64,000 nt of DNA from an uncultured Alphaproteobacteria bacterium (GCA_963745205.1 CAVUWX010000004.1:125339-189338), one strand, 5' to 3'; shown: positions 1 through 64,000, counted from the first letter of the stretch. Made by a program: numbers and translations. Notes: generated by a model from the sequence alone, not told the origin.

Positions 1-1188
1 AGCCACGAGCTTTTCGGTCTCGCGTCCGGCGGTGCCATTGCCGATGCTGATGATGTCCACCTTGTGCTTCATGCAAAGTGCCGCCAGCGCGGCAAGTGAG
101 CCCTGCCAATCGCGCTTGGGCTCATGCGGGTAGATCGTCGTCGTGGCGACGACTTTGCCGGTCTGATCGACAACGGCGACTTTGACGCCGGTGCGGATGC
201 CGGGGTCGAGACCCATGGTAGTGCGCGCGCCCGCCGGGGCCGCGAGCAATAGATCCCTCAGGTTAGCGGAGAACACCGCGATCGACTCGGCGTCGGCGCG
301 CTCCTTCAGCCGCATCAACAAGCCGGAGTGCAGTGACCCCGACAGCTTGTCCTTCCAGGCATGGCGGACGGTCTCACCAAGCCACGCATCCGCCGGACGC
401 CCGCGATCGGCAATACCGAACGCCGATTTGATGCGCGCCTCGGCCGGGTGCGGCTTGCCCGCCTCGTGCGCCACGTCGAGATCGAGGTCGAGGATGCCCT
501 CGTTGTGGCCGCGCAGCATGGCAAGTGCGCGATGCGAAGGCACGTCCTTGATGCGCTGACCGAACTCGAAATAGTCGAAAAACTTGGCGCCTTCGTCGCT
601 CTTGCCCTTGCGCACGCCCGAGGTGAGCTGGCCGTCGCTCCACAGCCATTCGCGCAAGCTGCCGACGAGACCGGCCGTCTCGGCGATGCGCTCGATGAGG
701 ATGTGGCGCGCACCATCCAGCGCCGCCTTGGCGTCGGTGACGCCCTTGCCGGCATCGATGTAGCGGGCGGCTTCCGTCTCGGGGTCGAGCGCCGGGTTCT
801 TGAGGAGCGCATCGCTCAGCGGCTCGAGGCCGGCCTCGCGGGCGATCTGCGCCTTGGTGCGCCGCTTAGGCTTAAACGGCGCGTAAAGGTCTTCCAGCTC
901 GACTTTAGTCGCCGCTTCTTGGATGGAGCGGGCGAGCTCCAGCGTGAGCTTGCCTTGCTGTTCGATCGTCTTGAGGACTGTTGCGCGACGATCCTCCAGC
1001 TCGCGCAGATAACCCAGCCGCTCCTCGAGCTTGCGCAGCTGCGTGTCGTCGAGGCCGCCCGTCTTCTCCTTGCGATAGCGTGCGATGAACGGGACCGTGG
1101 AGCCCTCACCAAGCAGCTCCACCGCCGCCGCCACCTGGCCCAGGGCGACGCCCAGCTCCGATGCGATGCGCTGGTTGATCTTGTCCAT
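1..1188 (-). CDS. tex: Tex-family RNA-binding transcriptional accessory protein (N-terminal part; runs off the window start)
   Basis: Manual translation from ATG at 1188: MDKINQRIASELGV...GSTVPFIARYRKEKTGGLDDTQLR...MGLDPGIRTGVKVAVVD; the PFIARYRKE and GLDPGxRTG motifs are Tex hallmarks. Absent from the ORF track because the stop lies outside the window. Confidence 0.95.
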   Translation of the reverse strand, partial: MDKINQRIASELGVALGQVAAAVELLGEGSTVPFIARYRKEKTGGLDDTQLRKLEERLGYLRELEDRRATVLKTIEQQGKLTLELARSIQEAATKVELEDLYAPFKPKRRTKAQIAREAGLEPLSDALLKNPALDPETEAARYIDAGKGVTDAKAALDGARHILIERIAETAGLVGSLREWLWSDGQLTSGVRKGKSDEGAKFFDYFEFGQRIKDVPSHRALAMLRGHNEGILDLDLDVAHEAGKPHPAEARIKSAFGIADRGRPADAWLGETVRHAWKDKLSGSLHSGLLMRLKERADAESIAVFSANLRDLLLAAPAGARTTMGLDPGIRTGVKVAVVDQTGKVVATTTIYPHEPKRDWQGSLAALAALCMKHKVDIISIGNGTAGRETEKLVA

Positions 1189-1332
1189 GCTGCGCGCTCC
1201 TATGCCAGCCGCTTTCGCTCGTGTCGATGGCGTCGCGTCCTACGCGTATAGGGCAGGCTCCGGCGTTCACAAAGATCGACGGAACTTGCGAAGGGTGCTA
1301 ATGGCACCCCCCTCCCGAGCAGAGCAGAGTGC

Positions 1333-2982
1333 ATGGACCCCAAGACCCTGGCCACCGAGACAATATTGCCGAACGGCCAAGCAAACAGCGGCCATGGCAT
1401 AGCCGACGACGAGCTGGTCCGCCAGATCCGCCGCCGGCGCACGTTCGCCATCATTTCGCATCCCGACGCAGGCAAGACGACGCTAACCGAAAAGCTCCTG
1501 CTGTTCGGCGGCGCCATTCAGCTTGCCGGACAGGTCAAGGCAAAGAAAGATAAGCGCAACACGCGCTCAGACTGGATGGCTATCGAGCGCGCGCGCGGAA
1601 TTTCCGTCGCCACCTCGGTGATGACGTTCGAGTACGAAGACGTCGTTCTGAACCTGCTCGACACGCCCGGTCACGAAGACTTCTCCGACCATACGTATCG
1701 CACGCTGACAGCCGTCAACTCCGCGATCATGGTCATCGACGCGGCCAAAGGTATCGAGGCGCGCACGCGCAAGCTGTTCGAGGTCTGCCGGCTTCGCGAC
1801 ATTCCCATCATCACGTTCATCAACAAGATGGACCGGGAGAGCCGAGAGCCGCTGGAGCTGCTCGACGAGATTGAAAAGGTGCTCGCGCTCGACACCGCCC
1901 CCATGGTTTGGCCGATCGGCAAGGGCAAGGAGTTCCGTGGGACGTACGATTTCATTCAACCTCGCGTTCGTCGGCTCGACGAGAGCCCCGACGGTCTGCC
2001 GGTGTCGGGCCCGGACGATCCGATCTTCGGGCAGCTCATCGAGCAAGACAAATTGCAGCGCTGGCGTGACGAGCTCGACCTCGTGCACGACGCCTGCGGG
2101 CGCTTTGATTTGAAGGCCTTTCGTGAAGGGACCTTATCGCCAGTTTACTTCGGCAGCGCGCTCAAGAATTTCGGGGTGCGAGATCTCCTCGATGCGCTTG
2201 TCGCTTTTGCGCCGCCGCCGTTGAACCGTAAGGCCGCGACGCGGACCGTGGTGGCGACCGAGCCGGCGATGACCGGGATCGTCTTCAAGATCCAGGCGAA
2301 CATGGACCCGAACCATCGCGACCGCATCGCGTTCATGCGGGTTTGCTCTGGTCGTCTGACGCGGGGCATGAAAGTGAAGCACGTACGCACCGGCAAGACG
2401 ATCGCACTTCAGACTCCGCAATTCTTCTTTGCGCAGGACCGCTCGCTGGTGGAGGAGGCATATGCCGGCGACGTCGTCGGAATCCCAAACCGCGGCACGT
2501 TGAGGATCGGCGACGCGCTGACCGAGGGCGAGGACATCAGATTTCTTGGCATCCCGAGCTTCGCGCCCGAAATCTTGCGCCGCATAAGGCTGGAGGATGC
2601 GATCCGGGCCAAAAAGCTCAAGGAAGCGTTGGGGGAGATGGCCGAAGAGGGAGTCGTCCAGCTCTTCAGTCCGCTCGACGGCTCGCAGCCCATCGTGGGC
2701 GTCATCGGTGCCTTGCAGCTCGACGTTCTAGGCGAACGCCTCACGCATGAGTACGGACTGCAAATCGGGTTCGACGCCGCACCATGCGATCTCCTCCGTT
2801 GGATCACGTCCGAAGATTCTGTTGCGCTGTCTCGCTTCGTCGAAAAGAACAGGTCATCCATCGCCACGGATTCAGAGGGAGATTACGTGTTCCTTGCGCC
2901 GTCGGTCTTCAGCCTGTCTTGGACCCAGGAACAAAATCCGGAGATTACATTCGTGGATATCAAAGCCGTCGCTCAGCTCTAA
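1333..2982 (+). CDS. prfC: Peptide chain release factor 3
   Basis: RRRTFAIISHPDAGKTTLTEKLLLFGGAI, NLLDTPGHEDFSDHTYRTL, NKMD G-domain motifs, FKIQANMDPNHRDRIAF. Confidence 0.97.
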   Translation: MDPKTLATETILPNGQANSGHGIADDELVRQIRRRRTFAIISHPDAGKTTLTEKLLLFGGAIQLAGQVKAKKDKRNTRSDWMAIERARGISVATSVMTFEYEDVVLNLLDTPGHEDFSDHTYRTLTAVNSAIMVIDAAKGIEARTRKLFEVCRLRDIPIITFINKMDRESREPLELLDEIEKVLALDTAPMVWPIGKGKEFRGTYDFIQPRVRRLDESPDGLPVSGPDDPIFGQLIEQDKLQRWRDELDLVHDACGRFDLKAFREGTLSPVYFGSALKNFGVRDLLDALVAFAPPPLNRKAATRTVVATEPAMTGIVFKIQANMDPNHRDRIAFMRVCSGRLTRGMKVKHVRTGKTIALQTPQFFFAQDRSLVEEAYAGDVVGIPNRGTLRIGDALTEGEDIRFLGIPSFAPEILRRIRLEDAIRAKKLKEALGEMAEEGVVQLFSPLDGSQPIVGVIGALQLDVLGERLTHEYGLQIGFDAAPCDLLRWITSEDSVALSRFVEKNRSSIATDSEGDYVFLAPSVFSLSWTQEQNPEITFVDIKAVAQL

Positions 2983-3138
2983 CAGCGTGGCGCGGTACTA
3001 TAGTGAGGTGCTGGCGCTGCGGTTCGGACTGCCGCTATTGGACCACCGGCGCAAAGAATTTGCTGGGGAACATTAGGGCCGCGTCGCCGCCGGGACGCTG
3101 ACCATTCAAACTGAGATCGCATGGATGATGGTCTTTGT

Positions 3139-4281
3139 TCATCGCATGAGCACGGCTGCAGGATCGACACGCAACACTTTCAGCACGGCGATGATGGCTG
3201 AAAAGGCTCCAATAGCCAGCGAAGCAATCAGCATGGCTAAAAATAGAGAAGGCGGGACGACCATGGGCAGCGCAGTCTGCTGGCTCAAACGATCGACGAG
3301 CACGACGCAAAGCGCTCCGAGAGCAAATCCAGCGAACGAAATTAGGGACGCTTGCGCCACTATGATGCGATAGATGTAGCCCGCCGAAGAGCCGAGCATG
3401 CGTAGGACCGCAAACTCTTTGATATGATCGAGGGTGGCTGAATAGAGCGTCTGCGCCTCGATCACGGCGCCGATCACAACACCAAGAATGGTGCCGAAAA
3501 TCAGCGCTACGCCGACCCCGGTCCGAAAGAGCCAGTGTGAGAGGCTGCGGCGGCGAAACTCGGCGCTGGTGAGTACCTCCAAGTTCGAGAGGCGTGCCCC
3601 GATCTCCTTTTGGATACGAGCTAGATCGGCCTGCTGGGAAGTTTTGACCAAAAAGAATGTGCTCTTGTCGTTTGGAACCCCAAAGAAATTCCGCGCTCTT
3701 GCGTTTGTGGTGAAGACGTAGGGCGCCTGTGTGAACGACCGTATGCCCTCGGTGAGGGCCTTGACGCGAAGGGAATGGGATTGGCTCCCGAAGTCGATTC
3801 CGGCGTGCGACCCAACGCCTGCAACACCGAGTTCGGCAAGATAGGTGCGATCAATGCCGACGCCGTTGAAGCTCTTTATATCGGTCCAATCGCCACTGCG
3901 AAGATTCCAGGGTGCGAGGCCACCATCTTCGGCATCGGATCCGACCACGACGACGTGGGTAATGCCACCATCTGGTCGGTCCCAATCCGCAAAGGAAACA
4001 ACAAGCGGCATGATGCGCTCAACGCCGGGCGTCGCCAGCGCCTCGTGACGTTCGTGGTCTCCCAACAAGGGAAACGAATCTTCAATGCTCTGCGTGCCAA
4101 AGGGAACAATCCAAAGCTGCGCGGCAGTATGGTCGATCATGTCGGTAATTATCTTGCGAACGCCCAAGTAGAGGCCAAGTTGCACACCGACGAGTACGAC
4201 TGCAAAAGTGAGGCCGGCGAGTGTTGCCGCCAGCCGCGTCTTATCGTGCACGAGATTGCGAAAAGCGAGGATGAAGGCCAT
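3139..4281 (-). CDS. ABC transporter permease, DevC/FtsX-like (orphan)
   Basis: 380 aa; N-terminal LAFRNLVHDKTRLAATLAGLTFAVVL TM, periplasmic domain, C-terminal TMs with EFAVLRMLG and DPAAV end, typical of MacB/FtsX/DevC permeases. Confidence 0.85.
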   Translation of the reverse strand: MAFILAFRNLVHDKTRLAATLAGLTFAVVLVGVQLGLYLGVRKIITDMIDHTAAQLWIVPFGTQSIEDSFPLLGDHERHEALATPGVERIMPLVVSFADWDRPDGGITHVVVVGSDAEDGGLAPWNLRSGDWTDIKSFNGVGIDRTYLAELGVAGVGSHAGIDFGSQSHSLRVKALTEGIRSFTQAPYVFTTNARARNFFGVPNDKSTFFLVKTSQQADLARIQKEIGARLSNLEVLTSAEFRRRSLSHWLFRTGVGVALIFGTILGVVIGAVIEAQTLYSATLDHIKEFAVLRMLGSSAGYIYRIIVAQASLISFAGFALGALCVVLVDRLSQQTALPMVVPPSLFLAMLIASLAIGAFSAIIAVLKVLRVDPAAVLMR

Positions 4282-4403
4282 GTGACTGGTCCGTTGCCGC
4301 GCGCCCCACGCCCTGGAAGCTTATGGGGCCCTGCAGTAGCACGAGATCCACGGCAACCTAGCTGTCATGCTAGAACAGCCCGAGAACCAGGCTGGGGTGT
4401 CGT

Positions 4404-4480
4404 TGGTAGCGGGACCCGGACTTGAACCGGGGACCTACGGATTATGATTCCGCCGCTCTAACCAACTGAGCTATCCCGCC
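4404..4480 (-). tRNA. tRNA-Met (CAT), probably elongator
   Basis: Reverse complement GGCGGGATAGCTCAGTTGGTTAGAGCGGCGGAATCATAATCCGTAGGTCCCCGGTTCAAGTCCGGGTCCCGCTACCA folds as a cloverleaf with CAT anticodon and encoded CCA; position 1 is paired (G:U), unlike initiator tRNA. Confidence 0.93.
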
Positions 4481-4600
4481 ACTGATGTGGGTCTATAAGG
4501 AGCGCGCTCGCGGACTGTCAAGCTCGCGCAGCCACCCGGCCCGCGTCGCGAGGTTTGCAGCTAGCCTTAGAGCGAGAACGCCGCCGGCCCCTCGCGCGCC

Positions 4601-5329
4601 TCACTCGGCCGCCACCCGCGCCGCCGCCTTCGCCTTGGCGAAGCGCAGCATCGTGAACAGGCCCAAGGGCCGCAGCGACTTGCGCTCGACGAGATCGAGA
4701 TCGTCGCACACGGTCACGCGCGAGACATCGAACACCGAGCGCCAGCCGATCTTGTCGGCGAACGGCGCCATGCGCCGTTCCACCCAGCCGCGCACGCCTT
4801 CGCGCTGGCTGAAATGATTGACGAGCAGCACTTGGCCGCCGGGCTTGGTCACGCGCGCCAACTCGCGCATCACGACCTCGGGCTCCGGCACCACGGTCAT
4901 TACGTACATGGCGACGACGGTATCGAAGGCGGCGCTGGGAAACTTGAGGTCGGCCGCATCCATCTCGTGCAGCCCGGTCACGTGGGAAAGCTCCTCGGCG
5001 GCGACGCGCTCGCGCGCCTTCTCGAGCATATCGGGCGACAGGTCGATGCCGACGATTTCCAGACCGCTGTCATAGTCGGGCAATGAAAGTCCGGTACCAA
5101 CACCCACTTCGAGGACGCGCCCATCACCCTCGTTGATCAGCTCCACGGCGTGGCGGCGCCCCTCGCGCGCGATCATGCCGAAGGTGTAGTCGTAGATCGG
5201 TGCCCAGCGGCGATAGGCGTCGAGCACGGCGCCCTCGTCGATGCGGCCGATGCCGACGATGCGCCCCTGGGCCCGCTCCAGGAGCGCCCCCGGCCGCCGT
5301 CTCAGCTCGGTCTGCGACATCGATTTCAT
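4601..5329 (-). CDS. pmtA: Class I SAM-dependent methyltransferase, phosphatidylethanolamine N-methyltransferase (Rhodobacter-type PmtA)-like
   Basis: AYRRWAPIYDYTFG and VLEVGVGTG SAM-binding motif, FDTVVAMYVMTVVP; position downstream of mnmA is common in rhizobia. Confidence 0.7.
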   Translation of the reverse strand: MKSMSQTELRRRPGALLERAQGRIVGIGRIDEGAVLDAYRRWAPIYDYTFGMIAREGRRHAVELINEGDGRVLEVGVGTGLSLPDYDSGLEIVGIDLSPDMLEKARERVAAEELSHVTGLHEMDAADLKFPSAAFDTVVAMYVMTVVPEPEVVMRELARVTKPGGQVLLVNHFSQREGVRGWVERRMAPFADKIGWRSVFDVSRVTVCDDLDLVERKSLRPLGLFTMLRFAKAKAAARVAAE

Positions 5330-5405
5330 TTGGGTACTCGCTCCTCTTGCCGACGCGACCCAAAAATTGACAATCCCGCCACGCGCTCAGCCGAACCCTT
5401 GAAGG

Positions 5406-6587
5406 TCAGCCGAGCGCCGCAGCGGCCTTAACCGCAGCCGCGTCCGGGCGGGCCAGCGCACGCGCGATGAACCCGCCGCCCAGAACGCGCGCGCGCTCAT
5501 CGCCATCGGAATAAAACACGCAAGCCTGTCCCACCGCGACCCCGTCCTCGCCGCTTTCTAGCACGACCCTCGCCGCGCCGTCCGCCTCCGCATACAACGT
5601 TGCTGGCCGCGGGGCCTGCGAGGATCGGACGCGCACGCAAAGAGACAGACCGCCAGCGGTCGCTTCCGCAAACGGCTCGTCCCCCAGCCAGTTTGTGTTC
5701 TTAAGGAGAAGATCCGTCGTGCGCAAGGCGGCGCGCGGTCCCACGATCACCTCGTTGCGCTCCGCGTCGAGGCGGACGACGTAAAGCGGCTCCGGGCCAG
5801 GGATTTTGAGGCCGCGGCGCTGACCGACCGTATAGTTGATTATGCCGTCGTGGCGCCCCACGCGGTGGCCGTCCACATGCACGATGTCGCCGGGCTTCAG
5901 CGCGCCCGGCTTCAGGCGCTCGATGACGCCGGTGTAGCGGCCCGTCGGCACGAAGCAAATGTCCTGGCTGTCGGCCTTTTCCGCAACGGGCAACCCAAGC
6001 TCGCAGGCAAGCGCGCGCACTTGCGCCTTACGCATGTTGCCGAGCGGAAAGCGCAGGTAGCCGAGCTGCTCGGCCGTGGTCGCAAACAGGAAATAGCTCT
6101 GGTCGCGCTCGGGGTCGGCGGGGCGCACGAGCTCGGGTCCGTGTGCACCTTCGCGCCGCTCGATATAATGCCCCGTCGCCAGCGCGTCCGCGCCCAGCTC
6201 CTTTGCCGTTTCGAGCAGATCGCGGAACTTGATCTGCTGATTGCAGGTGACACAGGGGACCGGGGTCTCGCCGGCGACGTAACTCTCCGCGAAACTCTCA
6301 ATCACCGACTTGGCAAAGCGGCTCTCGTAGTCGAGCACGTAGTGCGGGATCGCCAGGGCCTCCGCGACGCGGCGCGCATCGTGAATGTCCTGGCCGGCGC
6401 AGCAGCTGCCCTTGCGGCCCGTCGCTTCGCCGTGATCGTAGAGCTGCAGCGTGATGCCGATGACGTCGTGCCCCTCGCGCTGCATGAGCGCGGCGGCGAC
6501 CGAGGAATCGACGCCTCCCGACATGGCGACGACGATGCGCTTCCTCGCCCCGCGGTCTGCGGACGTCGTGGGGATCGGGGCGGACAT
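5406..6587 (-). CDS. mnmA: tRNA 2-thiouridine(34) synthase
   Basis: [13 protein letters not shown]-loop, [38 protein letters not shown]. Start set at MSAPIPT (AG-rich RBS upstream) rather than the track's longer start. Confidence 0.97.
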
Positions 6588-6804
6588 AGGGAGGGAGGAT
6601 CTGACCAAGCGGTGTAGCACCACGAAATTCAGTGCCCATGTTGCGCGGCAACTTAAGGCGTGAGCGGCGGGAAGCGCAAGCGAGCCGCTCAAGACCATTC
6701 TGGGTCCAAGCGGCAGCGGCGAGCGCGCGGGCATCTCTTACGTCAACGTTAATCGCGTGACGAGAGCCGCGGCAGGCCGGTTTATGTTATGTTTACTCAA
6801 TAAC

Positions 6805-6819
6805 TTAGGTCGGTCTTAA
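6805..6819 (+). promoter_or_regulatory. CtrA-type binding box upstream of sciP
   Basis: TTAG-GTCGGTC-TTAA, one mismatch to TTAA-N7-TTAA, in an AT-rich stretch; sciP is a known CtrA target. Confidence 0.7.
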
Positions 6820-6869
6820 TCGTGTTAGGTTATCGAATGGGACAGGTCGGTGAGTGTGTAACGAGTATC

Positions 6870-7148
6870 ATGACCGAACAACAGATGAGAGCGCGGGTGC
6901 GCTACGTTATCGGGCCCGATGGGAGCCCGCTGACAGTTGCCGATCTTCCTCCGCGGGATACCAAGCGCTGGGTCATCCGCCGCAAGGCGGAGGTGGTTGC
7001 CGCCGTGCGCGGGGGCCTGCTCAGCATTGAGGAGGCCTGCGAGCGCTACAAGCTGACCGTCGACGAGTTCCTCTCCTGGCAGCGGTCGATCGACAAGCAC
7101 GGGCTGCCGGGGCTGCGCGCGACGCGCATTCAGGAATACCGCGGCTAA
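6870..7148 (+). CDS. sciP: CtrA inhibitor SciP (DUF1153)
   Basis: YVIGPDGSPLTVADLPPRDTKRWVIRRKAEVVAAVRGGLLSIEEACERYKLTVDEFLSWQ...GLRATRIQEYR; 92 aa; synteny with mnmA and ctrA. Confidence 0.96.
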   Translation: MTEQQMRARVRYVIGPDGSPLTVADLPPRDTKRWVIRRKAEVVAAVRGGLLSIEEACERYKLTVDEFLSWQRSIDKHGLPGLRATRIQEYRG

Positions 7149-7212
7149 CCCTGCCGGTACGACCGGGTGGTCCTGCGCGGCCTCTTTCTAATTTTAACAC
7201 TGTTCAGGTTTT

Positions 7213-7773
7213 TCAGATCCCGCCAGCTTTCTTTGGCGCTGCCTTCGCCTTTTTCGCCTTTGCTGGCGCCTCGGCTTCGGGTGCGCGGGGCTCCCACCCC
7301 TCGTCGCCTTCCGTGCAGCCGATCGAGCCGGCGCCCCACCGGCGCACGTCCGCTTCCATCGACTTGGCCAGTGGCTCGGGCAGCTTGATGTTCTCGACCG
7401 CCAGCGACGTCGCCTCGCCATCCTTGGAGATGTCGACCTTGAACGCCTGCGGCCCTTTGGGATTGTCGGCGGGGGTACGGTTGCGCTCGTGGATGATGAT
7501 CTCGGCTTTGCCGCCTTGCGCCGCCGGCTCCGCCTCGGCGTGGTAGATGTAGTCGGCCTTGAGCGGCCCCGATGTCCCAAACCAGCAGGCCATGGCGCCG
7601 CGGGCGACGCGCGCATACACCTCGGTGGGCGCGCCGACGACGGGCGCTTCCGACACGGTGCCCGTGATCTCGGAAAGCGACGGCAGCTTGGGCGGGGTGG
7701 CGTTCGAGCATCCCCCCGCAAGCAGCATCGCGGCGGCACCGACGCTGGCGCTGATGAACCTCGGTCGCAGCAT
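7213..7773 (-). CDS. Hypothetical lipoprotein
   Basis: Signal peptide ending LLAGG-C lipobox, globular middle, Lys/Ala-rich tail. Confidence 0.7.
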   Translation of the reverse strand: MLRPRFISASVGAAAMLLAGGCSNATPPKLPSLSEITGTVSEAPVVGAPTEVYARVARGAMACWFGTSGPLKADYIYHAEAEPAAQGGKAEIIIHERNRTPADNPKGPQAFKVDISKDGEATSLAVENIKLPEPLAKSMEADVRRWGAGSIGCTEGDEGWEPRAPEAEAPAKAKKAKAAPKKAGGI

Positions 7774-7960
7774 TGCGTTCGTTCAGCCCCGCCTTTGGGC
7801 CCTGGTTTGGTCCGGGCGGCGCCGGCGCTCACGCCATATCCGAGGCCGCCCCTGGCCTATCTGCGATTGGTTGGCACGCGGCGGCAACCAAAACAAGGCG
7901 CTGGGCGCCGTACCGGCGGGGGCTTTGACGGATGTCCACGGAACCAGCTAACGGGGGGAC

Positions 7961-8341
7961 TTAGCGCAGGCCGGCGCTGGACGTCCGGTCCGGGCGGCGG
8001 CGGCTGCGCAGCTCCGCACGCGTCTCGGGTGTGTCGGCGCGGGACACCTGCTCCAACGCATCGTCCCGCTCGCGCTGGGCGATCTCGAGCTTGGCTTTCA
8101 GGCCATCGGCGGAGGTGCGGAGGTTATCGCGGCGCAAGCTCGCCGACTTGGCGAAGGTCGAGTAGGCGAAATGCGCCGGATCCTTGATGCCGGTGCGGTC
8201 TTCCTCGGCCCGGATCTGGCGGTCGAGATCGGCAGCCATGTTCTCAAACTCGCGGATCATGTGCTCGAGATCGGCAACCTTGCGCGCCTTCTCGTCGGCT
8301 TCGAACCGCTTGAGCCTGAGCGCCGATTCCCGTGCTTTCAT
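7961..8341 (-). CDS. FliJ-like coiled-coil protein (type found beside ctrA in rhizobia)
   Basis: MKARESALRLKRFEADEKARKVADLEHMIREFE...EEDRTGIKDPAHFAYSTFAKSA matches the rhizobial FliJ-annotated family; divergent from ctrA. Confidence 0.8.
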   Translation of the reverse strand: MKARESALRLKRFEADEKARKVADLEHMIREFENMAADLDRQIRAEEDRTGIKDPAHFAYSTFAKSASLRRDNLRTSADGLKAKLEIAQRERDDALEQVSRADTPETRAELRSRRRPDRTSSAGLR

Positions 8342-8517
8342 CGTTCGATACCCCTGACAAACTCGAACTCTCGGTGGGAGACGAAACAAGAAGCGTGCCA
8401 CCGCCGCGCAAGGGGATCGGCCCTTAACGCCCGCGTGCGCCGGCTTCGATCATGCCGACCGCCGCGTGCGGAAAATCCGCCTGAACCGACCTTCGCACCA
8501 AATCTGACACGGCGCCA

Positions 8518-8532
8518 TTAAGTTGCGGTAAA
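8518..8532. promoter_or_regulatory. CtrA-type box upstream of the FliJ-like gene
   Basis: TTAA-GTTGCGG-TAAA, one mismatch to TTAA-N7-TTAA. Confidence 0.5.
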
Positions 8533-8917
8533 GCAACGCAAAGCTCAATCTCTCTACATTAAGCCTAATACGGTCCAAAAAATGGGCGCGTGCCTATAGG
8601 GCGGCTTGGCGAATTCTGTTACCTCTTGATTCGTTGGCGATTTTGGGGCTCGGCCAACGCCTTACCTGGTACCGGCGGCAGACAAGAGGCAGGCTCTGCA
8701 GCAAGGCCAGGTTCAAGCGTTGCCGCGGTTCCGCGGGGTTTCAGGGCTTACATTCACATCTTGTCGTGTCTCACGCGGTCGCGAAAGGCCGTGCGCGCTG
8801 CTCTTTGGCGGCGAGTGCCTTCGCGTGCCGTGAACGGCGGGTCTGTCCCCCTTATCGCGCGGTAGGGACAACGGTGTCGGTCAAGTTTCGTTAGAGAGTT
8901 GGGTCGAAGAGAAAGAC

Positions 8918-8936
8918 TTAATTAGGGTTTGTTAAC
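8918..8936 (+). promoter_or_regulatory. ctrA autoregulatory CtrA-type site
   Basis: TTAATTAGGGTTTGTTAAC, i.e. ATTA-N7-TTAAC plus an extra TTAA, about 100 bp before the ctrA start; ctrA autoregulation is established in Caulobacter and rhizobia. Confidence 0.65.
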
Positions 8937-9034
8937 TTTCGGGCGGTAATTTCCTAACGATGACTTAGCTCGAAGGGATGGCGGCCAGTCTCTTCGTGAT
9001 CGGGCAGCGGCGCGGGACTTGGAAGAGGAACGAT

Positions 9035-9730
9035 ATGAGAGTTCTGCTGATCGAAGACGACAGCGCAACAGCGCAGAGCATCGAGCTGATGCTCCAGTCC
9101 GAAGGGTTTAACGTCTACACCACGGATCTGGGCGAGGAGGGCGTCGACCTCGGCAAGCTCTACGACTACGACATCATCCTTCTGGACCTCAACCTGCCGG
9201 ACATGTCCGGATACGAGGTCCTGAAGACATTGCGGGTGGCCAAGGTCTCCACCCCCATCCTCATCCTCTCCGGCCTCGCTGGCATCGAGGACAAGGTGCG
9301 GGGCTTGGGCTTCGGCGCCGACGACTACATGACGAAGCCGTTCCACAAGGACGAGCTCGTCGCCCGCATCCACGCCATCGTGCGCCGCTCCAAGGGCCAT
9401 GCGCAGTCCGTCATCGAGACGGGTGATTTGCGCGTCAACCTCGACACCAAGACCGTCGACGTCAACGGCGCTCGCGTGCATCTGACCGGCAAGGAATATC
9501 AGATGCTGGAGCTGCTCTCGCTCCGCAAGGGCACGACGCTCACGAAGGAGATGTTCCTCAACCATCTCTACGGCGGCATGGATGAGCCCGAGCTCAAGAT
9601 CATCGACGTCTTCATCTGCAAGCTCCGCAAGAAGCTGCAGGCAGCCACCGGCGGCCAGCACTACATCGAGACGGTGTGGGGCCGCGGCTACGTGTTGCGC
9701 GATCCCGCCGACGACACCGTCGCCGCATAA
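9035..9730 (+). CDS. ctrA: Cell-cycle master response regulator CtrA
   Basis: [20 protein letters not shown]...[28 protein letters not shown]...[33 protein letters not shown]...[15 protein letters not shown]. Confidence 0.99.
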
Positions 9731-9757
9731 GCCGCCGCCGTTTTTGTTGGCTGCGTC

Positions 9758-9787
9758 TCGGGAGCCTGCGGGCTCCCGATTGCTTTG
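9758..9787 (+). terminator. Probable intrinsic terminator after ctrA
   Basis: TCGGGAGCC-TGCG-GGCTCCCGA 9-bp stem followed by TTGCTTTG. Confidence 0.55.
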
Positions 9788-9926
9788 CCGCGTCTTGCAC
9801 TCATGTCACCTGAGCGGCGTAAGCCCGAAGCGTCCATCGCGCTTGACCGGCGCCGCGATTGACCGAAGATTGAGGTCGGCGCGTCCGCGGCCGGTTGAGC
9901 GTATCGCGTCGCTGGAGGCTGCTGAC

Positions 9927-10445
9927 ATGGACGAGACGAATGTCGGCGGCTACTCCGTCGCCTACGGCCGCGAGGAGACCGAGTTCCCCGTCTACCTCTT
10001 GGCGGTGCTATCCGCCGCGCTACTCGCCGCCGCCTGGGTCAGCGGGTCCACGCTGTGGCTCGTGCTGGGCGTCGCTGCCGCCGGGGCCACCTACTACAAC
10101 TTTCCGCTGCTCGAGAAGAGCCGCCCGACGCTCGGCGCCAACGAGTACGGCGTCTTCATCCAGGGGTTCGGCCTCATCCGCTGGCGCGCGATCGATCGCA
10201 TCGATCTCGTCGCCATCGCCGAGCGCGCGGAGACCAACCACGAGCTGCAGATCGCACTGAACATGACGCTTACGAGCGCGCTCGTCGTCGACTGGCGCAA
10301 ACAGCCCTTCTACCGCTCGCTGATGCGCTTGCCGTGGTCGATGACGCATTCCAACGTCATCCGAATCAATATCGATCCTTTCGACCACCCGCCCGACGAG
10401 ATCCATCGCACGCTGATGCGCATGTGGCGCCACTACCGGAGCTAG
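9927..10445 (+). CDS. Hypothetical membrane protein (two N-terminal TMs plus soluble domain)
   Basis: MDETNVGGYSVAYGREETEFPVYLLAVL...; coherent hydrophobic hairpin and GC3-biased codons. Confidence 0.75.
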   Translation: MDETNVGGYSVAYGREETEFPVYLLAVLSAALLAAAWVSGSTLWLVLGVAAAGATYYNFPLLEKSRPTLGANEYGVFIQGFGLIRWRAIDRIDLVAIAERAETNHELQIALNMTLTSALVVDWRKQPFYRSLMRLPWSMTHSNVIRINIDPFDHPPDEIHRTLMRMWRHYRS

Positions 10446-10807
10446 GCTGGCGCATTTTGCAATGGGCTGATCTGGCGGAATGTCTCAGCAGAGCCTCTCA
10501 GTGCCGGTAAAGCGAGCAACGACGTAAACTCACCAACGACGGAACGACGGCGCACCTGCGATCGACGCAGCGATGACGAGTACGGCGATGACATTCGCCC
10601 CGCTTCATTTCGGTTTCTTCCGCTTCTCCATCGACTTAGCAGGTGCCGCTGATGCCGCTCTCGCCCTTTGTGGCGAGCTTTGACGATGTTGAGCCGTTCC
10701 TGTCGCGTTCCTTTGACATCCTCTCATAACACCATTGATCTGTTTACAACGGCGTGTAGATGCCTCGGAGTTTTACGATAACAACTCAACAGCGCTATGA
10801 GCCTTCC

Positions 10808-11158
10808 ATGAGCGACGCTGACGAGAATGCCAACATTGCGGCGATGACCGCTCTGCTTGACCGGTTCCGCAAGAAGGTGCTGGCGAGCCCTGAGTATCAA
10901 GCATTCAAAGCGATGGAGGAGGCTCTCGCGAAGGTCCGGGCAGCTCAGGGCATACCGCCATCAAAGGCAGCCAGCGCTGACGATCGTCCAACCAGCCAAG
11001 GTGAGGCGGCATACATCGCCATTAAGTCCGAAGGTCTGCCGCTCAGCATCGCGGAGCTATTGGAGAGGCTTGCAGTCATGGGCGTAAAGGTTGGCGGCGC
11101 CAATCCACGCATAAATCTCTCATCCACGCTGTCTCGTGACGACCGGTTCACCTCCTGA
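10808..11158 (+). CDS. Hypothetical protein with C-terminal winged-helix-like (HARE-HTH-like) domain
   Basis: GEAAYIAIKSEGLPLSIAELLERLAVMGVKVGGANPRINLSSTLSRDDRF fits a wHTH pattern; N-terminal helical segment; 3' end may be truncated. Confidence 0.55.
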   Translation: MSDADENANIAAMTALLDRFRKKVLASPEYQAFKAMEEALAKVRAAQGIPPSKAASADDRPTSQGEAAYIAIKSEGLPLSIAELLERLAVMGVKVGGANPRINLSSTLSRDDRFTS

Positions 11159-11273
11159 AGTCCGTGCCGGAAAACGCCGCGATGAGCCGCGAGGCTCGTC
11201 CGATCCCGGTGGGCACCTAATTTATACAACCTACTGAATTCGGCAGTAAAATTTAAATTCCGCCGATCGGTCA

Positions 11274-11685
11274 ATGGCTTATTCCATGCTGCAGCATCAC
11301 CCAAAAATCGGAGCAGTGCTCCGATGCGACTACGACACGGGGTTCAGGGCTCCAGAAATGATAAAGCAACGGCCTGTAATCGTAGTGTCTCCGAGACTGA
11401 GGGAGCGTAATAACTTATGCACGGTCGTTCCCTTGGGATCGAAGGAACCTCGGAAGATCATGCCTTATCACCGGAGGATTACTTTTGATCCGCCGCTCCC
11501 GCCTCCGTATGACTATGGCGTGCACTGGATCAAGGCCGATATGTTGGCGACGGTAGCGTCGCCTCGACCTTCTTTTCATCAAAAAAGTGAACGGAAATCG
11601 CATGTACGATAACCGCGTGATTTCCAAAGAAGAACTAGATGCTGTTCACCTCTGCATAAGGCATGCACTCGGCATGCAATCTTGA
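11274..11685 (+). pseudogene. PemK/MazF-family toxin with a frameshift near 11559 (real or assembly error)
   Basis: HPKIGAVLRCDYDTGFRAPEMIKQRPVIVVSPR...LCTVVPL...HWIKADMLATVA; a second frame continues RLDLLFIKKVNGNRMYDNRVISKEELDAVHLCIRHALGMQS* (TGA 11683-11685), the expected C-terminus. Confidence 0.85.
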
Positions 11686-11707
11686 CAGCCCCTAGTGGGA
11701 CTACATG
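11682..11707 (+). promoter_or_regulatory. Sigma70-type promoter overlapping the toxin stop codon
   Basis: TTGACAG-N11-ACTACATG versus the Caulobacter housekeeping consensus TTGACGS-N11-GCTANAWC. Confidence 0.65.
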
Positions 11708-11711
11708 TTGT

Positions 11712-11832
11712 TTGTGTTCCCGCTCTGCTTCGGCATCGGGCTTAAGTCCTCCGTAAGGAGACCGTCACGCGAGGCGATTGCAAGCTGTGCGTGACGTCGA
11801 TGGGCCCCGCTTCGGCGGGGCCTTTGCTTTTT
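11712..11832 (+). ncRNA. Candidate structured RNA downstream of the PemK-like toxin (four tandem hairpins)
   Basis: Hairpins at 11719-11740 (UUCG loop), 11746-11762 (GUAA GNRA loop), 11763-11796 (CGTCACGC/GCGTGACG) and 11802-11823 (UUCG loop plus U-tract); lies between a promoter and a terminator, with no ORF. Confidence 0.65.
11802..11832 (+). terminator. Intrinsic terminator
   Basis: GGGCCCCGC-TTCG-GCGGGGCCT then TTGCTTTTT. Confidence 0.85.
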
Positions 11833-12139
11833 AGCGCTTCTCCCCGGCAATTGGTTGCCGATAGGTCAGCCGCTTGCCCGGACGGCACGGAGCACACCGG
11901 CACTCCTGAACTCCACCTCGGATGGCGGAAACTTCTGACGACGGTCAGAAGGCAGAACGTAATGATCGAGCGATGGAGCGCCGGCACCCACAATGGTGCT
12001 GGCGCTTTCGTGTCGGCGTGGCGCGGCTTTGCGATCGAAGGCCCCTGCGCGCAACCCTGACCGCCCTGTTCCGCGCGAGACAGCGCCGCGCGACCGGGCG
12101 GGAGAGAGTGCGTGGCCTTTGACCTTAAGGAGCCGCAAA

Positions 12140-12373
12140 ATGTCCCCGCTAAAGACGTTCAACGCAACCACCCTCATCCTGACGGCCGCTGGGCTCGCGC
12201 TCCTTGGCATTCTGACCCTTGAGGCTAGACCCACTTTGCTGCCGGCCGGGAGCGCCGCAAGCGGGCCATCGAGTGGCCAGTCCATTGTGCGTGCAAACAC
12301 CACCAATTCTTCGGCCGCAAACAATTCTGCAGGGACACCGCTGTCGATTAGCTCCAAGCCGAGGTCGACCTGA
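12140..12373 (+). CDS. Small hypothetical exported or membrane-anchored protein
   Basis: TAAGGAG RBS before the ATG; hydrophobic LILTAAGLALLGILTL then a Ser/Asn-rich tail. Confidence 0.4.
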   Translation: MSPLKTFNATTLILTAAGLALLGILTLEARPTLLPAGSAASGPSSGQSIVRANTTNSSAANNSAGTPLSISSKPRST

Positions 12374-12488
12374 CGTATCTGCAAGTTCCGCTCCGCCCCC
12401 GCGCACGAAACGTGAAATTAACGCCGTCCCACCAGTCTCATTGCATCCACGGTCCAGACCGCTGAGCGTCTGCAACTGAGAGCTTGAG

Positions 12489-13742
12489 ATGGAAGAGCTG
12501 TCCCGCCGCAATATCCTCGTTGCAACGGCGGCGGGCCTCGCTGCCGCGGCCGGGCCGGCGCGCGCCCAGTCCTTCGGCAATCCCGATGTGCCGCCGCAAG
12601 GGGCGATCAACAGCTTGAAGAACCCCGCAAACATCACCGATCCTGGCCCCAACAACCCGGCGCTTTCCAGCCAGTTCCCGGGCGCCTTCTTACCGCCCGC
12701 GACCGACGTCGGCGAGCTGCCGCTGTTCTGGGCCAGCTTCAACAACGCGCCGCGCCGCATCCAGGACGGCGGCTGGGCGCGCCAGGTGACGCAATACGAT
12801 TTCCAGATCTCGGAGCAGATCGCGGGCGTCAACATGCGTCTGACGCGTGGCGGCATCCGCGAGCTGCACTGGCACCTCGACGCCGAATGGGCCTACGTGA
12901 CGAGCGGCGCCTGCCGCATCACTACGATCGACTTACAGGGCCGCGCCAATGTCGAGGACGTAGAGGAGGGCGGGCTGTGGTACTTCCCGGCCGGGCTCCC
13001 GCACTCGTTGCAGGGCGTCGGCCCCGACGGCTGCGAGTTCATCATCGCCTTCGACGACGGTAAGGCCTCCGAGTTCAACACCCTGCTCTTGAGCGATTGG
13101 ATGGCGCATACGCCGCCCGACGTGCTCGCCATGAACTTTGGCGTGCCGGCCGAGACCTTTGCCAAGATCCCGCTGCACGCTCTCTACATCTTTCAGGGCG
13201 AGATGCCGGGGCCGATCGAGGCGAGCCGGGTCGAGGCCCAAGGCTCGCTCGGCGTGCCCCAGCTCTCCTCCACCTTCCGGCTCGCCGACTTGCCGCCGGT
13301 CAAGAAGACGCGCGGGGGCGAGGTCCGCATCGCCGATTCAACCAATTTCGAGGTCTCAAAGACGATCGCGGCCTCGCACGTTACGCTGCATCCTGGTGGC
13401 ATGCGCGAGATGCACTGGCACCCCAACGCGGACGAGTGGACCTACATCATTGCCGGCCAGGGCGAGCTCACGGTCTTCAACACCGGACCCAACGTCGTCA
13501 CCCAGAACTTCAACCCGGGCGACGTCGGCTACATCAAGCGCGCCTACGGACACTACATCCGCAACACCGGGTCGACCGATCTCGTCTATCTGGAGGTGTT
13601 CAGGAGCGCCCGCGTCGAGGATGTCTCGCTGAGCGAGTGGCTGACACATACGCCGCGCGCCATGGTGGCCCAGTCTCTCAACGTCAGCCCCGAGGTGATC
13701 GCGCGCTTCCCCAGCGACAAGCCGACCGTGCTGCCGGTCTAG
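12489..13742 (+). CDS. oxdC: Oxalate decarboxylase-family bicupin with Tat signal peptide
   Basis: Two cupin motifs (IRELHWHLDAEW and MREMHWHPNADEW), GGWARQVT; N-terminal SRRNIL...ARA Tat signal. Confidence 0.9.
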   Translation: MEELSRRNILVATAAGLAAAAGPARAQSFGNPDVPPQGAINSLKNPANITDPGPNNPALSSQFPGAFLPPATDVGELPLFWASFNNAPRRIQDGGWARQVTQYDFQISEQIAGVNMRLTRGGIRELHWHLDAEWAYVTSGACRITTIDLQGRANVEDVEEGGLWYFPAGLPHSLQGVGPDGCEFIIAFDDGKASEFNTLLLSDWMAHTPPDVLAMNFGVPAETFAKIPLHALYIFQGEMPGPIEASRVEAQGSLGVPQLSSTFRLADLPPVKKTRGGEVRIADSTNFEVSKTIAASHVTLHPGGMREMHWHPNADEWTYIIAGQGELTVFNTGPNVVTQNFNPGDVGYIKRAYGHYIRNTGSTDLVYLEVFRSARVEDVSLSEWLTHTPRAMVAQSLNVSPEVIARFPSDKPTVLPV

Positions 13743-13773
13743 GCTTGCGCATGGCGACCTTGGGGCACGCTCA

Positions 13774-14877
13774 CTAACCGGCGTCGGCCTTCGTATCCTT
13801 CCTCACCGCCAGCAGCAGGTTCGACTGGTTCACCTTGAACTTGTAGCCGACGCCGAAGTTGATCGGCTCGGGATGGCCGTTCTGGTAGAGGCCTCTGAGC
13901 TTCGATTGAAAGTTGTGCCGGAACATTCCGATCGGGCTGGTGTAGGTGCCATATGGCCTAAGATCCCATAGGTCCGGCTTGAAATCGCTCACCGGAACGC
14001 CCGTATCGTCCTGCAGGATGGCGGCGCTGTGGGCGAGCAGGAAGTTGCGAACCTCCGAAAAGTCGTCGCCGTGCAGCAGATAGGACGCGCTCTTGACGAA
14101 GGCGTCGCCGGTCCCGAGCCCACCGCAGAATTTCAGGAATGAACCGCTGCCGCGCACGCCTTTGTTGGAGAGGTTGGTGCTGAAATAGTAGAGCGTCTGC
14201 ACGTGGCCGTCGGGGTCGGAGAAGGTGATTTTCACGCCCTTCTCCGTGCCGGTGCCCGGGACGGCTTCTACGGTTCCGTCATCCTTCAAATTCACGTAGC
14301 TCACGTCGCGAATGGTCTTTCCCGAGCGGGCGAGAAAGACATAGAGGACCGGCAGGGTGCCGTTGAGCTGCGTCTGGCGCAGCTTGGAATCCATATCGAG
14401 CGTGATGAAGTAGCTGAGCTTCAGGATGTTGCCCAACGACGACTCGAGGTGGTGCAGCGTGGAGGGGAGCGATCCGCGCGGCAGCCGCGTCACGTCGGGG
14501 ATGCGCCCCACCGGCTCGAGCGCGGCCAACACATAGGTATCGGCCGCCGGAAAGAAGGCGTTGGCGTAGAGAAAGTCCGGCCCGCTGAAGAAGTAGAACA
14601 GCACCGGCCGCGGGTCGGCGATGCTCTTGCTCGTCCAGGAGCGGATGTTGGAAAGCTGGTGCTCGTCCAGCCCCTTCCAGGTGTCGTCGAAGAGCTTCGA
14701 ATGCTCCTGCCAGCTGGCATCGCGCGTCAGCTGGATGAGCGGGGAGTCGGAGCCCAACGGCATCCCGGCCAGGAAGCGCGCCGTGTCGTCGGGACTGGCC
14801 GCGTCGGCACAAAGCGCCGGACGCGACACATGAAATGCGATGGAGACAAGGAAGGCGGCTACGATCAATCGGCGCAT
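13774..14877 (-). CDS. Conserved hypothetical periplasmic protein
   Basis: Signal peptide MRRLIVAAFLVSIAFHVSRPALC; long coherent ORF with FYFFSGPDFLYANAFFP and FVKSASYLLH motifs. Confidence 0.75.
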   Translation of the reverse strand: MRRLIVAAFLVSIAFHVSRPALCADAASPDDTARFLAGMPLGSDSPLIQLTRDASWQEHSKLFDDTWKGLDEHQLSNIRSWTSKSIADPRPVLFYFFSGPDFLYANAFFPAADTYVLAALEPVGRIPDVTRLPRGSLPSTLHHLESSLGNILKLSYFITLDMDSKLRQTQLNGTLPVLYVFLARSGKTIRDVSYVNLKDDGTVEAVPGTGTEKGVKITFSDPDGHVQTLYYFSTNLSNKGVRGSGSFLKFCGGLGTGDAFVKSASYLLHGDDFSEVRNFLLAHSAAILQDDTGVPVSDFKPDLWDLRPYGTYTSPIGMFRHNFQSKLRGLYQNGHPEPINFGVGYKFKVNQSNLLLAVRKDTKADAG

Positions 14878-15071
14878 TTGGCACACTGCTGGTTGGTAGA
14901 ATCGGACGCGGCATCCTTGCACAACCGTCGCCGCATCTGTCACTGCCATTTCGGCGTTGAGTTGAGATTTTGATCTCGCGTTGCAGCAAGACAGCGAACC
15001 TTGACAATCCGTAAGGAAGCAAACGAGTGCAGGCGCTACGATTAGCGCTGTGCAACTTCTTTTTTGGAGGC

Positions 15072-15959
15072 CTAGCCGCGCACGATCCGCTCGACGCACT
15101 CGGCCACGCCCGCCTGCCAGACGGGCAGGCGCAGCCCGAACGTGCGCTCGAGCTTGGCGCAGTCGAGCTGCGAGTTCGCCGGCCGTTGCGCCGGCGTCGG
15201 GTAGTCCGCGCTTGCGATCGGCTCGACCTCGGCCGCTGGGCCGCCGAGCGCGGCGGAGCAGCGGAACACCTCCTCGGCGAAACCGCGCCACGTCGTCGTG
15301 CCCGATCCCGCGGCGTGGTAGATGCCCCACGGGCCGTCAGCCCCCTTGCGTGCCGAAAGCTGCCGCGCGAGGTCGAGGATCGCGGCGACGAGGTGGGGCG
15401 CGTAGGTGGGGCTGCCGCGCTGGTCGTCGACGACGCGCACGCGGTCGCGGCTCGTGGCCTGCTCCAGCATCGTCTTCACGAAGTTGCGCCCAGATGGGCT
15501 GTAGATCCACGCGGTGCGCAAGATCGCGTGCTTGGGATTAGCGGCGCTCACCGCCGCCTCGCCGTCGAGCTTGGAGCGGCCGAAGACGGTCACGGGTGCG
15601 GTCACGTCGTCCTCGACGTAAGCGCTCAATTTGCGCCCGTCGAACACGTAGTCCGTGGAAATGTGGATGATGGGGATGCCGCGCCGCGCCGAAGCTTGGG
15701 CCAGCATGCGCGCCCCGTCGCGGTTGAGAGCGAACGCGCGCCCCTCCTCGGTCTCGGCCTTGTCGACCGCAGTGTAGGCCGCCGAATTGATGACCACGCT
15801 CGGCTCGATCTGGGAAAGCGCCCGCTCGATCGAGCGGGCCTCGCAGATGTCGAGCGCCGCGCGGCCGACGGCGCAGGCCCTGACGTCGGGGCAAGCGGGG
15901 GCCGCTTCCACGAGTGCTCGGGCGATCTGTCCTTGCCAGCCGGCGATCAGCAGGCGCAT
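15072..15959 (-). CDS. rfbD: dTDP-4-dehydrorhamnose reductase
   Basis: LLIAGWQGQIA, VINSAAYTAVDKAE, IHISTDYVFDG, LRTAWIYS, NFVKTM, VVDDQRGSPT, RPANSQLDC. Confidence 0.93.
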   Translation of the reverse strand: MRLLIAGWQGQIARALVEAAPACPDVRACAVGRAALDICEARSIERALSQIEPSVVINSAAYTAVDKAETEEGRAFALNRDGARMLAQASARRGIPIIHISTDYVFDGRKLSAYVEDDVTAPVTVFGRSKLDGEAAVSAANPKHAILRTAWIYSPSGRNFVKTMLEQATSRDRVRVVDDQRGSPTYAPHLVAAILDLARQLSARKGADGPWGIYHAAGSGTTTWRGFAEEVFRCSAALGGPAAEVEPIASADYPTPAQRPANSQLDCAKLERTFGLRLPVWQAGVAECVERIVRG

Positions 15960-16094
15960 GCGCGGTCTATCCCCGTTCGACGACGTGCCAGCGCACCGAT
16001 GCGTCCGCCAAAGCCAAGGCGAAAACATGGCCCATCCCGTCTACGATGGCCTCGGCGTTAATGGGACGCATCCCCAAGGGCTCCGGGCTCCCGA

Positions 16095-16589
16095 TCAGTC
16101 GAGCTCTTCGTCGCGCTGATTGAGAAAGATCAGCACGAGACCGATGCAGGCAATGAAGCGGAACGCCGCCTCCTGGCCGTTCCAGGTCTTTGACTGCCAC
16201 ATCTGGAACCACTCGCCGCCGACGATCAGGAAGCCGCCGAACCACAAAAGTAGCGCCAAGACGAGGCCGGCGACGGCCACGTTCTTACCCGCGTTGAAGT
16301 CTTGAGCGCTTGCCGCGCGCCCCTTCCACAGCCGCGCCGCGCCGGTGATGCACAGCGCGCCCGATAGGAGCTCGGCAGCGATGATGCCGGCGTAGGCCAT
16401 CTCGTGCAGGGCCGGGCTCGTGACCGCGCGCCATGTAAGCGTCGAATCGGGGAAGATCGTGTCCATGTCCATGACGTGGGTGACGAAGGCGTAGTTGGTC
16501 GCGTAATCGATGACGTTGTCCCCGCCGACGAGCAGTCCGAACAGCCCGACGGCGAGCACGAGCGCTATCTTCGACAACCGCACGATCAT
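16095..16589 (-). CDS. DUF2165-family membrane protein
   Basis: DNVIDYATNYAFVTHVMDMDTIFP...WRAVTSP...GGEWFQMWQSKTWNGQEAAFRF. Confidence 0.88.
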   Translation of the reverse strand: MIVRLSKIALVLAVGLFGLLVGGDNVIDYATNYAFVTHVMDMDTIFPDSTLTWRAVTSPALHEMAYAGIIAAELLSGALCITGAARLWKGRAASAQDFNAGKNVAVAGLVLALLLWFGGFLIVGGEWFQMWQSKTWNGQEAAFRFIACIGLVLIFLNQRDEELD

Positions 16590-16701
16590 GGCAGGCCCCG
16601 CGCAAGGATTCGTTTGCGCACGAGTATGCCGGTCTGGTTCTCGCGCGCCAACTCCGCTAAGGAGGGGCGGGGCAAAGGGGCAACAGCTAACGGACCTGCG
16701 C

Positions 16702-17388
16702 ATGCCGGAAACCTCGCACGCCGCCAAAACCACCGCCGAGCCGACGCTCAACGCCGCGATCGTCCCCGTCACCCCCTTCCAGCAGAACTGCACGCTGATC
16801 TGGGACCCTGCAACCATGCAGGGCGCCGTCGTCGATCCGGGCGGCGATCTCGATCTCATCGAGCGCGCCATCGCCGAGGTCGGCATGAAGCCGGAAAAGA
16901 TCCTGCTCACCCACGGCCACATCGATCATGCGGGCGGAGCGGCGGAGCTGCGCGAGCGGTTGGGCGTCCCCATCGAAGGGCCGCACGCGGACGAGCGGCC
17001 GCTGCTCGACGCGCTGAAGGAGCAGGGGCGCTCCTACGGCATGGAGGCGCGCCCGGTAACGCCTGACCGCTGGCTCGCCGAAGGCGACACGGTGACGGTG
17101 GCGGGACACACGTTCGAGGTCTTCCATTGCCCCGGGCATTCGCCGGGATCGGTGGTGCTGGTCAACCGGCCGCAGAAGTTCGCGCTCGTCGGCGACGTGC
17201 TGTTCCAGGGCTCCGTCGGCCGCACCGACCTGCCCTATGGCAATCACGCCTCGCTTCTGAACGCGATCCGCACCAAGCTTTTGCCGCTCGGCGACGACTT
17301 CGCGTTCATTTGCGGGCACGGACCGGCAAGCACCTTCGGCCGCGAGCGGCGCTCAAATCCATTCATCGCCGGGGACGACGACGCCTAA
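16702..17388 (+). CDS. MBL-fold metallo-hydrolase (YcbL/GloB-like)
   Basis: PVTPFQQNCTLIW, THGHIDHAGG, HCPGHSPG, GDVLFQGSVGRTDLP, CGHGP. Confidence 0.92.
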   Translation: MPETSHAAKTTAEPTLNAAIVPVTPFQQNCTLIWDPATMQGAVVDPGGDLDLIERAIAEVGMKPEKILLTHGHIDHAGGAAELRERLGVPIEGPHADERPLLDALKEQGRSYGMEARPVTPDRWLAEGDTVTVAGHTFEVFHCPGHSPGSVVLVNRPQKFALVGDVLFQGSVGRTDLPYGNHASLLNAIRTKLLPLGDDFAFICGHGPASTFGRERRSNPFIAGDDDA

Positions 17389-17408
17389 GGCCGAAGCGGC
17401 AGAGCTCT

Positions 17409-17765
17409 TTAGAAGCTCCACTCCCAGTGCAGGCAGCCGAACACGCCGCACTCGTTCTGGATGGTGCCGGCGCCGATAGGTGAGGCGCTGTTGATGTTGG
17501 CCCAGATGTCGATCGTCTGCACCCGCAGCGTCTCCGAACAGCTCGTGCGGCAGTAGACCCAGGTGCCGTGCGGGAGGCGTACCTGGCGCCCCCGCGCGGT
17601 GTCGCGCCACGGTGCCTTGATCGAGCCGTTGCCGTCATGGCTGTAGGCGACGACGTAGCCCTGAACCGGGCCGACGTCGTCGTGGCCTGCGGCGGCCGCC
17701 CCGACGGTCATGGAAAGCGCGGCCGCGGCGAGCGGACCGGCGAGGATCAGGTGAGTGCGGCTCAT
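17409..17765 (-). CDS. Hypothetical secreted protein
   Basis: Signal peptide; Cys pairs (YCRTSCSETLR, ECGVFGCL). Confidence 0.7.
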   Translation of the reverse strand: MSRTHLILAGPLAAAALSMTVGAAAAGHDDVGPVQGYVVAYSHDGNGSIKAPWRDTARGRQVRLPHGTWVYCRTSCSETLRVQTIDIWANINSASPIGAGTIQNECGVFGCLHWEWSF

Positions 17766-17880
17766 AAAGTATCTCCGGCCAAATTGGGCAGGCTCCGCTT
17801 GGCACGGGGTGCCTGCACCGATGGGTTGACGCATGGGTACGCTCAAGTCGGCGCCGCGCCGTCGGAGTGCAACGGCCCCG

Positions 17881-18369
17881 TTAGCCGGCGCGCGAGAAGG
17901 TGATGTTCACGCCCTTCAAGGTGGATCCCTTGGTCGAGAGCGAAACCGACTGGTTCGATCCCCCGATCGAAACCGACAGGTAGCCCGTCAGCCCCGTGCC
18001 GGTGATGGAGAGACCGAGCTTCTCGTCGGAGGCCGTGCCCGAGATCGTGCCCGTCTGGTTGTAGTTGCGCTCCTCCCAAGTGCCCGACACGTGGCCGCCG
18101 GCGTAGTTGAGCGTGGAGCGTAGCTCCACTTTGGTCGAGGGATTGGCGCAGATGATGTTGAGCCGCAGCACGTTGGCGCCGGACCCCGAGTAGTAGCCCT
18201 TGCACGATAGCCGCTCGCTCTTACCGCCTTCCAGGCGCGCGGTTCCGCTGCCGCTCCACGTGCCAACGAGCGAGGAGAAGGGGCTGCCGGCGACGGCAGG
18301 AACGCCGATCATCAGCACTGCGGCCGCGCTTGCAGCCGCGACCGCGGCCATTTCCCTGAACCAGCTCAC
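17881..18369 (-). CDS. Hypothetical secreted beta-rich protein
   Basis: Signal peptide; LVGTWSGSGTARLEGGKSERLSCK...ICANPSTKVEL...VSGTWEERNY. Confidence 0.75.
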   Translation of the reverse strand: MSWFREMAAVAAASAAAVLMIGVPAVAGSPFSSLVGTWSGSGTARLEGGKSERLSCKGYYSGSGANVLRLNIICANPSTKVELRSTLNYAGGHVSGTWEERNYNQTGTISGTASDEKLGLSITGTGLTGYLSVSIGGSNQSVSLSTKGSTLKGVNITFSRAG

Positions 18370-18733
18370 CTGATACCTCCCAATGCGGATAAGCGCTTGG
18401 ACTCAAGCCATACTATCGCGCCGTCGGACTACGCTTGACCAGCAATCCGGGCCACACCCGGCGCGCAAATCCCATCTCCCAGTCCGTCCGGCCGGACGGG
18501 TAGGGCTTCCTCGAACGTTTAGACCGACTGTCCCAAAATAGCACAGGCTTTCTTAAATATGTGTCTCGGGGCTGCATCAGCAACCCGTGAGCCTGCAAGC
18601 GGTCGCTGCACCCCCGGGGAGCCGTCTGTCGGGCACCCTGCGGGCCCCGCCCAAGGGCCGCCGTTGAGCGGGTGGGCCGGTTGCGCGGAGCCGGGCGGCG
18701 GCTATAGTGCGCCGCTTTCGCGCAATCGCGCAC

Positions 18734-18823
18734 GGAGGGGTGGCCGAGTGGCTGAAGGCGCACGCTTGGAAAGCGTGTGGGCGGGAAACCGTCTCGTGGG
18801 TTCGAATCCCACCCCCTCCGCCA
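18734..18823 (+). tRNA. tRNA-Ser (GGA)
   Basis: GGAGGGGTGGCCGAGTGGCTGAAGGCGCACGCTTGGAAAGCGTG...GGGTTCGAATCCCACCCCCTCCGCCA; 90 nt, long variable arm, GGA anticodon, CCA end. Confidence 0.97.
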
Positions 18824-18926
18824 GATTGCCCGCCTCACAACGCGTCCGGGGCACACCAATACGATCCTTTCTGGCGCGCGAAAATGCTGAAATCCAGTGA
18901 ACCGCGATCTGGCACATAGAGAATTC

Positions 18927-20030
18927 ATGGTGACGCGGAAATCGATCCGAAACGCCCTGGGAGCCCTTGGACTTGCCGCGGGCGCCATCGTGGTCGGGCT
19001 TCTTGCCCATAATGGTTATATTACCGCCGCCACGCCTATGGATGGCGCGCTCAGCGCGCTTTTCGTTGCTGCCACTGCGATGGCAGGCATCGCCGGACCC
19101 GCCGTCGCGCTGCGTCTTGCCCTATCGTCTCTCAGATTCGCGAAACTTTGGGGTGCGCTCGCCAGCGCGCTCGCAGCCGCCGCGCTCCTCGCAACTCTCG
19201 GCAACTCGCTTGGCGCCATCGCAAGCCACGCCGAGCGCGTCCACGTGGCCGAGGCTCGCCGCAATGACGAAGCGGCTCTCGCGCGGGTGACGGCTGAGCG
19301 CGCAGCCCTGCAATTCAATCCCACGAGCAAGGCTGCCGTTGCCGAAGCGCGCGAGGCCATGCTGGCTGCTGAAACCAAGCGTATTGAAGAGTGCGGCGGA
19401 CGGGGCGCTCATTGCCAAGAGTTCGCGGCCGCGGTAGCGGCCAAGCGCGATGCGTTCGCGGTTGTACTCAAGGACCGGGCCGCCGCTGAGCGCGCCGAGA
19501 CGCTCGACGCAGAAGCCGCCGGCATCCAGGCGCGGCTCAATGCTGCTCCTGCGGTGCGGGTGCAACCTCAGCCGGCGGTGGTCGAGCAAATCTTCAGGGC
19601 GCCCGAAGCCGGTTCCGTCGCACGGCCGTACGTCACCAAGGTCGCCGCGATCGGACTCTTGATTGCCTTCTTTCTTGTCGGATGGGTGCTGCTTGGCGCA
19701 CGGCCGAGCAAGACCGAAGTTATCCACGAAGCCATCCGCACGGTCCCGGTTGTCACAACCAAACGCGAGCCCGCCGGCAGCGGCGACTTGGCAATCTTCG
19801 TGCAGGACTGCATGCGGCCAGCGGGCGGCGAAACCGTGGAGCTGCGCATGCTCTACTCGCGGTTCCTCGAATGGTGTGACGCCCAACAACTGTCACCATT
19901 GCCGCCCAAGAAGTTTTCCGAAGCGTTCATAAAGCGCTGCGAGGAAGCGCACATCGACGTGCGCTGCGAGGGAACGAACGTGCTTTGTCTCGACGTGCGA
20001 TTGGCACCGGTCGAATTGTGGCATCGGTAG
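18927..20030 (+). CDS. Hypothetical multi-TM / coiled-coil protein with C-terminal winged-helix-like domain
   Basis: Three N-terminal hydrophobic helices, Ala-rich coiled coil with ECGGRGAHC, a fourth TM, then DLAIFVQDCM...ELRMLYSRFLEWCDAQQLSPLPPKKFSEAF. An alternative GTG start lies at 18897. Confidence 0.7.
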   Translation: MVTRKSIRNALGALGLAAGAIVVGLLAHNGYITAATPMDGALSALFVAATAMAGIAGPAVALRLALSSLRFAKLWGALASALAAAALLATLGNSLGAIASHAERVHVAEARRNDEAALARVTAERAALQFNPTSKAAVAEAREAMLAAETKRIEECGGRGAHCQEFAAAVAAKRDAFAVVLKDRAAAERAETLDAEAAGIQARLNAAPAVRVQPQPAVVEQIFRAPEAGSVARPYVTKVAAIGLLIAFFLVGWVLLGARPSKTEVIHEAIRTVPVVTTKREPAGSGDLAIFVQDCMRPAGGETVELRMLYSRFLEWCDAQQLSPLPPKKFSEAFIKRCEEAHIDVRCEGTNVLCLDVRLAPVELWHR

Positions 20031-20142
20031 CGTCTCAGGTTCCCCGCCACAGCGAAAGTGCAGCCTCCGCAGCACTAACCAGGAGGTGGCGCCGGGCTCA
20101 CCCGGCGCCCGTAGTGCAGGTCGTCGCTAGCGAGACCCTTGT

Positions 20143-20493
20143 TTAGACACGCGGCTCGGCTGCCTTGATCTCCGTCGCGCTGAGCCAGGTATCCCAGTCG
20201 GCCGCGGTCCAAGCGGACAAGCGGCGCCAGTCGAACGTATACCCGAGCCGCTTTCTCGCGATCACGCTGGCGACGTAGTCGAAGGCCGCGTCCAAGCTCG
20301 CGCCCGGCTGTCTCTTGGCCATGGCGGCCGCAAGCTTCCGGATGACCGTCTCCTCGTCCTGAGAGAGTTGGAAGCGGATGCCGCTCAAGTTGTCGAAAAC
20401 CCACGGGCGCGTACCCGAACGCCACCGGTGCGGAGCCTTGAAACTGATCGCCGCTTTATGAAGAAAGCTTGGAGCTTCGTATTTGAATCGCAT
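20143..20493 (-). CDS. Hypothetical protein
   Basis: 116-aa ATG-initiated ORF with non-shadow composition (Trp/Phe-rich). Confidence 0.55.
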   Translation of the reverse strand: MRFKYEAPSFLHKAAISFKAPHRWRSGTRPWVFDNLSGIRFQLSQDEETVIRKLAAAMAKRQPGASLDAAFDYVASVIARKRLGYTFDWRRLSAWTAADWDTWLSATEIKAAEPRV

Positions 20494-20670
20494 TGCCGAC
20501 CCCCGTCGAGCTGAAGTGAAGTACCCGCTCGACCATGTACCTGACTGACAAGATGGGCAATTCGTGGGCTCGTATGCTCAATTCGTGCAATTGGCTTGGT
20601 GAGATGCGATCAGGCGCATCGAAATCCGCGGTCGCCGACCCGGCGATGCGCGATCATGCGTTGCGGGAAT

Positions 20671-20988
20671 ATGCATATCGACACTGCGTATTTTGCGGCG
20701 GAACCGACCGATGCTACGTTCGTTGACGGTTGGGAGAGGGGATCCTGGAGACTGCTCCTCAGGGAGGAAGCGATGAGGATCCAAAAGTTGGTGAGCCGCG
20801 GCGGCAAAGATCAGCGCGATCTGACTGCTCGTCAACAAGCCGTGCTGTCCGCCGCCGTGACCGACGAGCGCCACACTGCCTGGGCTCTCGAGATGCTCGG
20901 GCGGCGCAACGCCGTTGCGCGCTGGCGAGGCCAGCCCGGCTGCTCCGTCCGCGACGTTATGCGGGCTCTCGACGCGCTACCGGCCTGA
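20671..20988 (+). CDS. Hypothetical protein
   Basis: GGGA before the ATG; MHIDTAYFAAEPTDATFVDGWERGSWRLLL... Confidence 0.5.
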   Translation: MHIDTAYFAAEPTDATFVDGWERGSWRLLLREEAMRIQKLVSRGGKDQRDLTARQQAVLSAAVTDERHTAWALEMLGRRNAVARWRGQPGCSVRDVMRALDALPA

Positions 20989-21264
20989 CCTCGCGCGCCC
21001 CACCTTTTCCTTCGGCTCCTTCGGCGCGGAGGGAGGGTTTGCGCCGCGCGCGATCTTCTGCTTCACGTGGGCCGCGAGCTCGTTGACGAGCTCCGCGTCG
21101 ACCAATGGGGCCTGCCGGTTGGCCGGGCGGTCCGGGATGAGCCCCGTCGGCTCTCCGATTGTCACCGGGTCGCTGGCGGGAAATGTCTGCTCTAGGGCGT
21201 TGTCGAGCTGCCGCTCGAGCTCCGCCCTCGGGGGTTTCTGATCGACCCCTGACTGTCTTGGCAT
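20977..21264 (-). CDS. Small FPASDP-motif protein
   Basis: ELERQLDNALEQTFPASDPVTIGEP; preceded by a general-stress-type promoter. Confidence 0.75.
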   Translation of the reverse strand: MPRQSGVDQKPPRAELERQLDNALEQTFPASDPVTIGEPTGLIPDRPANRQAPLVDAELVNELAAHVKQKIARGANPPSAPKEPKEKVGRARSGR

Positions 21265-21296
21265 GCTTGTCACCATTGGCTTGCGGTCGGCTCTAG

Positions 21297-21322
21297 AACG
21301 CCCGGCTCTGCACATCCGTTCC
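21297..21322 (-). promoter_or_regulatory. EcfG/SigT (general stress response) promoter
   Basis: Minus strand GGAAC-N17-CGTT, an exact match to the alphaproteobacterial EcfG consensus, about 30 nt before the FPASDP gene. Confidence 0.75.
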
Positions 21323-21440
21323 GGTGCCGGCTCTTAGGGGATCAAATTGAATAAATTCTGCGCTCCGTCGTCAAACCGGATTTTAGGCGCTGCTGAAAGG
21401 CTTGAGGTACGACACACTGGCATTCCTCGGATTGTGCCAC

Positions 21441-21776
21441 ATGGCGCGAGCTCACGTCAGACAGCTGCCGCCGTCCGCCGAGCCCCATCTTTCGGAGCGG
21501 CGATCGTTCGCCCGCCACAAGGCGAGGTGGGATGCTGTCGTCTACATCCATGGACGGTTTCAGAACGTCATCATTCACAACATCTCGCGCAGCGGCATGA
21601 AGCTCAAGAACGCGTTCGGCCTCGTCCCCGGAGACCTGGTGGTGGTCGAGCTTTTGTCCCACCGCGCATTCGATGGAACGGTCATGTGGTCGGTTGCCCC
21701 TTACACCGGCATTGCGTTCACGGAATTTTTGTCCGAGGACGACCCTGTGCTCGTCGGCAACAGATGGATTTTGTGA
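21441..21776 (+). CDS. Stand-alone PilZ-domain protein
   Basis: ERRSFAR (RxxxR) and NISRSG (D/NxSxxG) c-di-GMP motifs; GTVMWS...GIAF. Confidence 0.8.
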   Translation: MARAHVRQLPPSAEPHLSERRSFARHKARWDAVVYIHGRFQNVIIHNISRSGMKLKNAFGLVPGDLVVVELLSHRAFDGTVMWSVAPYTGIAFTEFLSEDDPVLVGNRWIL

Positions 21777-21829
21777 GGGCCGGCGGTGCGGGCTGAAAGC
21801 CTGCGCGAGGTCGCGCCCACCGGAGCTGC

Positions 21830-22876
21830 TCAATCCGGGCAGGGAACGGAGATCGTCATGTTGGCGATCGCGTCGTAGCGCCGGCACTCGTGCCTGCCGG
21901 GTGGCGCCTGCTCGACCTTCTTCTCGGGTTCGGCCGGCTTCTGCGCCTCCGGCTCCGGTGCCTTCGCCGCCGGCGCGGGCGGCGGCTCCACGATCGGCGA
22001 GGCCGCGGGTGCCGCGGGGGCGGCCCGGTCCGTGCGCGCCGCCATCTTCTCTGACAGGGCCGCCTTGCGCTCGACGTAGTACTCGTCGCCGGGCTTCAGG
22101 CTGATCAGCTTGTCGTAGTCGGCGATCGCGCGATCCAACTGACCCATTTTCTCGTACAGGTTGGCACGGTTGATGTAGGGGGAGATTGACGTGGGATCGA
22201 CCTCGGCGGCGCGCGTCAAGTCCGCGATCGCTTTGTCGGTTTCTCCGCGCTTGTCGTAGATGTCAGCCCGCAGCAGATAGGGGTTGGCCTCGTCGCCCTT
22301 CACCGAGATTGCCTTCTCGAGGTCGGGAAGGGCCTCGTCCGTCCTGCCGCGTTTCGCGAGTTCGGTGGCCCGCTGATAGAGATACCAATAGTCGGTAGGT
22401 TTGAGCGCAATCCCCTGCGCGAGATCGGCAAAGCCGCGGGCTTCGTCTTTCTTGTCCAGCCACGACAATCCCCGAAAGAACATCGCGTGAGCGTCGTCTG
22501 GCTTGGCCACGAGGACGGCGTCGAAATCCTTGATGGCCCGGTCGTATTGCGCCTCGAAGTACAACAGAAAGGCCCGATCCTTGCGCCATTCGACTTGGCT
22601 CGGGTCAAGAGCGAGCGCCTGGTCGAAGTCGGCAATAGCGTCGGCGGGGCGATGATCCTCTGAGGCCCAATTGGCGCGCTTTGCGTAGGCCTCCGCGCGC
22701 TGCGCGGAGGCAAAGCTCTTTCCTGCGATGACCCGATCGCAGGCGCCCCGGCGATTTGCCTGGTCGGTTTCGTCTTTGCCGAGCCGCCAGTACTGGCAAT
22801 CATCTTCATCGGAGGCGTTCGCCGGGCTGCACAGCAGCAGGACGGCCAGCAGGAAGTGACAGCGTCGCATGTCCAC
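21830..22876 (-). CDS. Exported tetratricopeptide-repeat protein
   Basis: Signal peptide; repeated AIADFDQAL/AIKDFDAVL/AIADLTRAA/AIADYDKLI TPR units; Pro/Ala linker. Confidence 0.88.
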   Translation of the reverse strand: MDMRRCHFLLAVLLLCSPANASDEDDCQYWRLGKDETDQANRRGACDRVIAGKSFASAQRAEAYAKRANWASEDHRPADAIADFDQALALDPSQVEWRKDRAFLLYFEAQYDRAIKDFDAVLVAKPDDAHAMFFRGLSWLDKKDEARGFADLAQGIALKPTDYWYLYQRATELAKRGRTDEALPDLEKAISVKGDEANPYLLRADIYDKRGETDKAIADLTRAAEVDPTSISPYINRANLYEKMGQLDRAIADYDKLISLKPGDEYYVERKAALSEKMAARTDRAAPAAPAASPIVEPPPAPAAKAPEPEAQKPAEPEKKVEQAPPGRHECRRYDAIANMTISVPCPD

Positions 22877-22959
22877 TCCGTTGGATGGTGCACGAAGTAT
22901 CGTGTCGGAGCGGGTCCGACGTCAATGGACGCCCGCCCGGTGCAACGCGATTGCCCGCA

Positions 22960-24771
22960 TCAGCCGCCTTCGACCTCCTCGCGCAGGATCTCAAGCCGCA
23001 GCCATTTTTCCTCGGCGGCAGCCAATTCCGCCTGTGCGTCGGTGAGGCGGGCAGATGTCTCGGCGAACAGCTTGCGGTCGCGGGCATAGAGACCAGGATC
23101 GTCGAGTGTCAGCCGCAGCGCGCCGATGCTCTCCTGCAGCGCCGCGATCTCGGCGGGCAGCGTTGCGAGCGCATGCTTCTCGTGAAAGCTCAAGCGCCGC
23201 TTGGCGGGCTCCGCTGCACGCGGCGAGGCCGCTCGATCTCGGCTCTCCGCCTTCACTTTGGGCACACGGACCGGCGCCGGGCCACCGCCGCGCTGCGCCA
23301 GCATCTCGCTATAACCGCCGGCGTACTCGGTCCAGCGCCCGTCGCCCGAGGGCACGATGACGGCGTGCACGACGCGGTCGAGGAAATCGCGATCGTGGCT
23401 GATCAGCAGCACGGTACCGGAATAGTCGGCGAGCATTTCCTCCAGCACGTCGAGCGTCTCCATATCGAGGTCGTTGGTCGGCTCGTCGAGCACCAGCACG
23501 TTCGACGGCTTGGCGAGCGCCCGCGCCAGCATGAGCCGCCCGCGCTCCCCGCCGGAGAGGACCCGCAGCGGCGTCCTCGCCTGCTCGGCCTCGAACAGGA
23601 AATCCTTCATGTAGGCGACGACGTGCTTGGCCCGTCCGCCGACGTCGACATGGTCGCCGCGCCCGCCCGTCAGCGCCTGGCTCAGCGTCCAATCGGGGTT
23701 GAGGCTGTCGCGGTTTTGCTCGAGCGTCGCCATCTCGATGCGGGCGCCGAGGCGCACCTCATCTTCGTCGGGCGTAAGCTGGCCGGTGAGCAGATTGACA
23801 AGCGTCGTCTTGCCGCTGCCGTTGGGGCCGACGATGCCGATGCGGTCACCACGCATCACCCGACAAGAGAACTTGTCGACGATCTTGCGCGTGCCGAAAG
23901 ACTTCGAGATCGCTTTGGCGTCGATGACGAGCGCGCCCGATTTCTCCGCTTGCGCGGCCTCGATCGTCGCCGTGCCCGCGCCGCCGCGGTGCTCGCGCCG
24001 CTTCTGCCGCAGCGCCCGTAGCTCCGCCATGCGCCGTACATTGCGCTTGCGCCGCGCGGTGACGCCGTAGCGCACCCAGTGCTCCTCGGCGACGATTTTG
24101 CGGTCAAGCTTGTGCTGCTGCATCTCCTCCTCGGCGAGCGTCTCGTCGCGCCAGGCCTCGAACGCGGAAAAGCCGAGCTCGATGCGGCGTGCCTTGCCGC
24201 GATCGAGCCAGACGGTGGTGCGCGTGAGGTTCTCCAGGAAGCGGCGGTCGTGGCTGATGAGCACGAGTGCGCCGCGCATGCTGGCGAGCGTTGCTTCGAG
24301 CCATTCGATTGCCGGCAGGTCGAGGTGGTTGGTCGGTTCATCCAGCAGCAGGATGTCGGGCGCCGGCGCCAGCACGTGCGCGAGCGCGGCGCGGCGGGCT
24401 TCGCCGCCAGACAGCCGCGCGGGGTTCTCCTCGCCGGTGAGGCCGAGCTGCTGCAGGAGATAGCGCGCCTGGTGCGGATCGTCGCTTGGCCCGAGACCCG
24501 CTTCGACGTACGCGAGCGTGGTGGCATATGCGGAAAGATCCGGCTCCTGCGCCAGGTAGCGGACGCTCGCACCCGGCTGCACGAAGCGGCGGCCACGGTC
24601 GGGCTCGATCAGGCCCGCCGCGATCCCCATAAGCGTCGACTTGCCCGAGCCGTTGCGCCCGACAAGGCACACGCGCTCGGCCGCGGAAACGGAAAGCTCG
24701 ACGCCGTCGAGCAGCGGCGTTGAGCCGAACGTGAGCGCGACATCGCTGAGCTGGAGGAGGGGCGGCGGCAT
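22960..24771 (-). CDS. uup: ABC-F family ATP-binding protein (Uup-like)
   Basis: Two NBDs (GRNGSGKST / LSGGE / LLLDEPTNHLD and GPNGSGKTT / LSGGE / LVLDEPTNDLD), no TM, C-terminal coiled coil. Confidence 0.85.
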   Translation of the reverse strand: MPPPLLQLSDVALTFGSTPLLDGVELSVSAAERVCLVGRNGSGKSTLMGIAAGLIEPDRGRRFVQPGASVRYLAQEPDLSAYATTLAYVEAGLGPSDDPHQARYLLQQLGLTGEENPARLSGGEARRAALAHVLAPAPDILLLDEPTNHLDLPAIEWLEATLASMRGALVLISHDRRFLENLTRTTVWLDRGKARRIELGFSAFEAWRDETLAEEEMQQHKLDRKIVAEEHWVRYGVTARRKRNVRRMAELRALRQKRREHRGGAGTATIEAAQAEKSGALVIDAKAISKSFGTRKIVDKFSCRVMRGDRIGIVGPNGSGKTTLVNLLTGQLTPDEDEVRLGARIEMATLEQNRDSLNPDWTLSQALTGGRGDHVDVGGRAKHVVAYMKDFLFEAEQARTPLRVLSGGERGRLMLARALAKPSNVLVLDEPTNDLDMETLDVLEEMLADYSGTVLLISHDRDFLDRVVHAVIVPSGDGRWTEYAGGYSEMLAQRGGGPAPVRVPKVKAESRDRAASPRAAEPAKRRLSFHEKHALATLPAEIAALQESIGALRLTLDDPGLYARDRKLFAETSARLTDAQAELAAAEEKWLRLEILREEVEGG

Positions 24772-24956
24772 TTGCGATGGCTTGAGGAGGTGACGACACG
24801 AGCGAAGCTGAAGGCCGCCCTTGTGGGGGCCAAGTGCGCAAACGTCAATCATAGCGTCGAGGCATCGACCCGCGGCTGTTTCGCTTTCTGCAGGCGCGAT
24901 GGGGCTCCTGCGTCTCGGGCTCGCGCCGCTGCCCGCGCCGTGCTAGAGCGCCCGCC

Positions 24957-26354
24957 ATGACAAGCGCGCAGAAATCCAAGTTCCGAGAAGCTAAGGCCCG
25001 AGAGTCCAAGACTGCGGCCGCCTCAAAGTTGGCGGCCAGGCGGGCTGCCGCGCCTACCGTCGGCTTTGTCTCGCTCGGCTGCCCCAAGGCGCTGGTCGAC
25101 AGCGAGCGCATCCTGACGAAGTTGCGTGCCGAGGGCTATCAGGTCGCTCCCGACTACGCCGGCGCCGACGTCGTCGTGGTCAACACCTGCGGCTTCCTCA
25201 ATTCCGCCAAGGCCGAGAGCCTCGCCGCGATCGGGGAGGCGATCGCGGAGAACGGCCGCGTCATCGTGACGGGCTGCATGGGCGTGGAGGAATCCCGCAT
25301 CCGCGCCGAGCACCCCGAGGTGCTCGCCGTCACCGGCCCGCATCAGTACGAGCAGGTCGTCGCCGCCGTGCACGACGCAGTGCCGCCGCTGCACGATCCT
25401 TATCTCGACCTCGTTCCGCCCGAAGGCCTGCGCCTCACGCCGCGCCACTACGCGTACTTGAAGATCTCCGAGGGCTGCAACAACCGCTGCTCGTTCTGCA
25501 TCATCCCGAGCCTGCGCGGCGACTTGCAGAGCCGCCCGTCTGCGCACGTGATGACGGAGGCGGAGCGCCTCGTGAAGGCGGGCGTAAAGGAGCTGCTCGT
25601 CATCAGCCAGGACACCAGCGCCTACGGCCTCGACCTCAAGTACGCCGCGAGCCCGTGGAGGGGCGCGAGCCTGCCCGCGCGTTTTCAGGACCTGTGCGCG
25701 GCGCTGGGTGAGCTCGGCGCCTGGGTGCGCCTCCATTACGTCTATCCCTATCCGCACGTTGACGGCGTCATCCCGCTGATGGCGGAGGGCAAGATCCTCC
25801 CCTACCTCGACATCCCCTTCCAGCACGCCTCGCCGGCGGTCTTGAAGGCGATGCGCCGCCCCGCCGCGCAGGAAAAGACCCTCGAGCGGCTCGCCCGCTG
25901 GCGGCAGATGTGCCCCGACATCGCCATCCGCTCGACCTTCATCGTCGGCTTTCCCGGCGAGACGGAGGAGGATTTCTGCCTGCTGCTCGACTGGCTGCGC
26001 GAGGCGAAGCTCGCGCGGACGGGGTGCTTCCGCTACGAGCCGGTGGAAGGTGCCAAGGCCAACGCGCTCCCCGGCGCGGTTCCCGAGGCGGTCAAGGACG
26101 AGCGCTGGCACCGCTTCATGGCGGTGGCGCAGGAGGTGAGCGCGGCGCGGCTATCTGGTCTCGTCGGACGCGAGATCGACGTGATCGTGGATGAGGTCGA
26201 TGCCGACGGCGCGCTTGGCCGCTCGATGTGGGACGCGCCCGAGATCGACGGCTCAGTCTTCCTCAACGGCGATACGGACGTGAAGCCGGGCGACATCCTC
26301 AAAGCGCGCGTTGCGCACGCGGACGAGTACGACCTGTGGGCCGAACGGGGGTAG
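24957..26354 (+). CDS. rimO: Ribosomal protein S12 methylthiotransferase
   Basis: [40 protein letters not shown] radical SAM motif, C-terminal TRAM domain. Confidence 0.97.
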
Positions 26355-26458
26355 GGGTCTGATGGGGGGCCAGGGGCGTCGTCCCTTGTCAGCTATCATG
26401 TCGGCTTTGAAGTTTAGGATGACTAGCTCTACAACGCAGGCCAACGGAGGATATTTTC

Positions 26459-26575
26459 ATGCCCACGATGTCGGACTCGCGCCGTAAGCGCATCCAAGCC
26501 AAACAACGCAAGGCGACGAATGCTAGGAAGCGAGTGGCCAAGGTAGCAAAACGCGAACGCAATAAAGCTAGTTGA
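26459..26575 (+). CDS. Small basic protein (38 aa), below the ORF-track cutoff
   Basis: GGAGG RBS 8 nt before the ATG; MPTMSDSRRKRIQAKQRKATNARKRVAKVAKRERNKAS*; 15 of 38 residues are K/R. Confidence 0.6.
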   Translation: MPTMSDSRRKRIQAKQRKATNARKRVAKVAKRERNKAS

Positions 26576-26639
26576 TGTAGCCTGCAAAGACGCACGCGGC
26601 GCGCGGCCGCTCATGGCCCGAAGCAGGCTCATGCGCGCG

Positions 26640-27242
26640 TCACGAAAGATGCGCCGCAGCCACCATGATGAATGTCACAGGCAGCGCAAGGACGAGATTG
26701 AGACGCGCGTACCGTTTTACGGTCTGACGCGCGCTCGCCTGCGTTTGCGCATCGGTTGCCGAATGCCCCAGCACGACCTTTAAGCTCGGCCAGATCACAA
26801 AGTTCAGAGAGCCCCACATGAGAACGCCGCCAAGGGCACCGAGCCCGAGCATGAACGCGCGTGGCTCCGGCATGTAGACGGCAGACGAGAACACCCATCC
26901 CCCGAGCACATACCCCGTGGCCACCAGGAGCAACGCGCCCGATAGCACGGTCAGGTGCGAGGCGTGCCGAAGTACCGTTGCAACGCGTGGCACAATCCAC
27001 GTGGACATGGCGCTTCGGGAGGCGTCGTCCGCTTCCTGCAGGACACGAAGCTGAATGAAATTCACAAAAACGATGAGGCCAACCCAGCTCATCGCGGAGA
27101 GGACATGGACGAAGCGCAAGACAACCGAGATGAGTCCCCGTGGATCTACCGGTCCTAGCAACAGCCACGCCACCAGCGCGAAGCTCGCAAGGACAAGGCC
27201 CAGAGCTGCCGCCTTTGTGGGACTATCAAGCAAAGCGTTCAT
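26640..27242 (-). CDS. Membrane protein resembling the urate hydroxylase PuuD membrane domain
   Basis: LRFVHVLSAMSWVGLIVFVNFIQL...WIVPRVATVLRHASHLTVLSG pattern; about 5 TMs. Confidence 0.55.
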   Translation of the reverse strand: MNALLDSPTKAAALGLVLASFALVAWLLLGPVDPRGLISVVLRFVHVLSAMSWVGLIVFVNFIQLRVLQEADDASRSAMSTWIVPRVATVLRHASHLTVLSGALLLVATGYVLGGWVFSSAVYMPEPRAFMLGLGALGGVLMWGSLNFVIWPSLKVVLGHSATDAQTQASARQTVKRYARLNLVLALPVTFIMVAAAHLS

Positions 27243-27392
27243 TCTGACACTCCAGCGTTTCCCGCGCGGCCATCTCACGCGCAGCGGCTCATGCTATCTA
27301 CACTCGCTGGCGAGCAAAGCGTACACATTCGATTGTGCTGGGGATTGTTCTGGGGATTGTGCTGGCTTGAACGGCTCCGCCACGCGGCGTGC

Positions 27393-29564
27393 TCAGGTGG
27401 ACTTCAAGAGCTCTGGCTTGATCGGCAGCTTGCGCAGACGCACTCCCGTCGCCGCAAAGACCGCATTGAGCACTGCGGGTGCCAGCGCCGACGTGCCGGG
27501 CTCGCCGATGCCGCCGGGATCCGCGCTGCTCTTGACCACCTCGACGTCGATGACCGGCGCCTCATTAAGGCGCAGTATCCGGTAATTGTCGAAGTTCGAC
27601 TGCTCGACGCGGCCGTTCTTGAGGGTGATCTCGCCCCACAGCGCGGCGGTGATACCGAAGATGATGCCGCTCTGCATCTGCGCCACGATCGTATCGGGAT
27701 TGATGGCGACGCCGGTGTCGACGACGACCACGACGCGATCGACGTGCACTTCGCCGGATTGCGCGACCGTGACCTCGGCGACCTGCGCCATGTAGCTGCC
27801 GAACGTGTTATGAACGCAGACGCCGCGGCCGCGCCTGTCGCCGAGCGGCTTGCCCCAGCCGGCAATGTCGGCCGCGCGGTTCAAGACGTGAAGCGCGCGC
27901 GGGTTGTTGCCGAGCATCGCCCGGCGGTACTCCACGGGGTCCTTTTTCGCGATCGCCGCCAGTTCGTCGACGAAGCTCTCGATCACATAGACGTTGTGGG
28001 TGGGACCGACGCCGCGCCAGAACGCGGTCGGAATGCCCGGAGGCTCCTCGCGCACGTATTCGACGCGCTTGTTGGGAATGGCATACGGCATGTCGATGGC
28101 GCCATCCACGGCATCGGGGTCGATGCCGTTCTTGAACGCGGGCGGGAAGAACCGCGCCATGATCGAGGAGCCGACGATGCGATGGCTCCAGGCGATGGGC
28201 GTGCCCTGCGCGTCGAGGCCCGCTGAGAAGCGGTCGTAATAATACGGCCGGTACATGTCGTGCTGGATGTCCTCCTCGCGGCTCCACACGACCTTCACCG
28301 GGTCCTTCGACTGCTTGGCGATCAGCGCCGCCTGGACGATGAAGTCGAACTCGAGCCGCCGGCCGAAGCCGCCGCCCAGGAGGTGATTATGGATGCGCAC
28401 CTGCTCCGGCTTGAGGCCCAGCGTTAGCGCAACGGCCTTCTGCGCGACGGAGGGGATCTGCGTGCCGACCCAAATGTCGCAGCCCTCGGGCGTCACCTGC
28501 GCCGTGCAGTTGATCGGCTCCATGGTCGCGTGGGCGAGGAAGGGCGCCTCGTAGGTCGCTTCGACCTTGGTCGCGGCGCCTGCCAGCGCCGCCGTTACGT
28601 CGCCCTCGTTCTTGGCGACGACGCCCGGCGTTTCTGCGGCCTTGGCCAGCGCCGCCACCACGTCGGCTGTAGTGAGCGCGGCGTGCGGCCCGTTGTTGAA
28701 CGTGGCCGCACCGGCCTCGAGGCCTTGCTTTGCGGCCCAGTAATGGTCGGCGATCACGGCAACGGCGTTGTCGAGCTTTACCACCTGATGCACCCCGGGA
28801 ACTTTCAGCGCCGCCGCGTCGTCGAACGAGGCGAGCGTGCCGCCGAACACTGGGGAGGCCGCAACGGTCGCAATCTTCATGCCCGGTAATTTCACGTCGA
28901 TGCCGTAGACCGCCGTGCCGTCGACCTTGCCGGCGACGTCGAGGCGCTTGGCCGGGGTGCCGATGATGCGGAACGTGCTCGGGTCCTTGAGCTTGACCTT
29001 GGTTGGGACCGGCAGCTTCGCCGCGTCATCGGCCAGCTCGCCGTACGCGATGCGCTTGCCGCCCGCCGCGTCGACGACATAGCCAGCTTCCGTCGTCAAC
29101 GCGCCCGCGTCGACGCCCAATTTGTTCGCCGCTGCCGCGACCAGCATCGCCCGCGCGGCCGCGCCGACCTTGCGCAGCGGCACGTAGAAGCCGCGGATCG
29201 ACGACGAATTGCCCGTGGTCTGCACGCCGCCGAGAAAGGCGTTGCCGTAGAGCTTGTCGTTCGGCGGCGAATGCTCCACGCTGACGTTGCTCATATCGAC
29301 GTCGAGCTCTTCGGCCACCAGCATGGGCAGCGCCGTGTAGACACCCTGCCCCATCTCGGCCATGGGAGAGACGATGGTCACCTTGCCCTGCCGATCGATG
29401 TGTACGTAGGCGTCGGGGGGAAGGGGCTGCGCTTCGGCCGGCGCATCCGCCGAACATCCCGCCGGCACCCAGCCGATCATCAGCCCGCCGCCGATGGCCG
29501 CGCCGGCTTTGAGGACGAACCGCCGGGAAACGTTGCGCTCGTGATATCCGCTGATGCTCGGCAT
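27393..29564 (-). CDS. Molybdopterin-binding oxidoreductase large subunit (IorB / xanthine dehydrogenase family)
   Basis: SRRFVLKAGAA Tat-like start, EMGQGVYT, AHATMEP, LLGGGFGRR, WSREEDIQHD, GGIGEPG. Confidence 0.92.
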   Translation of the reverse strand: MPSISGYHERNVSRRFVLKAGAAIGGGLMIGWVPAGCSADAPAEAQPLPPDAYVHIDRQGKVTIVSPMAEMGQGVYTALPMLVAEELDVDMSNVSVEHSPPNDKLYGNAFLGGVQTTGNSSSIRGFYVPLRKVGAAARAMLVAAAANKLGVDAGALTTEAGYVVDAAGGKRIAYGELADDAAKLPVPTKVKLKDPSTFRIIGTPAKRLDVAGKVDGTAVYGIDVKLPGMKIATVAASPVFGGTLASFDDAAALKVPGVHQVVKLDNAVAVIADHYWAAKQGLEAGAATFNNGPHAALTTADVVAALAKAAETPGVVAKNEGDVTAALAGAATKVEATYEAPFLAHATMEPINCTAQVTPEGCDIWVGTQIPSVAQKAVALTLGLKPEQVRIHNHLLGGGFGRRLEFDFIVQAALIAKQSKDPVKVVWSREEDIQHDMYRPYYYDRFSAGLDAQGTPIAWSHRIVGSSIMARFFPPAFKNGIDPDAVDGAIDMPYAIPNKRVEYVREEPPGIPTAFWRGVGPTHNVYVIESFVDELAAIAKKDPVEYRRAMLGNNPRALHVLNRAADIAGWGKPLGDRRGRGVCVHNTFGSYMAQVAEVTVAQSGEVHVDRVVVVVDTGVAINPDTIVAQMQSGIIFGITAALWGEITLKNGRVEQSNFDNYRILRLNEAPVIDVEVVKSSADPGGIGEPGTSALAPAVLNAVFAATGVRLRKLPIKPELLKST

Positions 29565-29572
29565 GGTTGGCC

Positions 29573-30037
29573 TCACTGTCCGCCGATGGACTTGGCAGCA
29601 TGCTTGATCGCTTCGCGGATGCGCACGTAGGTTCCGCAGCGGCAAATGTTCCCCGTCATCGCCTGATCGATATCGGTGTCGCTGGGGTTGGGATTGCCGG
29701 CGAGCAGCGCGGTGGCCGTCATGATCTGCCCGGACTGGCAGTAGCCGCACTGCACGACCTCGAGTTCGAGCCACGCAGCCTGGATGGCCTTGCCTTCCGG
29801 CGACTGTCCCACCGCCTCGATCGTCGTCACCGAGCTACCGTCGAGGGTCTTTATGGGGGCGACGCACGAGCGTCTGGGCTCGCCATCGACGTGCACCGTG
29901 CAGGCACCGCACTGGGCGATGCCACACCCGAACTTGGTGCCCGTCATGCTGAGGATGTCGCGGAGTACCCATAGCAACGGCATATCGTCGGGCGCCGCAA
30001 CGGAGACCTTGCTCCCATTCACGGTGAGGTTGATCAT
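29573..30037 (-). CDS. (2Fe-2S)-binding small subunit (IorA family)
   Basis: [37 protein letters not shown]. Confidence 0.95.
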
Positions 30038-30432
30038 CGCTGCCTCATCTCTCAACTCGCAGATTCGAATGTGGGGTTTCTCAGCCTCGTCCGCCAAGAG
30101 CCCGCCTACGCGATTCTTCGCGCTCGCCGCTGATAGCCGAAGAATTGCCCAAGTCACCGGCCGTGGCCACACAAGGAGATTGCGAATACGATATAAATTG
30201 CGCGCAGCTTTGCAAGCTGCGCCGCGGCCCACGCCGCCCACGCCGACGCGCATGACTGCGGGCCGAGCGGGGGTAGGGGTTATCCCCCGCCGCTCCTCGT
30301 TAAGCGGACAAGTATCGACGACTGGGTGCGGGTCGCGGCTGACCCAAACCCGGCCCATCGTTGGATCAAAAAACGCAAAACGTCGCAGGCGGGCTGGTGG
30401 GGCTACTGCTCTTGTTGCGCTATCTGATGAGT

Positions 30433-30729
30433 TCAGGCGGGCAGGTGCAGAACGGGGCGTGCGCGTGCGCGCGTTCTCGATTGCTTGGCGGCGTGAAGCG
30501 CGTCTCTCTCAAGACGTTCAAGCTCAAGACGTTCGGGCTCACGCACGCCGGCGACGGCCTGCTCGATGATCGATTTCGCGCTCACTAAGCGTGTCGTCTG
30601 CTGGTCGTTGCCCGCTGCAGCTATGTTTCTGCTTGCCTGCTGCTCGTGCCAGATGGCTGAAAATGCGCGGTCGAGCACATCCAGCATTTCGGGACTGAAG
30701 CCCTCAGGAGTTTGGGGGAATGGAGACAT
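30433..30729 (-). CDS. Small hypothetical protein
   Basis: GAGGAG RBS; [17 protein letters not shown]...[15 protein letters not shown] resembles small rhizobial hypotheticals. Confidence 0.6.
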
Positions 30730-31065
30730 CGCTCTCTCCTCGGTACAGGCGGGAGCACGCGTTTTGTCTCTCAGCCACTAGCGCCTGGGAATCATCGGGC
30801 CGGTGATGAATAAACCGTGCGCTTAAATCGAACCATTGTCGAGTAAGACGCCGACCGAGAGGTCGCGCACGACCTGCACGACGTGGTTCTGCTCGCCCCG
30901 ACACTTGCGACGAAGGGGCATCAAGCAAGTCATGCCCCGCGCACAGCTTCGAAGGACTTGCACAATGAGCCGAGGGGCACTACATTAAGGCAATCGAGTT
31001 TCGGCCAGATGCTTGGCCTGGGGCGTATAGCTTCCGATTGATGACCTCTCCCAAAATTCGATTAA

Positions 31066-31576
31066 TTGGAGCCGCGCATTCTGGCGCGACTCTGGAAGCA
31101 CTCGTTAAGTGCGCATTGCTTTGACCACGGATGTACTGGCAGAGCGATCGCTGAAGACCCCGCGCTAGCTGTGCTTGATCGCGGGGTCTTTGTTGCTGAG
31201 ACCCGAGTTCCCTTCTTCGCCTCGGCCGGTCAAGGCCCCCGCGGCGGCGCTGGCAAGCGTCATCTCGACATTCGCCCCCCCGATCACAGGGCCGGCAAAA
31301 ACGCGGAGATCTATGAGCCCCATGAACCCAATCAAGAACCCGCCACTACCGACGACGCAGGACGACCCGATCATTCCGATCGCTCAGCGCAAGACGATGA
31401 CAACCCTGCTCCCTGACGATTGCCGCTGGCCTATTGGCGACCCGCAGGCCGCTGGCTTCCATTTCTGCGGCAAGCGCAAGCAGGACGGCCATCCGTACTG
31501 CGAACTCCACGTACGCCGCGCCAGCACGCCCAGCCGGGCGCGCGTCTTCACTTACCGGCCGCGCGACGCCGCCTGA
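31066..31576 (+). pseudogene. gcrA: Degenerate gcrA paralogue (intact C-terminal domain, broken N-terminus)
   Basis: Frame 31175-31576: PIAQRKTMTTLLPDDCRWPIGDP...FHFCG...GHPYCELH (GcrA C-terminal). A different frame from 31066 gives RILARLWKHSLSA, like the GcrA N-terminal KLWSEGLSA. Confidence 0.65.
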
Positions 31577-31673
31577 CCGCTGTTTGCGGCCGCTGAAGAT
31601 CGCGAGGCGCAGACAACTGTGCTATAGGGGTCTATGGGAAGCAGCGTGGTCGCACGAGGAATGGAAGATAGCG

Positions 31674-31934
31674 ATGCTAGATTTCCCTAATGCCAGTCGC
31701 AGCTATGATGCGACGAGGCACTGCATTCGCTTCTGGGGGAGCGATGGTGCCATGGAGGTCTCGTTCTTCCTTGATGAGAGTGCCTTGATTGACCTCGCGG
31801 GAGCGCCCTCCAGCGAAGCGTCCTTGCTCGAGAGCTTTGATCAAAACCGCGAGCGTATTCTGAGGACCGCTCGCAAAGTGTACGAGCGTCGGCGCAAGGG
31901 ATCCTACGATCTGTTCGCATCGGATTTCCGCTGA
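31674..31934 (+). CDS. DUF1488-family protein
   Basis: MLDFPNASRSYDATRHCIRFWGSDGAMEVSFF...FDQNRERILRTARKVY. Confidence 0.85.
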   Translation: MLDFPNASRSYDATRHCIRFWGSDGAMEVSFFLDESALIDLAGAPSSEASLLESFDQNRERILRTARKVYERRRKGSYDLFASDFR

Positions 31935-32042
31935 TCGGTCCGCACGCGTGCCGTCGGAGCCGTGCCCAGGCTGACGGCTTCGTCGCCGATCTGGCCGGCG
32001 CCGAGTACGCGGCCTTAAAGAGCAGACCCGCGCTGCGCTAGC

Positions 32043-32606
32043 CTAGAAGCCGTAGATGGCGACGCCGATCGCGAAGGCGATCGTCGCGGCCACGCCGAGG
32101 AACGTCGGCAACACCACGAGCGCGATCGCCGGCGCCAGACGTCCGCGCAGCGCCAGCACGATTCCCGCCAACGCCAGCAGCGGCACCAGGAAGATCAAGT
32201 AGGTCGTGGCCACGGCCGCCATGCCGGCCATCTCCAGCCCGTTGATGGCGACCGAGGGCAGGAAGCTCACCCACATCAGCAGCACGTCCGCCGCCATGGC
32301 CAGGATCGCGTAGAGCATGCGCCCGCGGATCGTGAAGAAGAGTGCGGCGAACGCAATGAGCGGTGTCAGCGCAATCTTGGCGACGATGATGGCGCCTCCG
32401 ATGCCGGGCCCGGGCACCTCCGACAGGTTGCCGAACAGGATCGGGAGATCGGAAAGCCCGGTCAGGAACTCGATCGCCGCGGCGACGAGCAAGATGAGTC
32501 GCGGCCAGCGCAGGGCTGCCTTCGGCGGTGCTTCGGCGGCAGTATCGGCACGTGTCACGCGATCCCTCACTTCTGGCGCGCAGATTGCCGGTCGCTCCTC
32601 GCGCAA
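32043..32606 (-). CDS. Hypothetical integral membrane protein
   Basis: About 5 hydrophobic segments, coherent codon usage. Confidence 0.7.
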   Translation of the reverse strand: MREERPAICAPEVRDRVTRADTAAEAPPKAALRWPRLILLVAAAIEFLTGLSDLPILFGNLSEVPGPGIGGAIIVAKIALTPLIAFAALFFTIRGRMLYAILAMAADVLLMWVSFLPSVAINGLEMAGMAAVATTYLIFLVPLLALAGIVLALRGRLAPAIALVVLPTFLGVAATIAFAIGVAIYGF

Positions 32607-32766
32607 GCAATGCGGAAAGTGTTCCCCGCACTATTGCTCAAGTATGCCCTTGTCGATGCAAGTGACCGGCGCGACTGCATTTTTTCGCATCCCGCCGCAT
32701 TTCGCCCCGAAACCGATGGCGTCATGACCGAAGTGATTCGTGCAACCTTTGAACTGGGGGAGAAGG

Positions 32767-33156
32767 ATGACGAAGCTCTTGCAGCACATCGAGGAAATGC
32801 GCGTCCGTCTCAGCGAGATCGCCGGCGACGAGCAGGCGCTCGTGCAGGCGCTGGGCGACGCCTTGAGCCGGCTCGACCAGCAGCTCCTGCGCGACGTGCG
32901 CTCCATCGCCAGCGAGCACGAGGTACGCCGCGAGGAGATTCTCGGCGAGCTGCAGGGGCTCGCCGGTGGCATTGGCATGTTCCGGCCGCCGCTCGGCGCT
33001 CCGCCGGCGCCCGACGAGCTTGCTCCTCTTCGCCGCGCCAGCGGGTTCCAGCAGCGCATAGCACCGGGCGACTGGCGCCAAGCCACGAGCAATATCGAGA
33101 ACGACGTCGATTTTCACCGCAACGGACACGTGAACGGTCGGGCGCCCTCGCACTGA
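32767..33156 (+). CDS. Hypothetical coiled-coil protein
   Basis: GGAGAAGG RBS; MTKLLQHIEEMRVRLSEIAGDEQALVQALGDALSRLDQQLL. Confidence 0.7.
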   Translation: MTKLLQHIEEMRVRLSEIAGDEQALVQALGDALSRLDQQLLRDVRSIASEHEVRREEILGELQGLAGGIGMFRPPLGAPPAPDELAPLRRASGFQQRIAPGDWRQATSNIENDVDFHRNGHVNGRAPSH

Positions 33157-33181
33157 CGGCTCAAGCGTCGGGTTCGTGCGC

Positions 33182-34015
33182 TCAGTGTGTCGCCAGCAGC
33201 TGGCGGATCTCGTTTTCCGCCGCGGCGATGCGCATCTGCAGGAGGCTCGAGCCGAGCGCGGGGCTCGCCGTCGTCGGGTCGCCCGAGACGCCCGTGTCCT
33301 CGAACGCCGCGCGGTAGCGGCTCAAGTCCACGCCCTTGGGGTCGACCGACATCAGCTCGGAGGTGTCGATGACGCTCGCGTGCTGTCCCACCTCTGCGCG
33401 CGAGCGGCCTTGCGCGATGAGGCGATCGACCTGCGCCTTGTCGTCGTAGTAGGCGTCGACCTGGACCACGCGCACGCCGTCCTTGGCCCACTCGGCCGAG
33501 AGGCGTTTTGCCACCTCGGCCTGCACGGGCTGGCTCTGGCCGTGGTCGCCGATGAAGCAGATGAGCTTGAAGCCGCCGGCCTTGAGGCTGCGCGCGATGC
33601 CCTCGAGCACGCCGGCGAACACGGGCTCCGGCACGCCCATCGTGCCGGGGAAGCGCATGTGGCCGGTCGGGGGAGCGTATTCGCCTTCCGGCACGTAAGA
33701 GACGACGGGCGCGACTAGCGTGTGCCCGACGTCCTTGGCGATGCGACGCGCGGCCTCGGCGACGATGTAGTCGTGCTTGCCGAGGATCATGTGCGGGCCG
33801 TTCTGCTCGATGCCGCCCGTCGGGACGATGACGGTGGTGTAGCCGGCGTCGAGGGCTGAGCGCACCTCGACCCAGGTCATGTCCTTCATCTCGATGTCTG
33901 CGGGCAAGTTCGCCGACAGCCGGCCGGGCAGCAGCGCGCAGGCGAGCAACACCGCCGCGGCGCCGATGAGGAACTTCTTGCGCGGCATCTGCGCGTGCAA
34001 GGAAGACGTCTGCAT
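33182..34015 (-). CDS. Creatininase-family protein with N-terminal signal-like segment
   Basis: DMTWVEVR...VIVPTGGIEQNGPHM...GDHG...HASVIDTSELM...GVSGDPTTAS. Confidence 0.85.
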   Translation of the reverse strand: MQTSSLHAQMPRKKFLIGAAAVLLACALLPGRLSANLPADIEMKDMTWVEVRSALDAGYTTVIVPTGGIEQNGPHMILGKHDYIVAEAARRIAKDVGHTLVAPVVSYVPEGEYAPPTGHMRFPGTMGVPEPVFAGVLEGIARSLKAGGFKLICFIGDHGQSQPVQAEVAKRLSAEWAKDGVRVVQVDAYYDDKAQVDRLIAQGRSRAEVGQHASVIDTSELMSVDPKGVDLSRYRAAFEDTGVSGDPTTASPALGSSLLQMRIAAAENEIRQLLATH

Positions 34016-34039
34016 GGCTTACGCCTCAAGGGCCCGTTG

Positions 34040-34918
34040 CTACTTTGCCTGCTCGGCCGCGACGCCGGCCGGCTCCTTCGGCTTGAACGGATGAATGAGC
34101 TGGGCAAGGTAGCCCTCGGTCGGGAAGGTCGGGTCGTCGACGCCGAAGGTCTCGGGGTAGCGCCCCTCCGGCATATAGAAAGTGCCAAACAGCCAATCCC
34201 ACAGCGCGAACGTGGGCGCGAAATTCGACTCGCCCCCTTCCTGCGGCGAGGTGTGGTGCCAGCGATGGAACACCGGCGTCGCGATCACATACTTTAGCGG
34301 CCCCAGCGTCCAGTTGAGGTTGGAATGCACCCAGGCGCCGGTGAGCACGTCGAAGGGGATTAGAAACGCCAGCACCTCGGGCGAGATCCCGAGCGTCAGC
34401 ATGAGCACGGCGACGGGCGCCGGCTGCAGCATCATGTTGACCGGGTGGAAGCGGTATTCCGTGGTCCAGTCGACCTCGGTCGCCGAGTGGTGGATCGCAT
34501 GGAAGCGCCACAGCGAGCGCCCGTGGAACAAGCGGTGCGCCCAGTAGAACAGGAAATCGGCGACGACGACGTAGACGACGACCTGCCCCCAGAAGGGCAG
34601 CACCTTCAAGGGCCCCGCTCCGTGCTGGAAGAAGTCGACGACCTCCGCCTCCGTCATCACGGTGGAGGCGAGCAGCGCATAGACGAAGATGATGGCGGGG
34701 CGATTGAAGTAGGGTCCGACGACGCCATGCACGAGCGAGTAGGTGATGTCGGTGCCGAGCCCGGGGTTGTGCCACCAGACCTTGCCGGGGCTCGCATGCT
34801 GGCTCTTCCACAGCGCCAGCCCTGTGAACAGCAGGGCGAGCCCGATCATCATCGGGATCTGGTGGATGTAGATGTCGAGGACCTGATCGAAGACCAGCCC
34901 GACGCTTTCGAACGACAT
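34040..34918 (-). CDS. Sterol desaturase / fatty acid hydroxylase-family membrane enzyme
   Basis: His boxes YWAHRLFH, FHAIHHS and FHRWHH; YRFHP; WDWLFGTF. Confidence 0.92.
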   Translation of the reverse strand: MSFESVGLVFDQVLDIYIHQIPMMIGLALLFTGLALWKSQHASPGKVWWHNPGLGTDITYSLVHGVVGPYFNRPAIIFVYALLASTVMTEAEVVDFFQHGAGPLKVLPFWGQVVVYVVVADFLFYWAHRLFHGRSLWRFHAIHHSATEVDWTTEYRFHPVNMMLQPAPVAVLMLTLGISPEVLAFLIPFDVLTGAWVHSNLNWTLGPLKYVIATPVFHRWHHTSPQEGGESNFAPTFALWDWLFGTFYMPEGRYPETFGVDDPTFPTEGYLAQLIHPFKPKEPAGVAAEQAK

Positions 34919-35067
34919 GCGTGAGAACTCGCAACGCGGAAACCGGCGACTACTCGATTAAAGCTTTAGTCATCCGCGGTTAACAAAGAGTGGCGGTGAC
35001 GCTCCACGGCCCGAGGCCGTCCGTCGATCGTCAGGTGGTGCCGGGGGTCAAGCTAGCGGAGGTGCGG

Positions 35068-35280
35068 TCAGCGCACCGGGTGCAGTTTTGCCGGCTCGCG
35101 CAGAGTAACCGGCTTGCCGTTGACGACGATGACGCTGGCATTCGCGAGTGCCACCTCGAGCCCCCAGGCCGCCGCCTCGAGCGCCTCGCGCGTCTTGGCG
35201 TGCGGCAAGGCGAGCGTCAGCAGTGCAGTGCCCTTGAGGACGTGCACGAGCCGGGCCTGCTCATCGATCGTGATACGCAT
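35068..35280 (-). CDS. Small hypothetical protein
   Basis: 70-aa ORF with upstream GAGG; no recognisable motif. Confidence 0.4.
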   Translation of the reverse strand: MRITIDEQARLVHVLKGTALLTLALPHAKTREALEAAAWGLEVALANASVIVVNGKPVTLREPAKLHPVR

Positions 35281-35388
35281 GACGCTCGCCTCACCTTGCC
35301 GGCGGAAGGATGCCGGGAGCGTGGGCATAGGGCGTCGGCGAGGGCGGCGCTGTTCCGCGTGGAACAGGTAGCGATTCCGGCCGCCTCG

Positions 35389-36192
35389 TCAGTTCGCCAT
35401 CGCACCGCTGCGCCAGCGCGCCGCAAACTCCTTGAGCTCGTTCTCCGCCAGGTCCGAGACGGCCGCGTATTTGAAATCGTGCCCTGGCCAGCTGAGAAGC
35501 GAATAGCCGTCGCGGGTTGCGCGCGCGAGCGGTTCTCCGCCATCTTTGCTCCCGGGCTGCGGGATCGCGATCAAGCTGATCACGTGCTGCCGCCGCCGGT
35601 ACACGACCGTCGGCACCGCCCTTCCGTCGACGACATCGACGCGCCCTCCGACGAGGGGAAACCCTGCGTCCGCCAGGTCGACGACCTGCGGCGACACCGC
35701 GAGCTTGCCGTCGAACCAGGGTTTCACCGTGTGGCGGTCGCTCGAGGCCACATCGAAGGGTGCCGTTGCCAGCAAAGCGCGCTGGTGACCGGCGACCATC
35801 TCGGCGATTTCATTCGTGGAGGCCGTCTGCTGCAGGCCGACGTAGGTGCCGGCGCTCGCGAGAACAGCGGCAAGCGCTGCCGCGGCTGCCAGCTGCCGCC
35901 AGTCGAAGTGGCGCGGCCGCGCGCGTGGCGCCGGCGTGGCGCCGAGCGTGGGCGTGTCGGCAATGGCCGCGACTCGCCGGCGCAATGCGTCGGAGGCGCG
36001 CTCCTTGCCCACGTGCGAGGACAAGGCGTTGCGCAGCTCGACGAGACGGGCAAGCTCGGCTTTCAGCGTCGCATCCGCGGCGATGCGCCGCTCGACGTCC
36101 AGCACGGAAGCCGCATCGAGCTCGTTGTCGAGATAGGCGTTGAGCAGAAGTAGGGATTCCTCGCGCGAGGTCCATGACGGAGGCTTGTTCAT
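35389..36192 (-). CDS. Transmembrane anti-sigma factor
   Basis: LLNAYLDNELD N-terminal domain, single TM, periplasmic SSDRHTVKPWFDGKL...GFPLVGGRVD; overlaps the ECF stop (ATGA). Confidence 0.9.
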   Translation of the reverse strand: MNKPPSWTSREESLLLLNAYLDNELDAASVLDVERRIAADATLKAELARLVELRNALSSHVGKERASDALRRRVAAIADTPTLGATPAPRARPRHFDWRQLAAAAALAAVLASAGTYVGLQQTASTNEIAEMVAGHQRALLATAPFDVASSDRHTVKPWFDGKLAVSPQVVDLADAGFPLVGGRVDVVDGRAVPTVVYRRRQHVISLIAIPQPGSKDGGEPLARATRDGYSLLSWPGHDFKYAAVSDLAENELKEFAARWRSGAMAN

Positions 36193-36734
36193 GCGGCCCC
36201 TGCCTTTCCCTTGGCCGCCATGCCGATGCGCTGAACGAGGAGGTTTCGCGCGCGGGCGAGCCGTGACATGACGGTCCCGATGGGGATCGACATCACACTG
36301 GAGATTTCTTGATAGCTGAGCCCCTCGATCTCCCGCAGCACCAGGGCTTCGCGATAAGCGAGCGGCAGCGCGGCAATCGCCCGGTGGAGCTGCTCGACGT
36401 CGGCCTTGGCGATGAGCACGGCTTCGGGCGTCGCCTCGCGAGAACAATCGATCATTTCCAAGCCGGCCTTTTCGAACAATGCTTCATCGTCCGACACCAC
36501 GAGGGACTTCGGACGGTTCTTGGCGAGCCAGGTGAAAGCGGTGTTGCGCACGATTGCCAAAAGCCAGGCCCGGGGATTGCTCTTCGCGGTGGCGATGGCG
36601 CGGTAGGCACGGATGCAGGCTTCCTGTACGACGTCCTCGGCGTCGGTCACGCTGCCCGTGAGCCACCGCGCAAGCGACAGCGCATCGTCTAGGTGCGGCA
36701 GGACCACTTCACCGAACCGCTGGCGTTCGTCCAT
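36189..36734 (-). CDS. ECF RNA polymerase sigma-70 factor
   Basis: PHLDDALSLARWLTG...AEDVVQEACIRA...RAWLLAIVRNT; region 4 REIEGLSYQEI...GTVMSRLARAR. Confidence 0.95.
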   Translation of the reverse strand: MDERQRFGEVVLPHLDDALSLARWLTGSVTDAEDVVQEACIRAYRAIATAKSNPRAWLLAIVRNTAFTWLAKNRPKSLVVSDDEALFEKAGLEMIDCSREATPEAVLIAKADVEQLHRAIAALPLAYREALVLREIEGLSYQEISSVMSIPIGTVMSRLARARNLLVQRIGMAAKGKAGAA

Positions 36735-36772
36735 TCCACCTCGCGTCCACGCAATGCCGGCGCTGCGGCCGG

Positions 36773-37087
36773 TTACGGCTTGACGATGATCTTGCCCTTC
36801 ATGTGCGGGTGCAATCCGCAAAAATACCCGATCTCGCCCGCATCTGCGAACGTCATCGAGAACGTCTCGCCCGTATCGAGAGGCTTGGAGCGAAACTTGC
36901 TGTTATCCTCCACGACCAAGTGCGGAATGTCGTCGGCGTTCTTCCAGGTTACGGTTGTGCCCGGCTTCACCGTGACCTCGGGCGGATTAAAGGTAAAATT
37001 TGCGATCTCGATCACTGTTTCCTCAGCGCGGGCGCCGCTGCCGAGCACGAGAAGAGCCCCTAGCGCGGCAAGCCTGAGCGCGCTCAT
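36773..37087 (-). CDS. Periplasmic cupredoxin (amicyanin/plastocyanin-like)
   Basis: Signal peptide; PH...YFCGLHPHMKG type-1 copper ligands (H, C, H, M). Confidence 0.93.
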   Translation of the reverse strand: MSALRLAALGALLVLGSGARAEETVIEIANFTFNPPEVTVKPGTTVTWKNADDIPHLVVEDNSKFRSKPLDTGETFSMTFADAGEIGYFCGLHPHMKGKIIVKP

Positions 37088-38028
37088 CGGTCGGCCAAGG
37101 CCGTATCGGTGATGGCCAGCGCCTCCTCCCCCTGCCGATAGGTGACGCTGCGGATGCCGAGCAGGCTGCGCAGCTTCTCGGCCGGCACCAGCATCGGGCC
37201 CGGAGAGGGGGCCGTGCCGGGCGCCGGCTGCGGAAACGCGGTCGAGCGCGCGGTGTGGAAGGTGACGTTGCCTTCCACCTTCTGCATGAGCTGATGGATG
37301 TGCCCGTTGAGCACGGTAACGGAACCGAAACGCTTCAAGTAGCCGAGCGCGACCGCGGCATCGTCCGTGCCCCAACCCCAGCTCGGATAGACGGACCAGA
37401 GCGGGATGTGGGCGAAGACCACGATCGGAGTCGAGGCGCTTAAATCCTTGACGTCGTCCTCCAACCACTCGAGCTGATCGGGGCCGAGAGATCCCAAGCC
37501 GCCGGCTTTCAAATTGGCGACGTTGACAAGCCCGATGAAGTGCACGCCGTGGTCATCGAAGCTGTACCAGCCTGAGCCTTTGGTGTTCTTTCCGTAGCGT
37601 TCGAGGTACGCCTTGCCCGTGCCCTCATCGACGATGTCGTGCTCGCCCGGCACGTAGTGCACTGCCACGCCGGCGCTACCGATGAGCTCGGCCGCGTTGT
37701 CGAACTCGGTCGCCTTCGACAGATGCGTGATGTCCCCGGTGTGGAGCATGAACGCCGGCTTCTGCGGCATTGCCTTGACGCGGTCGATCGCCTCTTTCAG
37801 CGTATCGAGCGCGTGTGGATTGGCGGGCTTGTCGAAGCCCACATGGCTGTCGGAGATCTGCAGGAACGTGAATCCCGAGGTGGTGGCCGCCGCTGCGCCA
37901 TCGAGCAGGCCGAGCGACTTAGGCACGCCGCCGCTCAACCCCCAGAGCACGCCGGTGCCCGCCCACAGCATGCATTCGAACGCATGGCGGCGGCTGACGC
38001 CGTCTTCGTCGTGAGTGTCGTGGCTCAT
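37084..38028 (-). CDS. Exported metallophosphoesterase (calcineurin-like)
   Basis: SRRHAFEC Tat-like start; QISDSH, HTGDITH, PGEHD, AHIP, NGHIH. Confidence 0.92.
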   Translation of the reverse strand: MSHDTHDEDGVSRRHAFECMLWAGTGVLWGLSGGVPKSLGLLDGAAAATTSGFTFLQISDSHVGFDKPANPHALDTLKEAIDRVKAMPQKPAFMLHTGDITHLSKATEFDNAAELIGSAGVAVHYVPGEHDIVDEGTGKAYLERYGKNTKGSGWYSFDDHGVHFIGLVNVANLKAGGLGSLGPDQLEWLEDDVKDLSASTPIVVFAHIPLWSVYPSWGWGTDDAAVALGYLKRFGSVTVLNGHIHQLMQKVEGNVTFHTARSTAFPQPAPGTAPSPGPMLVPAEKLRSLLGIRSVTYRQGEEALAITDTALADR

Positions 38029-38073
38029 GCTCGGCCCTTTCTGCAACGCCGAAATCCGGCGGTTCGAAAGGGG

Positions 38074-38101
38074 AGACTCGGGCGCGGGGCGATTTATTCC
38101 C
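38074..38101 (-). promoter_or_regulatory. Candidate ECF promoter for the phosphoesterase-cupredoxin-sigma operon
   Basis: Minus strand GGGAAT-N16-GAGTCT about 45 nt before the first gene; ECF-like -35/-10 layout. Confidence 0.4.
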
Positions 38102-38143
38102 GAGCCCGGTGCAATAGGGCGCGCCCGGCAAGCCTGCGCTTGC

Positions 38144-39286
38144 CTACTTCTTGGTGCCTTCGGCCGCCTGCGCGGGGAGCCCGAGCTTACCTTCGAGCGC
38201 CGTGATCTCTTCGCGCAGCTTCTTCTGCTCTTGGCCGCGGCGCACCATCTGCATCTGGATCTTGCCGATTTCCATGGAGAGATTGTTGCGCGAGGTCGTG
38301 CTCTCGGCGCCTCCCTCATCGTACTGCTTGTCGAAGATCTTCTGTTGATCGGCTTGGTTTTCCTCTTCCAGCTGGCGCAGCCGCTCGCGCGCTTGCGCGA
38401 GCGCGACAATGTTGCCGGTCTCCTCGGGGCTGCGGGGAGCGGTGACCGCAGCCGCCGGTGCCAGTGCCTCGCCCGGGGTGGCCGAGCGCTGCGCCGCCGT
38501 CGGCTGGAAGTAGAACTCGCCCGTCAGCGCCGAGTGGTCCCACGGCACCTGCTTGCCGCCCGTCGCCGCGAGCACGTCCTTCCGCACCTCGATCATGACC
38601 GAGGTGAGGTCGCGGCCCGGCTCCTTGACATGCTTTGCCAGCGCCGCGGTGAAGGGTGAGTTCTTGCCCTTGCCGTCGAGCGCCACATTCCCGGGCTGCG
38701 TCGAATAGGCGATGAAGGTGCCGACCCCGGTGTCGACCTGCGCCAGCCCCTTGCCGATGCTCGTCGAGCGCGTGCCCATGGAGCGGGCGAGATTTTGCGA
38801 GAACGGGTTGTCGCGGCAGGCGTCGAGGAACACGATGTTGGTCTTGTCCGCGCGCCCGAGCTCCATCTGCTTTAAAATGAAGTCGAGGTTCTCGGCGTCG
38901 AAATCGAGATCGCGCTCGCCCTGCAGGTGGGCGTCGACGGGAATGAGGTAGTTGCGCCCCGCCACCTGCAGCCCGTGCCCGGCATAAAAGAAGATGGCGA
39001 CGTCGGCGCTCTCCAGGAGGCCAGCGAAATCGCGCACCTTGTTGTCGAAGCCGCGTTTGTCGACGTCGACGCCTAGGATGACGTCGAAGCCGGAGCTTTT
39101 CAGCGCCGAGGCTATGGCGTTGGCGTCGTTCACCGGATTGGCGAGCTGGCCTACCTCCTTATAGTTCGAGTTGCCGACGACGAGCGCGACGCGCTTTTCG
39201 GCGTGTGCGGGAAGCGCGAGGAGGAGGGAGGCGGCGAGGGTGGCGAGGAGGGCGGCGAGTGGGACGCGGACGATGACGCAATACAT
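38144..39286 (-). CDS. Exported caspase-like (peptidase C14) protein with C-terminal coiled coil
   Basis: KRVALVVGNSNY, LANPVNDA, FFYAGHG (His), FLDACRDNP (Cys), AYSTQPG, QVPWDHS. Confidence 0.92.
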   Translation of the reverse strand: MYCVIVRVPLAALLATLAASLLLALPAHAEKRVALVVGNSNYKEVGQLANPVNDANAIASALKSSGFDVILGVDVDKRGFDNKVRDFAGLLESADVAIFFYAGHGLQVAGRNYLIPVDAHLQGERDLDFDAENLDFILKQMELGRADKTNIVFLDACRDNPFSQNLARSMGTRSTSIGKGLAQVDTGVGTFIAYSTQPGNVALDGKGKNSPFTAALAKHVKEPGRDLTSVMIEVRKDVLAATGGKQVPWDHSALTGEFYFQPTAAQRSATPGEALAPAAAVTAPRSPEETGNIVALAQARERLRQLEEENQADQQKIFDKQYDEGGAESTTSRNNLSMEIGKIQMQMVRRGQEQKKLREEITALEGKLGLPAQAAEGTKK

Positions 39287-39399
39287 GGGGCTACCGGAGC
39301 TGGTGGACGGACTGGCGAGCCAGCATTCACCAGACAAGCTTGGCGGCTTTGCGGCTGGGGCCCGATCGCCGCCCGCTCAGGTGCTTTTTGGCGGGCAAT

Positions 39400-39424
39400 G
39401 GAACTTCAGCGACCGGCGACTGTT
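39400..39424 (+). promoter_or_regulatory. Possible EcfG-type promoter upstream of the cytochrome P460 gene
   Basis: GGAAC-N16-TGTT, one mismatch to GGAAC-N16/17-CGTT. Confidence 0.35.
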
Positions 39425-39467
39425 GTCGCTGCGGCAAGGAAGGATTTCACCGTTGGGGAGACTAATT

Positions 39468-40055
39468 ATGTCGAGCATTTCGACGGTCTGCAGGCTGTTC
39501 AGCAAAAACGCCCCGGCTATCGCGATCATTGCCGTATTGCTCGCTGTTTTGGGCAACATCGTCCTTGCGGCGCAGGACAAATACACTGTGCAAGTACCGG
39601 GTGGGCTCTCGTTCTCCGAGTTCAAAGGGTACGAGGACTGGCAGTCTGTCTCCGTCAGTAAGACCGATCACGCGTTCGCTTTGATCCTCGCCAATCCTAC
39701 GATGATCGACGCCTATCGGGCCGGCATTCCCGACAACGGCAAGCCTTTTCCCGACGGCTCCAAGATGGCGAAGATCCATTGGAAGCCGGAAAAGAGTGCG
39801 GAGGCGCCCGATCCGACGACGGCGGTGCCGGGCACCTTGCTAAACGTTGACTTCATGGAGAGGGATAGCAAGAGGTTCGCGGACAGCGGCGGATGGGGAT
39901 GGGCCGCGTTTAACTATGACGCTGCGTCCGACACCTTTACGCCCGCCACTGAAGCCGACCAGCCGCCGCAGGCGAACGACGCCAAGTGCGGGTTCGCGTG
40001 CCATACGATAGTGCAGGCAAAGGACTACGTTTTCACGGCGTACCCGAAGCGGTGA
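39468..40055 (+). CDS. Cytochrome P460-family c-type cytochrome
   Basis: Signal peptide; FPDGSKMAKIHW, MERDSKRF...GGWGWAAF, C-terminal heme motif CGFACH. Confidence 0.85.
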   Translation: MSSISTVCRLFSKNAPAIAIIAVLLAVLGNIVLAAQDKYTVQVPGGLSFSEFKGYEDWQSVSVSKTDHAFALILANPTMIDAYRAGIPDNGKPFPDGSKMAKIHWKPEKSAEAPDPTTAVPGTLLNVDFMERDSKRFADSGGWGWAAFNYDAASDTFTPATEADQPPQANDAKCGFACHTIVQAKDYVFTAYPKR

Positions 40056-40222
40056 ACGGGAATGGGTGAGGTCGTGGACTTAACGGCCCTGATCAGCGAA
40101 GCCGGAGTCGATAGTCATCCTAAAGACAGCCAAGGTGCTTGGGCTTGAGCGGCAGCTGCGTGGCGTGAACCGCTCCCCGCGCTTTCGCGCTACTCTCGAG
40201 CGCCCGCCCCACAGGAGCCCCC

Positions 40223-40813
40223 ATGAAACTCTATTACTTCCCCGGCGCCTGCAGCCTCGCCGGCCACATCGCGCTTCTCGAGGCCGACATGAAGTTCGAC
40301 CTCGTCAAGGTCGACCTCAAGGGGCACAAGCTGGAGGATGGCCGCTCCTTCCGCGACATCAATCCCAAGGGCTACGTGCCGGCGCTCGAGCTCGACGACG
40401 GCGAGCTGCTGACCGAGACCGTCGCCATCCTGGCCCTCATCGCCGACCGCTATCCCGCGCTGATGGCGCCCGGCCAATACGGGCGCTACCGGCTGCTGGA
40501 GATGCTCGCCTACATCGCGACCGAGATCCACAAAACCTTTCATCCGCTGTTCGACCCCAAGGCCAGCGAGGCCGAAAAGAAGAAGGCGGCCGATGGCGTC
40601 GCCAAAAAGCTCGACTTCGTGGCTACCAAGCTCAAGGGCCCGTACCTGTTCGGGGCCAACGCTACCGTCGCCGACTTCTACCTGTTCGTGATGCTGCTGT
40701 GGGCGGCGAAGAACAAGATCGCCATTCCGGAGCCGCTGAAAGCCCTCAGCCAGCACATAAAGACGCGGCCGACCGTGCAGGTGGCGCTGCGGCGCGAGGG
40801 TCTGATCGCCTAG
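40223..40813 (+). CDS. gstA: Glutathione S-transferase (beta class, GstA-like)
   Basis: MKLYYFPGACSLAGHIAL, INPKGYVPAL, LTETVAIL, TEIHKTF, TVADFYLF. Confidence 0.9.
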   Translation: MKLYYFPGACSLAGHIALLEADMKFDLVKVDLKGHKLEDGRSFRDINPKGYVPALELDDGELLTETVAILALIADRYPALMAPGQYGRYRLLEMLAYIATEIHKTFHPLFDPKASEAEKKKAADGVAKKLDFVATKLKGPYLFGANATVADFYLFVMLLWAAKNKIAIPEPLKALSQHIKTRPTVQVALRREGLIA

Positions 40814-40891
40814 GCGGCGCGCGCTCAAAACTTCTCCCCGCCCTCCTCTGCTCCCCTACACTCCCCCCATCCCGCCCCACACCATGGGGAC

Positions 40892-41089
40892 GAGCTCGAG
40901 ACCGTCTCAAGTTTCGGGGGTGGGCTGCGGCAGAGTAGTAGCCGGCGTCACGAGGGTAACGACCGAAGGGCGTCGGTGAATTCTTCCATGCGCGGGACCC
41001 GGTTCCGCCGGTAGGAGACTAAGGTCCTCCGACTCCGCATGGATGGCAAAACAGGCCGCTCGCGGGGCGCGCAAGCGTCGAGCAAATAG
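40892..41089 (+). mobile_element. Probable IS110-family non-coding end (bridge-RNA-like) with a 16-codon recombinase stub; no transposase
   Basis: 5' stem-loop at 40892-40914, a middle structured domain, and a third stem TCCATGCG (40985-40992) / CGCATGGA (41036-41043) that hides the ATG of MDGKTGRSRGAQASSK*. The GCCGGCGTCACGAGGG and GGTAGGAG...CATG blocks match my recollection of regions upstream of alphaproteobacterial IS110 recombinases (unverified). Confidence 0.5.
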
Positions 41090-41166
41090 AATAGATGCGG
41101 TGCGTGCGCGCCCCGTCTCCCCATTTCTCATACCCTCGGGGTCGCTCCCGCGAGGCGCTTCCACAT

Positions 41167-41311
41167 GTCATCCCGGCCAAGGGAGCGGAGCGACCGCAGA
41201 GCCGGGACCTAGCACGAGAATTGTCGGAGACACTGAAGTGAATAAGGTGCTGCGCAGAGTCACTCCTGGGTCCCGGATAGCCTCCGCTAACGCGTCGGCT
41301 TCCGGGATGAC
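41167..41311. repeat. Composite REP/RIME-like palindromic element
   Basis: GTCATCCCGGCC...GCCGGGACCTAG and CTGGGTCCCGGA...TCCGGGATGAC form nested inverted repeats of the type dispersed in Rhizobiales intergenic regions; between convergent genes. Confidence 0.7.
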
Positions 41312-41327
41312 AGCCGCGATGCTGCCC

Positions 41328-42245
41328 CTACACCTCGACCGCGCCTTTGCCCTTGGCCTTGTACTCCGGCTCCACGTGGATCACGACCTGCGTGCCCTTG
41401 ATCGAAGCTTCGATCGCGTCTTCCAGCCGGTCGCAGATGTCGTGCGCGGCTTCCACCGTCATGGCACCCGGCACCACGAGGTGGAACTCGATGAACGTCG
41501 TTGGCCCGGCCGTGCGCGTCCTCATGTCGTGGGCTTGCAGGGCGCCGTCGGCGTTCGACTTGATGACCTCGCGGATGCGCGCCTCGATCTCGGGCGAGGC
41601 GGCAGCATCCATGAGCTGGCTCATGGATGCGGTCGCAAGGTTGTAGCCCATGCGCAGGATGTTGAGCGCCACCGCGGCGGCGAGCAGGGGATCGAGGATC
41701 GACCAGCCGGTCAGCGTGGCGAGCACGAGGCCGAGGATCACGCCGACCGAGGTGATGACATCGGAGAAAAGGTGCAGGCCGTCGCCCGACAGCGCCGGCG
41801 AGTTCCAGGCGCGGCCGCGGTTCATGAGCAGCCAGGCCCAGGCGCCGTTGACGGCGGTGGCGAGCCCGTTGACGAGGAGGCCCATGGCGGGCTCGTGCAG
41901 CGGGCGCGGCTCCAAGAGCGCGTTCCAGGCCTCGCGGAAGATCAGAAGCGCGGCGACGATGATGAGCGTGCCCTCGAGCACGGCAGAGAAGTATTCGGCC
42001 TTGTGGTGGCCGAAGGGGTGGTCGCGGTCGGGTGGGTGCGCGCCGACGCGGATCGCGATCAGCGCGGCGATGGCGGTCAAGAGGTTGACGATGCTTTCGA
42101 GCGCGTCCGAGAAGAGCGCGACGCTCCCAGTCATCAGGAACGCCACGTACTTTATGCCCATGACCGCGAGCGCAACTACGATGCTGGCGGCGGCCACGAG
42201 CTGGTGCTGGCTCTTCGTGAAAGGAATGGAACGTTGCTCGGCCAT
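41328..42245 (-). CDS. Cation diffusion facilitator transporter (FieF-like)
   Basis: SVALFSDALES, HPFGHHKAEY, HLFSD, C-terminal HDMRTR...IEFHLVV...AHDICD...IHVEP. Confidence 0.93.
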   Translation of the reverse strand: MAEQRSIPFTKSQHQLVAAASIVVALAVMGIKYVAFLMTGSVALFSDALESIVNLLTAIAALIAIRVGAHPPDRDHPFGHHKAEYFSAVLEGTLIIVAALLIFREAWNALLEPRPLHEPAMGLLVNGLATAVNGAWAWLLMNRGRAWNSPALSGDGLHLFSDVITSVGVILGLVLATLTGWSILDPLLAAAVALNILRMGYNLATASMSQLMDAAASPEIEARIREVIKSNADGALQAHDMRTRTAGPTTFIEFHLVVPGAMTVEAAHDICDRLEDAIEASIKGTQVVIHVEPEYKAKGKGAVEV

Positions 42246-42452
42246 CGGGCTCTCGAGGTGCAGCGGCGCCGGATCGGCTGTCGGGGTATCAGGTCGCGGG
42301 CGGATCAGGAAGCGGGCAGCGCGCGAGGCGGGTTTTCCACACTCTCGACGGTCGCCCATCTCCCGCAGAAGTCGCGAATTCTGATGGGGAAACGGGCGGA
42401 GGCGCCGCTCTCCACGGCGGGCGCGCGCTCAGCTCGCTGGAGGGCACGCATC

Positions 42453-43277
42453 ATGGCCAACTTCCCCACCCACATTCTCGTCGGCACCATCGTCTCGGGC
42501 AGTCTCGCGACGCTCACCCTTGCCGCCGACGTCATCGCTCCCGAAAACCTCGTGGCCGTGACGCTTGCGGGCTGCGTGGGCTCGGTCCTGCCCGACATCG
42601 ATTTGAAGGACTCGCGCCCGAGCAAGGCTCTCTTTGCGGGGCTTGCGATCTTCTTCTCGTTCGCGCTGCTTTTCCACTTCGCGCAGCACCTGTCGATCCT
42701 CGAGATGTGGGCCATGTGGCTCGGCACGCTGCTGTTCGTGCTCTTTGGGTTGCAGAAGGTGTTTCACAAGTACTCGGTGCACCGAGGCGTATGGCACTCG
42801 ATCACGGCGGCACTCGTCTGCTCGTTTGCGACCGCCATCTTCTTCTACTACGTGCTCGGGCGCCCCGACGGCGTGGCCTGGCTCGCGGCCGGTTTCATGT
42901 TTATCGGCTACCTGACCCACCTCACCCTCGACGAGATCTATTCCGTGGACGTGCTCGGTGCCTACATCAAGAAGTCGTTCGGCACGGCCTTGAAGCTCAT
43001 CGATAACCGCTACAAGATTGCGTCGACCGCGATGCTGGCCGCGGGTGCGGCACTCTTGCTCATCGTGCCGCCCATGAAGACCTTCGTCGACGGGATGTCC
43101 TCGCGCAGCATGTGGGCCGGGCTGCACCAGCGTCTGCTCCCCGACCGCAGATGGTACGACGTCATCATCGAGCGCGGCAGGTTCGCGGCCGTGCCCGTCG
43201 AGGCTCCGCCGGCGACCGGCTCGCTGCCCGCGTCCCCGAACGCGCCGGCAGCAATCCCCGCACAACCGGCGCCGTGA
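42453..43277 (+). CDS. Membrane-bound metal-dependent hydrolase (YdjM-like)
   Basis: MANFPTH, LPDIDL, HRGVWHS, GYLTHLTLDE. Confidence 0.88.
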   Translation: MANFPTHILVGTIVSGSLATLTLAADVIAPENLVAVTLAGCVGSVLPDIDLKDSRPSKALFAGLAIFFSFALLFHFAQHLSILEMWAMWLGTLLFVLFGLQKVFHKYSVHRGVWHSITAALVCSFATAIFFYYVLGRPDGVAWLAAGFMFIGYLTHLTLDEIYSVDVLGAYIKKSFGTALKLIDNRYKIASTAMLAAGAALLLIVPPMKTFVDGMSSRSMWAGLHQRLLPDRRWYDVIIERGRFAAVPVEAPPATGSLPASPNAPAAIPAQPAP

Positions 43278-43322
43278 TAGGTTGAGCGTCGGCGCTTTTC
43301 CGCGAGATAGCGGTTCAGGCGG

Positions 43323-43931
43323 TCATCCGCTGCGGCGGTGCTCGAGCCCGGCGATGTAGGTGGCGACGAGCTCGTCGACGAGCGATGCGCTGGCGTGGCC
43401 CGTGACCGGCGCGAGCTTCTGGGCGGTCGAGAGCGACGTCATCCCGTGCACGCTCGCCCACAGGGTGCGGGCCGCGCGCCGCTTGGCACCGGGATCGGCA
43501 CCGTCGAGCAGCGGAGCTAGCGCTTGCTCGAGCGGCACGAGCAGGCCCTCGAGCTTGGTCTGGTACCAGAGTGGCACGTCCTGCCCGGCCGGCATCCTGT
43601 GCTCGATCAGCAGGTTCCAGAGCTTGGGCCGCTCCTGCGTGAACGCGACGTAAGTTTCCGCGAGCCTGCGCACGCGCTGCGCGGGCGTGCCGGATGCGTC
43701 CGTCTGGGCAAGCCGCTCGGTCAGTTGGTCGAGGAGGCGGGCCTCGATTGTGAGCAAGAGGTCATCGAGGTTCTCGAACACGTTGTAGAGAGTTCCGGGA
43801 GAATAGCCGATGCGCTTGGCTATCTCGCGCGCCGACAGGCCCGCCAGGCCGTCGCGCTCGACGATATCGGTTGCCGCCTGGATGATCAGCTCCCGCAGCT
43901 CATCGGCGGTATGGATCGAGCGTCGGCCCAT
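43323..43931 (-). CDS. TetR/AcrR regulator with WHG C-terminal domain
   Basis: LSAREIAKRIGYSPGTLYNVF HTH; LWASVHG. Confidence 0.92.
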   Translation of the reverse strand: MGRRSIHTADELRELIIQAATDIVERDGLAGLSAREIAKRIGYSPGTLYNVFENLDDLLLTIEARLLDQLTERLAQTDASGTPAQRVRRLAETYVAFTQERPKLWNLLIEHRMPAGQDVPLWYQTKLEGLLVPLEQALAPLLDGADPGAKRRAARTLWASVHGMTSLSTAQKLAPVTGHASASLVDELVATYIAGLEHRRSG

Positions 43932-44092
43932 GTGCGTGCGCACCCCAAGCTAGCTCGTTTGACCACGGACGGTCAGACAATAGGACGAGGACGAACGTGT
44001 GGCAAAGCCATCGCGAATGTTGCCGCGGGGAAAACCGTCTTGGCCAATGCGACGTAACGCGGCGCGGGCTGCGAGGCGGATATTGAATTCGA

Positions 44093-44716
44093 TCAGCAAC
44101 TCAGGGAGCTGCAATTGTCGCCCTTGACGTAGTCCACGCAGCTGTTGCGCGGGCTATGGTAGGACTTGTCCGCCCAGTTGACGTTGCCCGACAGTCCAGG
44201 AATTACGTTGGTGAAAAGCGGTTTGAAGAGGAAGCTCGATTCAACCACGATCGTGCTACCGCCCTTGGCAAGCATGCCCGACGGCAGAGCATAGGTTGAG
44301 CACTTCGAGGGCACGGTCTTGCCGTTGTAGGAATACGACCAGACAACGCGCGTGTCGGCGGCGTTGGTAGGCGAGGCCTGGACCGAAATAATGCCGAGCG
44401 CAAGCGATGAGGAATCGTAGGGCTGCATCAGCTGCTTGACCGACAGCATCATGGCGTCGAGGTTGGTCTTGGCGTCGGATGAGCTGGTGCCAAGGTATGG
44501 CTCGCGGGCAACGAGGTCGCCCGTCGTTTCGGTCGCCATCGTGAACACACGGTCCATGTTGATGGCGCGGCCGAGCTCTATGGTCCCGAGCAGCATCAAG
44601 GTCAGCAGCGGCGCCAGGAACGCGAACTCGACGGCTGCGCTGCCGCGCTTGTCGCGCGCGAGGCGGCGCGGCGAACGTGCGCGTGCCGGATGACGTTGGA
44701 GAGCGCTGATACGCAT
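44093..44716 (-). CDS. TadE/TadG-like pseudopilin
   Basis: RDKRGSAAVEFAFLAP prepilin motif. Confidence 0.88.
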   Translation of the reverse strand: MRISALQRHPARARSPRRLARDKRGSAAVEFAFLAPLLTLMLLGTIELGRAINMDRVFTMATETTGDLVAREPYLGTSSSDAKTNLDAMMLSVKQLMQPYDSSSLALGIISVQASPTNAADTRVVWSYSYNGKTVPSKCSTYALPSGMLAKGGSTIVVESSFLFKPLFTNVIPGLSGNVNWADKSYHSPRNSCVDYVKGDNCSSLSC

Positions 44717-45326
44717 GGCGGAGACTCTGGCAGAGATCGGGATTCGGCTCCGTGCGAAACGCCGTCGCGGCCTGCACAATCGCCGACCCGCTGCCGTCGG
44801 AATTCTTGCCGAGCTTCAGGAAGGAGAAGGTTTGCGCGAGATCCCACTGGTAGCAAAGCGTGACCAGAACGACCTCGCTGGCGCCGCCGGTATACGTCGA
44901 AACCGGGTCGGTCGCCGCGCCCGTCGAGCCGACCATGTTGTTATTGGAGTCGACGCAAGACTGTGGAGCTATACTGCTCCATTGGTCGCCGGACTGGATG
45001 AGGACGCTCAGCTTGTTGCAGTTTATGTAGCTGCCGGCCGCGTTGCAGACGAGGTTCTTGAACTGGCTGACGGTGAGCGCGCCTTTTTGCGCCTGCCCCG
45101 TGCGGATCTGCCGGGCCGCGGCTTCGACGCCGTACTCGAGCGAGCTCATGGTGAAGAAGTAGAGGCCAACGCCCAGCAGCCCGAGCACGAAGAGGAAGAA
45201 TGGCGTCGCGACGATCGCGAACTCCACGGCCGTCGCTCCGCGCTCGTCCTTAGCCCAACTCGGCACCGTCAGGCGCCGCGGAGGCCCAGGTTGCTTCAGG
45301 AGTTGTTTCAGGACTTTGGGGGGCAT
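44256..45326 (-). CDS. TadE-like pseudopilin; homology ends near 44742 and the ORF reads through into the next gene
   Basis: DERGATAVEFAIVATPFF...AAARQIRTGQ...EVVLVTLCYQW...ATAFRTEP; no stop follows, giving a 460-bp overlap with the downstream tadE. Confidence 0.75.
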   Translation of the reverse strand: MPPKVLKQLLKQPGPPRRLTVPSWAKDERGATAVEFAIVATPFFLFVLGLLGVGLYFFTMSSLEYGVEAAARQIRTGQAQKGALTVSQFKNLVCNAAGSYINCNKLSVLIQSGDQWSSIAPQSCVDSNNNMVGSTGAATDPVSTYTGGASEVVLVTLCYQWDLAQTFSFLKLGKNSDGSGSAIVQAATAFRTEPNPDLCQSLRHAYQRSPTSSGTRTFAAPPRARQARQRSRRVRVPGAAADLDAARDHRARPRHQHGPCVHDGDRNDGRPRCPRAIPWHQLIRRQDQPRRHDAVGQAADAALRFLIACARHYFGPGLAYQRRRHARCLVVFLQRQDRALEVLNLCSAVGHACQGR

Positions 45327-45431
45327 ACGCATACGCAACTTGCCACGCCGGCTTCACTCTATTTGCCGGTGTGAACATAGCTTTACGTCTATGAATTATG
45401 CATTGCCCAAGCCGCAATTGAGCAATTTCGG

Positions 45432-45446
45432 TGAACAAACCCTTAA
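45432..45446. promoter_or_regulatory. CtrA-type box upstream of tadE
   Basis: TGAA-CAAACCC-TTAA, followed by ACTTTTAA. Confidence 0.55.
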
Positions 45447-45503
45447 ACTTTTAAGACAATCCGCGGCGCCCGCAAATGTCCCCGGCAAGCCGCATCGGGG
45501 ACA

Positions 45504-46034
45504 TCATTGGGTCGGGGCCTGATTGCTGCGATCGATATTGTTTGCCGAACTACTGGACTTGATCTGCGCGCTCTTGGCGATGGTATCGAAGTACTCTAAC
45601 CCGTCGCCCACGGTGATGGTCGGCCTACAGTCCGGCGTGCACGTATAGGACTCTCGCTTCGCGCCCTTGTAGAGGCTCAAGGTGCGCAAGTCGTCGTGAT
45701 CGACGACGACGCGCTGATCCTGGATCACGTTGCGCTGCGCATCGAGCGCGATGATGTTGGTCACGCCGAACGACTTGCCGGTAACGACCAAAAGGTTGCC
45801 GCCCTGGATCGCCACGTCGGCGATCGATGGGTTGCCGATGATCACCTCGGTGGCGGCACGCGGCAGGCGCAGCAGTTGGGACTGGTCGTAGCGGACCATC
45901 AGGTCGGCCGCATGCGCCTCGCCCGTTGCTATGACCGGTCCCAGTGTGGCAACAGCCAGAGTGACGCAAGCCAGCGTTAGAGTCGCGACGGGTGCGGTCG
46001 CTCTGGTCGATCGTCTGGGTTGGAGCTTGGACAT
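45504..46034 (-). CDS. Pilus assembly protein, secretin N-terminal-domain (CpaC-related) family
   Basis: Signal peptide; DQSQLLRL...EVIIGNPSIADV...LVVTGKSFGVTNIIALD...RESYTCTPDC. Confidence 0.88.
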   Translation of the reverse strand: MSKLQPRRSTRATAPVATLTLACVTLAVATLGPVIATGEAHAADLMVRYDQSQLLRLPRAATEVIIGNPSIADVAIQGGNLLVVTGKSFGVTNIIALDAQRNVIQDQRVVVDHDDLRTLSLYKGAKRESYTCTPDCRPTITVGDGLEYFDTIAKSAQIKSSSSANNIDRSNQAPTQ

Positions 46035-46245
46035 TGATGGAAGCCTCTGGGGGCATTACCTCAGGAAATGGTGAAGGAAGGGAAAATACCGATATTAGCC
46101 CGCATTTGTTGTGATATTCACAATATTTACCGCTGATTAATAGGAATGGCGCCGAACCCGACAGGCAGCGCGGTTGGTGCTGTAGGAAGTTTCCGCAACT
46201 GCAGCCTTAAACGTGGGGAGGACGTGGGAGACGGAGACTGAAATC

Positions 46246-46413
46246 ATGAAGGCCTTCCTCATCCGCTTCGCGGAGGACGGTTCCGGCGTCACGGCCATTG
46301 AGTATGGGCTCATTGCTGCAATTGTGGGCCTCAGCATTATCGTTGGCCTCATGACTCTGAGCGATGGCCTGAACACGCTATTTGGCAACGTCGCGACGAA
46401 CCTCGGTAAATAA
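46246..46413 (+). CDS. pilA: Flp (type IVb/c) pilin 1
   Basis: MKAFLIRFAEDGSG/VTAIEYGLIAAIVGLSII...; G/xTAIEY cleavage motif; 55 aa. Confidence 0.92.
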   Translation: MKAFLIRFAEDGSGVTAIEYGLIAAIVGLSIIVGLMTLSDGLNTLFGNVATNLGK

Positions 46414-46736
46414 GCCCACTGACGGACGCAGTAATGGACGCTTTGATCACCGCGAGCCGGCGTTTGTCCCGCTTTGGCGTTTCGCCTGGGCAGTCGCTCG
46501 CCTACGCTAGGTCTTTGGTGAGCTCTTGCGGCTGAGACGGCCACGCCTGACGGCGGCACGATACATTAATTCCAAAGAGCCGTGGCGTCATTGCAAGCAT
46601 TGCACCGCGATTCCCGTTGCAGTCAATTACCGCCGGGCCCAACGGCTCTCTAGAATACTTCTTCAGAACGCCGATTTATATTCTGTCGCCACGCGTAATC
46701 TTGGGACTTGATGCCAAAGGCGTAATTTGATCGAAT

Positions 46737-46806
46737 TTAATCGGCGCGATTAACAGATCGTTTAGACGTATTTACGATGATATTCGAGACTTTTACCTAG
46801 ATTTAA
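46737..46806 (+). promoter_or_regulatory. Cluster of CtrA-type sites upstream of pilin 2
   Basis: TTAA-CAGATCG-TTTA (46750-46764), TTTA-CCTAGAT-TTAA (46792-46806) and palindrome TTAATCGGCGCGATTAA; Caulobacter pilA carries multiple CtrA sites. Confidence 0.65.
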
Positions 46807-46911
46807 TATGTCCTGGCACAAAGTGCCGCTCAGTTCGGAAGCGAGGAATCCAATCCTCTACCGAGCACACACGAAAAGTGTGGTTCGAACCAGAACTGGG
46901 AGAGTGTTGTC

Positions 46912-47079
46912 ATGAAGACTGTTATCACCCGCTTTGTGAAGGACGAGTCCGGTGTGACCGCCATCGAGTATGGCCTCATTGCGGCCATCGTCGGTGTCGG
47001 CATCATCGTTGGCCTGAGCAACTTGAAGACGGGCCTGAACACCCTGTTCAACAACGTCAATACCAACCTGACGAAGTAA
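46912..47079 (+). CDS. pilA: Flp pilin 2 (missing from the ORF track)
   Basis: GGGAGAG RBS; MKTVITRFVKDESG/VTAIEYGLIAAIVGVGIIVGLSNLKTGLNTLFNNVNTNLTK*. Confidence 0.95.
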   Translation: MKTVITRFVKDESGVTAIEYGLIAAIVGVGIIVGLSNLKTGLNTLFNNVNTNLTK

Positions 47080-47098
47080 CCGGCCGCGACCGCTCGAT

Positions 47099-47159
47099 CG
47101 AGCCATTCGGTTGCCGCCAATGGCTCGGTTGCCACCTGGCGCTTTCAGCGCCGGGTGGC
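47099..47159 (+). terminator. Tandem hairpins after pilin 2 (terminator or mRNA stabiliser)
   Basis: CGAGCCATT/AATGGCTCG and GCCACCTGGCGCT-TTC-AGCGCCGGGTGGC, followed by GTTTCGT. Confidence 0.6.
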
Positions 47160-47202
47160 GTTTCGTCAATGCTCAACTCGCCGGGGCCGCGGAGCTCAAC
47201 AG

Positions 47203-47703
47203 GTGTTCGAGTATTCGCTCGTCTTCGTATTTCCGTTCGCGATGGCCTTCGCCGCCGCAACGGACGTGTTGACGATGACCATACCCAATCGCCTGACGAT
47301 CGGTCTGTGCGTGGCCTTTTTCGTGCTGGCCCCCGTGGCCGGCCTCGGCTGGCAGGACGTTTTGAGTCACATGGGGGCCGGCTCCGCCATGCTTCTGGCC
47401 GGGATGCTTCTATTCGCGCTGGGCTGGCTCGGGGGTGGCGACGGCAAGCTACTCGCCGTTGCCTCGCTCTGGCTCGGGTTCGACCAGCTCGTGATGTTCC
47501 TCGCCTACGTCGCCGCGATCGGAGGCGCCTTGGCAGTGGCGATCCTCGCCTACCGCAGCGCGCCGGTGGGCGCTCTGCCTTTGCCCGGCTGGGCGGCGCG
47601 CCTGCACACCAAGGGCGAAGGCATGCCTTATGGCGTGGCCATCGCCGCGGGTGCACTCGTCGTTTACCCGGCGACCAGTTGGTTTGCGGCCTTTACCGGC
47701 TGA
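47203..47703 (+). CDS. cpaA: Prepilin peptidase CpaA/TadV
   Basis: AAATDVLTMTIPN, LGGGDGKL (two catalytic Asp), MPYGVAIAAG; GTG start after GGAG. Confidence 0.92.
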   Translation: MFEYSLVFVFPFAMAFAAATDVLTMTIPNRLTIGLCVAFFVLAPVAGLGWQDVLSHMGAGSAMLLAGMLLFALGWLGGGDGKLLAVASLWLGFDQLVMFLAYVAAIGGALAVAILAYRSAPVGALPLPGWAARLHTKGEGMPYGVAIAAGALVVYPATSWFAAFTG

Positions 47704-47760
47704 AACGCCCGTGCGACGGGCACCGCCGACCCCTCTCCCAGCGTCAATCTGCGACGCCGA

Positions 47761-47775
47761 TTAACCTCGCGTTGA
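47761..47775 (+). promoter_or_regulatory. CtrA-type box upstream of cpaB
   Basis: TTAA-CCTCGCG-TTGA, one mismatch. Confidence 0.55.
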
Positions 47776-47842
47776 CGATTGTCCTGCACTGTCAGGAAGG
47801 AATCGAGAGGTCGAGTCTCGGGTTGAAAGGACCCGTTACACG

Positions 47843-48652
47843 ATGAAGCGAGCACAACTGATCGGGATCACGATCGCCGGCGGCGCCGGGCTCGCGGCAT
47901 TTTTGCTGATGCGGTCGATTACCAGCGGCCCTTCCGAGCCGACGCAGGTCGCGGTGCCTGTAAATGCAACCGAGGTCCTCGTCGCGGCCAAGGATCTTTC
48001 CCTGGGCGATATCACCAAGCAGAGCGACTTCCGCTGGCAGACGTGGCCCGCCGATTCGGTAACGCCCACCTTCATCACCAAGGAAGAGGGCAATGCCGGG
48101 ATGAGCTCGGTGACGGGTGCGGTCGTGCGCTCGCCGATCTCGCTGGGGGAACCCATCGTCCGCCAGAAGCTCGTCAAGGCGGGCGACGGGGGTGTTCTAG
48201 CTGCCATCCTGCCGAGCGGCATGCGCGCGATCTCAACACGCATAAAGGAGGAGACGTCGGCCGGACGCCTGATCCTCCCCAACGACCACGTAGACGTCAT
48301 TCTCACGCGCCGCCTGCATGGGTCATCGGGCGGGCAGGACGAGTTTGCCAGCGACACGTTATTCCACAACATCCGCGTCCTGGCGGTCGGCCAGCAGATC
48401 GAGACTAAGGAAAACGGCAAGAAGGCAGCGGAAGGTAGCGCCAATACAGCGACGCTGGAGCTGAACCCTCGCCAGGCGGAGATGCTCGCGCAGGCCAACT
48501 CGATGGGGGAAATCAGCTTGTCGTTGCGCAGCATTGCCGACGGCGCCCCCAAGACACCGACGGCTGATTCCGACCCCTTCAATACCGAGCACAGCAATGC
48601 GGTGCGTGTGTTCAAATACGGCGTTCCCACTCGAGCGTACGGCGTGAACTGA
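47843..48652 (+). CDS. cpaB: Flp pilus assembly protein CpaB/RcpC
   Basis: SAF domain VLVAAKDL...WQTWP; LPSGMRAIS, ILPNDHVDVILT, IRVLAVGQ, TATLEL. Confidence 0.95.
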   Translation: MKRAQLIGITIAGGAGLAAFLLMRSITSGPSEPTQVAVPVNATEVLVAAKDLSLGDITKQSDFRWQTWPADSVTPTFITKEEGNAGMSSVTGAVVRSPISLGEPIVRQKLVKAGDGGVLAAILPSGMRAISTRIKEETSAGRLILPNDHVDVILTRRLHGSSGGQDEFASDTLFHNIRVLAVGQQIETKENGKKAAEGSANTATLELNPRQAEMLAQANSMGEISLSLRSIADGAPKTPTADSDPFNTEHSNAVRVFKYGVPTRAYGVN

Positions 48653-48693
48653 GTGCAGTGATTCAGTTTCGGCTGTCGAAAAGGTACTCGATC

Positions 48694-50395
48694 ATGCGAA
48701 CGACCCTAAAATGGGCTCGCGCCGGTATGGCCGTCGTGTTCTTCGCCGCTACGGTAACAAGCGGCACTCAGGCGGCCGACGTGAAAGGCAGATCTGATTT
48801 TCAGGTCGGCCGCGATTCCGTGCTGCGCATTCCCGCCAACGCGGCATTCCCGCTGTCGAAACGGCTCGGCCTCGGCGTCGGCCGCTCGATCGTGGTGCAG
48901 TCCCCGGTGCCGCTGAAGGACGTGATGGTCTCCGATCCCACGCGGCTCGATGCCGTGGTCCAGTCCTCCGACCGCGTGTTCCTGATCGCAAAGCAGTCTG
49001 GCCAGACCAACGCCTTCTTCTTCGACGAGTACGGTCAGCAGATCCTGACGCTAGAGGTGGCTATCGGTGCCGATCTTTCGGCGCTCGACGAATTCCTTAG
49101 CCGCATCATTCCCGGTTCCAACATTCACAGCGAGATCGCGGGCAAGGCGGTCGTGCTGACCGGTACCGTGCGCACGCCGATCGACTCCAACCGCGCGGCG
49201 CAGGTCGCCGCCCAGTTCGTCGGCGCCAACAGCGGCAGCCTAGGCTCCGTAGGTCCCAGCCAGCCGGTCAACCAGACGACCGTGAACAATGCACTATCGA
49301 ATACCGCTGCCGGCGGCGCGACCAGCGCCTATGGGCAGCAGACACAGAGCGATACGTCCGCGCCTACGGGAGCGGACGATCCCTATGCCGAGAAGCCGGT
49401 GATCAACCTCTTGACGGTCGAGGGCGAGGAGCAGGTGATGCTCCGCGTGACGGTCGCCGAGGTGCAGCGCACCCTGTTGAAGCAGTTCGGCATCAACCTC
49501 GGCGCCGTCATCAACTCAGGCAATTTCTCTACGGCCGTGCTCACGGACAACAGCTTTCCTCTGACTTCGGTGTCGGGCGGTCTCGGGGCGTTAGCTAACG
49601 CCGGCGTCGCGGCTGCTGGGGCGACTATGTTCAGTAACGGTGTGGCCGGTGTTCCGTTTCCTGCGGGCCGCGGCGCTGTTGGCTTTAACAACTCGGGCGT
49701 GGCCGAGGCGTGGACGTTCGGGCCGCCAGTCGGTCTCCGGCGCATTGAAGGCTCTCGAGCGCGACGGGCTCCTGCGCACGCTGGCCGAACCGAACCTGAC
49801 GGCCGTCTCGGGGGAGCCGGCGAAGTTTCTCGCGGGCGGCGAATATCCGGTGCCGGTGGTGGACAGCCTCGGCCAGGTCAGCGTCATCTACAAGGAATAC
49901 GGCATCGGTCTGGCCTTCACGCCCGTCGTCATGACGGAAGGCCGCATCAGCCTCAAGATCGAGAGCGAGGTCAGCGAGCTGACCCAAGACGGCGCGGTCG
50001 TACTCAACAACATTCAGATTCCGGCCTTGAAGAAGCGGCAGGCGAACTCAACGGTCGAGCTTCCCTCGGGCGGATCGCTCGCTCTCGCCGGCCTACTCAA
50101 AGAGGACTCGCGCCAGACGATCGAGGGGTTCCCGGCTCTCAAGAACCTGCCGATCCTCGGCACGCTGTTCCGCAGCCACGAATACCAGAAGGACGAAACC
50201 GAGCTCGTCATCATCGTAACGCCGTACGTGGTACGTCCGACGTCGCGTCAGGAGCTCGCCCGTCCGATCGACGGCCTGGGCGATCCGACCGACCGCAAGG
50301 CGAACTTCTTAGGCGAAATCAATCGTGTGTACGGCGGCACTTCCCCTCCGCCGGTCGGCGATCTCAAGGGCGACTACGGTTTCATCGTCGAATAG
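48694..50395 (+). pseudogene. cpaC: Secretin CpaC/RcpA with a +1 frameshift at 49720-49723 (probably an extra G)
   Basis: Frame 1 gives the N-terminal and BON domains up to EQVMLRVTVAEVQR...AWTFG; frame 2 continues RQSVSGALKALERDGLLRTLAEPNLTAVSGEPAKFLAGGEYP...ETELVIIVTPY. The junction reads TTC GGG C CGC. Confidence 0.9.
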
Positions 50396-50416
50396 CGCAC
50401 GGGCGGGAGAGGTATC

Positions 50417-51160
50417 ATGACGTCCTCAATATTGAAGCGGGCCCCGGGCAAAGCCGGTGTTAATCGCACAGGCCTCGGCTTCCTAGCGGCTTCGGCGATC
50501 GCTCTGACGCTCGCTGGCTGCAAGACTATGGACGACCCGACGCGTGTCGCCGGCTGGACGCTCGTCGATGCCTCCGAGCGCCATCCAATCCTCGTTTCGC
50601 AGCAGCCGACGACGCACGTCGTGAAGGTGGCGCCGGGTTCGAACGGCCTCACGGCCGGGCAGCGCGCCCAGCTTCTCGACTTCGCTGACCACTACCGTGC
50701 GACCGATACCGGAGCGAGCCGTCTCGTCATCCAAGCACCGAGCGGCGGCGCCAACGAGGTCTCCTCCATGTACGCGGTGAGTCAGATACGCTCCTTGCTC
50801 GCCGACCAGGGATTCGCAGAGAACATGATCTCCGTGGAGGCCTACGACGCCAACGGAACTCGCGAACCTCCGATCCGTGTGTCCTACTTGCGGTTCGTCG
50901 CGCAACCTCCGCCGTGCGGCAACTGGTCGACCAATCTCGCCGACGAGCCGATGAATCTGCCCTATCCCGATCTCGGCTGCGCCAATCAGCACAACCTCGG
51001 CGCCATGGTCGCCAATCCTGCCGATCTCCTCGGCCCACGGAGCGAAACCGCGCGTGACAGCATGCGCCGCGATGAAGTGTTCACCAAGTACATCAACGGC
51101 CAGCCCACGGGCGCGAGGAAATCTGCCGATGAACGGGTGAACAAGGACAACAGCCAGTGA
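50417..51160 (+). CDS. cpaD: Pilus assembly lipoprotein CpaD
   Basis: LAGC lipobox, RHPILV, PPCGNW, LGCANQHNLGAMVANPADL. Confidence 0.95.
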   Translation: MTSSILKRAPGKAGVNRTGLGFLAASAIALTLAGCKTMDDPTRVAGWTLVDASERHPILVSQQPTTHVVKVAPGSNGLTAGQRAQLLDFADHYRATDTGASRLVIQAPSGGANEVSSMYAVSQIRSLLADQGFAENMISVEAYDANGTREPPIRVSYLRFVAQPPPCGNWSTNLADEPMNLPYPDLGCANQHNLGAMVANPADLLGPRSETARDSMRRDEVFTKYINGQPTGARKSADERVNKDNSQ

Positions 51161-51188
51161 GGATCGGATAACCGAGGTCGCTCAAGTC

Positions 51189-52505
51189 ATGTCGAAGCAC
51201 GTCCAATCCGCTCCAGGCACCGAAGAGGCGCACGAGCTCGACGTCGCTCTGCCGGGCGAAGAGGCTCAGTTCGCCGGGCAGCCGGTGAGCTCGCGGGCGC
51301 GGCCGATCCCGCGCATCTCCATCCAGGCCTTCTGCGAGAATGGCGCTATGGCGGAGATCGTTCAGATTGCGGCGGAAGATCGCCGTCTCGCCAAGGCGCA
51401 CGTCAACGTGCACATGGGCGGGATCGAGGCGGCGGTGACGCATTACCAGCAGAACCCAACGCCGAACCTCATCATCATCGAAAGCAGCCTGCCGCGCGAG
51501 CACATCGTCGCCGAGCTCGACCGGCTGGCCGAAAGCTGCGATCCGGGCACCAAGGTCATCGTTATCGGGCACACGAATGACATCGTCCTCTACCGCGACC
51601 TGTTGAAGCGCGGCGTCAGCGAATATCTGGTCGAGCCCGTCTCGCCGCTCCAGTTGATGGAAGCGGTCTCCAATCTCTACAACAACCCCGAAACGGAGCC
51701 GGTCGGCCATGTCTACGCCTTCGTCGGGGCCAAGGGCGGCGTGGGGTCGTCGACCATCTGCCACAATACGGCCTGGGCGCTGTCGGAGATCTTGAAGACG
51801 AACGTCGTGATCGCCGATCTCGACCTCGCATTCGGCACCACGGGGCTCGACTTCAACCAGGATCCGGTTCAGGGCATCGCGGATGCGCTCTCGAGTCCCG
51901 AGCGGCTCGACGAGGTGCTGCTCGACCGCCTCCTGACCAAGTGCTCCGAGCACCTGTCGATCTTTGCCGCACCGGTTGTCCTCGACCGCGACTACGACAT
52001 CACGGTGGAGGGTTGCGACCAGGTTATCGACATCGTCCGCCAGAACGTACCCTACGTCGTTGTGGACCTGCCGCATACCTGGACGGCGTGGACAAAGAGC
52101 ATCCTGCTGCAAGCGGACGAGGTCATCGTCACCGCGGCTCCCGACCTCGCCAACCTGCGCAATGCGAAGAACATCGTCGATCTGCTGCGGCAGTCGCGCC
52201 GCAACGACAGCAAGCCGCGCCTCGTCATGAACATGGTCAACATGCCCAAGCGCCCGGAGATCAGCGTGAAGGAGTTCGAGAACGCGCTCGGCCTCAAAAC
52301 CATCAGCGTCATCGACTTCGATACCGAGACCTTCGGCCAAGCGGCCAACAACGGTCAAATGATCGAGGAGCTCAACGGCAAGTCCAAGTCAGCCGCCGCG
52401 TTCCGCGAGATTGCGCTGGCGATGACCCACCGCCGAGACATGCAGGTGGCCAAAAAACCGTCCGCGCTTGCACCTCTCTTCGAAAAATTAAAACTTAAGC
52501 GGTAA
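51189..52505 (+). CDS. cpaE: Pilus localisation protein CpaE/TadZ
   Basis: PIPRISIQAFCE, atypical receiver TPNLIIIE, GAKGGVGSSTICHN. Confidence 0.95.
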   Translation: MSKHVQSAPGTEEAHELDVALPGEEAQFAGQPVSSRARPIPRISIQAFCENGAMAEIVQIAAEDRRLAKAHVNVHMGGIEAAVTHYQQNPTPNLIIIESSLPREHIVAELDRLAESCDPGTKVIVIGHTNDIVLYRDLLKRGVSEYLVEPVSPLQLMEAVSNLYNNPETEPVGHVYAFVGAKGGVGSSTICHNTAWALSEILKTNVVIADLDLAFGTTGLDFNQDPVQGIADALSSPERLDEVLLDRLLTKCSEHLSIFAAPVVLDRDYDITVEGCDQVIDIVRQNVPYVVVDLPHTWTAWTKSILLQADEVIVTAAPDLANLRNAKNIVDLLRQSRRNDSKPRLVMNMVNMPKRPEISVKEFENALGLKTISVIDFDTETFGQAANNGQMIEELNGKSKSAAAFREIALAMTHRRDMQVAKKPSALAPLFEKLKLKR

Positions 52506-52516
52506 GGGTTCACGCT

Positions 52517-53989
52517 ATGTTCGGTAAGCGTACGAGTGAAATCATCGTTCCGCAGCGCCCGCCGCAGCAGGCGCCCGTAGCGGCCGCGCCAGCCCCGAAG
52601 GCCCTCGAGCCGAAGCCGGCGTCGAAGGGGCCGGCATCCTCGCCGACGACTTCGCAGGATTTGCCTCGGCGCCACTCCGAAGAATATTACGACGTGAAGA
52701 CGACGGTCTTCAACGCGCTGATCGATACCATCGATCTTACGCAGCTCGCCAAGCTCGACAGCACGGCGGCCCGCGAAGAGATCCGCGACATCGTCAGCGA
52801 GATCATCCAGATCAAGAACGTCGTGATGTCGATCGCCGAGCAAGAGGAGCTGCTCGAGGACATCTGTAACGACGTGCTCGGCTACGGGCCGCTGGAACCG
52901 CTTTTGGCTCGTGACGAGATCTCCGACATCATGGTCAACGGAGCCAACACGACGTACATCGAGGTCAAGGGCAAGGTGCAGAGGACGGGCGTGCGCTTCG
53001 CCGACAACCTGCAGCTCATGAACATCTGTCAGCGTATCGTCAGCCAAGTCGGGCGCCGCGTCGATGAATCAAGCCCAATCTGCGACGCGCGCCTGCCCGA
53101 CGGGTCGCGCGTCAACGTGATCGCGCCGCCGCTCGCAATTGATGGACCCGCGCTCACCATCCGAAAGTTCAAGCGGGATCGCTTGAACCTCGAGCAGCTT
53201 ATGAAGCTCGGCACCATTACGCCGTTCGCAAAGACCATTCTGGAGATCATCGGACGCGTCCGGTGTAATGTGCTGATCTCCGGTGGTACCGGTTCCGGCA
53301 AGACGACGCTGCTCAACTGCTTGACCGGCTCCATCGACGACGACGAGCGCATCATCACCTGCGAGGATTCGGCTGAGCTTCAACTGCAGCAGCCGCACGT
53401 GGTCCGTCTCGAGACGCGACCTCCCAACCTCGAAGGTGAGGGCGAGATCAAGATGCGCGATCTCGTCAGGAACTGCCTTCGTATGCGGCCGGAGCGGATT
53501 ATCGTGGGCGAGGTCCGCGGCCCGGAAGCCTTTGATCTCTTGCAGGCGATGAATACGGGCCACGACGGCTCGATGGGAACGCTTCACTCCAACAGTCCGC
53601 GCGAATGCATCAGCCGACTGGAATCGATGATCATGATGGGTGGCTACCAGCTTCCCGTGCGCACCATCCGCGAGATGATCACCGGCTCGGTCGACGTCAT
53701 CGTTCAAGTCGCCCGTTTGCGCGACGGCACCCGTAAGGTCACGCACATCACCGAGGTGCTGGGCATGGAAGGCGAGGTGGTGACCTTGCAGGATCTCATT
53801 TTGTACGAGGTCACCGGCGAGGATGCGAACGGCAACCTCACGGGGCGCCAGCGCTCGACAGGCATCGCGCGTCCGCGGTTCTGGGACCGTGCCGCCTACT
53901 ATGGCGAGGAACACCGTCTCGCCGAAGCCCTGGAAGCTGCCGAGATCCTCGACAAGGACGGCCATCCGCTCGGAGGCGGCAATGCTTGA
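52517..53989 (+). CDS. cpaF: Pilus assembly ATPase CpaF/TadA
   Basis: [52 protein letters not shown]. Confidence 0.97.
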
Positions 53990-54980
53990 GGGAAACGAGG
54001 CCGCATTGGCGGCGGCGCTCGCTGCCTGCGCCGTCTCCGCACTCGTCTTCGTGTTCATTTATCCGTACTTTTCCGCTGACCGAAAGGGCGAGCTGCGCTT
54101 GCGCGGCCTCGCGGAAGGGTCCGGGCCCAATGCTCTGCAGGCGGCTAGCGATCTGGTCGCCAACCGGCGCAAGGCCGTTTCAGAGTCTCTGAAGGAGCTG
54201 GAAAGCCGCCAGAATACCTTGGAGAAGGTGTCGCTGCGCCTGCGTTTGCAGAGGGCGGGCATCAACGTCACGCCCAGGATCTATTGGCTGGCGAGCGCCG
54301 TCTGCGGCCTGACGCTTGCGCTCCTCGTCGATCTGACGCTCCCGGCATCGGGCACGCGGCAACTATTGGCGCTCGTGGTGGGTCTCATCGGCGTGTTCGG
54401 TGTGCCGCGTTGGATCGTTTCCAAGATGACGAAGCGACGGCAGGCCAAGTTCCTCGCCGAACTCGCCAACGCGGTCGAGATCATTGTGCGCGGCGTCAAG
54501 TCCGGTCTGCCGCTTAACGAATGCCTATCAACCATCGCACGCGAAAGCGCGGAGCCGCTGGCGAGCGAGTTTCGCGACGTCATCGAGCAGCAGCGGGTCG
54601 GCGTACCTCTCTCCGAGGCGCTCGAGCGCCTGACGACGCGGATGCCGCTGGCGGAGGTGAAGTTCTTCACGATCGTGATAGCTATCCAGCAGCAGGCCGG
54701 CGGCAACCTTTCCGAAGCTCTGAGCAATCTCGCGACCGTGCTGCGCGACCGGTTCCGCCTCAAGATGAAAGTCAAGGCGCTGAGCGGTGAGGCCAAAGCG
54801 TCGGCAGCAGTGCTCGCGTCCTTGCCGCCGGCGGTCGTGTTCATGGTCTACGGCGCCTCGCCCGACTACATCATGCCGCTGTTCGCGACGCGCACGGGAA
54901 ACTTCCTGCTGCTATTTAGTGCGTGCTGGATGATCATCGGCGTGCTGGTGATGCGCAAGATGATCAACTTCAAGTTCTGA
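53982..54980 (+). CDS. tadB: Tad inner-membrane platform protein TadB
   Basis: VRGVKSGLPL, IQQQAGGNLSEAL, KVKALSGEAKAS. Confidence 0.94.
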   Translation: MLEGNEAALAAALAACAVSALVFVFIYPYFSADRKGELRLRGLAEGSGPNALQAASDLVANRRKAVSESLKELESRQNTLEKVSLRLRLQRAGINVTPRIYWLASAVCGLTLALLVDLTLPASGTRQLLALVVGLIGVFGVPRWIVSKMTKRRQAKFLAELANAVEIIVRGVKSGLPLNECLSTIARESAEPLASEFRDVIEQQRVGVPLSEALERLTTRMPLAEVKFFTIVIAIQQQAGGNLSEALSNLATVLRDRFRLKMKVKALSGEAKASAAVLASLPPAVVFMVYGASPDYIMPLFATRTGNFLLLFSACWMIIGVLVMRKMINFKF

Positions 54981-55029
54981 GGCATGGGCTCGATTGCTTG
55001 GCCGCCCCTTAAGGTGAGTGCCGTTAGTC

Positions 55030-56001
55030 ATGGATCTGCTCGGCAATTTCACGAACCCCACGCTCGTTGTCACGCTGCTGGCCGCCGTATGCGTCTTCGC
55101 CACAGTACTGACGATCGCCATGCCGATAATCGCGCGCGACCGCATGAGCCATCGCATGCGCGTAATGGCGATCGAGCGCGACAAAATGCGCGCCGCACGG
55201 CTCGCAGAGATAAGCCGTGAGCGGCAGACCGCCAAGCTGCGGCACGCGTCTCAGGGCTTCACGCAGCAGATGGTCGAGCGCTTCAATCTGCGTAAGCTGT
55301 TCGAGAACGAGGACCTGCGCGACAAGCTGAAACGGGCCGGCCTCAGAGGTCAGGCCCCGCTGGCGACCTACATGTTCTTCCGGGTCGCTACACCCCTCGT
55401 CGTCTTTGCGCTGGCGATGTTCTATCTTTTTGTCGTGGGGGCACTGGCGTACCCGCCCATGATCAAGCTCTTGATTGCGCTGGGTGCCGCCTTCGTTGGC
55501 TCCTATCTGCCGAACATCTTCATTCAGAACCTGACCCAGAAACGCCAGAACGCGATCAGGATCGTTTTTCCGGATGCCCTCGACATGCTGCTGATATGCG
55601 TGCAGGCAGGCATGTCTGTCGAGGCCGCGTTCGGCCGGGTCGCAAAGGAGGTCGCCAGCCAGTCGATGGAACTCGCCGAGGAGCTGAGCCTGACGACGGC
55701 GGAGCTCTCCTACCTGCAGGACCGACGCCAGGCGTTCGACAACCTTGGCAAGCGCACCGGTCTTCCCGGGATCAAGGCCGTAGTGACCGCGCTCATCCAG
55801 GCCGAGCGCTACGGCACCCCGGTCGGCCAGGCGCTGCGCGTAATGGCCAAGGAAAACCGCGACATCCGCCAGTCGGAGGCCGAGAAAAAGGCCGCATCCC
55901 TTCCTCCGAAGCTCACCGTCCCTATGATCTTGTTCTTTCTGCCCGTGCTCTTCGTAGTGATCCTCGGGCCGGCCGCGATCCGCTTCTGGGAATTCAACTG
56001 A
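55030..56001 (+). CDS. tadC: Tad inner-membrane platform protein TadC
   Basis: FPDALDMLLICVQAG, LIQAERYGTP, AEKKAASLPPKLTVPMILFFLP. Confidence 0.95.
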   Translation: MDLLGNFTNPTLVVTLLAAVCVFATVLTIAMPIIARDRMSHRMRVMAIERDKMRAARLAEISRERQTAKLRHASQGFTQQMVERFNLRKLFENEDLRDKLKRAGLRGQAPLATYMFFRVATPLVVFALAMFYLFVVGALAYPPMIKLLIALGAAFVGSYLPNIFIQNLTQKRQNAIRIVFPDALDMLLICVQAGMSVEAAFGRVAKEVASQSMELAEELSLTTAELSYLQDRRQAFDNLGKRTGLPGIKAVVTALIQAERYGTPVGQALRVMAKENRDIRQSEAEKKAASLPPKLTVPMILFFLPVLFVVILGPAAIRFWEFN

Positions 56002-56071
56002 GATCGCGCCGACCGCGTGAGGCGCCCCTCAAAGCTCACAGTCTCGGATATTCGCGGCAGTGCGGAGCCAC

Positions 56072-57436
56072 TCAATCGGGGCGGGGCTCGCCCGAAGTGG
56101 TGACCTGGGGCGTCCATAACTGGGACTGGGTCGGTGTCGCGGCCTTACCCGGCTCCAGAGCGGCGGCGGGCTTCTTCACCGGCTCGGGCGCGCGCAGCGA
56201 CAGGTCGATATCGCGATGCGTGACCACGTCGGTGTCAGGTTTCTGCTTGGCCTTTGCGGTCTTGGCAGGAGTGGAGACGTTCGCTGTCCAAATCGGTGCT
56301 GCCTCCGCAGCCGCGGAGATCGGCGTAGGCGCGGGGGTTACGTCGGCCTGCTTCAGGTGGTCCGTGCCCCACGGCAGAGAAGCCGCCGCCTGAGCGGCCG
56401 GCGCCGGCTTCGGCTCGGCAGCCTCGATCGCGGGTGGCGCCGCCTCGGCGACCGGCACTGGCTCCGGCTTGACGGCCGTTGTCACGGGCACTTCCGGCTT
56501 CGCTGCCGCCTTGGCCTTCGCCGTCCGGGCTTGCGTCACGCGCGCGGTGGCCCACTGGGCGGCAGCTTTGGATTGCGCCGCAGGCGCCTCGGCAACGCCG
56601 ACGCCCTGGTTTGCTGTGATGGGCATCGCCTTCGGCTCGAGCTTTACGACCTGGCGCAGGAAGGACGTGTTCTGGGTGGCGCTTTCCATGGGAATGTCGC
56701 GCGCGGCGATCAGCTTAGCCTCATCGTACTTGCCCTGAAGCCCAAGGACGAGCGCAAGGTTCTGGCGGATCTTGGGCGAGCTGCCATCGGCCGTTTCGGC
56801 GCGCCGCAACAGAGTTTCTGCATGCGCCGGATCGCCGCTCATCGCGGTTGCCAGTGCAAGGTTGCTCAAGATCGAGGGTTGGTCGTGCGCGAGCGTTAGC
56901 GCGCGGTCGTAGAAGGGGATCGCCTCGGCGTATTTGCCCTGCTTGGCAAGCACGGTGCCGCGCGCGGAGATCACGCGCCAGTCGGGATGGACCGGATCGT
57001 CGGCGGCCGCGAGCAGGCTGTCCGCAAGGCCGACCTGATCGAGGTCGAGCGCGAGGCGCCCGTATTCGCCAGCGAGCTCGCGGTCGTCGCCATGGAAGAT
57101 CGAGACCTGTTGCAGCACGGCGAGCGCCCGCTGCTTGTCGCCCATGGCCTTGAGGTTGCGGGCGAAGTTGAGCGCGATTTTAAGCTCGCGGGGGCTCGCG
57201 GCATATTGCTTGCCCCAGTAGTCGGTCGCCTTCTCGAGCTCGCTTTGGGTCTGGGGGCCCTCCTTGGGTTGACCCTGTCTGGCCTCGGCTTTGCCGTCGT
57301 TGAGGGTGAGCGGGTCGGGGCCGCCGGAGAGAAGCTGGGCGCAGCCGCCGACCATCAGGCACGCCGCAAGTCCGAGGAGCCCCCGGATTCCGCTGAGCTG
57401 GTGCCGTACCGTCCGGCGGTTCGTGACGAGCGCCAT
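56072..57436 (-). CDS. tadD: TPR lipoprotein TadD/CpaO-like with Pro/Ala-rich tail
   Basis: VGGC lipobox; TPRs; NLALVLGLQGKYDEA; convergent with tadC. Confidence 0.82.
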   Translation of the reverse strand: MALVTNRRTVRHQLSGIRGLLGLAACLMVGGCAQLLSGGPDPLTLNDGKAEARQGQPKEGPQTQSELEKATDYWGKQYAASPRELKIALNFARNLKAMGDKQRALAVLQQVSIFHGDDRELAGEYGRLALDLDQVGLADSLLAAADDPVHPDWRVISARGTVLAKQGKYAEAIPFYDRALTLAHDQPSILSNLALATAMSGDPAHAETLLRRAETADGSSPKIRQNLALVLGLQGKYDEAKLIAARDIPMESATQNTSFLRQVVKLEPKAMPITANQGVGVAEAPAAQSKAAAQWATARVTQARTAKAKAAAKPEVPVTTAVKPEPVPVAEAAPPAIEAAEPKPAPAAQAAASLPWGTDHLKQADVTPAPTPISAAAEAAPIWTANVSTPAKTAKAKQKPDTDVVTHRDIDLSLRAPEPVKKPAAALEPGKAATPTQSQLWTPQVTTSGEPRPD

Positions 57437-57503
57437 TGTGGTCTCCCTAAACGGACTGAAGACGCGAAATCTGTCTCTTGTCCGTCAGCTTGTGAGACAC
57501 TCG

Positions 57504-57519
57504 TCAACAAACGATTAAC
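57504..57519. promoter_or_regulatory. CtrA-type box upstream of the tadD-like gene
   Basis: TCAA-CAAACGA-TTAAC. Confidence 0.55.
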
Positions 57520-57550
57520 CCGTCTAAACCGCTGTAAGGTTGTGCAATCG

Positions 57551-58213
57551 TCAGCCGGCGGTGGCCATCTCGGTGCGGGCTTCCTCAAGCCACACGGTCA
57601 TCTCCGGCATGGCGAAGATCGTCTCCACGTAAGCCTGAGCCGTACCGTCGTCGCCGTAAGCCCCAAGGTTCGGGATGTAGCTGAGGAAGCGCGAGGCGAC
57701 GGGTGCATACATCGCGTCGGCGGCAGAGAACCGCCCAAAAAGGAACGACCCGCCGCCGCCGAATTTGGTCCGGCACTCCCGCCACAGCGACACGATGCGC
57801 TGCACGTTCGCCCCGACCTCGCCTGGCAATATCGCCTGCGGGAGGCGGGTAAGCACGTCCATGGAGCAGTGCTGGCGCAGGGGGCCGAAGCCCGAATGCA
57901 TCTCGGCCGCCGCCGAGCGGGCGATTGCCCGGACGGTCACGTCGCGCGGCCACAGCTCGACCTCAGGGTGCCGCTCGGCGAGGTATTCGAGGATCGCAAG
58001 GCTGTCCCAGATCGCAAGGTCGCCGTCGATGAGGGTCGGCACCATGCCGGACGGGCTATGCTTTAGGATCTCCGCCTTCGAGTTCGGCAGCCGCAGCCGC
58101 ACGTTGATCTCATCGAACGCGACGCCCATGCGCCGCATGGCGAGCCAGGGCCGCAGGCTCCAACTCGACCAGTTCTTGTTGCCGATGACGAGGCGGTAGC
58201 GATTGGCAGTCAT
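57551..58213 (-). CDS. Glutathione S-transferase-family protein
   Basis: LVIGNKNWSSWSLRPWL, SPSGMVP, WDSLAILEYLAE, AEMHSGF, FSAADAMYAPV. Confidence 0.92.
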   Translation of the reverse strand: MTANRYRLVIGNKNWSSWSLRPWLAMRRMGVAFDEINVRLRLPNSKAEILKHSPSGMVPTLIDGDLAIWDSLAILEYLAERHPEVELWPRDVTVRAIARSAAAEMHSGFGPLRQHCSMDVLTRLPQAILPGEVGANVQRIVSLWRECRTKFGGGGSFLFGRFSAADAMYAPVASRFLSYIPNLGAYGDDGTAQAYVETIFAMPEMTVWLEEARTEMATAG

Positions 58214-58316
58214 GCTCTTGCGTTGCCCTCCGTGATCCTATTCTGTTCCTGGCGCAAGTCGCCGAGACATTCCCCGCGTTTAGGCACCTTCTGTAGCAAG
58301 GACCGGGCGAGACTTC

Positions 58317-59735
58317 ATGGCCAATGCTCTAACCGCCGCCGATGCGTTCGTGGCCGAAGATGCTGCGCCGGCTGAGGTCCCCGTCTGGCTCGTGGAAAAG
58401 GGGGGCTCGCTCGAGGCGATCCTTCACGACGGTGCGCAGCAGAGCTGGGTTGCAGCGGCCGGGTTCAAGGGCGCGGCCAAGCAGCACGTGCTCGTTCCCT
58501 CGGCAGATGGGAGGCTCGCAGGTGTGCTGCTGGGGATCGGCGAGATCGGCGCTCCGGCGGAGCCGAGCGGTCCGCCCGAGCTGCTCCTCGGCCAGCTCGC
58601 GCAGGCGCTGCCGGCGGGCACCTATCGGCTCGAAAGCAAGATGGGCGATCCGGCCCTCGCCGCGATCGCCTGGGGATTGGGGGCTTACCGTTACGGTCGC
58701 TACAAGAGCACCGACGGCGCCGGGCCGGCGCAACTTCGCATCCCCGCCGGTGTTGATCGCGCCGCGGTCCTCAACACGGTCTACGCGGTGTGGCAGGGCC
58801 GCGACCTCATCAACGCGCCGGCATCCGACATGGGGCCGGCGGAGCTCGAGGCGGGCGTGCGTGCACTTGCCGTGCGTCACGGTGCGACCGTAACGGTCAT
58901 AGAGGGCGACGACCTTCTCGCCCAGAATTTTCCCATGATCCACGCCGTCGGACGCGCAAGCCCGCGCGCTCCGCGCCTCATCGACCTCACCTGGGGACGC
59001 GAGGGTGCTGCGACCGTCACTCTGATCGGCAAGGGAATCTGCTTCGACACCGGCGGTCTCGACATCAAGGCAGCGAGTGGCATGCTCTTGATGAAGAAGG
59101 ACATGGGCGGTGCGGCGGCGGCGCTAACCCTCGGCCACATGATCATGGGCCAAGGGCTCGACGTGCGGCTGCGCATCCTGATCCCCGCGGCGGAGAACAG
59201 CGTAGCCGGTAATGCGTTCCGGCCGGGCGACATCCTGCAATCGCGCGCCGGCCGCACGGTCGAGGTCGGCAACACGGATGCGGAAGGCAGGCTTGTCCTC
59301 GCCGACGCCATCGCGCTTGCAGACGAGGAAGGGCCCGACAACATGCTCGTGTTCGCTACGCTCACCGGCGCCGCCCGCGTCGCTCTGGGGCCCGATGTTC
59401 CGGCTTTCTTTAGCGACGACGACGCGTTCGCCGCCGCGCTGACGGAGGTATCGGCGAAAATCGGTGATCCGGTTTGGCGACTGCCGCTCTGGGCCGGATA
59501 TGATTCGAAGCTTGAAAGCAGTATAGCCGACCTGGGCAACGTCTGGGACGCGCCGTTCGCCGGTGCCATCGTCGCCGCCCTGTTCCTCAAGCGCTTCGTA
59601 AAACGCGCACGTCGTTTTGCCCACTTCGACATTTACGGATGGCGCCCGTCGGCGACACCGCTCGGTCCAAAGGGTGGCGAGCCGCAGGCGGCGAGGGCCG
59701 TGTTTGCGCTGTTGAAGGAGGAGTGCGCCCGATGA
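58317..59735 (+). CDS. Leucyl aminopeptidase (M17) family protein
   Basis: GKGICFDTGGLDIK, MKKDMGGAA, NTDAEGRL, ATLTGAARVALG. Confidence 0.95.
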   Translation: MANALTAADAFVAEDAAPAEVPVWLVEKGGSLEAILHDGAQQSWVAAAGFKGAAKQHVLVPSADGRLAGVLLGIGEIGAPAEPSGPPELLLGQLAQALPAGTYRLESKMGDPALAAIAWGLGAYRYGRYKSTDGAGPAQLRIPAGVDRAAVLNTVYAVWQGRDLINAPASDMGPAELEAGVRALAVRHGATVTVIEGDDLLAQNFPMIHAVGRASPRAPRLIDLTWGREGAATVTLIGKGICFDTGGLDIKAASGMLLMKKDMGGAAAALTLGHMIMGQGLDVRLRILIPAAENSVAGNAFRPGDILQSRAGRTVEVGNTDAEGRLVLADAIALADEEGPDNMLVFATLTGAARVALGPDVPAFFSDDDAFAAALTEVSAKIGDPVWRLPLWAGYDSKLESSIADLGNVWDAPFAGAIVAALFLKRFVKRARRFAHFDIYGWRPSATPLGPKGGEPQAARAVFALLKEECAR

Positions 59736-60628
59736 GCGAAGGGGCGGGCGAAGCGAAGACGGGGGCGTCGCCGCTTGATCCGCGGCGCAACGCCTTCCGA
59801 CCGGATCTGGCGGCGAAGAGCCTTTACGGCAAGGTGAGTGCGCCGAACTATGCGCCCGGTTTTCCCGCGCAGGTGGCGCGCTCGGCCGTGCCGCTGCGCA
59901 GCCGGCCCGTGCCGTCGAACGGCTTCGAGACTGAAGCGCTGTTCGGCGAGCTCGTCACCATCTACGACGAGCGCGACGGATGGGGCTGGGTGCAGCTGCA
60001 GCGCGACAAGTACGTCGGCTACGTGCCGCTCGACGCACTCTCGCGCGAGATTCTTGCGCCGACGCACCGCGTACGCGCGCTCGGTACCTTTATTTATGCG
60101 CTGCCCGACATCAAATCGCCGCCGCTCATGCACTTGAGCCTCAACGCTGAGCTCAGCGTTGCCGATCGCGACGAGCGCTTCTGCGCTCTCGAAGGCGGCG
60201 GCTACGTCGTCTCGCGTCACGTGATCGAGGTAGGGCGGCACGCGCAGGATTACGTCGAGATCGCCGAGCGCCTAATTGGGACGCCTTACCTTTGGGGCGG
60301 ACGTACGCGGCTCGGTCTCGACTGCTCGGGGCTCGTGCAGATCGCACTCGAGGCGGCAGGCATCCCAGCCCCGCGTGACACGGACATGCAGCAGGGGGAG
60401 CTCGGACGGGACGTGCCGGTCGCCGACGTCGCCGAGGGTTTGCGGCGCGGCGACCTCGTGTTCTGGAAGGGCCACGTCGGCGTCATGATCGACAGCGTGA
60501 CGCTCGTGCACGCCAATGCCCATCACATGGCGGTTACGGCGGAGACGCTGCCCGAGGCGGTGGAGCGCATCGCCAAGCTCGGCGCCGAGATCGCGGCGAT
60601 CAAGCGGCTACCGGGTTTGAGCGCCTGA
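59732..60628 (+). CDS. SH3 + NlpC/P60 (C40) peptidase
   Basis: LDPRRNAFRPDLA, TEALFGE, PYLWGGRTRLGLDCSGLVQ, FWKGHVG, HANAHHM. Confidence 0.93.
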   Translation: MSEGAGEAKTGASPLDPRRNAFRPDLAAKSLYGKVSAPNYAPGFPAQVARSAVPLRSRPVPSNGFETEALFGELVTIYDERDGWGWVQLQRDKYVGYVPLDALSREILAPTHRVRALGTFIYALPDIKSPPLMHLSLNAELSVADRDERFCALEGGGYVVSRHVIEVGRHAQDYVEIAERLIGTPYLWGGRTRLGLDCSGLVQIALEAAGIPAPRDTDMQQGELGRDVPVADVAEGLRRGDLVFWKGHVGVMIDSVTLVHANAHHMAVTAETLPEAVERIAKLGAEIAAIKRLPGLSA

Positions 60629-60640
60629 ACGGCGCCACGG

Positions 60641-61105
60641 CTAACGCCGATAGGGTAGGAAGCGGCGCTCGCGCAGCTCGGTGCCGTCGTCATCGAGCGA
60701 CGGCATCAGATGCGCCTCGCCGTGCGATTCCCGCCAGATGCCGCCGCCGGCGAGCGTGACCAGCGTCTCGACGGAGCGCTCGAGCCCCGTCAGCCGGCTG
60801 TTCCAGCGCCGTTGCACGACGCTGCCGTCGGCGATGGCTTCGACGAATGGCACGAAGATCTCGAAGGATTCGATCGGCAGGCTTTCGTAGGTCTCTTCCG
60901 CGATGGCGATATCGTAGCGCTGGTCGAAGTGCAGGATCAGCTCGAATGGGCAGGCCTGCGCCAGCAAGGGCGCGACAATGATCTTCCAGTAGTTGCCGGT
61001 CTCGGCTTCCTCGACATGCGCGGTGTCTGCGATCGACGGCGCCCAATAGCGCAGCGCGGTGATCGTCGACTGCAGGCGGGAGCGGAAGACGTCGTCGGGC
61101 AGCAT
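60641..61105 (-). CDS. Conserved hypothetical protein
   Basis: Coherent 154-aa ORF with GC3-biased codons, convergent with NlpC/P60. Confidence 0.7.
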   Translation of the reverse strand: MLPDDVFRSRLQSTITALRYWAPSIADTAHVEEAETGNYWKIIVAPLLAQACPFELILHFDQRYDIAIAEETYESLPIESFEIFVPFVEAIADGSVVQRRWNSRLTGLERSVETLVTLAGGGIWRESHGEAHLMPSLDDDGTELRERRFLPYRR

Positions 61106-61181
61106 TGGGGCCAGATGGGGTAGCGGTCGCCGTCACGATGACGCAACTTCGCGGAGTTTCAAGCGGAATGTGCCGATTTCC

Positions 61182-61817
61182 TCAAGCGGGCTGTTGCTTG
61201 GCGATCTCCTCGTCCTTTGCCAATTGCCGCTGCATGGCGGGGCGCGCCTTGAGGCGCCCGACGTAGCTCGTGAACTCGGGAAGCTCCGGGATCATTTTGA
61301 ACATCATGCCCCAGCGGAGCGCGGAGCCGATGACGATGTCGGCGGCGGTGAAGTGGTCGCCCAGGAGATATTCGCCCTTGCCGACGCCGCCGCGCAGCAC
61401 TTCGATCACGGTGTCGTAGTCGGCCCAGCCGGCGGTCGTGCGCGGTGCCGGCGGACGCCCGAGCGCCTTGTCGATCATCGCGGGCTCGACGCAGCTCGGT
61501 CCGTAGAACAGCCACTTGAGGTATTCGCCACGCCGCTTGTCCCCGATCGGCGGCGCGAGCCTTGCCTTCGGATAGGTGTCGGCGAGATAGCAGCATATGG
61601 CCGCCACTTCGGTGACGACGACGTCGCCATCCGTCAGTGCCGGTACCTTTCCCATCGGGTTGATGGCGAGGAAGGCCGGCTTGCGCTGATCACCGGCTTT
61701 GAGGTTCAGGACCTCGAGCCTATAGGGCTCGCCGAGTTCCTCGAGCATCCAGTGGACGATGGAGGAGCGCGACGGAGAGGCGTGATAGAGCGTGAGCTTT
61801 GGGGAGGCTTCGGCCAT
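61182..61817 (-). CDS. Glutathione S-transferase-family protein
   Basis: SPSRS, WMLEELG, INPMGKVPAL, EVAAICCYLAD, FTAADI. Confidence 0.92.
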   Translation of the reverse strand: MAEASPKLTLYHASPSRSSIVHWMLEELGEPYRLEVLNLKAGDQRKPAFLAINPMGKVPALTDGDVVVTEVAAICCYLADTYPKARLAPPIGDKRRGEYLKWLFYGPSCVEPAMIDKALGRPPAPRTTAGWADYDTVIEVLRGGVGKGEYLLGDHFTAADIVIGSALRWGMMFKMIPELPEFTSYVGRLKARPAMQRQLAKDEEIAKQQPA

Positions 61818-61845
61818 ACGATGACTCCGGTCCTTGGTGCGACGG

Positions 61846-63480
<1,635 letters not shown>

Positions 63481-63492
63481 GGGTGCGCCTTT

Positions 63493-64000
63493 CTAGCGGA
63501 AGGTCTTGCGCGGATCGAACGCATCGCGCACCGCCTCGCCGACGAAGATCAGCAGCGACAGCATGATCGCAACGGCGAAGAACCCGGTGAGCCCAAGCCA
63601 GGGCGCCTCGAGATGCCGCTTGCCCTCGAGCAAGAGTTCGCCCAGCGACGGCGAACCGGGCGGCAGGCCGAGACCGAGGAAGTCGAGCGCAGTGAGCGCG
63701 CCGATGCTGCCCGAAAGTTGGAAGGGAAGAAAGGTCAGCATCGCCACCATGGCGTTCGGCAGCATGTGCTTCCAGATAATCTTGGGGTGCGAGAGGCCGA
63801 GCGCACGCGCCGCGGTGATGTACTCGAAGTTGCGGGCGCGCAGGAACTCGGCGCGAACCACGGCGACGAGGTTCACCCATTCGAAAAGGAGCAACGCGCC
63901 GAGCAGCGTCCAGAAGCCCGGCACCAGCACCGAGGAAATGATGATGAGCACGAACAGCGACGGCACCGACGACCAGATCTCGAGGAAGCGCTGGAAGACG
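63493..64000 (-). CDS. yejE: Peptide ABC transporter permease (C-terminal part; starts beyond the window)
   Basis: VRAEFLRARNFEYITAARALG EAA loop, LDFLGLGLPPGSPSLGELL, FVGEAVRDAFDPRK. Confidence 0.9.
   Translation of the reverse strand, partial: VFQRFLEIWSSVPSLFVLIIISSVLVPGFWTLLGALLLFEWVNLVAVVRAEFLRARNFEYITAARALGLSHPKIIWKHMLPNAMVAMLTFLPFQLSGSIGALTALDFLGLGLPPGSPSLGELLLEGKRHLEAPWLGLTGFFAVAIMLSLLIFVGEAVRDAFDPRKTFR

Follow-up and report, generated by a model that had tools for sequence, protein, structure and literature searches.

The window, i.e. the whole analyzed stretch of 64,000 nucleotides from an uncultured Alphaproteobacteria bacterium, carries on its plus strand a disrupted toxin gene of the PemK/MazF family and, directly behind it, the predicted gene of a structured RNA with a promoter and a terminator of its own. 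The features of this region are given below, with positions counted from the first letter of the window and the basis of each assignment in brackets.

10760-11158, + strand: upstream ORF with a weak HARE-HTH likeness, C-terminally truncated (Pfam matches below threshold only)
11274-11685, + strand: YifN-type PemK/MazF-family gene, judged a pseudogene here (PF02452 match and alignment with intact relatives)
11682-11687, + strand: -35 box TTGACA, overlapping the toxin stop codon (sequence; TTGAC(A) in 75 aligned loci)
11704-11709, + strand: candidate -10 box CATGTT, after a 16-nt spacer (position-specific counts from 75 loci)
11715-11831, + strand: structured RNA gene, ~117 nt (covariance models R1 and R2)
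11719-11740, + strand: hairpin P1, in which CCCG (11719-11722) pairs with CGGG (11737-11740) (covarying pairs)
11741-11747, + strand: single-stranded linker CUUAAGU between P1 and P2 (model alignment consensus)
11748-11761, + strand: hairpin P2 with a GUAA loop (fold and covariance alignments)
11763-11796, + strand: long stem P3 with the 8-nt loop GAUUGCAA, family consensus GAnnnCAA (compensatory changes)
11802-11833, + strand: intrinsic terminator, a 9-pair G+C-rich stem with a UUCG loop, followed by UUUGCUUUUU (terminator scan)

The original prediction of a PemK-type toxin gene was borne out by a match of positions 11274-11612 to the Pfam family PF02452 (E 1.9e-10, 41.4 bits, gathering cut-off 23.1), intact relatives scoring 39.6-46.6 bits against the same family. 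Sources name this toxin clade "YifN (PemK superfamily)". Its intact members examined as relatives are 133-144 aa long, and in a set of 1.84 billion representative proteins the clade was represented, at E <= 1e-30, by 168 clusters formed at 50% identity. The frameshift that had been implied for the window's copy was traced to 5 nt missing between 11556 and 11557 in comparison with the closest intact relative (locus L118), whose protein is ~80% identical to the window's toxin. The N-terminal toxin frame begins at 11274, holds the residues up to ~94, breaks off between 11556 and 11557 and runs into a premature stop at 11610-11612, while the C-terminal 42 residues are found in a different frame ending with TGA at 11683-11685. 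As had also been predicted, that stop codon lies within a TTGACA box (11682-11687). Comparison with the relatives indicates that the toxin copy of the window is a pseudogene, with intact copies elsewhere. An assembly error as the cause of the frameshift is possible but unlikely, since no homopolymer is present there. The ORF further upstream (10760-11158) is 30% identical to the gene preceding yifN in locus L119. Neither the close relative L125 nor the 78 genome loci have it, and a search with a profile of this ORF revealed no conserved protein partner; it is an occasional neighbor situated outside the conserved module.

The intact relative P0002 was modeled with AF2 from 51 aligned sequences (pLDDT 94.1, pTM 0.87), and the model was compared with the PDB by Foldseek. 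The best 50 matches were all MazF, MoxT or YdcE, including RNA-bound MazF structures, with target TM-scores of up to 0.83, and ToxN structures were not found among these 50. In a profile search of the PDB, the family-invariant motif PEMxKxRP was aligned with SEQAGHRP of MazF (5ck9, 3nfc). The invariant residues E28 and R33 and the near-invariant S55 were aligned with E24, R29 and T52, the catalytic residues of MazF. The copy in the window has G55-S56 at the site corresponding to T52, and is frameshifted further on. Since the modeled fold is that of MazF and counterparts of the MazF residues are kept, the YifN clade should be an active endoribonuclease.

MazF and PemK are standard examples of type II toxins, and copies that lack an antitoxin ("orphans") have been a puzzle. 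The claim that no canonical protein antitoxin accompanies the gene was upheld in a wider set of loci. When ORFs of at least 50 aa were clustered around 78 loci, no recurrent family was obtained except for shadow ORFs of the toxin gene itself. An ORF abutted the gene start in only 33 of the 78 loci, and these abutting ORFs were unrelated. The 250 nt upstream of the gene were alike in 16 out of 2556 locus pairs, compared to 655 out of 3003 pairs for the 250 nt downstream. None of these three approaches, i.e. neighbor clustering, inspection of abutting ORFs and comparison of upstream DNA, revealed an adjacent MazE- or PemI-like gene.

The conservation of the downstream side was analyzed in 80 loci encoding relatives of the toxin, obtained from one-genome-per-species contigs and originating from Alpha-, Beta-, Gamma- and Deltaproteobacteria, Chlorobi, Planctomycetes, Nitrospirae and Anaerolineae. 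A BLAST comparison of the window's downstream 150 nt with these loci gave stretches of 90-100% identity (window 11714-11752), beginning within ~70 nt after the stop codon, whereas the proteins of the same loci were only 44-63% identical to that of the window. The RNA is evidently more conserved than the toxin gene. An iterated sequence profile placed the element after 71 of 79 genes. The secondary structure was written from a 20-sequence MAFFT alignment that had not been fitted to any model, and on which the covariance model R1 was built. In this alignment 97.2% of the cells were paired, as opposed to 33-43% when the partners were slid by 1-3 columns, 19 out of 29 pairs were compensatory, and none of 500 shuffles matched the observed values. 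With R1, 76 of the 80 loci gave a match to the RNA at E < 1e-5; two of the four misses run off the end of their contig, and the other two (L054 and L059) had no match. In the model-fitted alignments, 97.5% and 96.8% of the cells were paired and 28 of the 29 pairs were compensatory in each. The outcome of the covariation check downstream of homologous PemK genes, which the original prediction had put forward, was strongly positive. The Watson-Crick pairs of all six helices also ranked first in mutual information calculated on the model alignment.

These results were replicated with a second model, R2, built from 75 sequences and applied to 80 viral-contig loci from IMG/VR that encode toxin relatives and of which none was included in the training of R2. 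The RNA was detected at 77 of these loci (34-103 bits), and thereby at all 77 usable ones, as the remaining three end at or just past the gene. Among the 63 distinct viral-contig copies, 96.8% of the cells were paired, again with 28 of 29 pairs compensatory. Furthermore, the five closest metagenomic relatives carry the RNA (86-107 bits). Taken together, the comparative data indicate that the RNA and its structure are real and conserved across phyla.

The RNA of the window is predicted to start near 11715-11716 and to end in the U tract at 11823-11833. It scores 108.7 bits with R1 (over 11715-11834) and 100.9 bits with R2, and is a single copy in its own genome, where a search for paralogues returned terminator-like fragments only. 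Three identical matches in that genome were rejected as paralogues, as they belong to an unrelated multi-copy element. As originally described, four hairpins follow the gene, namely P1, P2, P3 and the terminator, the last of these with a U tail, and P1, P2 and the terminator are closed by UUCG, GUAA and UUCG loops, respectively. The accompanying statement that there is no ORF in this stretch held only in part: the compensatory pattern is one of base pairs and not of coding sequence, but mechanical ORFs of 49-89 aa do overlap the region. Inside P1, the internal loop CUC(U)/AU hardly varies and is followed by an inner UGC/GCA stem with the UUCG loop. The pairs of P1 covary, with CG, GC and UA all occurring, and the alignment positions G8, C9, C11 and U12 are invariant. 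The AAG of the following linker is nearly invariant throughout the family, and is kept even in a reduced E. coli version. In P3, where an inner helix of three pairs joins 11773-11775 to 11784-11786, compensatory changes were found for all eight outer and all three inner pairs, and the pairs with the highest mutual information are located here. The helix of the terminator, with the hairpin proper at 11802-11823, also covaries in relatives. The unpaired nucleotides that are nearly invariant comprise, for the P1 internal loop, GC-CU and AUC; for the linker, AAG; for the stretch behind P2, GGC; and for the apical loop of P3, G-GA...CAA. Outside the helices, covariation was seen only for alignment position 33 (U/A in AAGWCC), with the closing pair of P3b and the base after P3; given the two main clades, this may reflect shared ancestry.

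A promoter for the RNA can be recognized from 75 aligned loci, in which TTGAC(A) is found at -34 to -29 from the RNA start and TAnnnT at -11 to -6, with a spacing of N16-18. As a rule, the final codons of the toxin ORF supply the -35 box, frequently in the form of a C-terminal "LT.." tail. The -10 box originally proposed, ACTACATG after N11, is too near the -35 box and was abandoned, the conserved position being that of CATGTT (11704-11709), which ends 7 nt before the first conserved bases of the RNA. This CATGTT is a weak -10 box compared to the relatives, which mostly have TAnnnT at that place, and a simple sigma-70 scan of the window did not report it. The aligned loci nevertheless indicate that the RNA gene has its own conserved promoter of the sigma-70 type.

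The coupling of the RNA to the toxin gene was assessed in 301 genomes sampled evenly from the class to which the window belongs. Nine of these carried the gene according to a protein profile, and the RNA was found beside it in all nine. The opposite approach, searching for the RNA first, recovered eight of the nine carriers, the ninth scoring 47.7 bits with the filters off, and additionally gave two strong orphan RNAs without a yifN gene nearby, of which one (L104, 58.5 bits) follows a higB-higA pair and the other (L107, 46.4 bits) is located between transport genes. The RNA is situated on the same strand and downstream of the gene in the great majority of loci, in most cases 10-70 nt after the stop codon and with no terminator in between. 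Convergent RNAs, the terminator overlapping the end of the ORF, were found in three loci (L063, L146 and L148), and a weak convergent match (21.8 bits) occurs in the E. coli plasmid p5217. Another four loci (L211, L221, L223 and L224) have the RNA upstream, in the order RNA, terminator, gene. Since its position is sometimes convergent or upstream, the RNA is a separate partner gene and not a 3' UTR, and a purely cis-acting 3'-UTR role is excluded by these permuted arrangements. Nor is the RNA a leader of the genes that lie beyond it, as these differ between loci and are often on the opposite strand. There is one model match per locus, and the RNA, which is single-copy, non-repetitive and separately promoted, is genetically coupled to this PemK clade.

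The module ranges from Proteobacteria to Chlorobi, Planctomycetes, Nitrospirae and Chloroflexi, and is found on plasmids and prophages as well. Its cultured carriers include Caulobacter, Novispirillum itersonii, Chelatococcus, Acidithiobacillus concretivorus and E. coli. Small mobilisable plasmids carry it, e.g. Polaromonas pH8NP1, whose gene pair is intact and whose RNA is canonical (109.7 bits), and divergent forms of the RNA occur on Enterobacter and E. coli plasmids. In Vibrio prophage-like elements the module adjoins a LexA-like repressor, and 141 IMG/VR contigs carry the module. Such a mobile-element setting is typical of toxin-antitoxin modules. Within the genus of the window, the module was absent from 36 other species, and a search with a wider query (window 10446-12488) gave no DNA counterpart in eight genomes of the same genus, results which indicate that this region is accessory DNA in the genus.

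The copy in the window differs from all others at the outermost pair of P2, where a C11748-A11761 mismatch replaces the C-G found in 75 out of 76 aligned copies and in 63 of 63 viral-contig copies. The window is the single exception at this pair. With its frameshifted toxin, its broken P2 pair and its weak -10 box, the module of the window is a decaying relic, a state that the original prediction had not recognized. The inactivation looks recent, since the RNA still scores 100.9-108.7 bits and is far closer to that of L118 than the ORF is. The module is probably non-functional in this genome.

Among the known systems closest to this module are those of type III (ToxIN, CptIN and TenpIN), which likewise combine an endoribonuclease with a Kid/MazF-like core and an adjacent non-coding RNA, without a protein antitoxin. 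Carriage by plasmids and prophages is shared too, and a small share of the present loci likewise have the RNA and then a terminator ahead of the toxin gene. The differences are nevertheless considerable. By sequence, the present toxin belongs to Pfam PemK/MazF and not to ToxN, CptN or TenpN, and its RNA is one non-repetitive unit of ~117 nt, whereas type III RNAs are made up of tandem repeats of 34-45 nt; no tandem or direct repeats were found in the window, L080 or L119, and each locus has one model match. The RNA is also usually downstream with a promoter of its own, the four loci listed above being the only ones with an upstream position. The module lies outside the ToxIN, CptIN and TenpIN families. 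MazEF, PemIK (Kis-Kid) and ChpBIK have in common with it the toxin fold, the counterparts of E24, R29 and T52, the small gene and the association with mobile elements, but a MazE- or PemI-like gene, upstream or otherwise adjacent, is missing here. In addition, YifN is ~25 residues longer than MazF and has the family-specific PEMxKxRP motif and a DPPLPxPY insert. Type I systems differ in that the toxin here is a soluble, MazF-fold protein of ~135 aa, and that there is no pairing signal between the RNA and the start region of the toxin. One structured sRNA beside a toxin gene is also found in AvcID and similar pairs, where the sRNA is thought to inhibit the protein directly. The AvcID toxin is a deoxycytidylate deaminase, with the sRNA upstream. 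Neither in sequence nor in structure is the AvcID sRNA related to the RNA described here.

The pemK and abiF motifs of Rfam are comparable as structured RNAs named for their association with a toxin or abortive-infection gene, and these were included when Rfam 15 was scanned, as the original prediction had suggested. No family, ToxI included, was matched: the best match in the window was rsmX (26.3 bits, against a gathering score of 56), 20 other loci gave tRNAs only, and the pemK and abiF motifs had no match at E up to 10 in the window or at gathering scores in 20 diverse loci. In the accessible literature, i.e. outside subscription journals, no description of the RNA was found under YifN, PemK/type III, pemK motif or genome-language-model mining. 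The text of a 2026 preprint on the mining of non-coding elements does not contain the words PemK, MazF or ToxN. The earlier suggestion of a distinct toxin-ncRNA architecture is supported by the coupling, the covariation, the lack of a conserved protein antitoxin and the lack of an Rfam family.

By analogy with type III systems, we infer, at a probability of roughly 0.5, that the RNA binds and neutralizes the toxin. An RNA neutralizer appears to be the best explanation because a MazF-type nuclease is here linked to a separately promoted RNA and to no protein inhibitor, and because the unpaired loops are conserved, the gene order is permutable and the module is carried by mobile elements. There is an even chance, in our estimation, that the YifN clade of MazF/PemK proteins and the RNA constitute a widespread and hitherto undescribed family of protein-RNA toxin-antitoxin systems. 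The odds are similarly balanced for the further reading that YifN would be the first nuclease belonging to MazF/PemK at the sequence level to be neutralized by a single-copy, separately promoted RNA instead of a MazE-type protein.

The module consists of two genes, one for a genuine MazF/PemK-type endoribonuclease of the YifN clade and one for a dedicated RNA composed of P1, the AAG linker, P2, P3 and the terminator. As envisaged, the RNA would be produced in excess, since toxin transcripts that read through would end in it and its own promoter would supply more, and would bind the toxin dimer directly and hold it inactive in the manner of type III RNA antitoxins. Contacts would likely be made by the P1 internal loop CUCU/AU, the AAG linker and the GAnnnCAA loop. 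Should the supply of RNA drop, e.g. because the element is lost, transcription is shut off or a phage attacks, the toxin, as the more stable partner, would be freed and would cut cellular RNA.

Four observations speak against neutralization. Firstly, the orphan RNAs of L104 and L107 form a pattern that an RNA with its own function would also give; orphan antitoxins are, for their part, common. Secondly, the RNA of E. coli lacks both P3 and the P1 internal loop, and the proposed contacts are therefore either not all needed or specific to certain clades. Thirdly, tandem repeats are absent, and processing of the RNA by the toxin, of the kind that ToxI undergoes by ToxN, is not supported here. Fourthly, PADLOC has no model of the protein.

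The orphans slightly favor the idea that YifN and the RNA form a ribonucleoprotein with a purpose other than self-neutralization, an explanation which we regard as unlikely, though worth serious attention. Either the RNA would then be the working part, as a trans regulator or a decoy for cellular RNA, with YifN as its binding or processing protein, or it would serve the nuclease as a guide, cofactor or sensor, e.g. in phage defense. The very strong conservation of the unpaired nucleotides would fit this, as it is typical of RNAs that bind proteins or targets, and so would the occurrence on prophage-like contigs, beside repressor genes. Carriage on such contigs is the sole link to phages, and to the abortive-infection role considered in the original prediction, and PADLOC had no defense-system model matching the protein. 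Short likenesses to ribosomal RNA were also noted, namely that of GGGCUUAAGUCC to the hairpin GGGUUAAGUCCC of 16S helix 36 and a match of UGUACCCGC at 23S position 2039, but these are at chance level, and different classes of the RNA point to different rRNA sites. Mimicry of E. coli rRNA, judged from shared 9-mers, was accordingly rejected, leaving 16S helix 36 and 23S 2039 as leads only. The ribonucleoprotein explanation is also at odds with the protein, which retains the MazF residues and the fold of a general mRNA/rRNA interferase; such toxins require an inhibitor, and no other is encoded.

It is distinctly improbable that the RNA instead controls the amount of toxin, either by type I-like pairing with the toxin mRNA or as a cis-acting 3'-UTR element affecting stability or termination. 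The short distance from the stop codon in most loci, with no intervening terminator, implies that toxin transcripts should carry the RNA, and at convergent loci the 3' end of the RNA overlaps the end of the gene, both of which could be expected of such control. A conserved promoter of its own, however, is not, and the upstream and convergent layouts would be intolerable for a 3'-UTR element in cis. Predicted duplexes between each RNA and the start region of its own toxin were no better than those with shuffled start regions (mean z -0.47, with z below -2 in 7% of loci). Moreover, a soluble RNase of 135 aa is not a small membrane peptide.

There is very little to suggest that the nuclease is restrained by something else, such as a protein antitoxin that is unlinked or very small, or the occasional upstream HTH protein, or that it is not toxic at all, the RNA being merely co-inherited. 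A small HTH gene is present directly upstream in three loci (L013, L031 and L055), and the HARE-HTH-like ORF is common to the window and two close relatives. Such ORFs are, however, missing from most loci, including L125, the upstream DNA is not conserved, and a mere neighbor would lose its linkage across phyla, plasmids and prophages with permuted orientation. That the hairpins are chance G+C-rich stems together with the terminator of the gene has practically no likelihood left, for although the single-sequence fold is only moderately unusual (-56.9 kcal/mol, z = -2.6, with one of 200 shuffles folding as well), the non-chance nature of the structure is settled by the comparative data and not by the single sequence, covariation and conservation across phyla refuting this explanation.

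Returning to neutralization, an RNA that inhibits the toxin would mean that a whole clade of nucleases is RNA-controlled, in hundreds of species as well as on plasmids and prophages, and that the boundary between type II and type III blurs. It would also provide structural studies with a new RNA fold that binds protein and whose loops are strongly conserved, and would make it possible to correct annotations of "type II toxins" that have no partner. Even if the RNA is no antitoxin, it makes up a new and widespread family of structured RNAs with a defined protein partner.

Lastly, the idea is testable in E. coli, which has a reduced version of the RNA at yifN. This locus encodes the same protein clade and has the same succession of promoter, hairpins and terminator, but differs in the reduction of the RNA. 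In E. coli K-12, the yifN pseudogene is followed by TTGACA-N17-GATAAT, a hairpin, CUAAGU, another hairpin and a terminator, P3 and the P1 internal loop being absent. The RNA scores 13.8 bits with R1, goes unreported by R2 with default filters, and is unannotated in the K-12 RefSeq record.

The order of the structured RNA and the yifN-type toxin gene was found to be permuted among the loci compared. In four of the loci on IMG/VR viral contigs (L211, L221, L223 and L224), the RNA lies 5' of the toxin gene, with 10 nt between its terminator and the toxin start codon, while copies in convergent orientation were identified elsewhere. Copies at which a yifN-type gene is absent alongside the RNA were also found.

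RNA copies upstream of, convergent with or lacking a yifN-type gene
L224 1363-1485: upstream RNA
L146 and L148 1893-2031, minus strand: convergent RNA
L063 3408-3544, minus strand: convergent RNA
L094 854-992 (E. coli plasmid p5217), minus strand: weak convergent RNA match, 21.8 bits
L104 1444-1581: orphan RNA, 58.5 bits, yifN-type gene absent alongside
L107 1501-1606: orphan RNA, 46.4 bits, yifN-type gene absent alongside

The L224 module is neighbored by a LexA/CI-like repressor gene on one side and a nuclease-like gene on the other. The orphan in L104 is situated directly 3' of a higB-higA-like pair, and that in L107, a copy from which the terminator is missing, has an ABC-transporter gene on one side and, on the other, a binding-protein gene in convergent orientation.

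A short RNA was likewise found at the E. coli K-12 yifN locus (L093), at a position where the RefSeq record of this genome contains no RNA gene annotation.

L093 4905-4982 (between ppiC and yifN), minus strand: promoter and short RNA

Just 3' of the yifN pseudogene, this interval holds a near-consensus promoter (TTGACA-N17-GATAAT) and an RNA of two hairpins, in which CUAAGU and a terminator are also present.

Two likenesses to rRNA were noted. GGGCUUAAGUCC, running from the 3' side of P1 through the linker (window 11741-11749 and the RNA family consensus), is similar to the helix 36 hairpin of 16S rRNA, GGG-UUAAGU-CCC, which is universally conserved. In the other RNA class, UAAGACCCC, taken with the 5'-end sequence UGUACCCGC, is similar to 23S rRNA 2039-2066. 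By counts of 9-mers shared with E. coli rRNA, both are at chance level. Another chance match, 19 nt at 89% identity to P1, came from three stretches of the window's own genome (G000), which are identical to each other over at least 121 nt and probably represent a multi-copy mobile element.

Identical stretches in G000 (L128-L130)
C28:20137-20555
C27:8213-8631
C14:6417-6835

In several loci, tRNA genes or fragments resembling tRNA 3' ends occur near the module, which hints at insertion near tRNA genes.

tRNA genes or 3'-end-like fragments
L046 2490-2564
L080 3782-3855
L060 869-941
L087 and L091, just 3' of the RNA

Two further ORFs were noted in the window.

8978-9730: ORF, product beginning MRVLLIEDD, response-regulator and winged-helix appearance
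10760-11158: ORF, 132 aa, weak, sub-threshold HARE-HTH likeness

Judged by eye, the product of the former looks like CtrA, a likeness that would be consistent with an alphaproteobacterial origin. Its DNA is 82-88% identical in same-genus genomes, where the counterpart is not syntenic with the genes flanking the module in the window. The second ORF has a 138-aa homolog in L119, a close relative's locus, likewise preceding yifN; relative to this the window product appears to be C-terminally truncated, and the ORF may be part of the same accessory island as the module.
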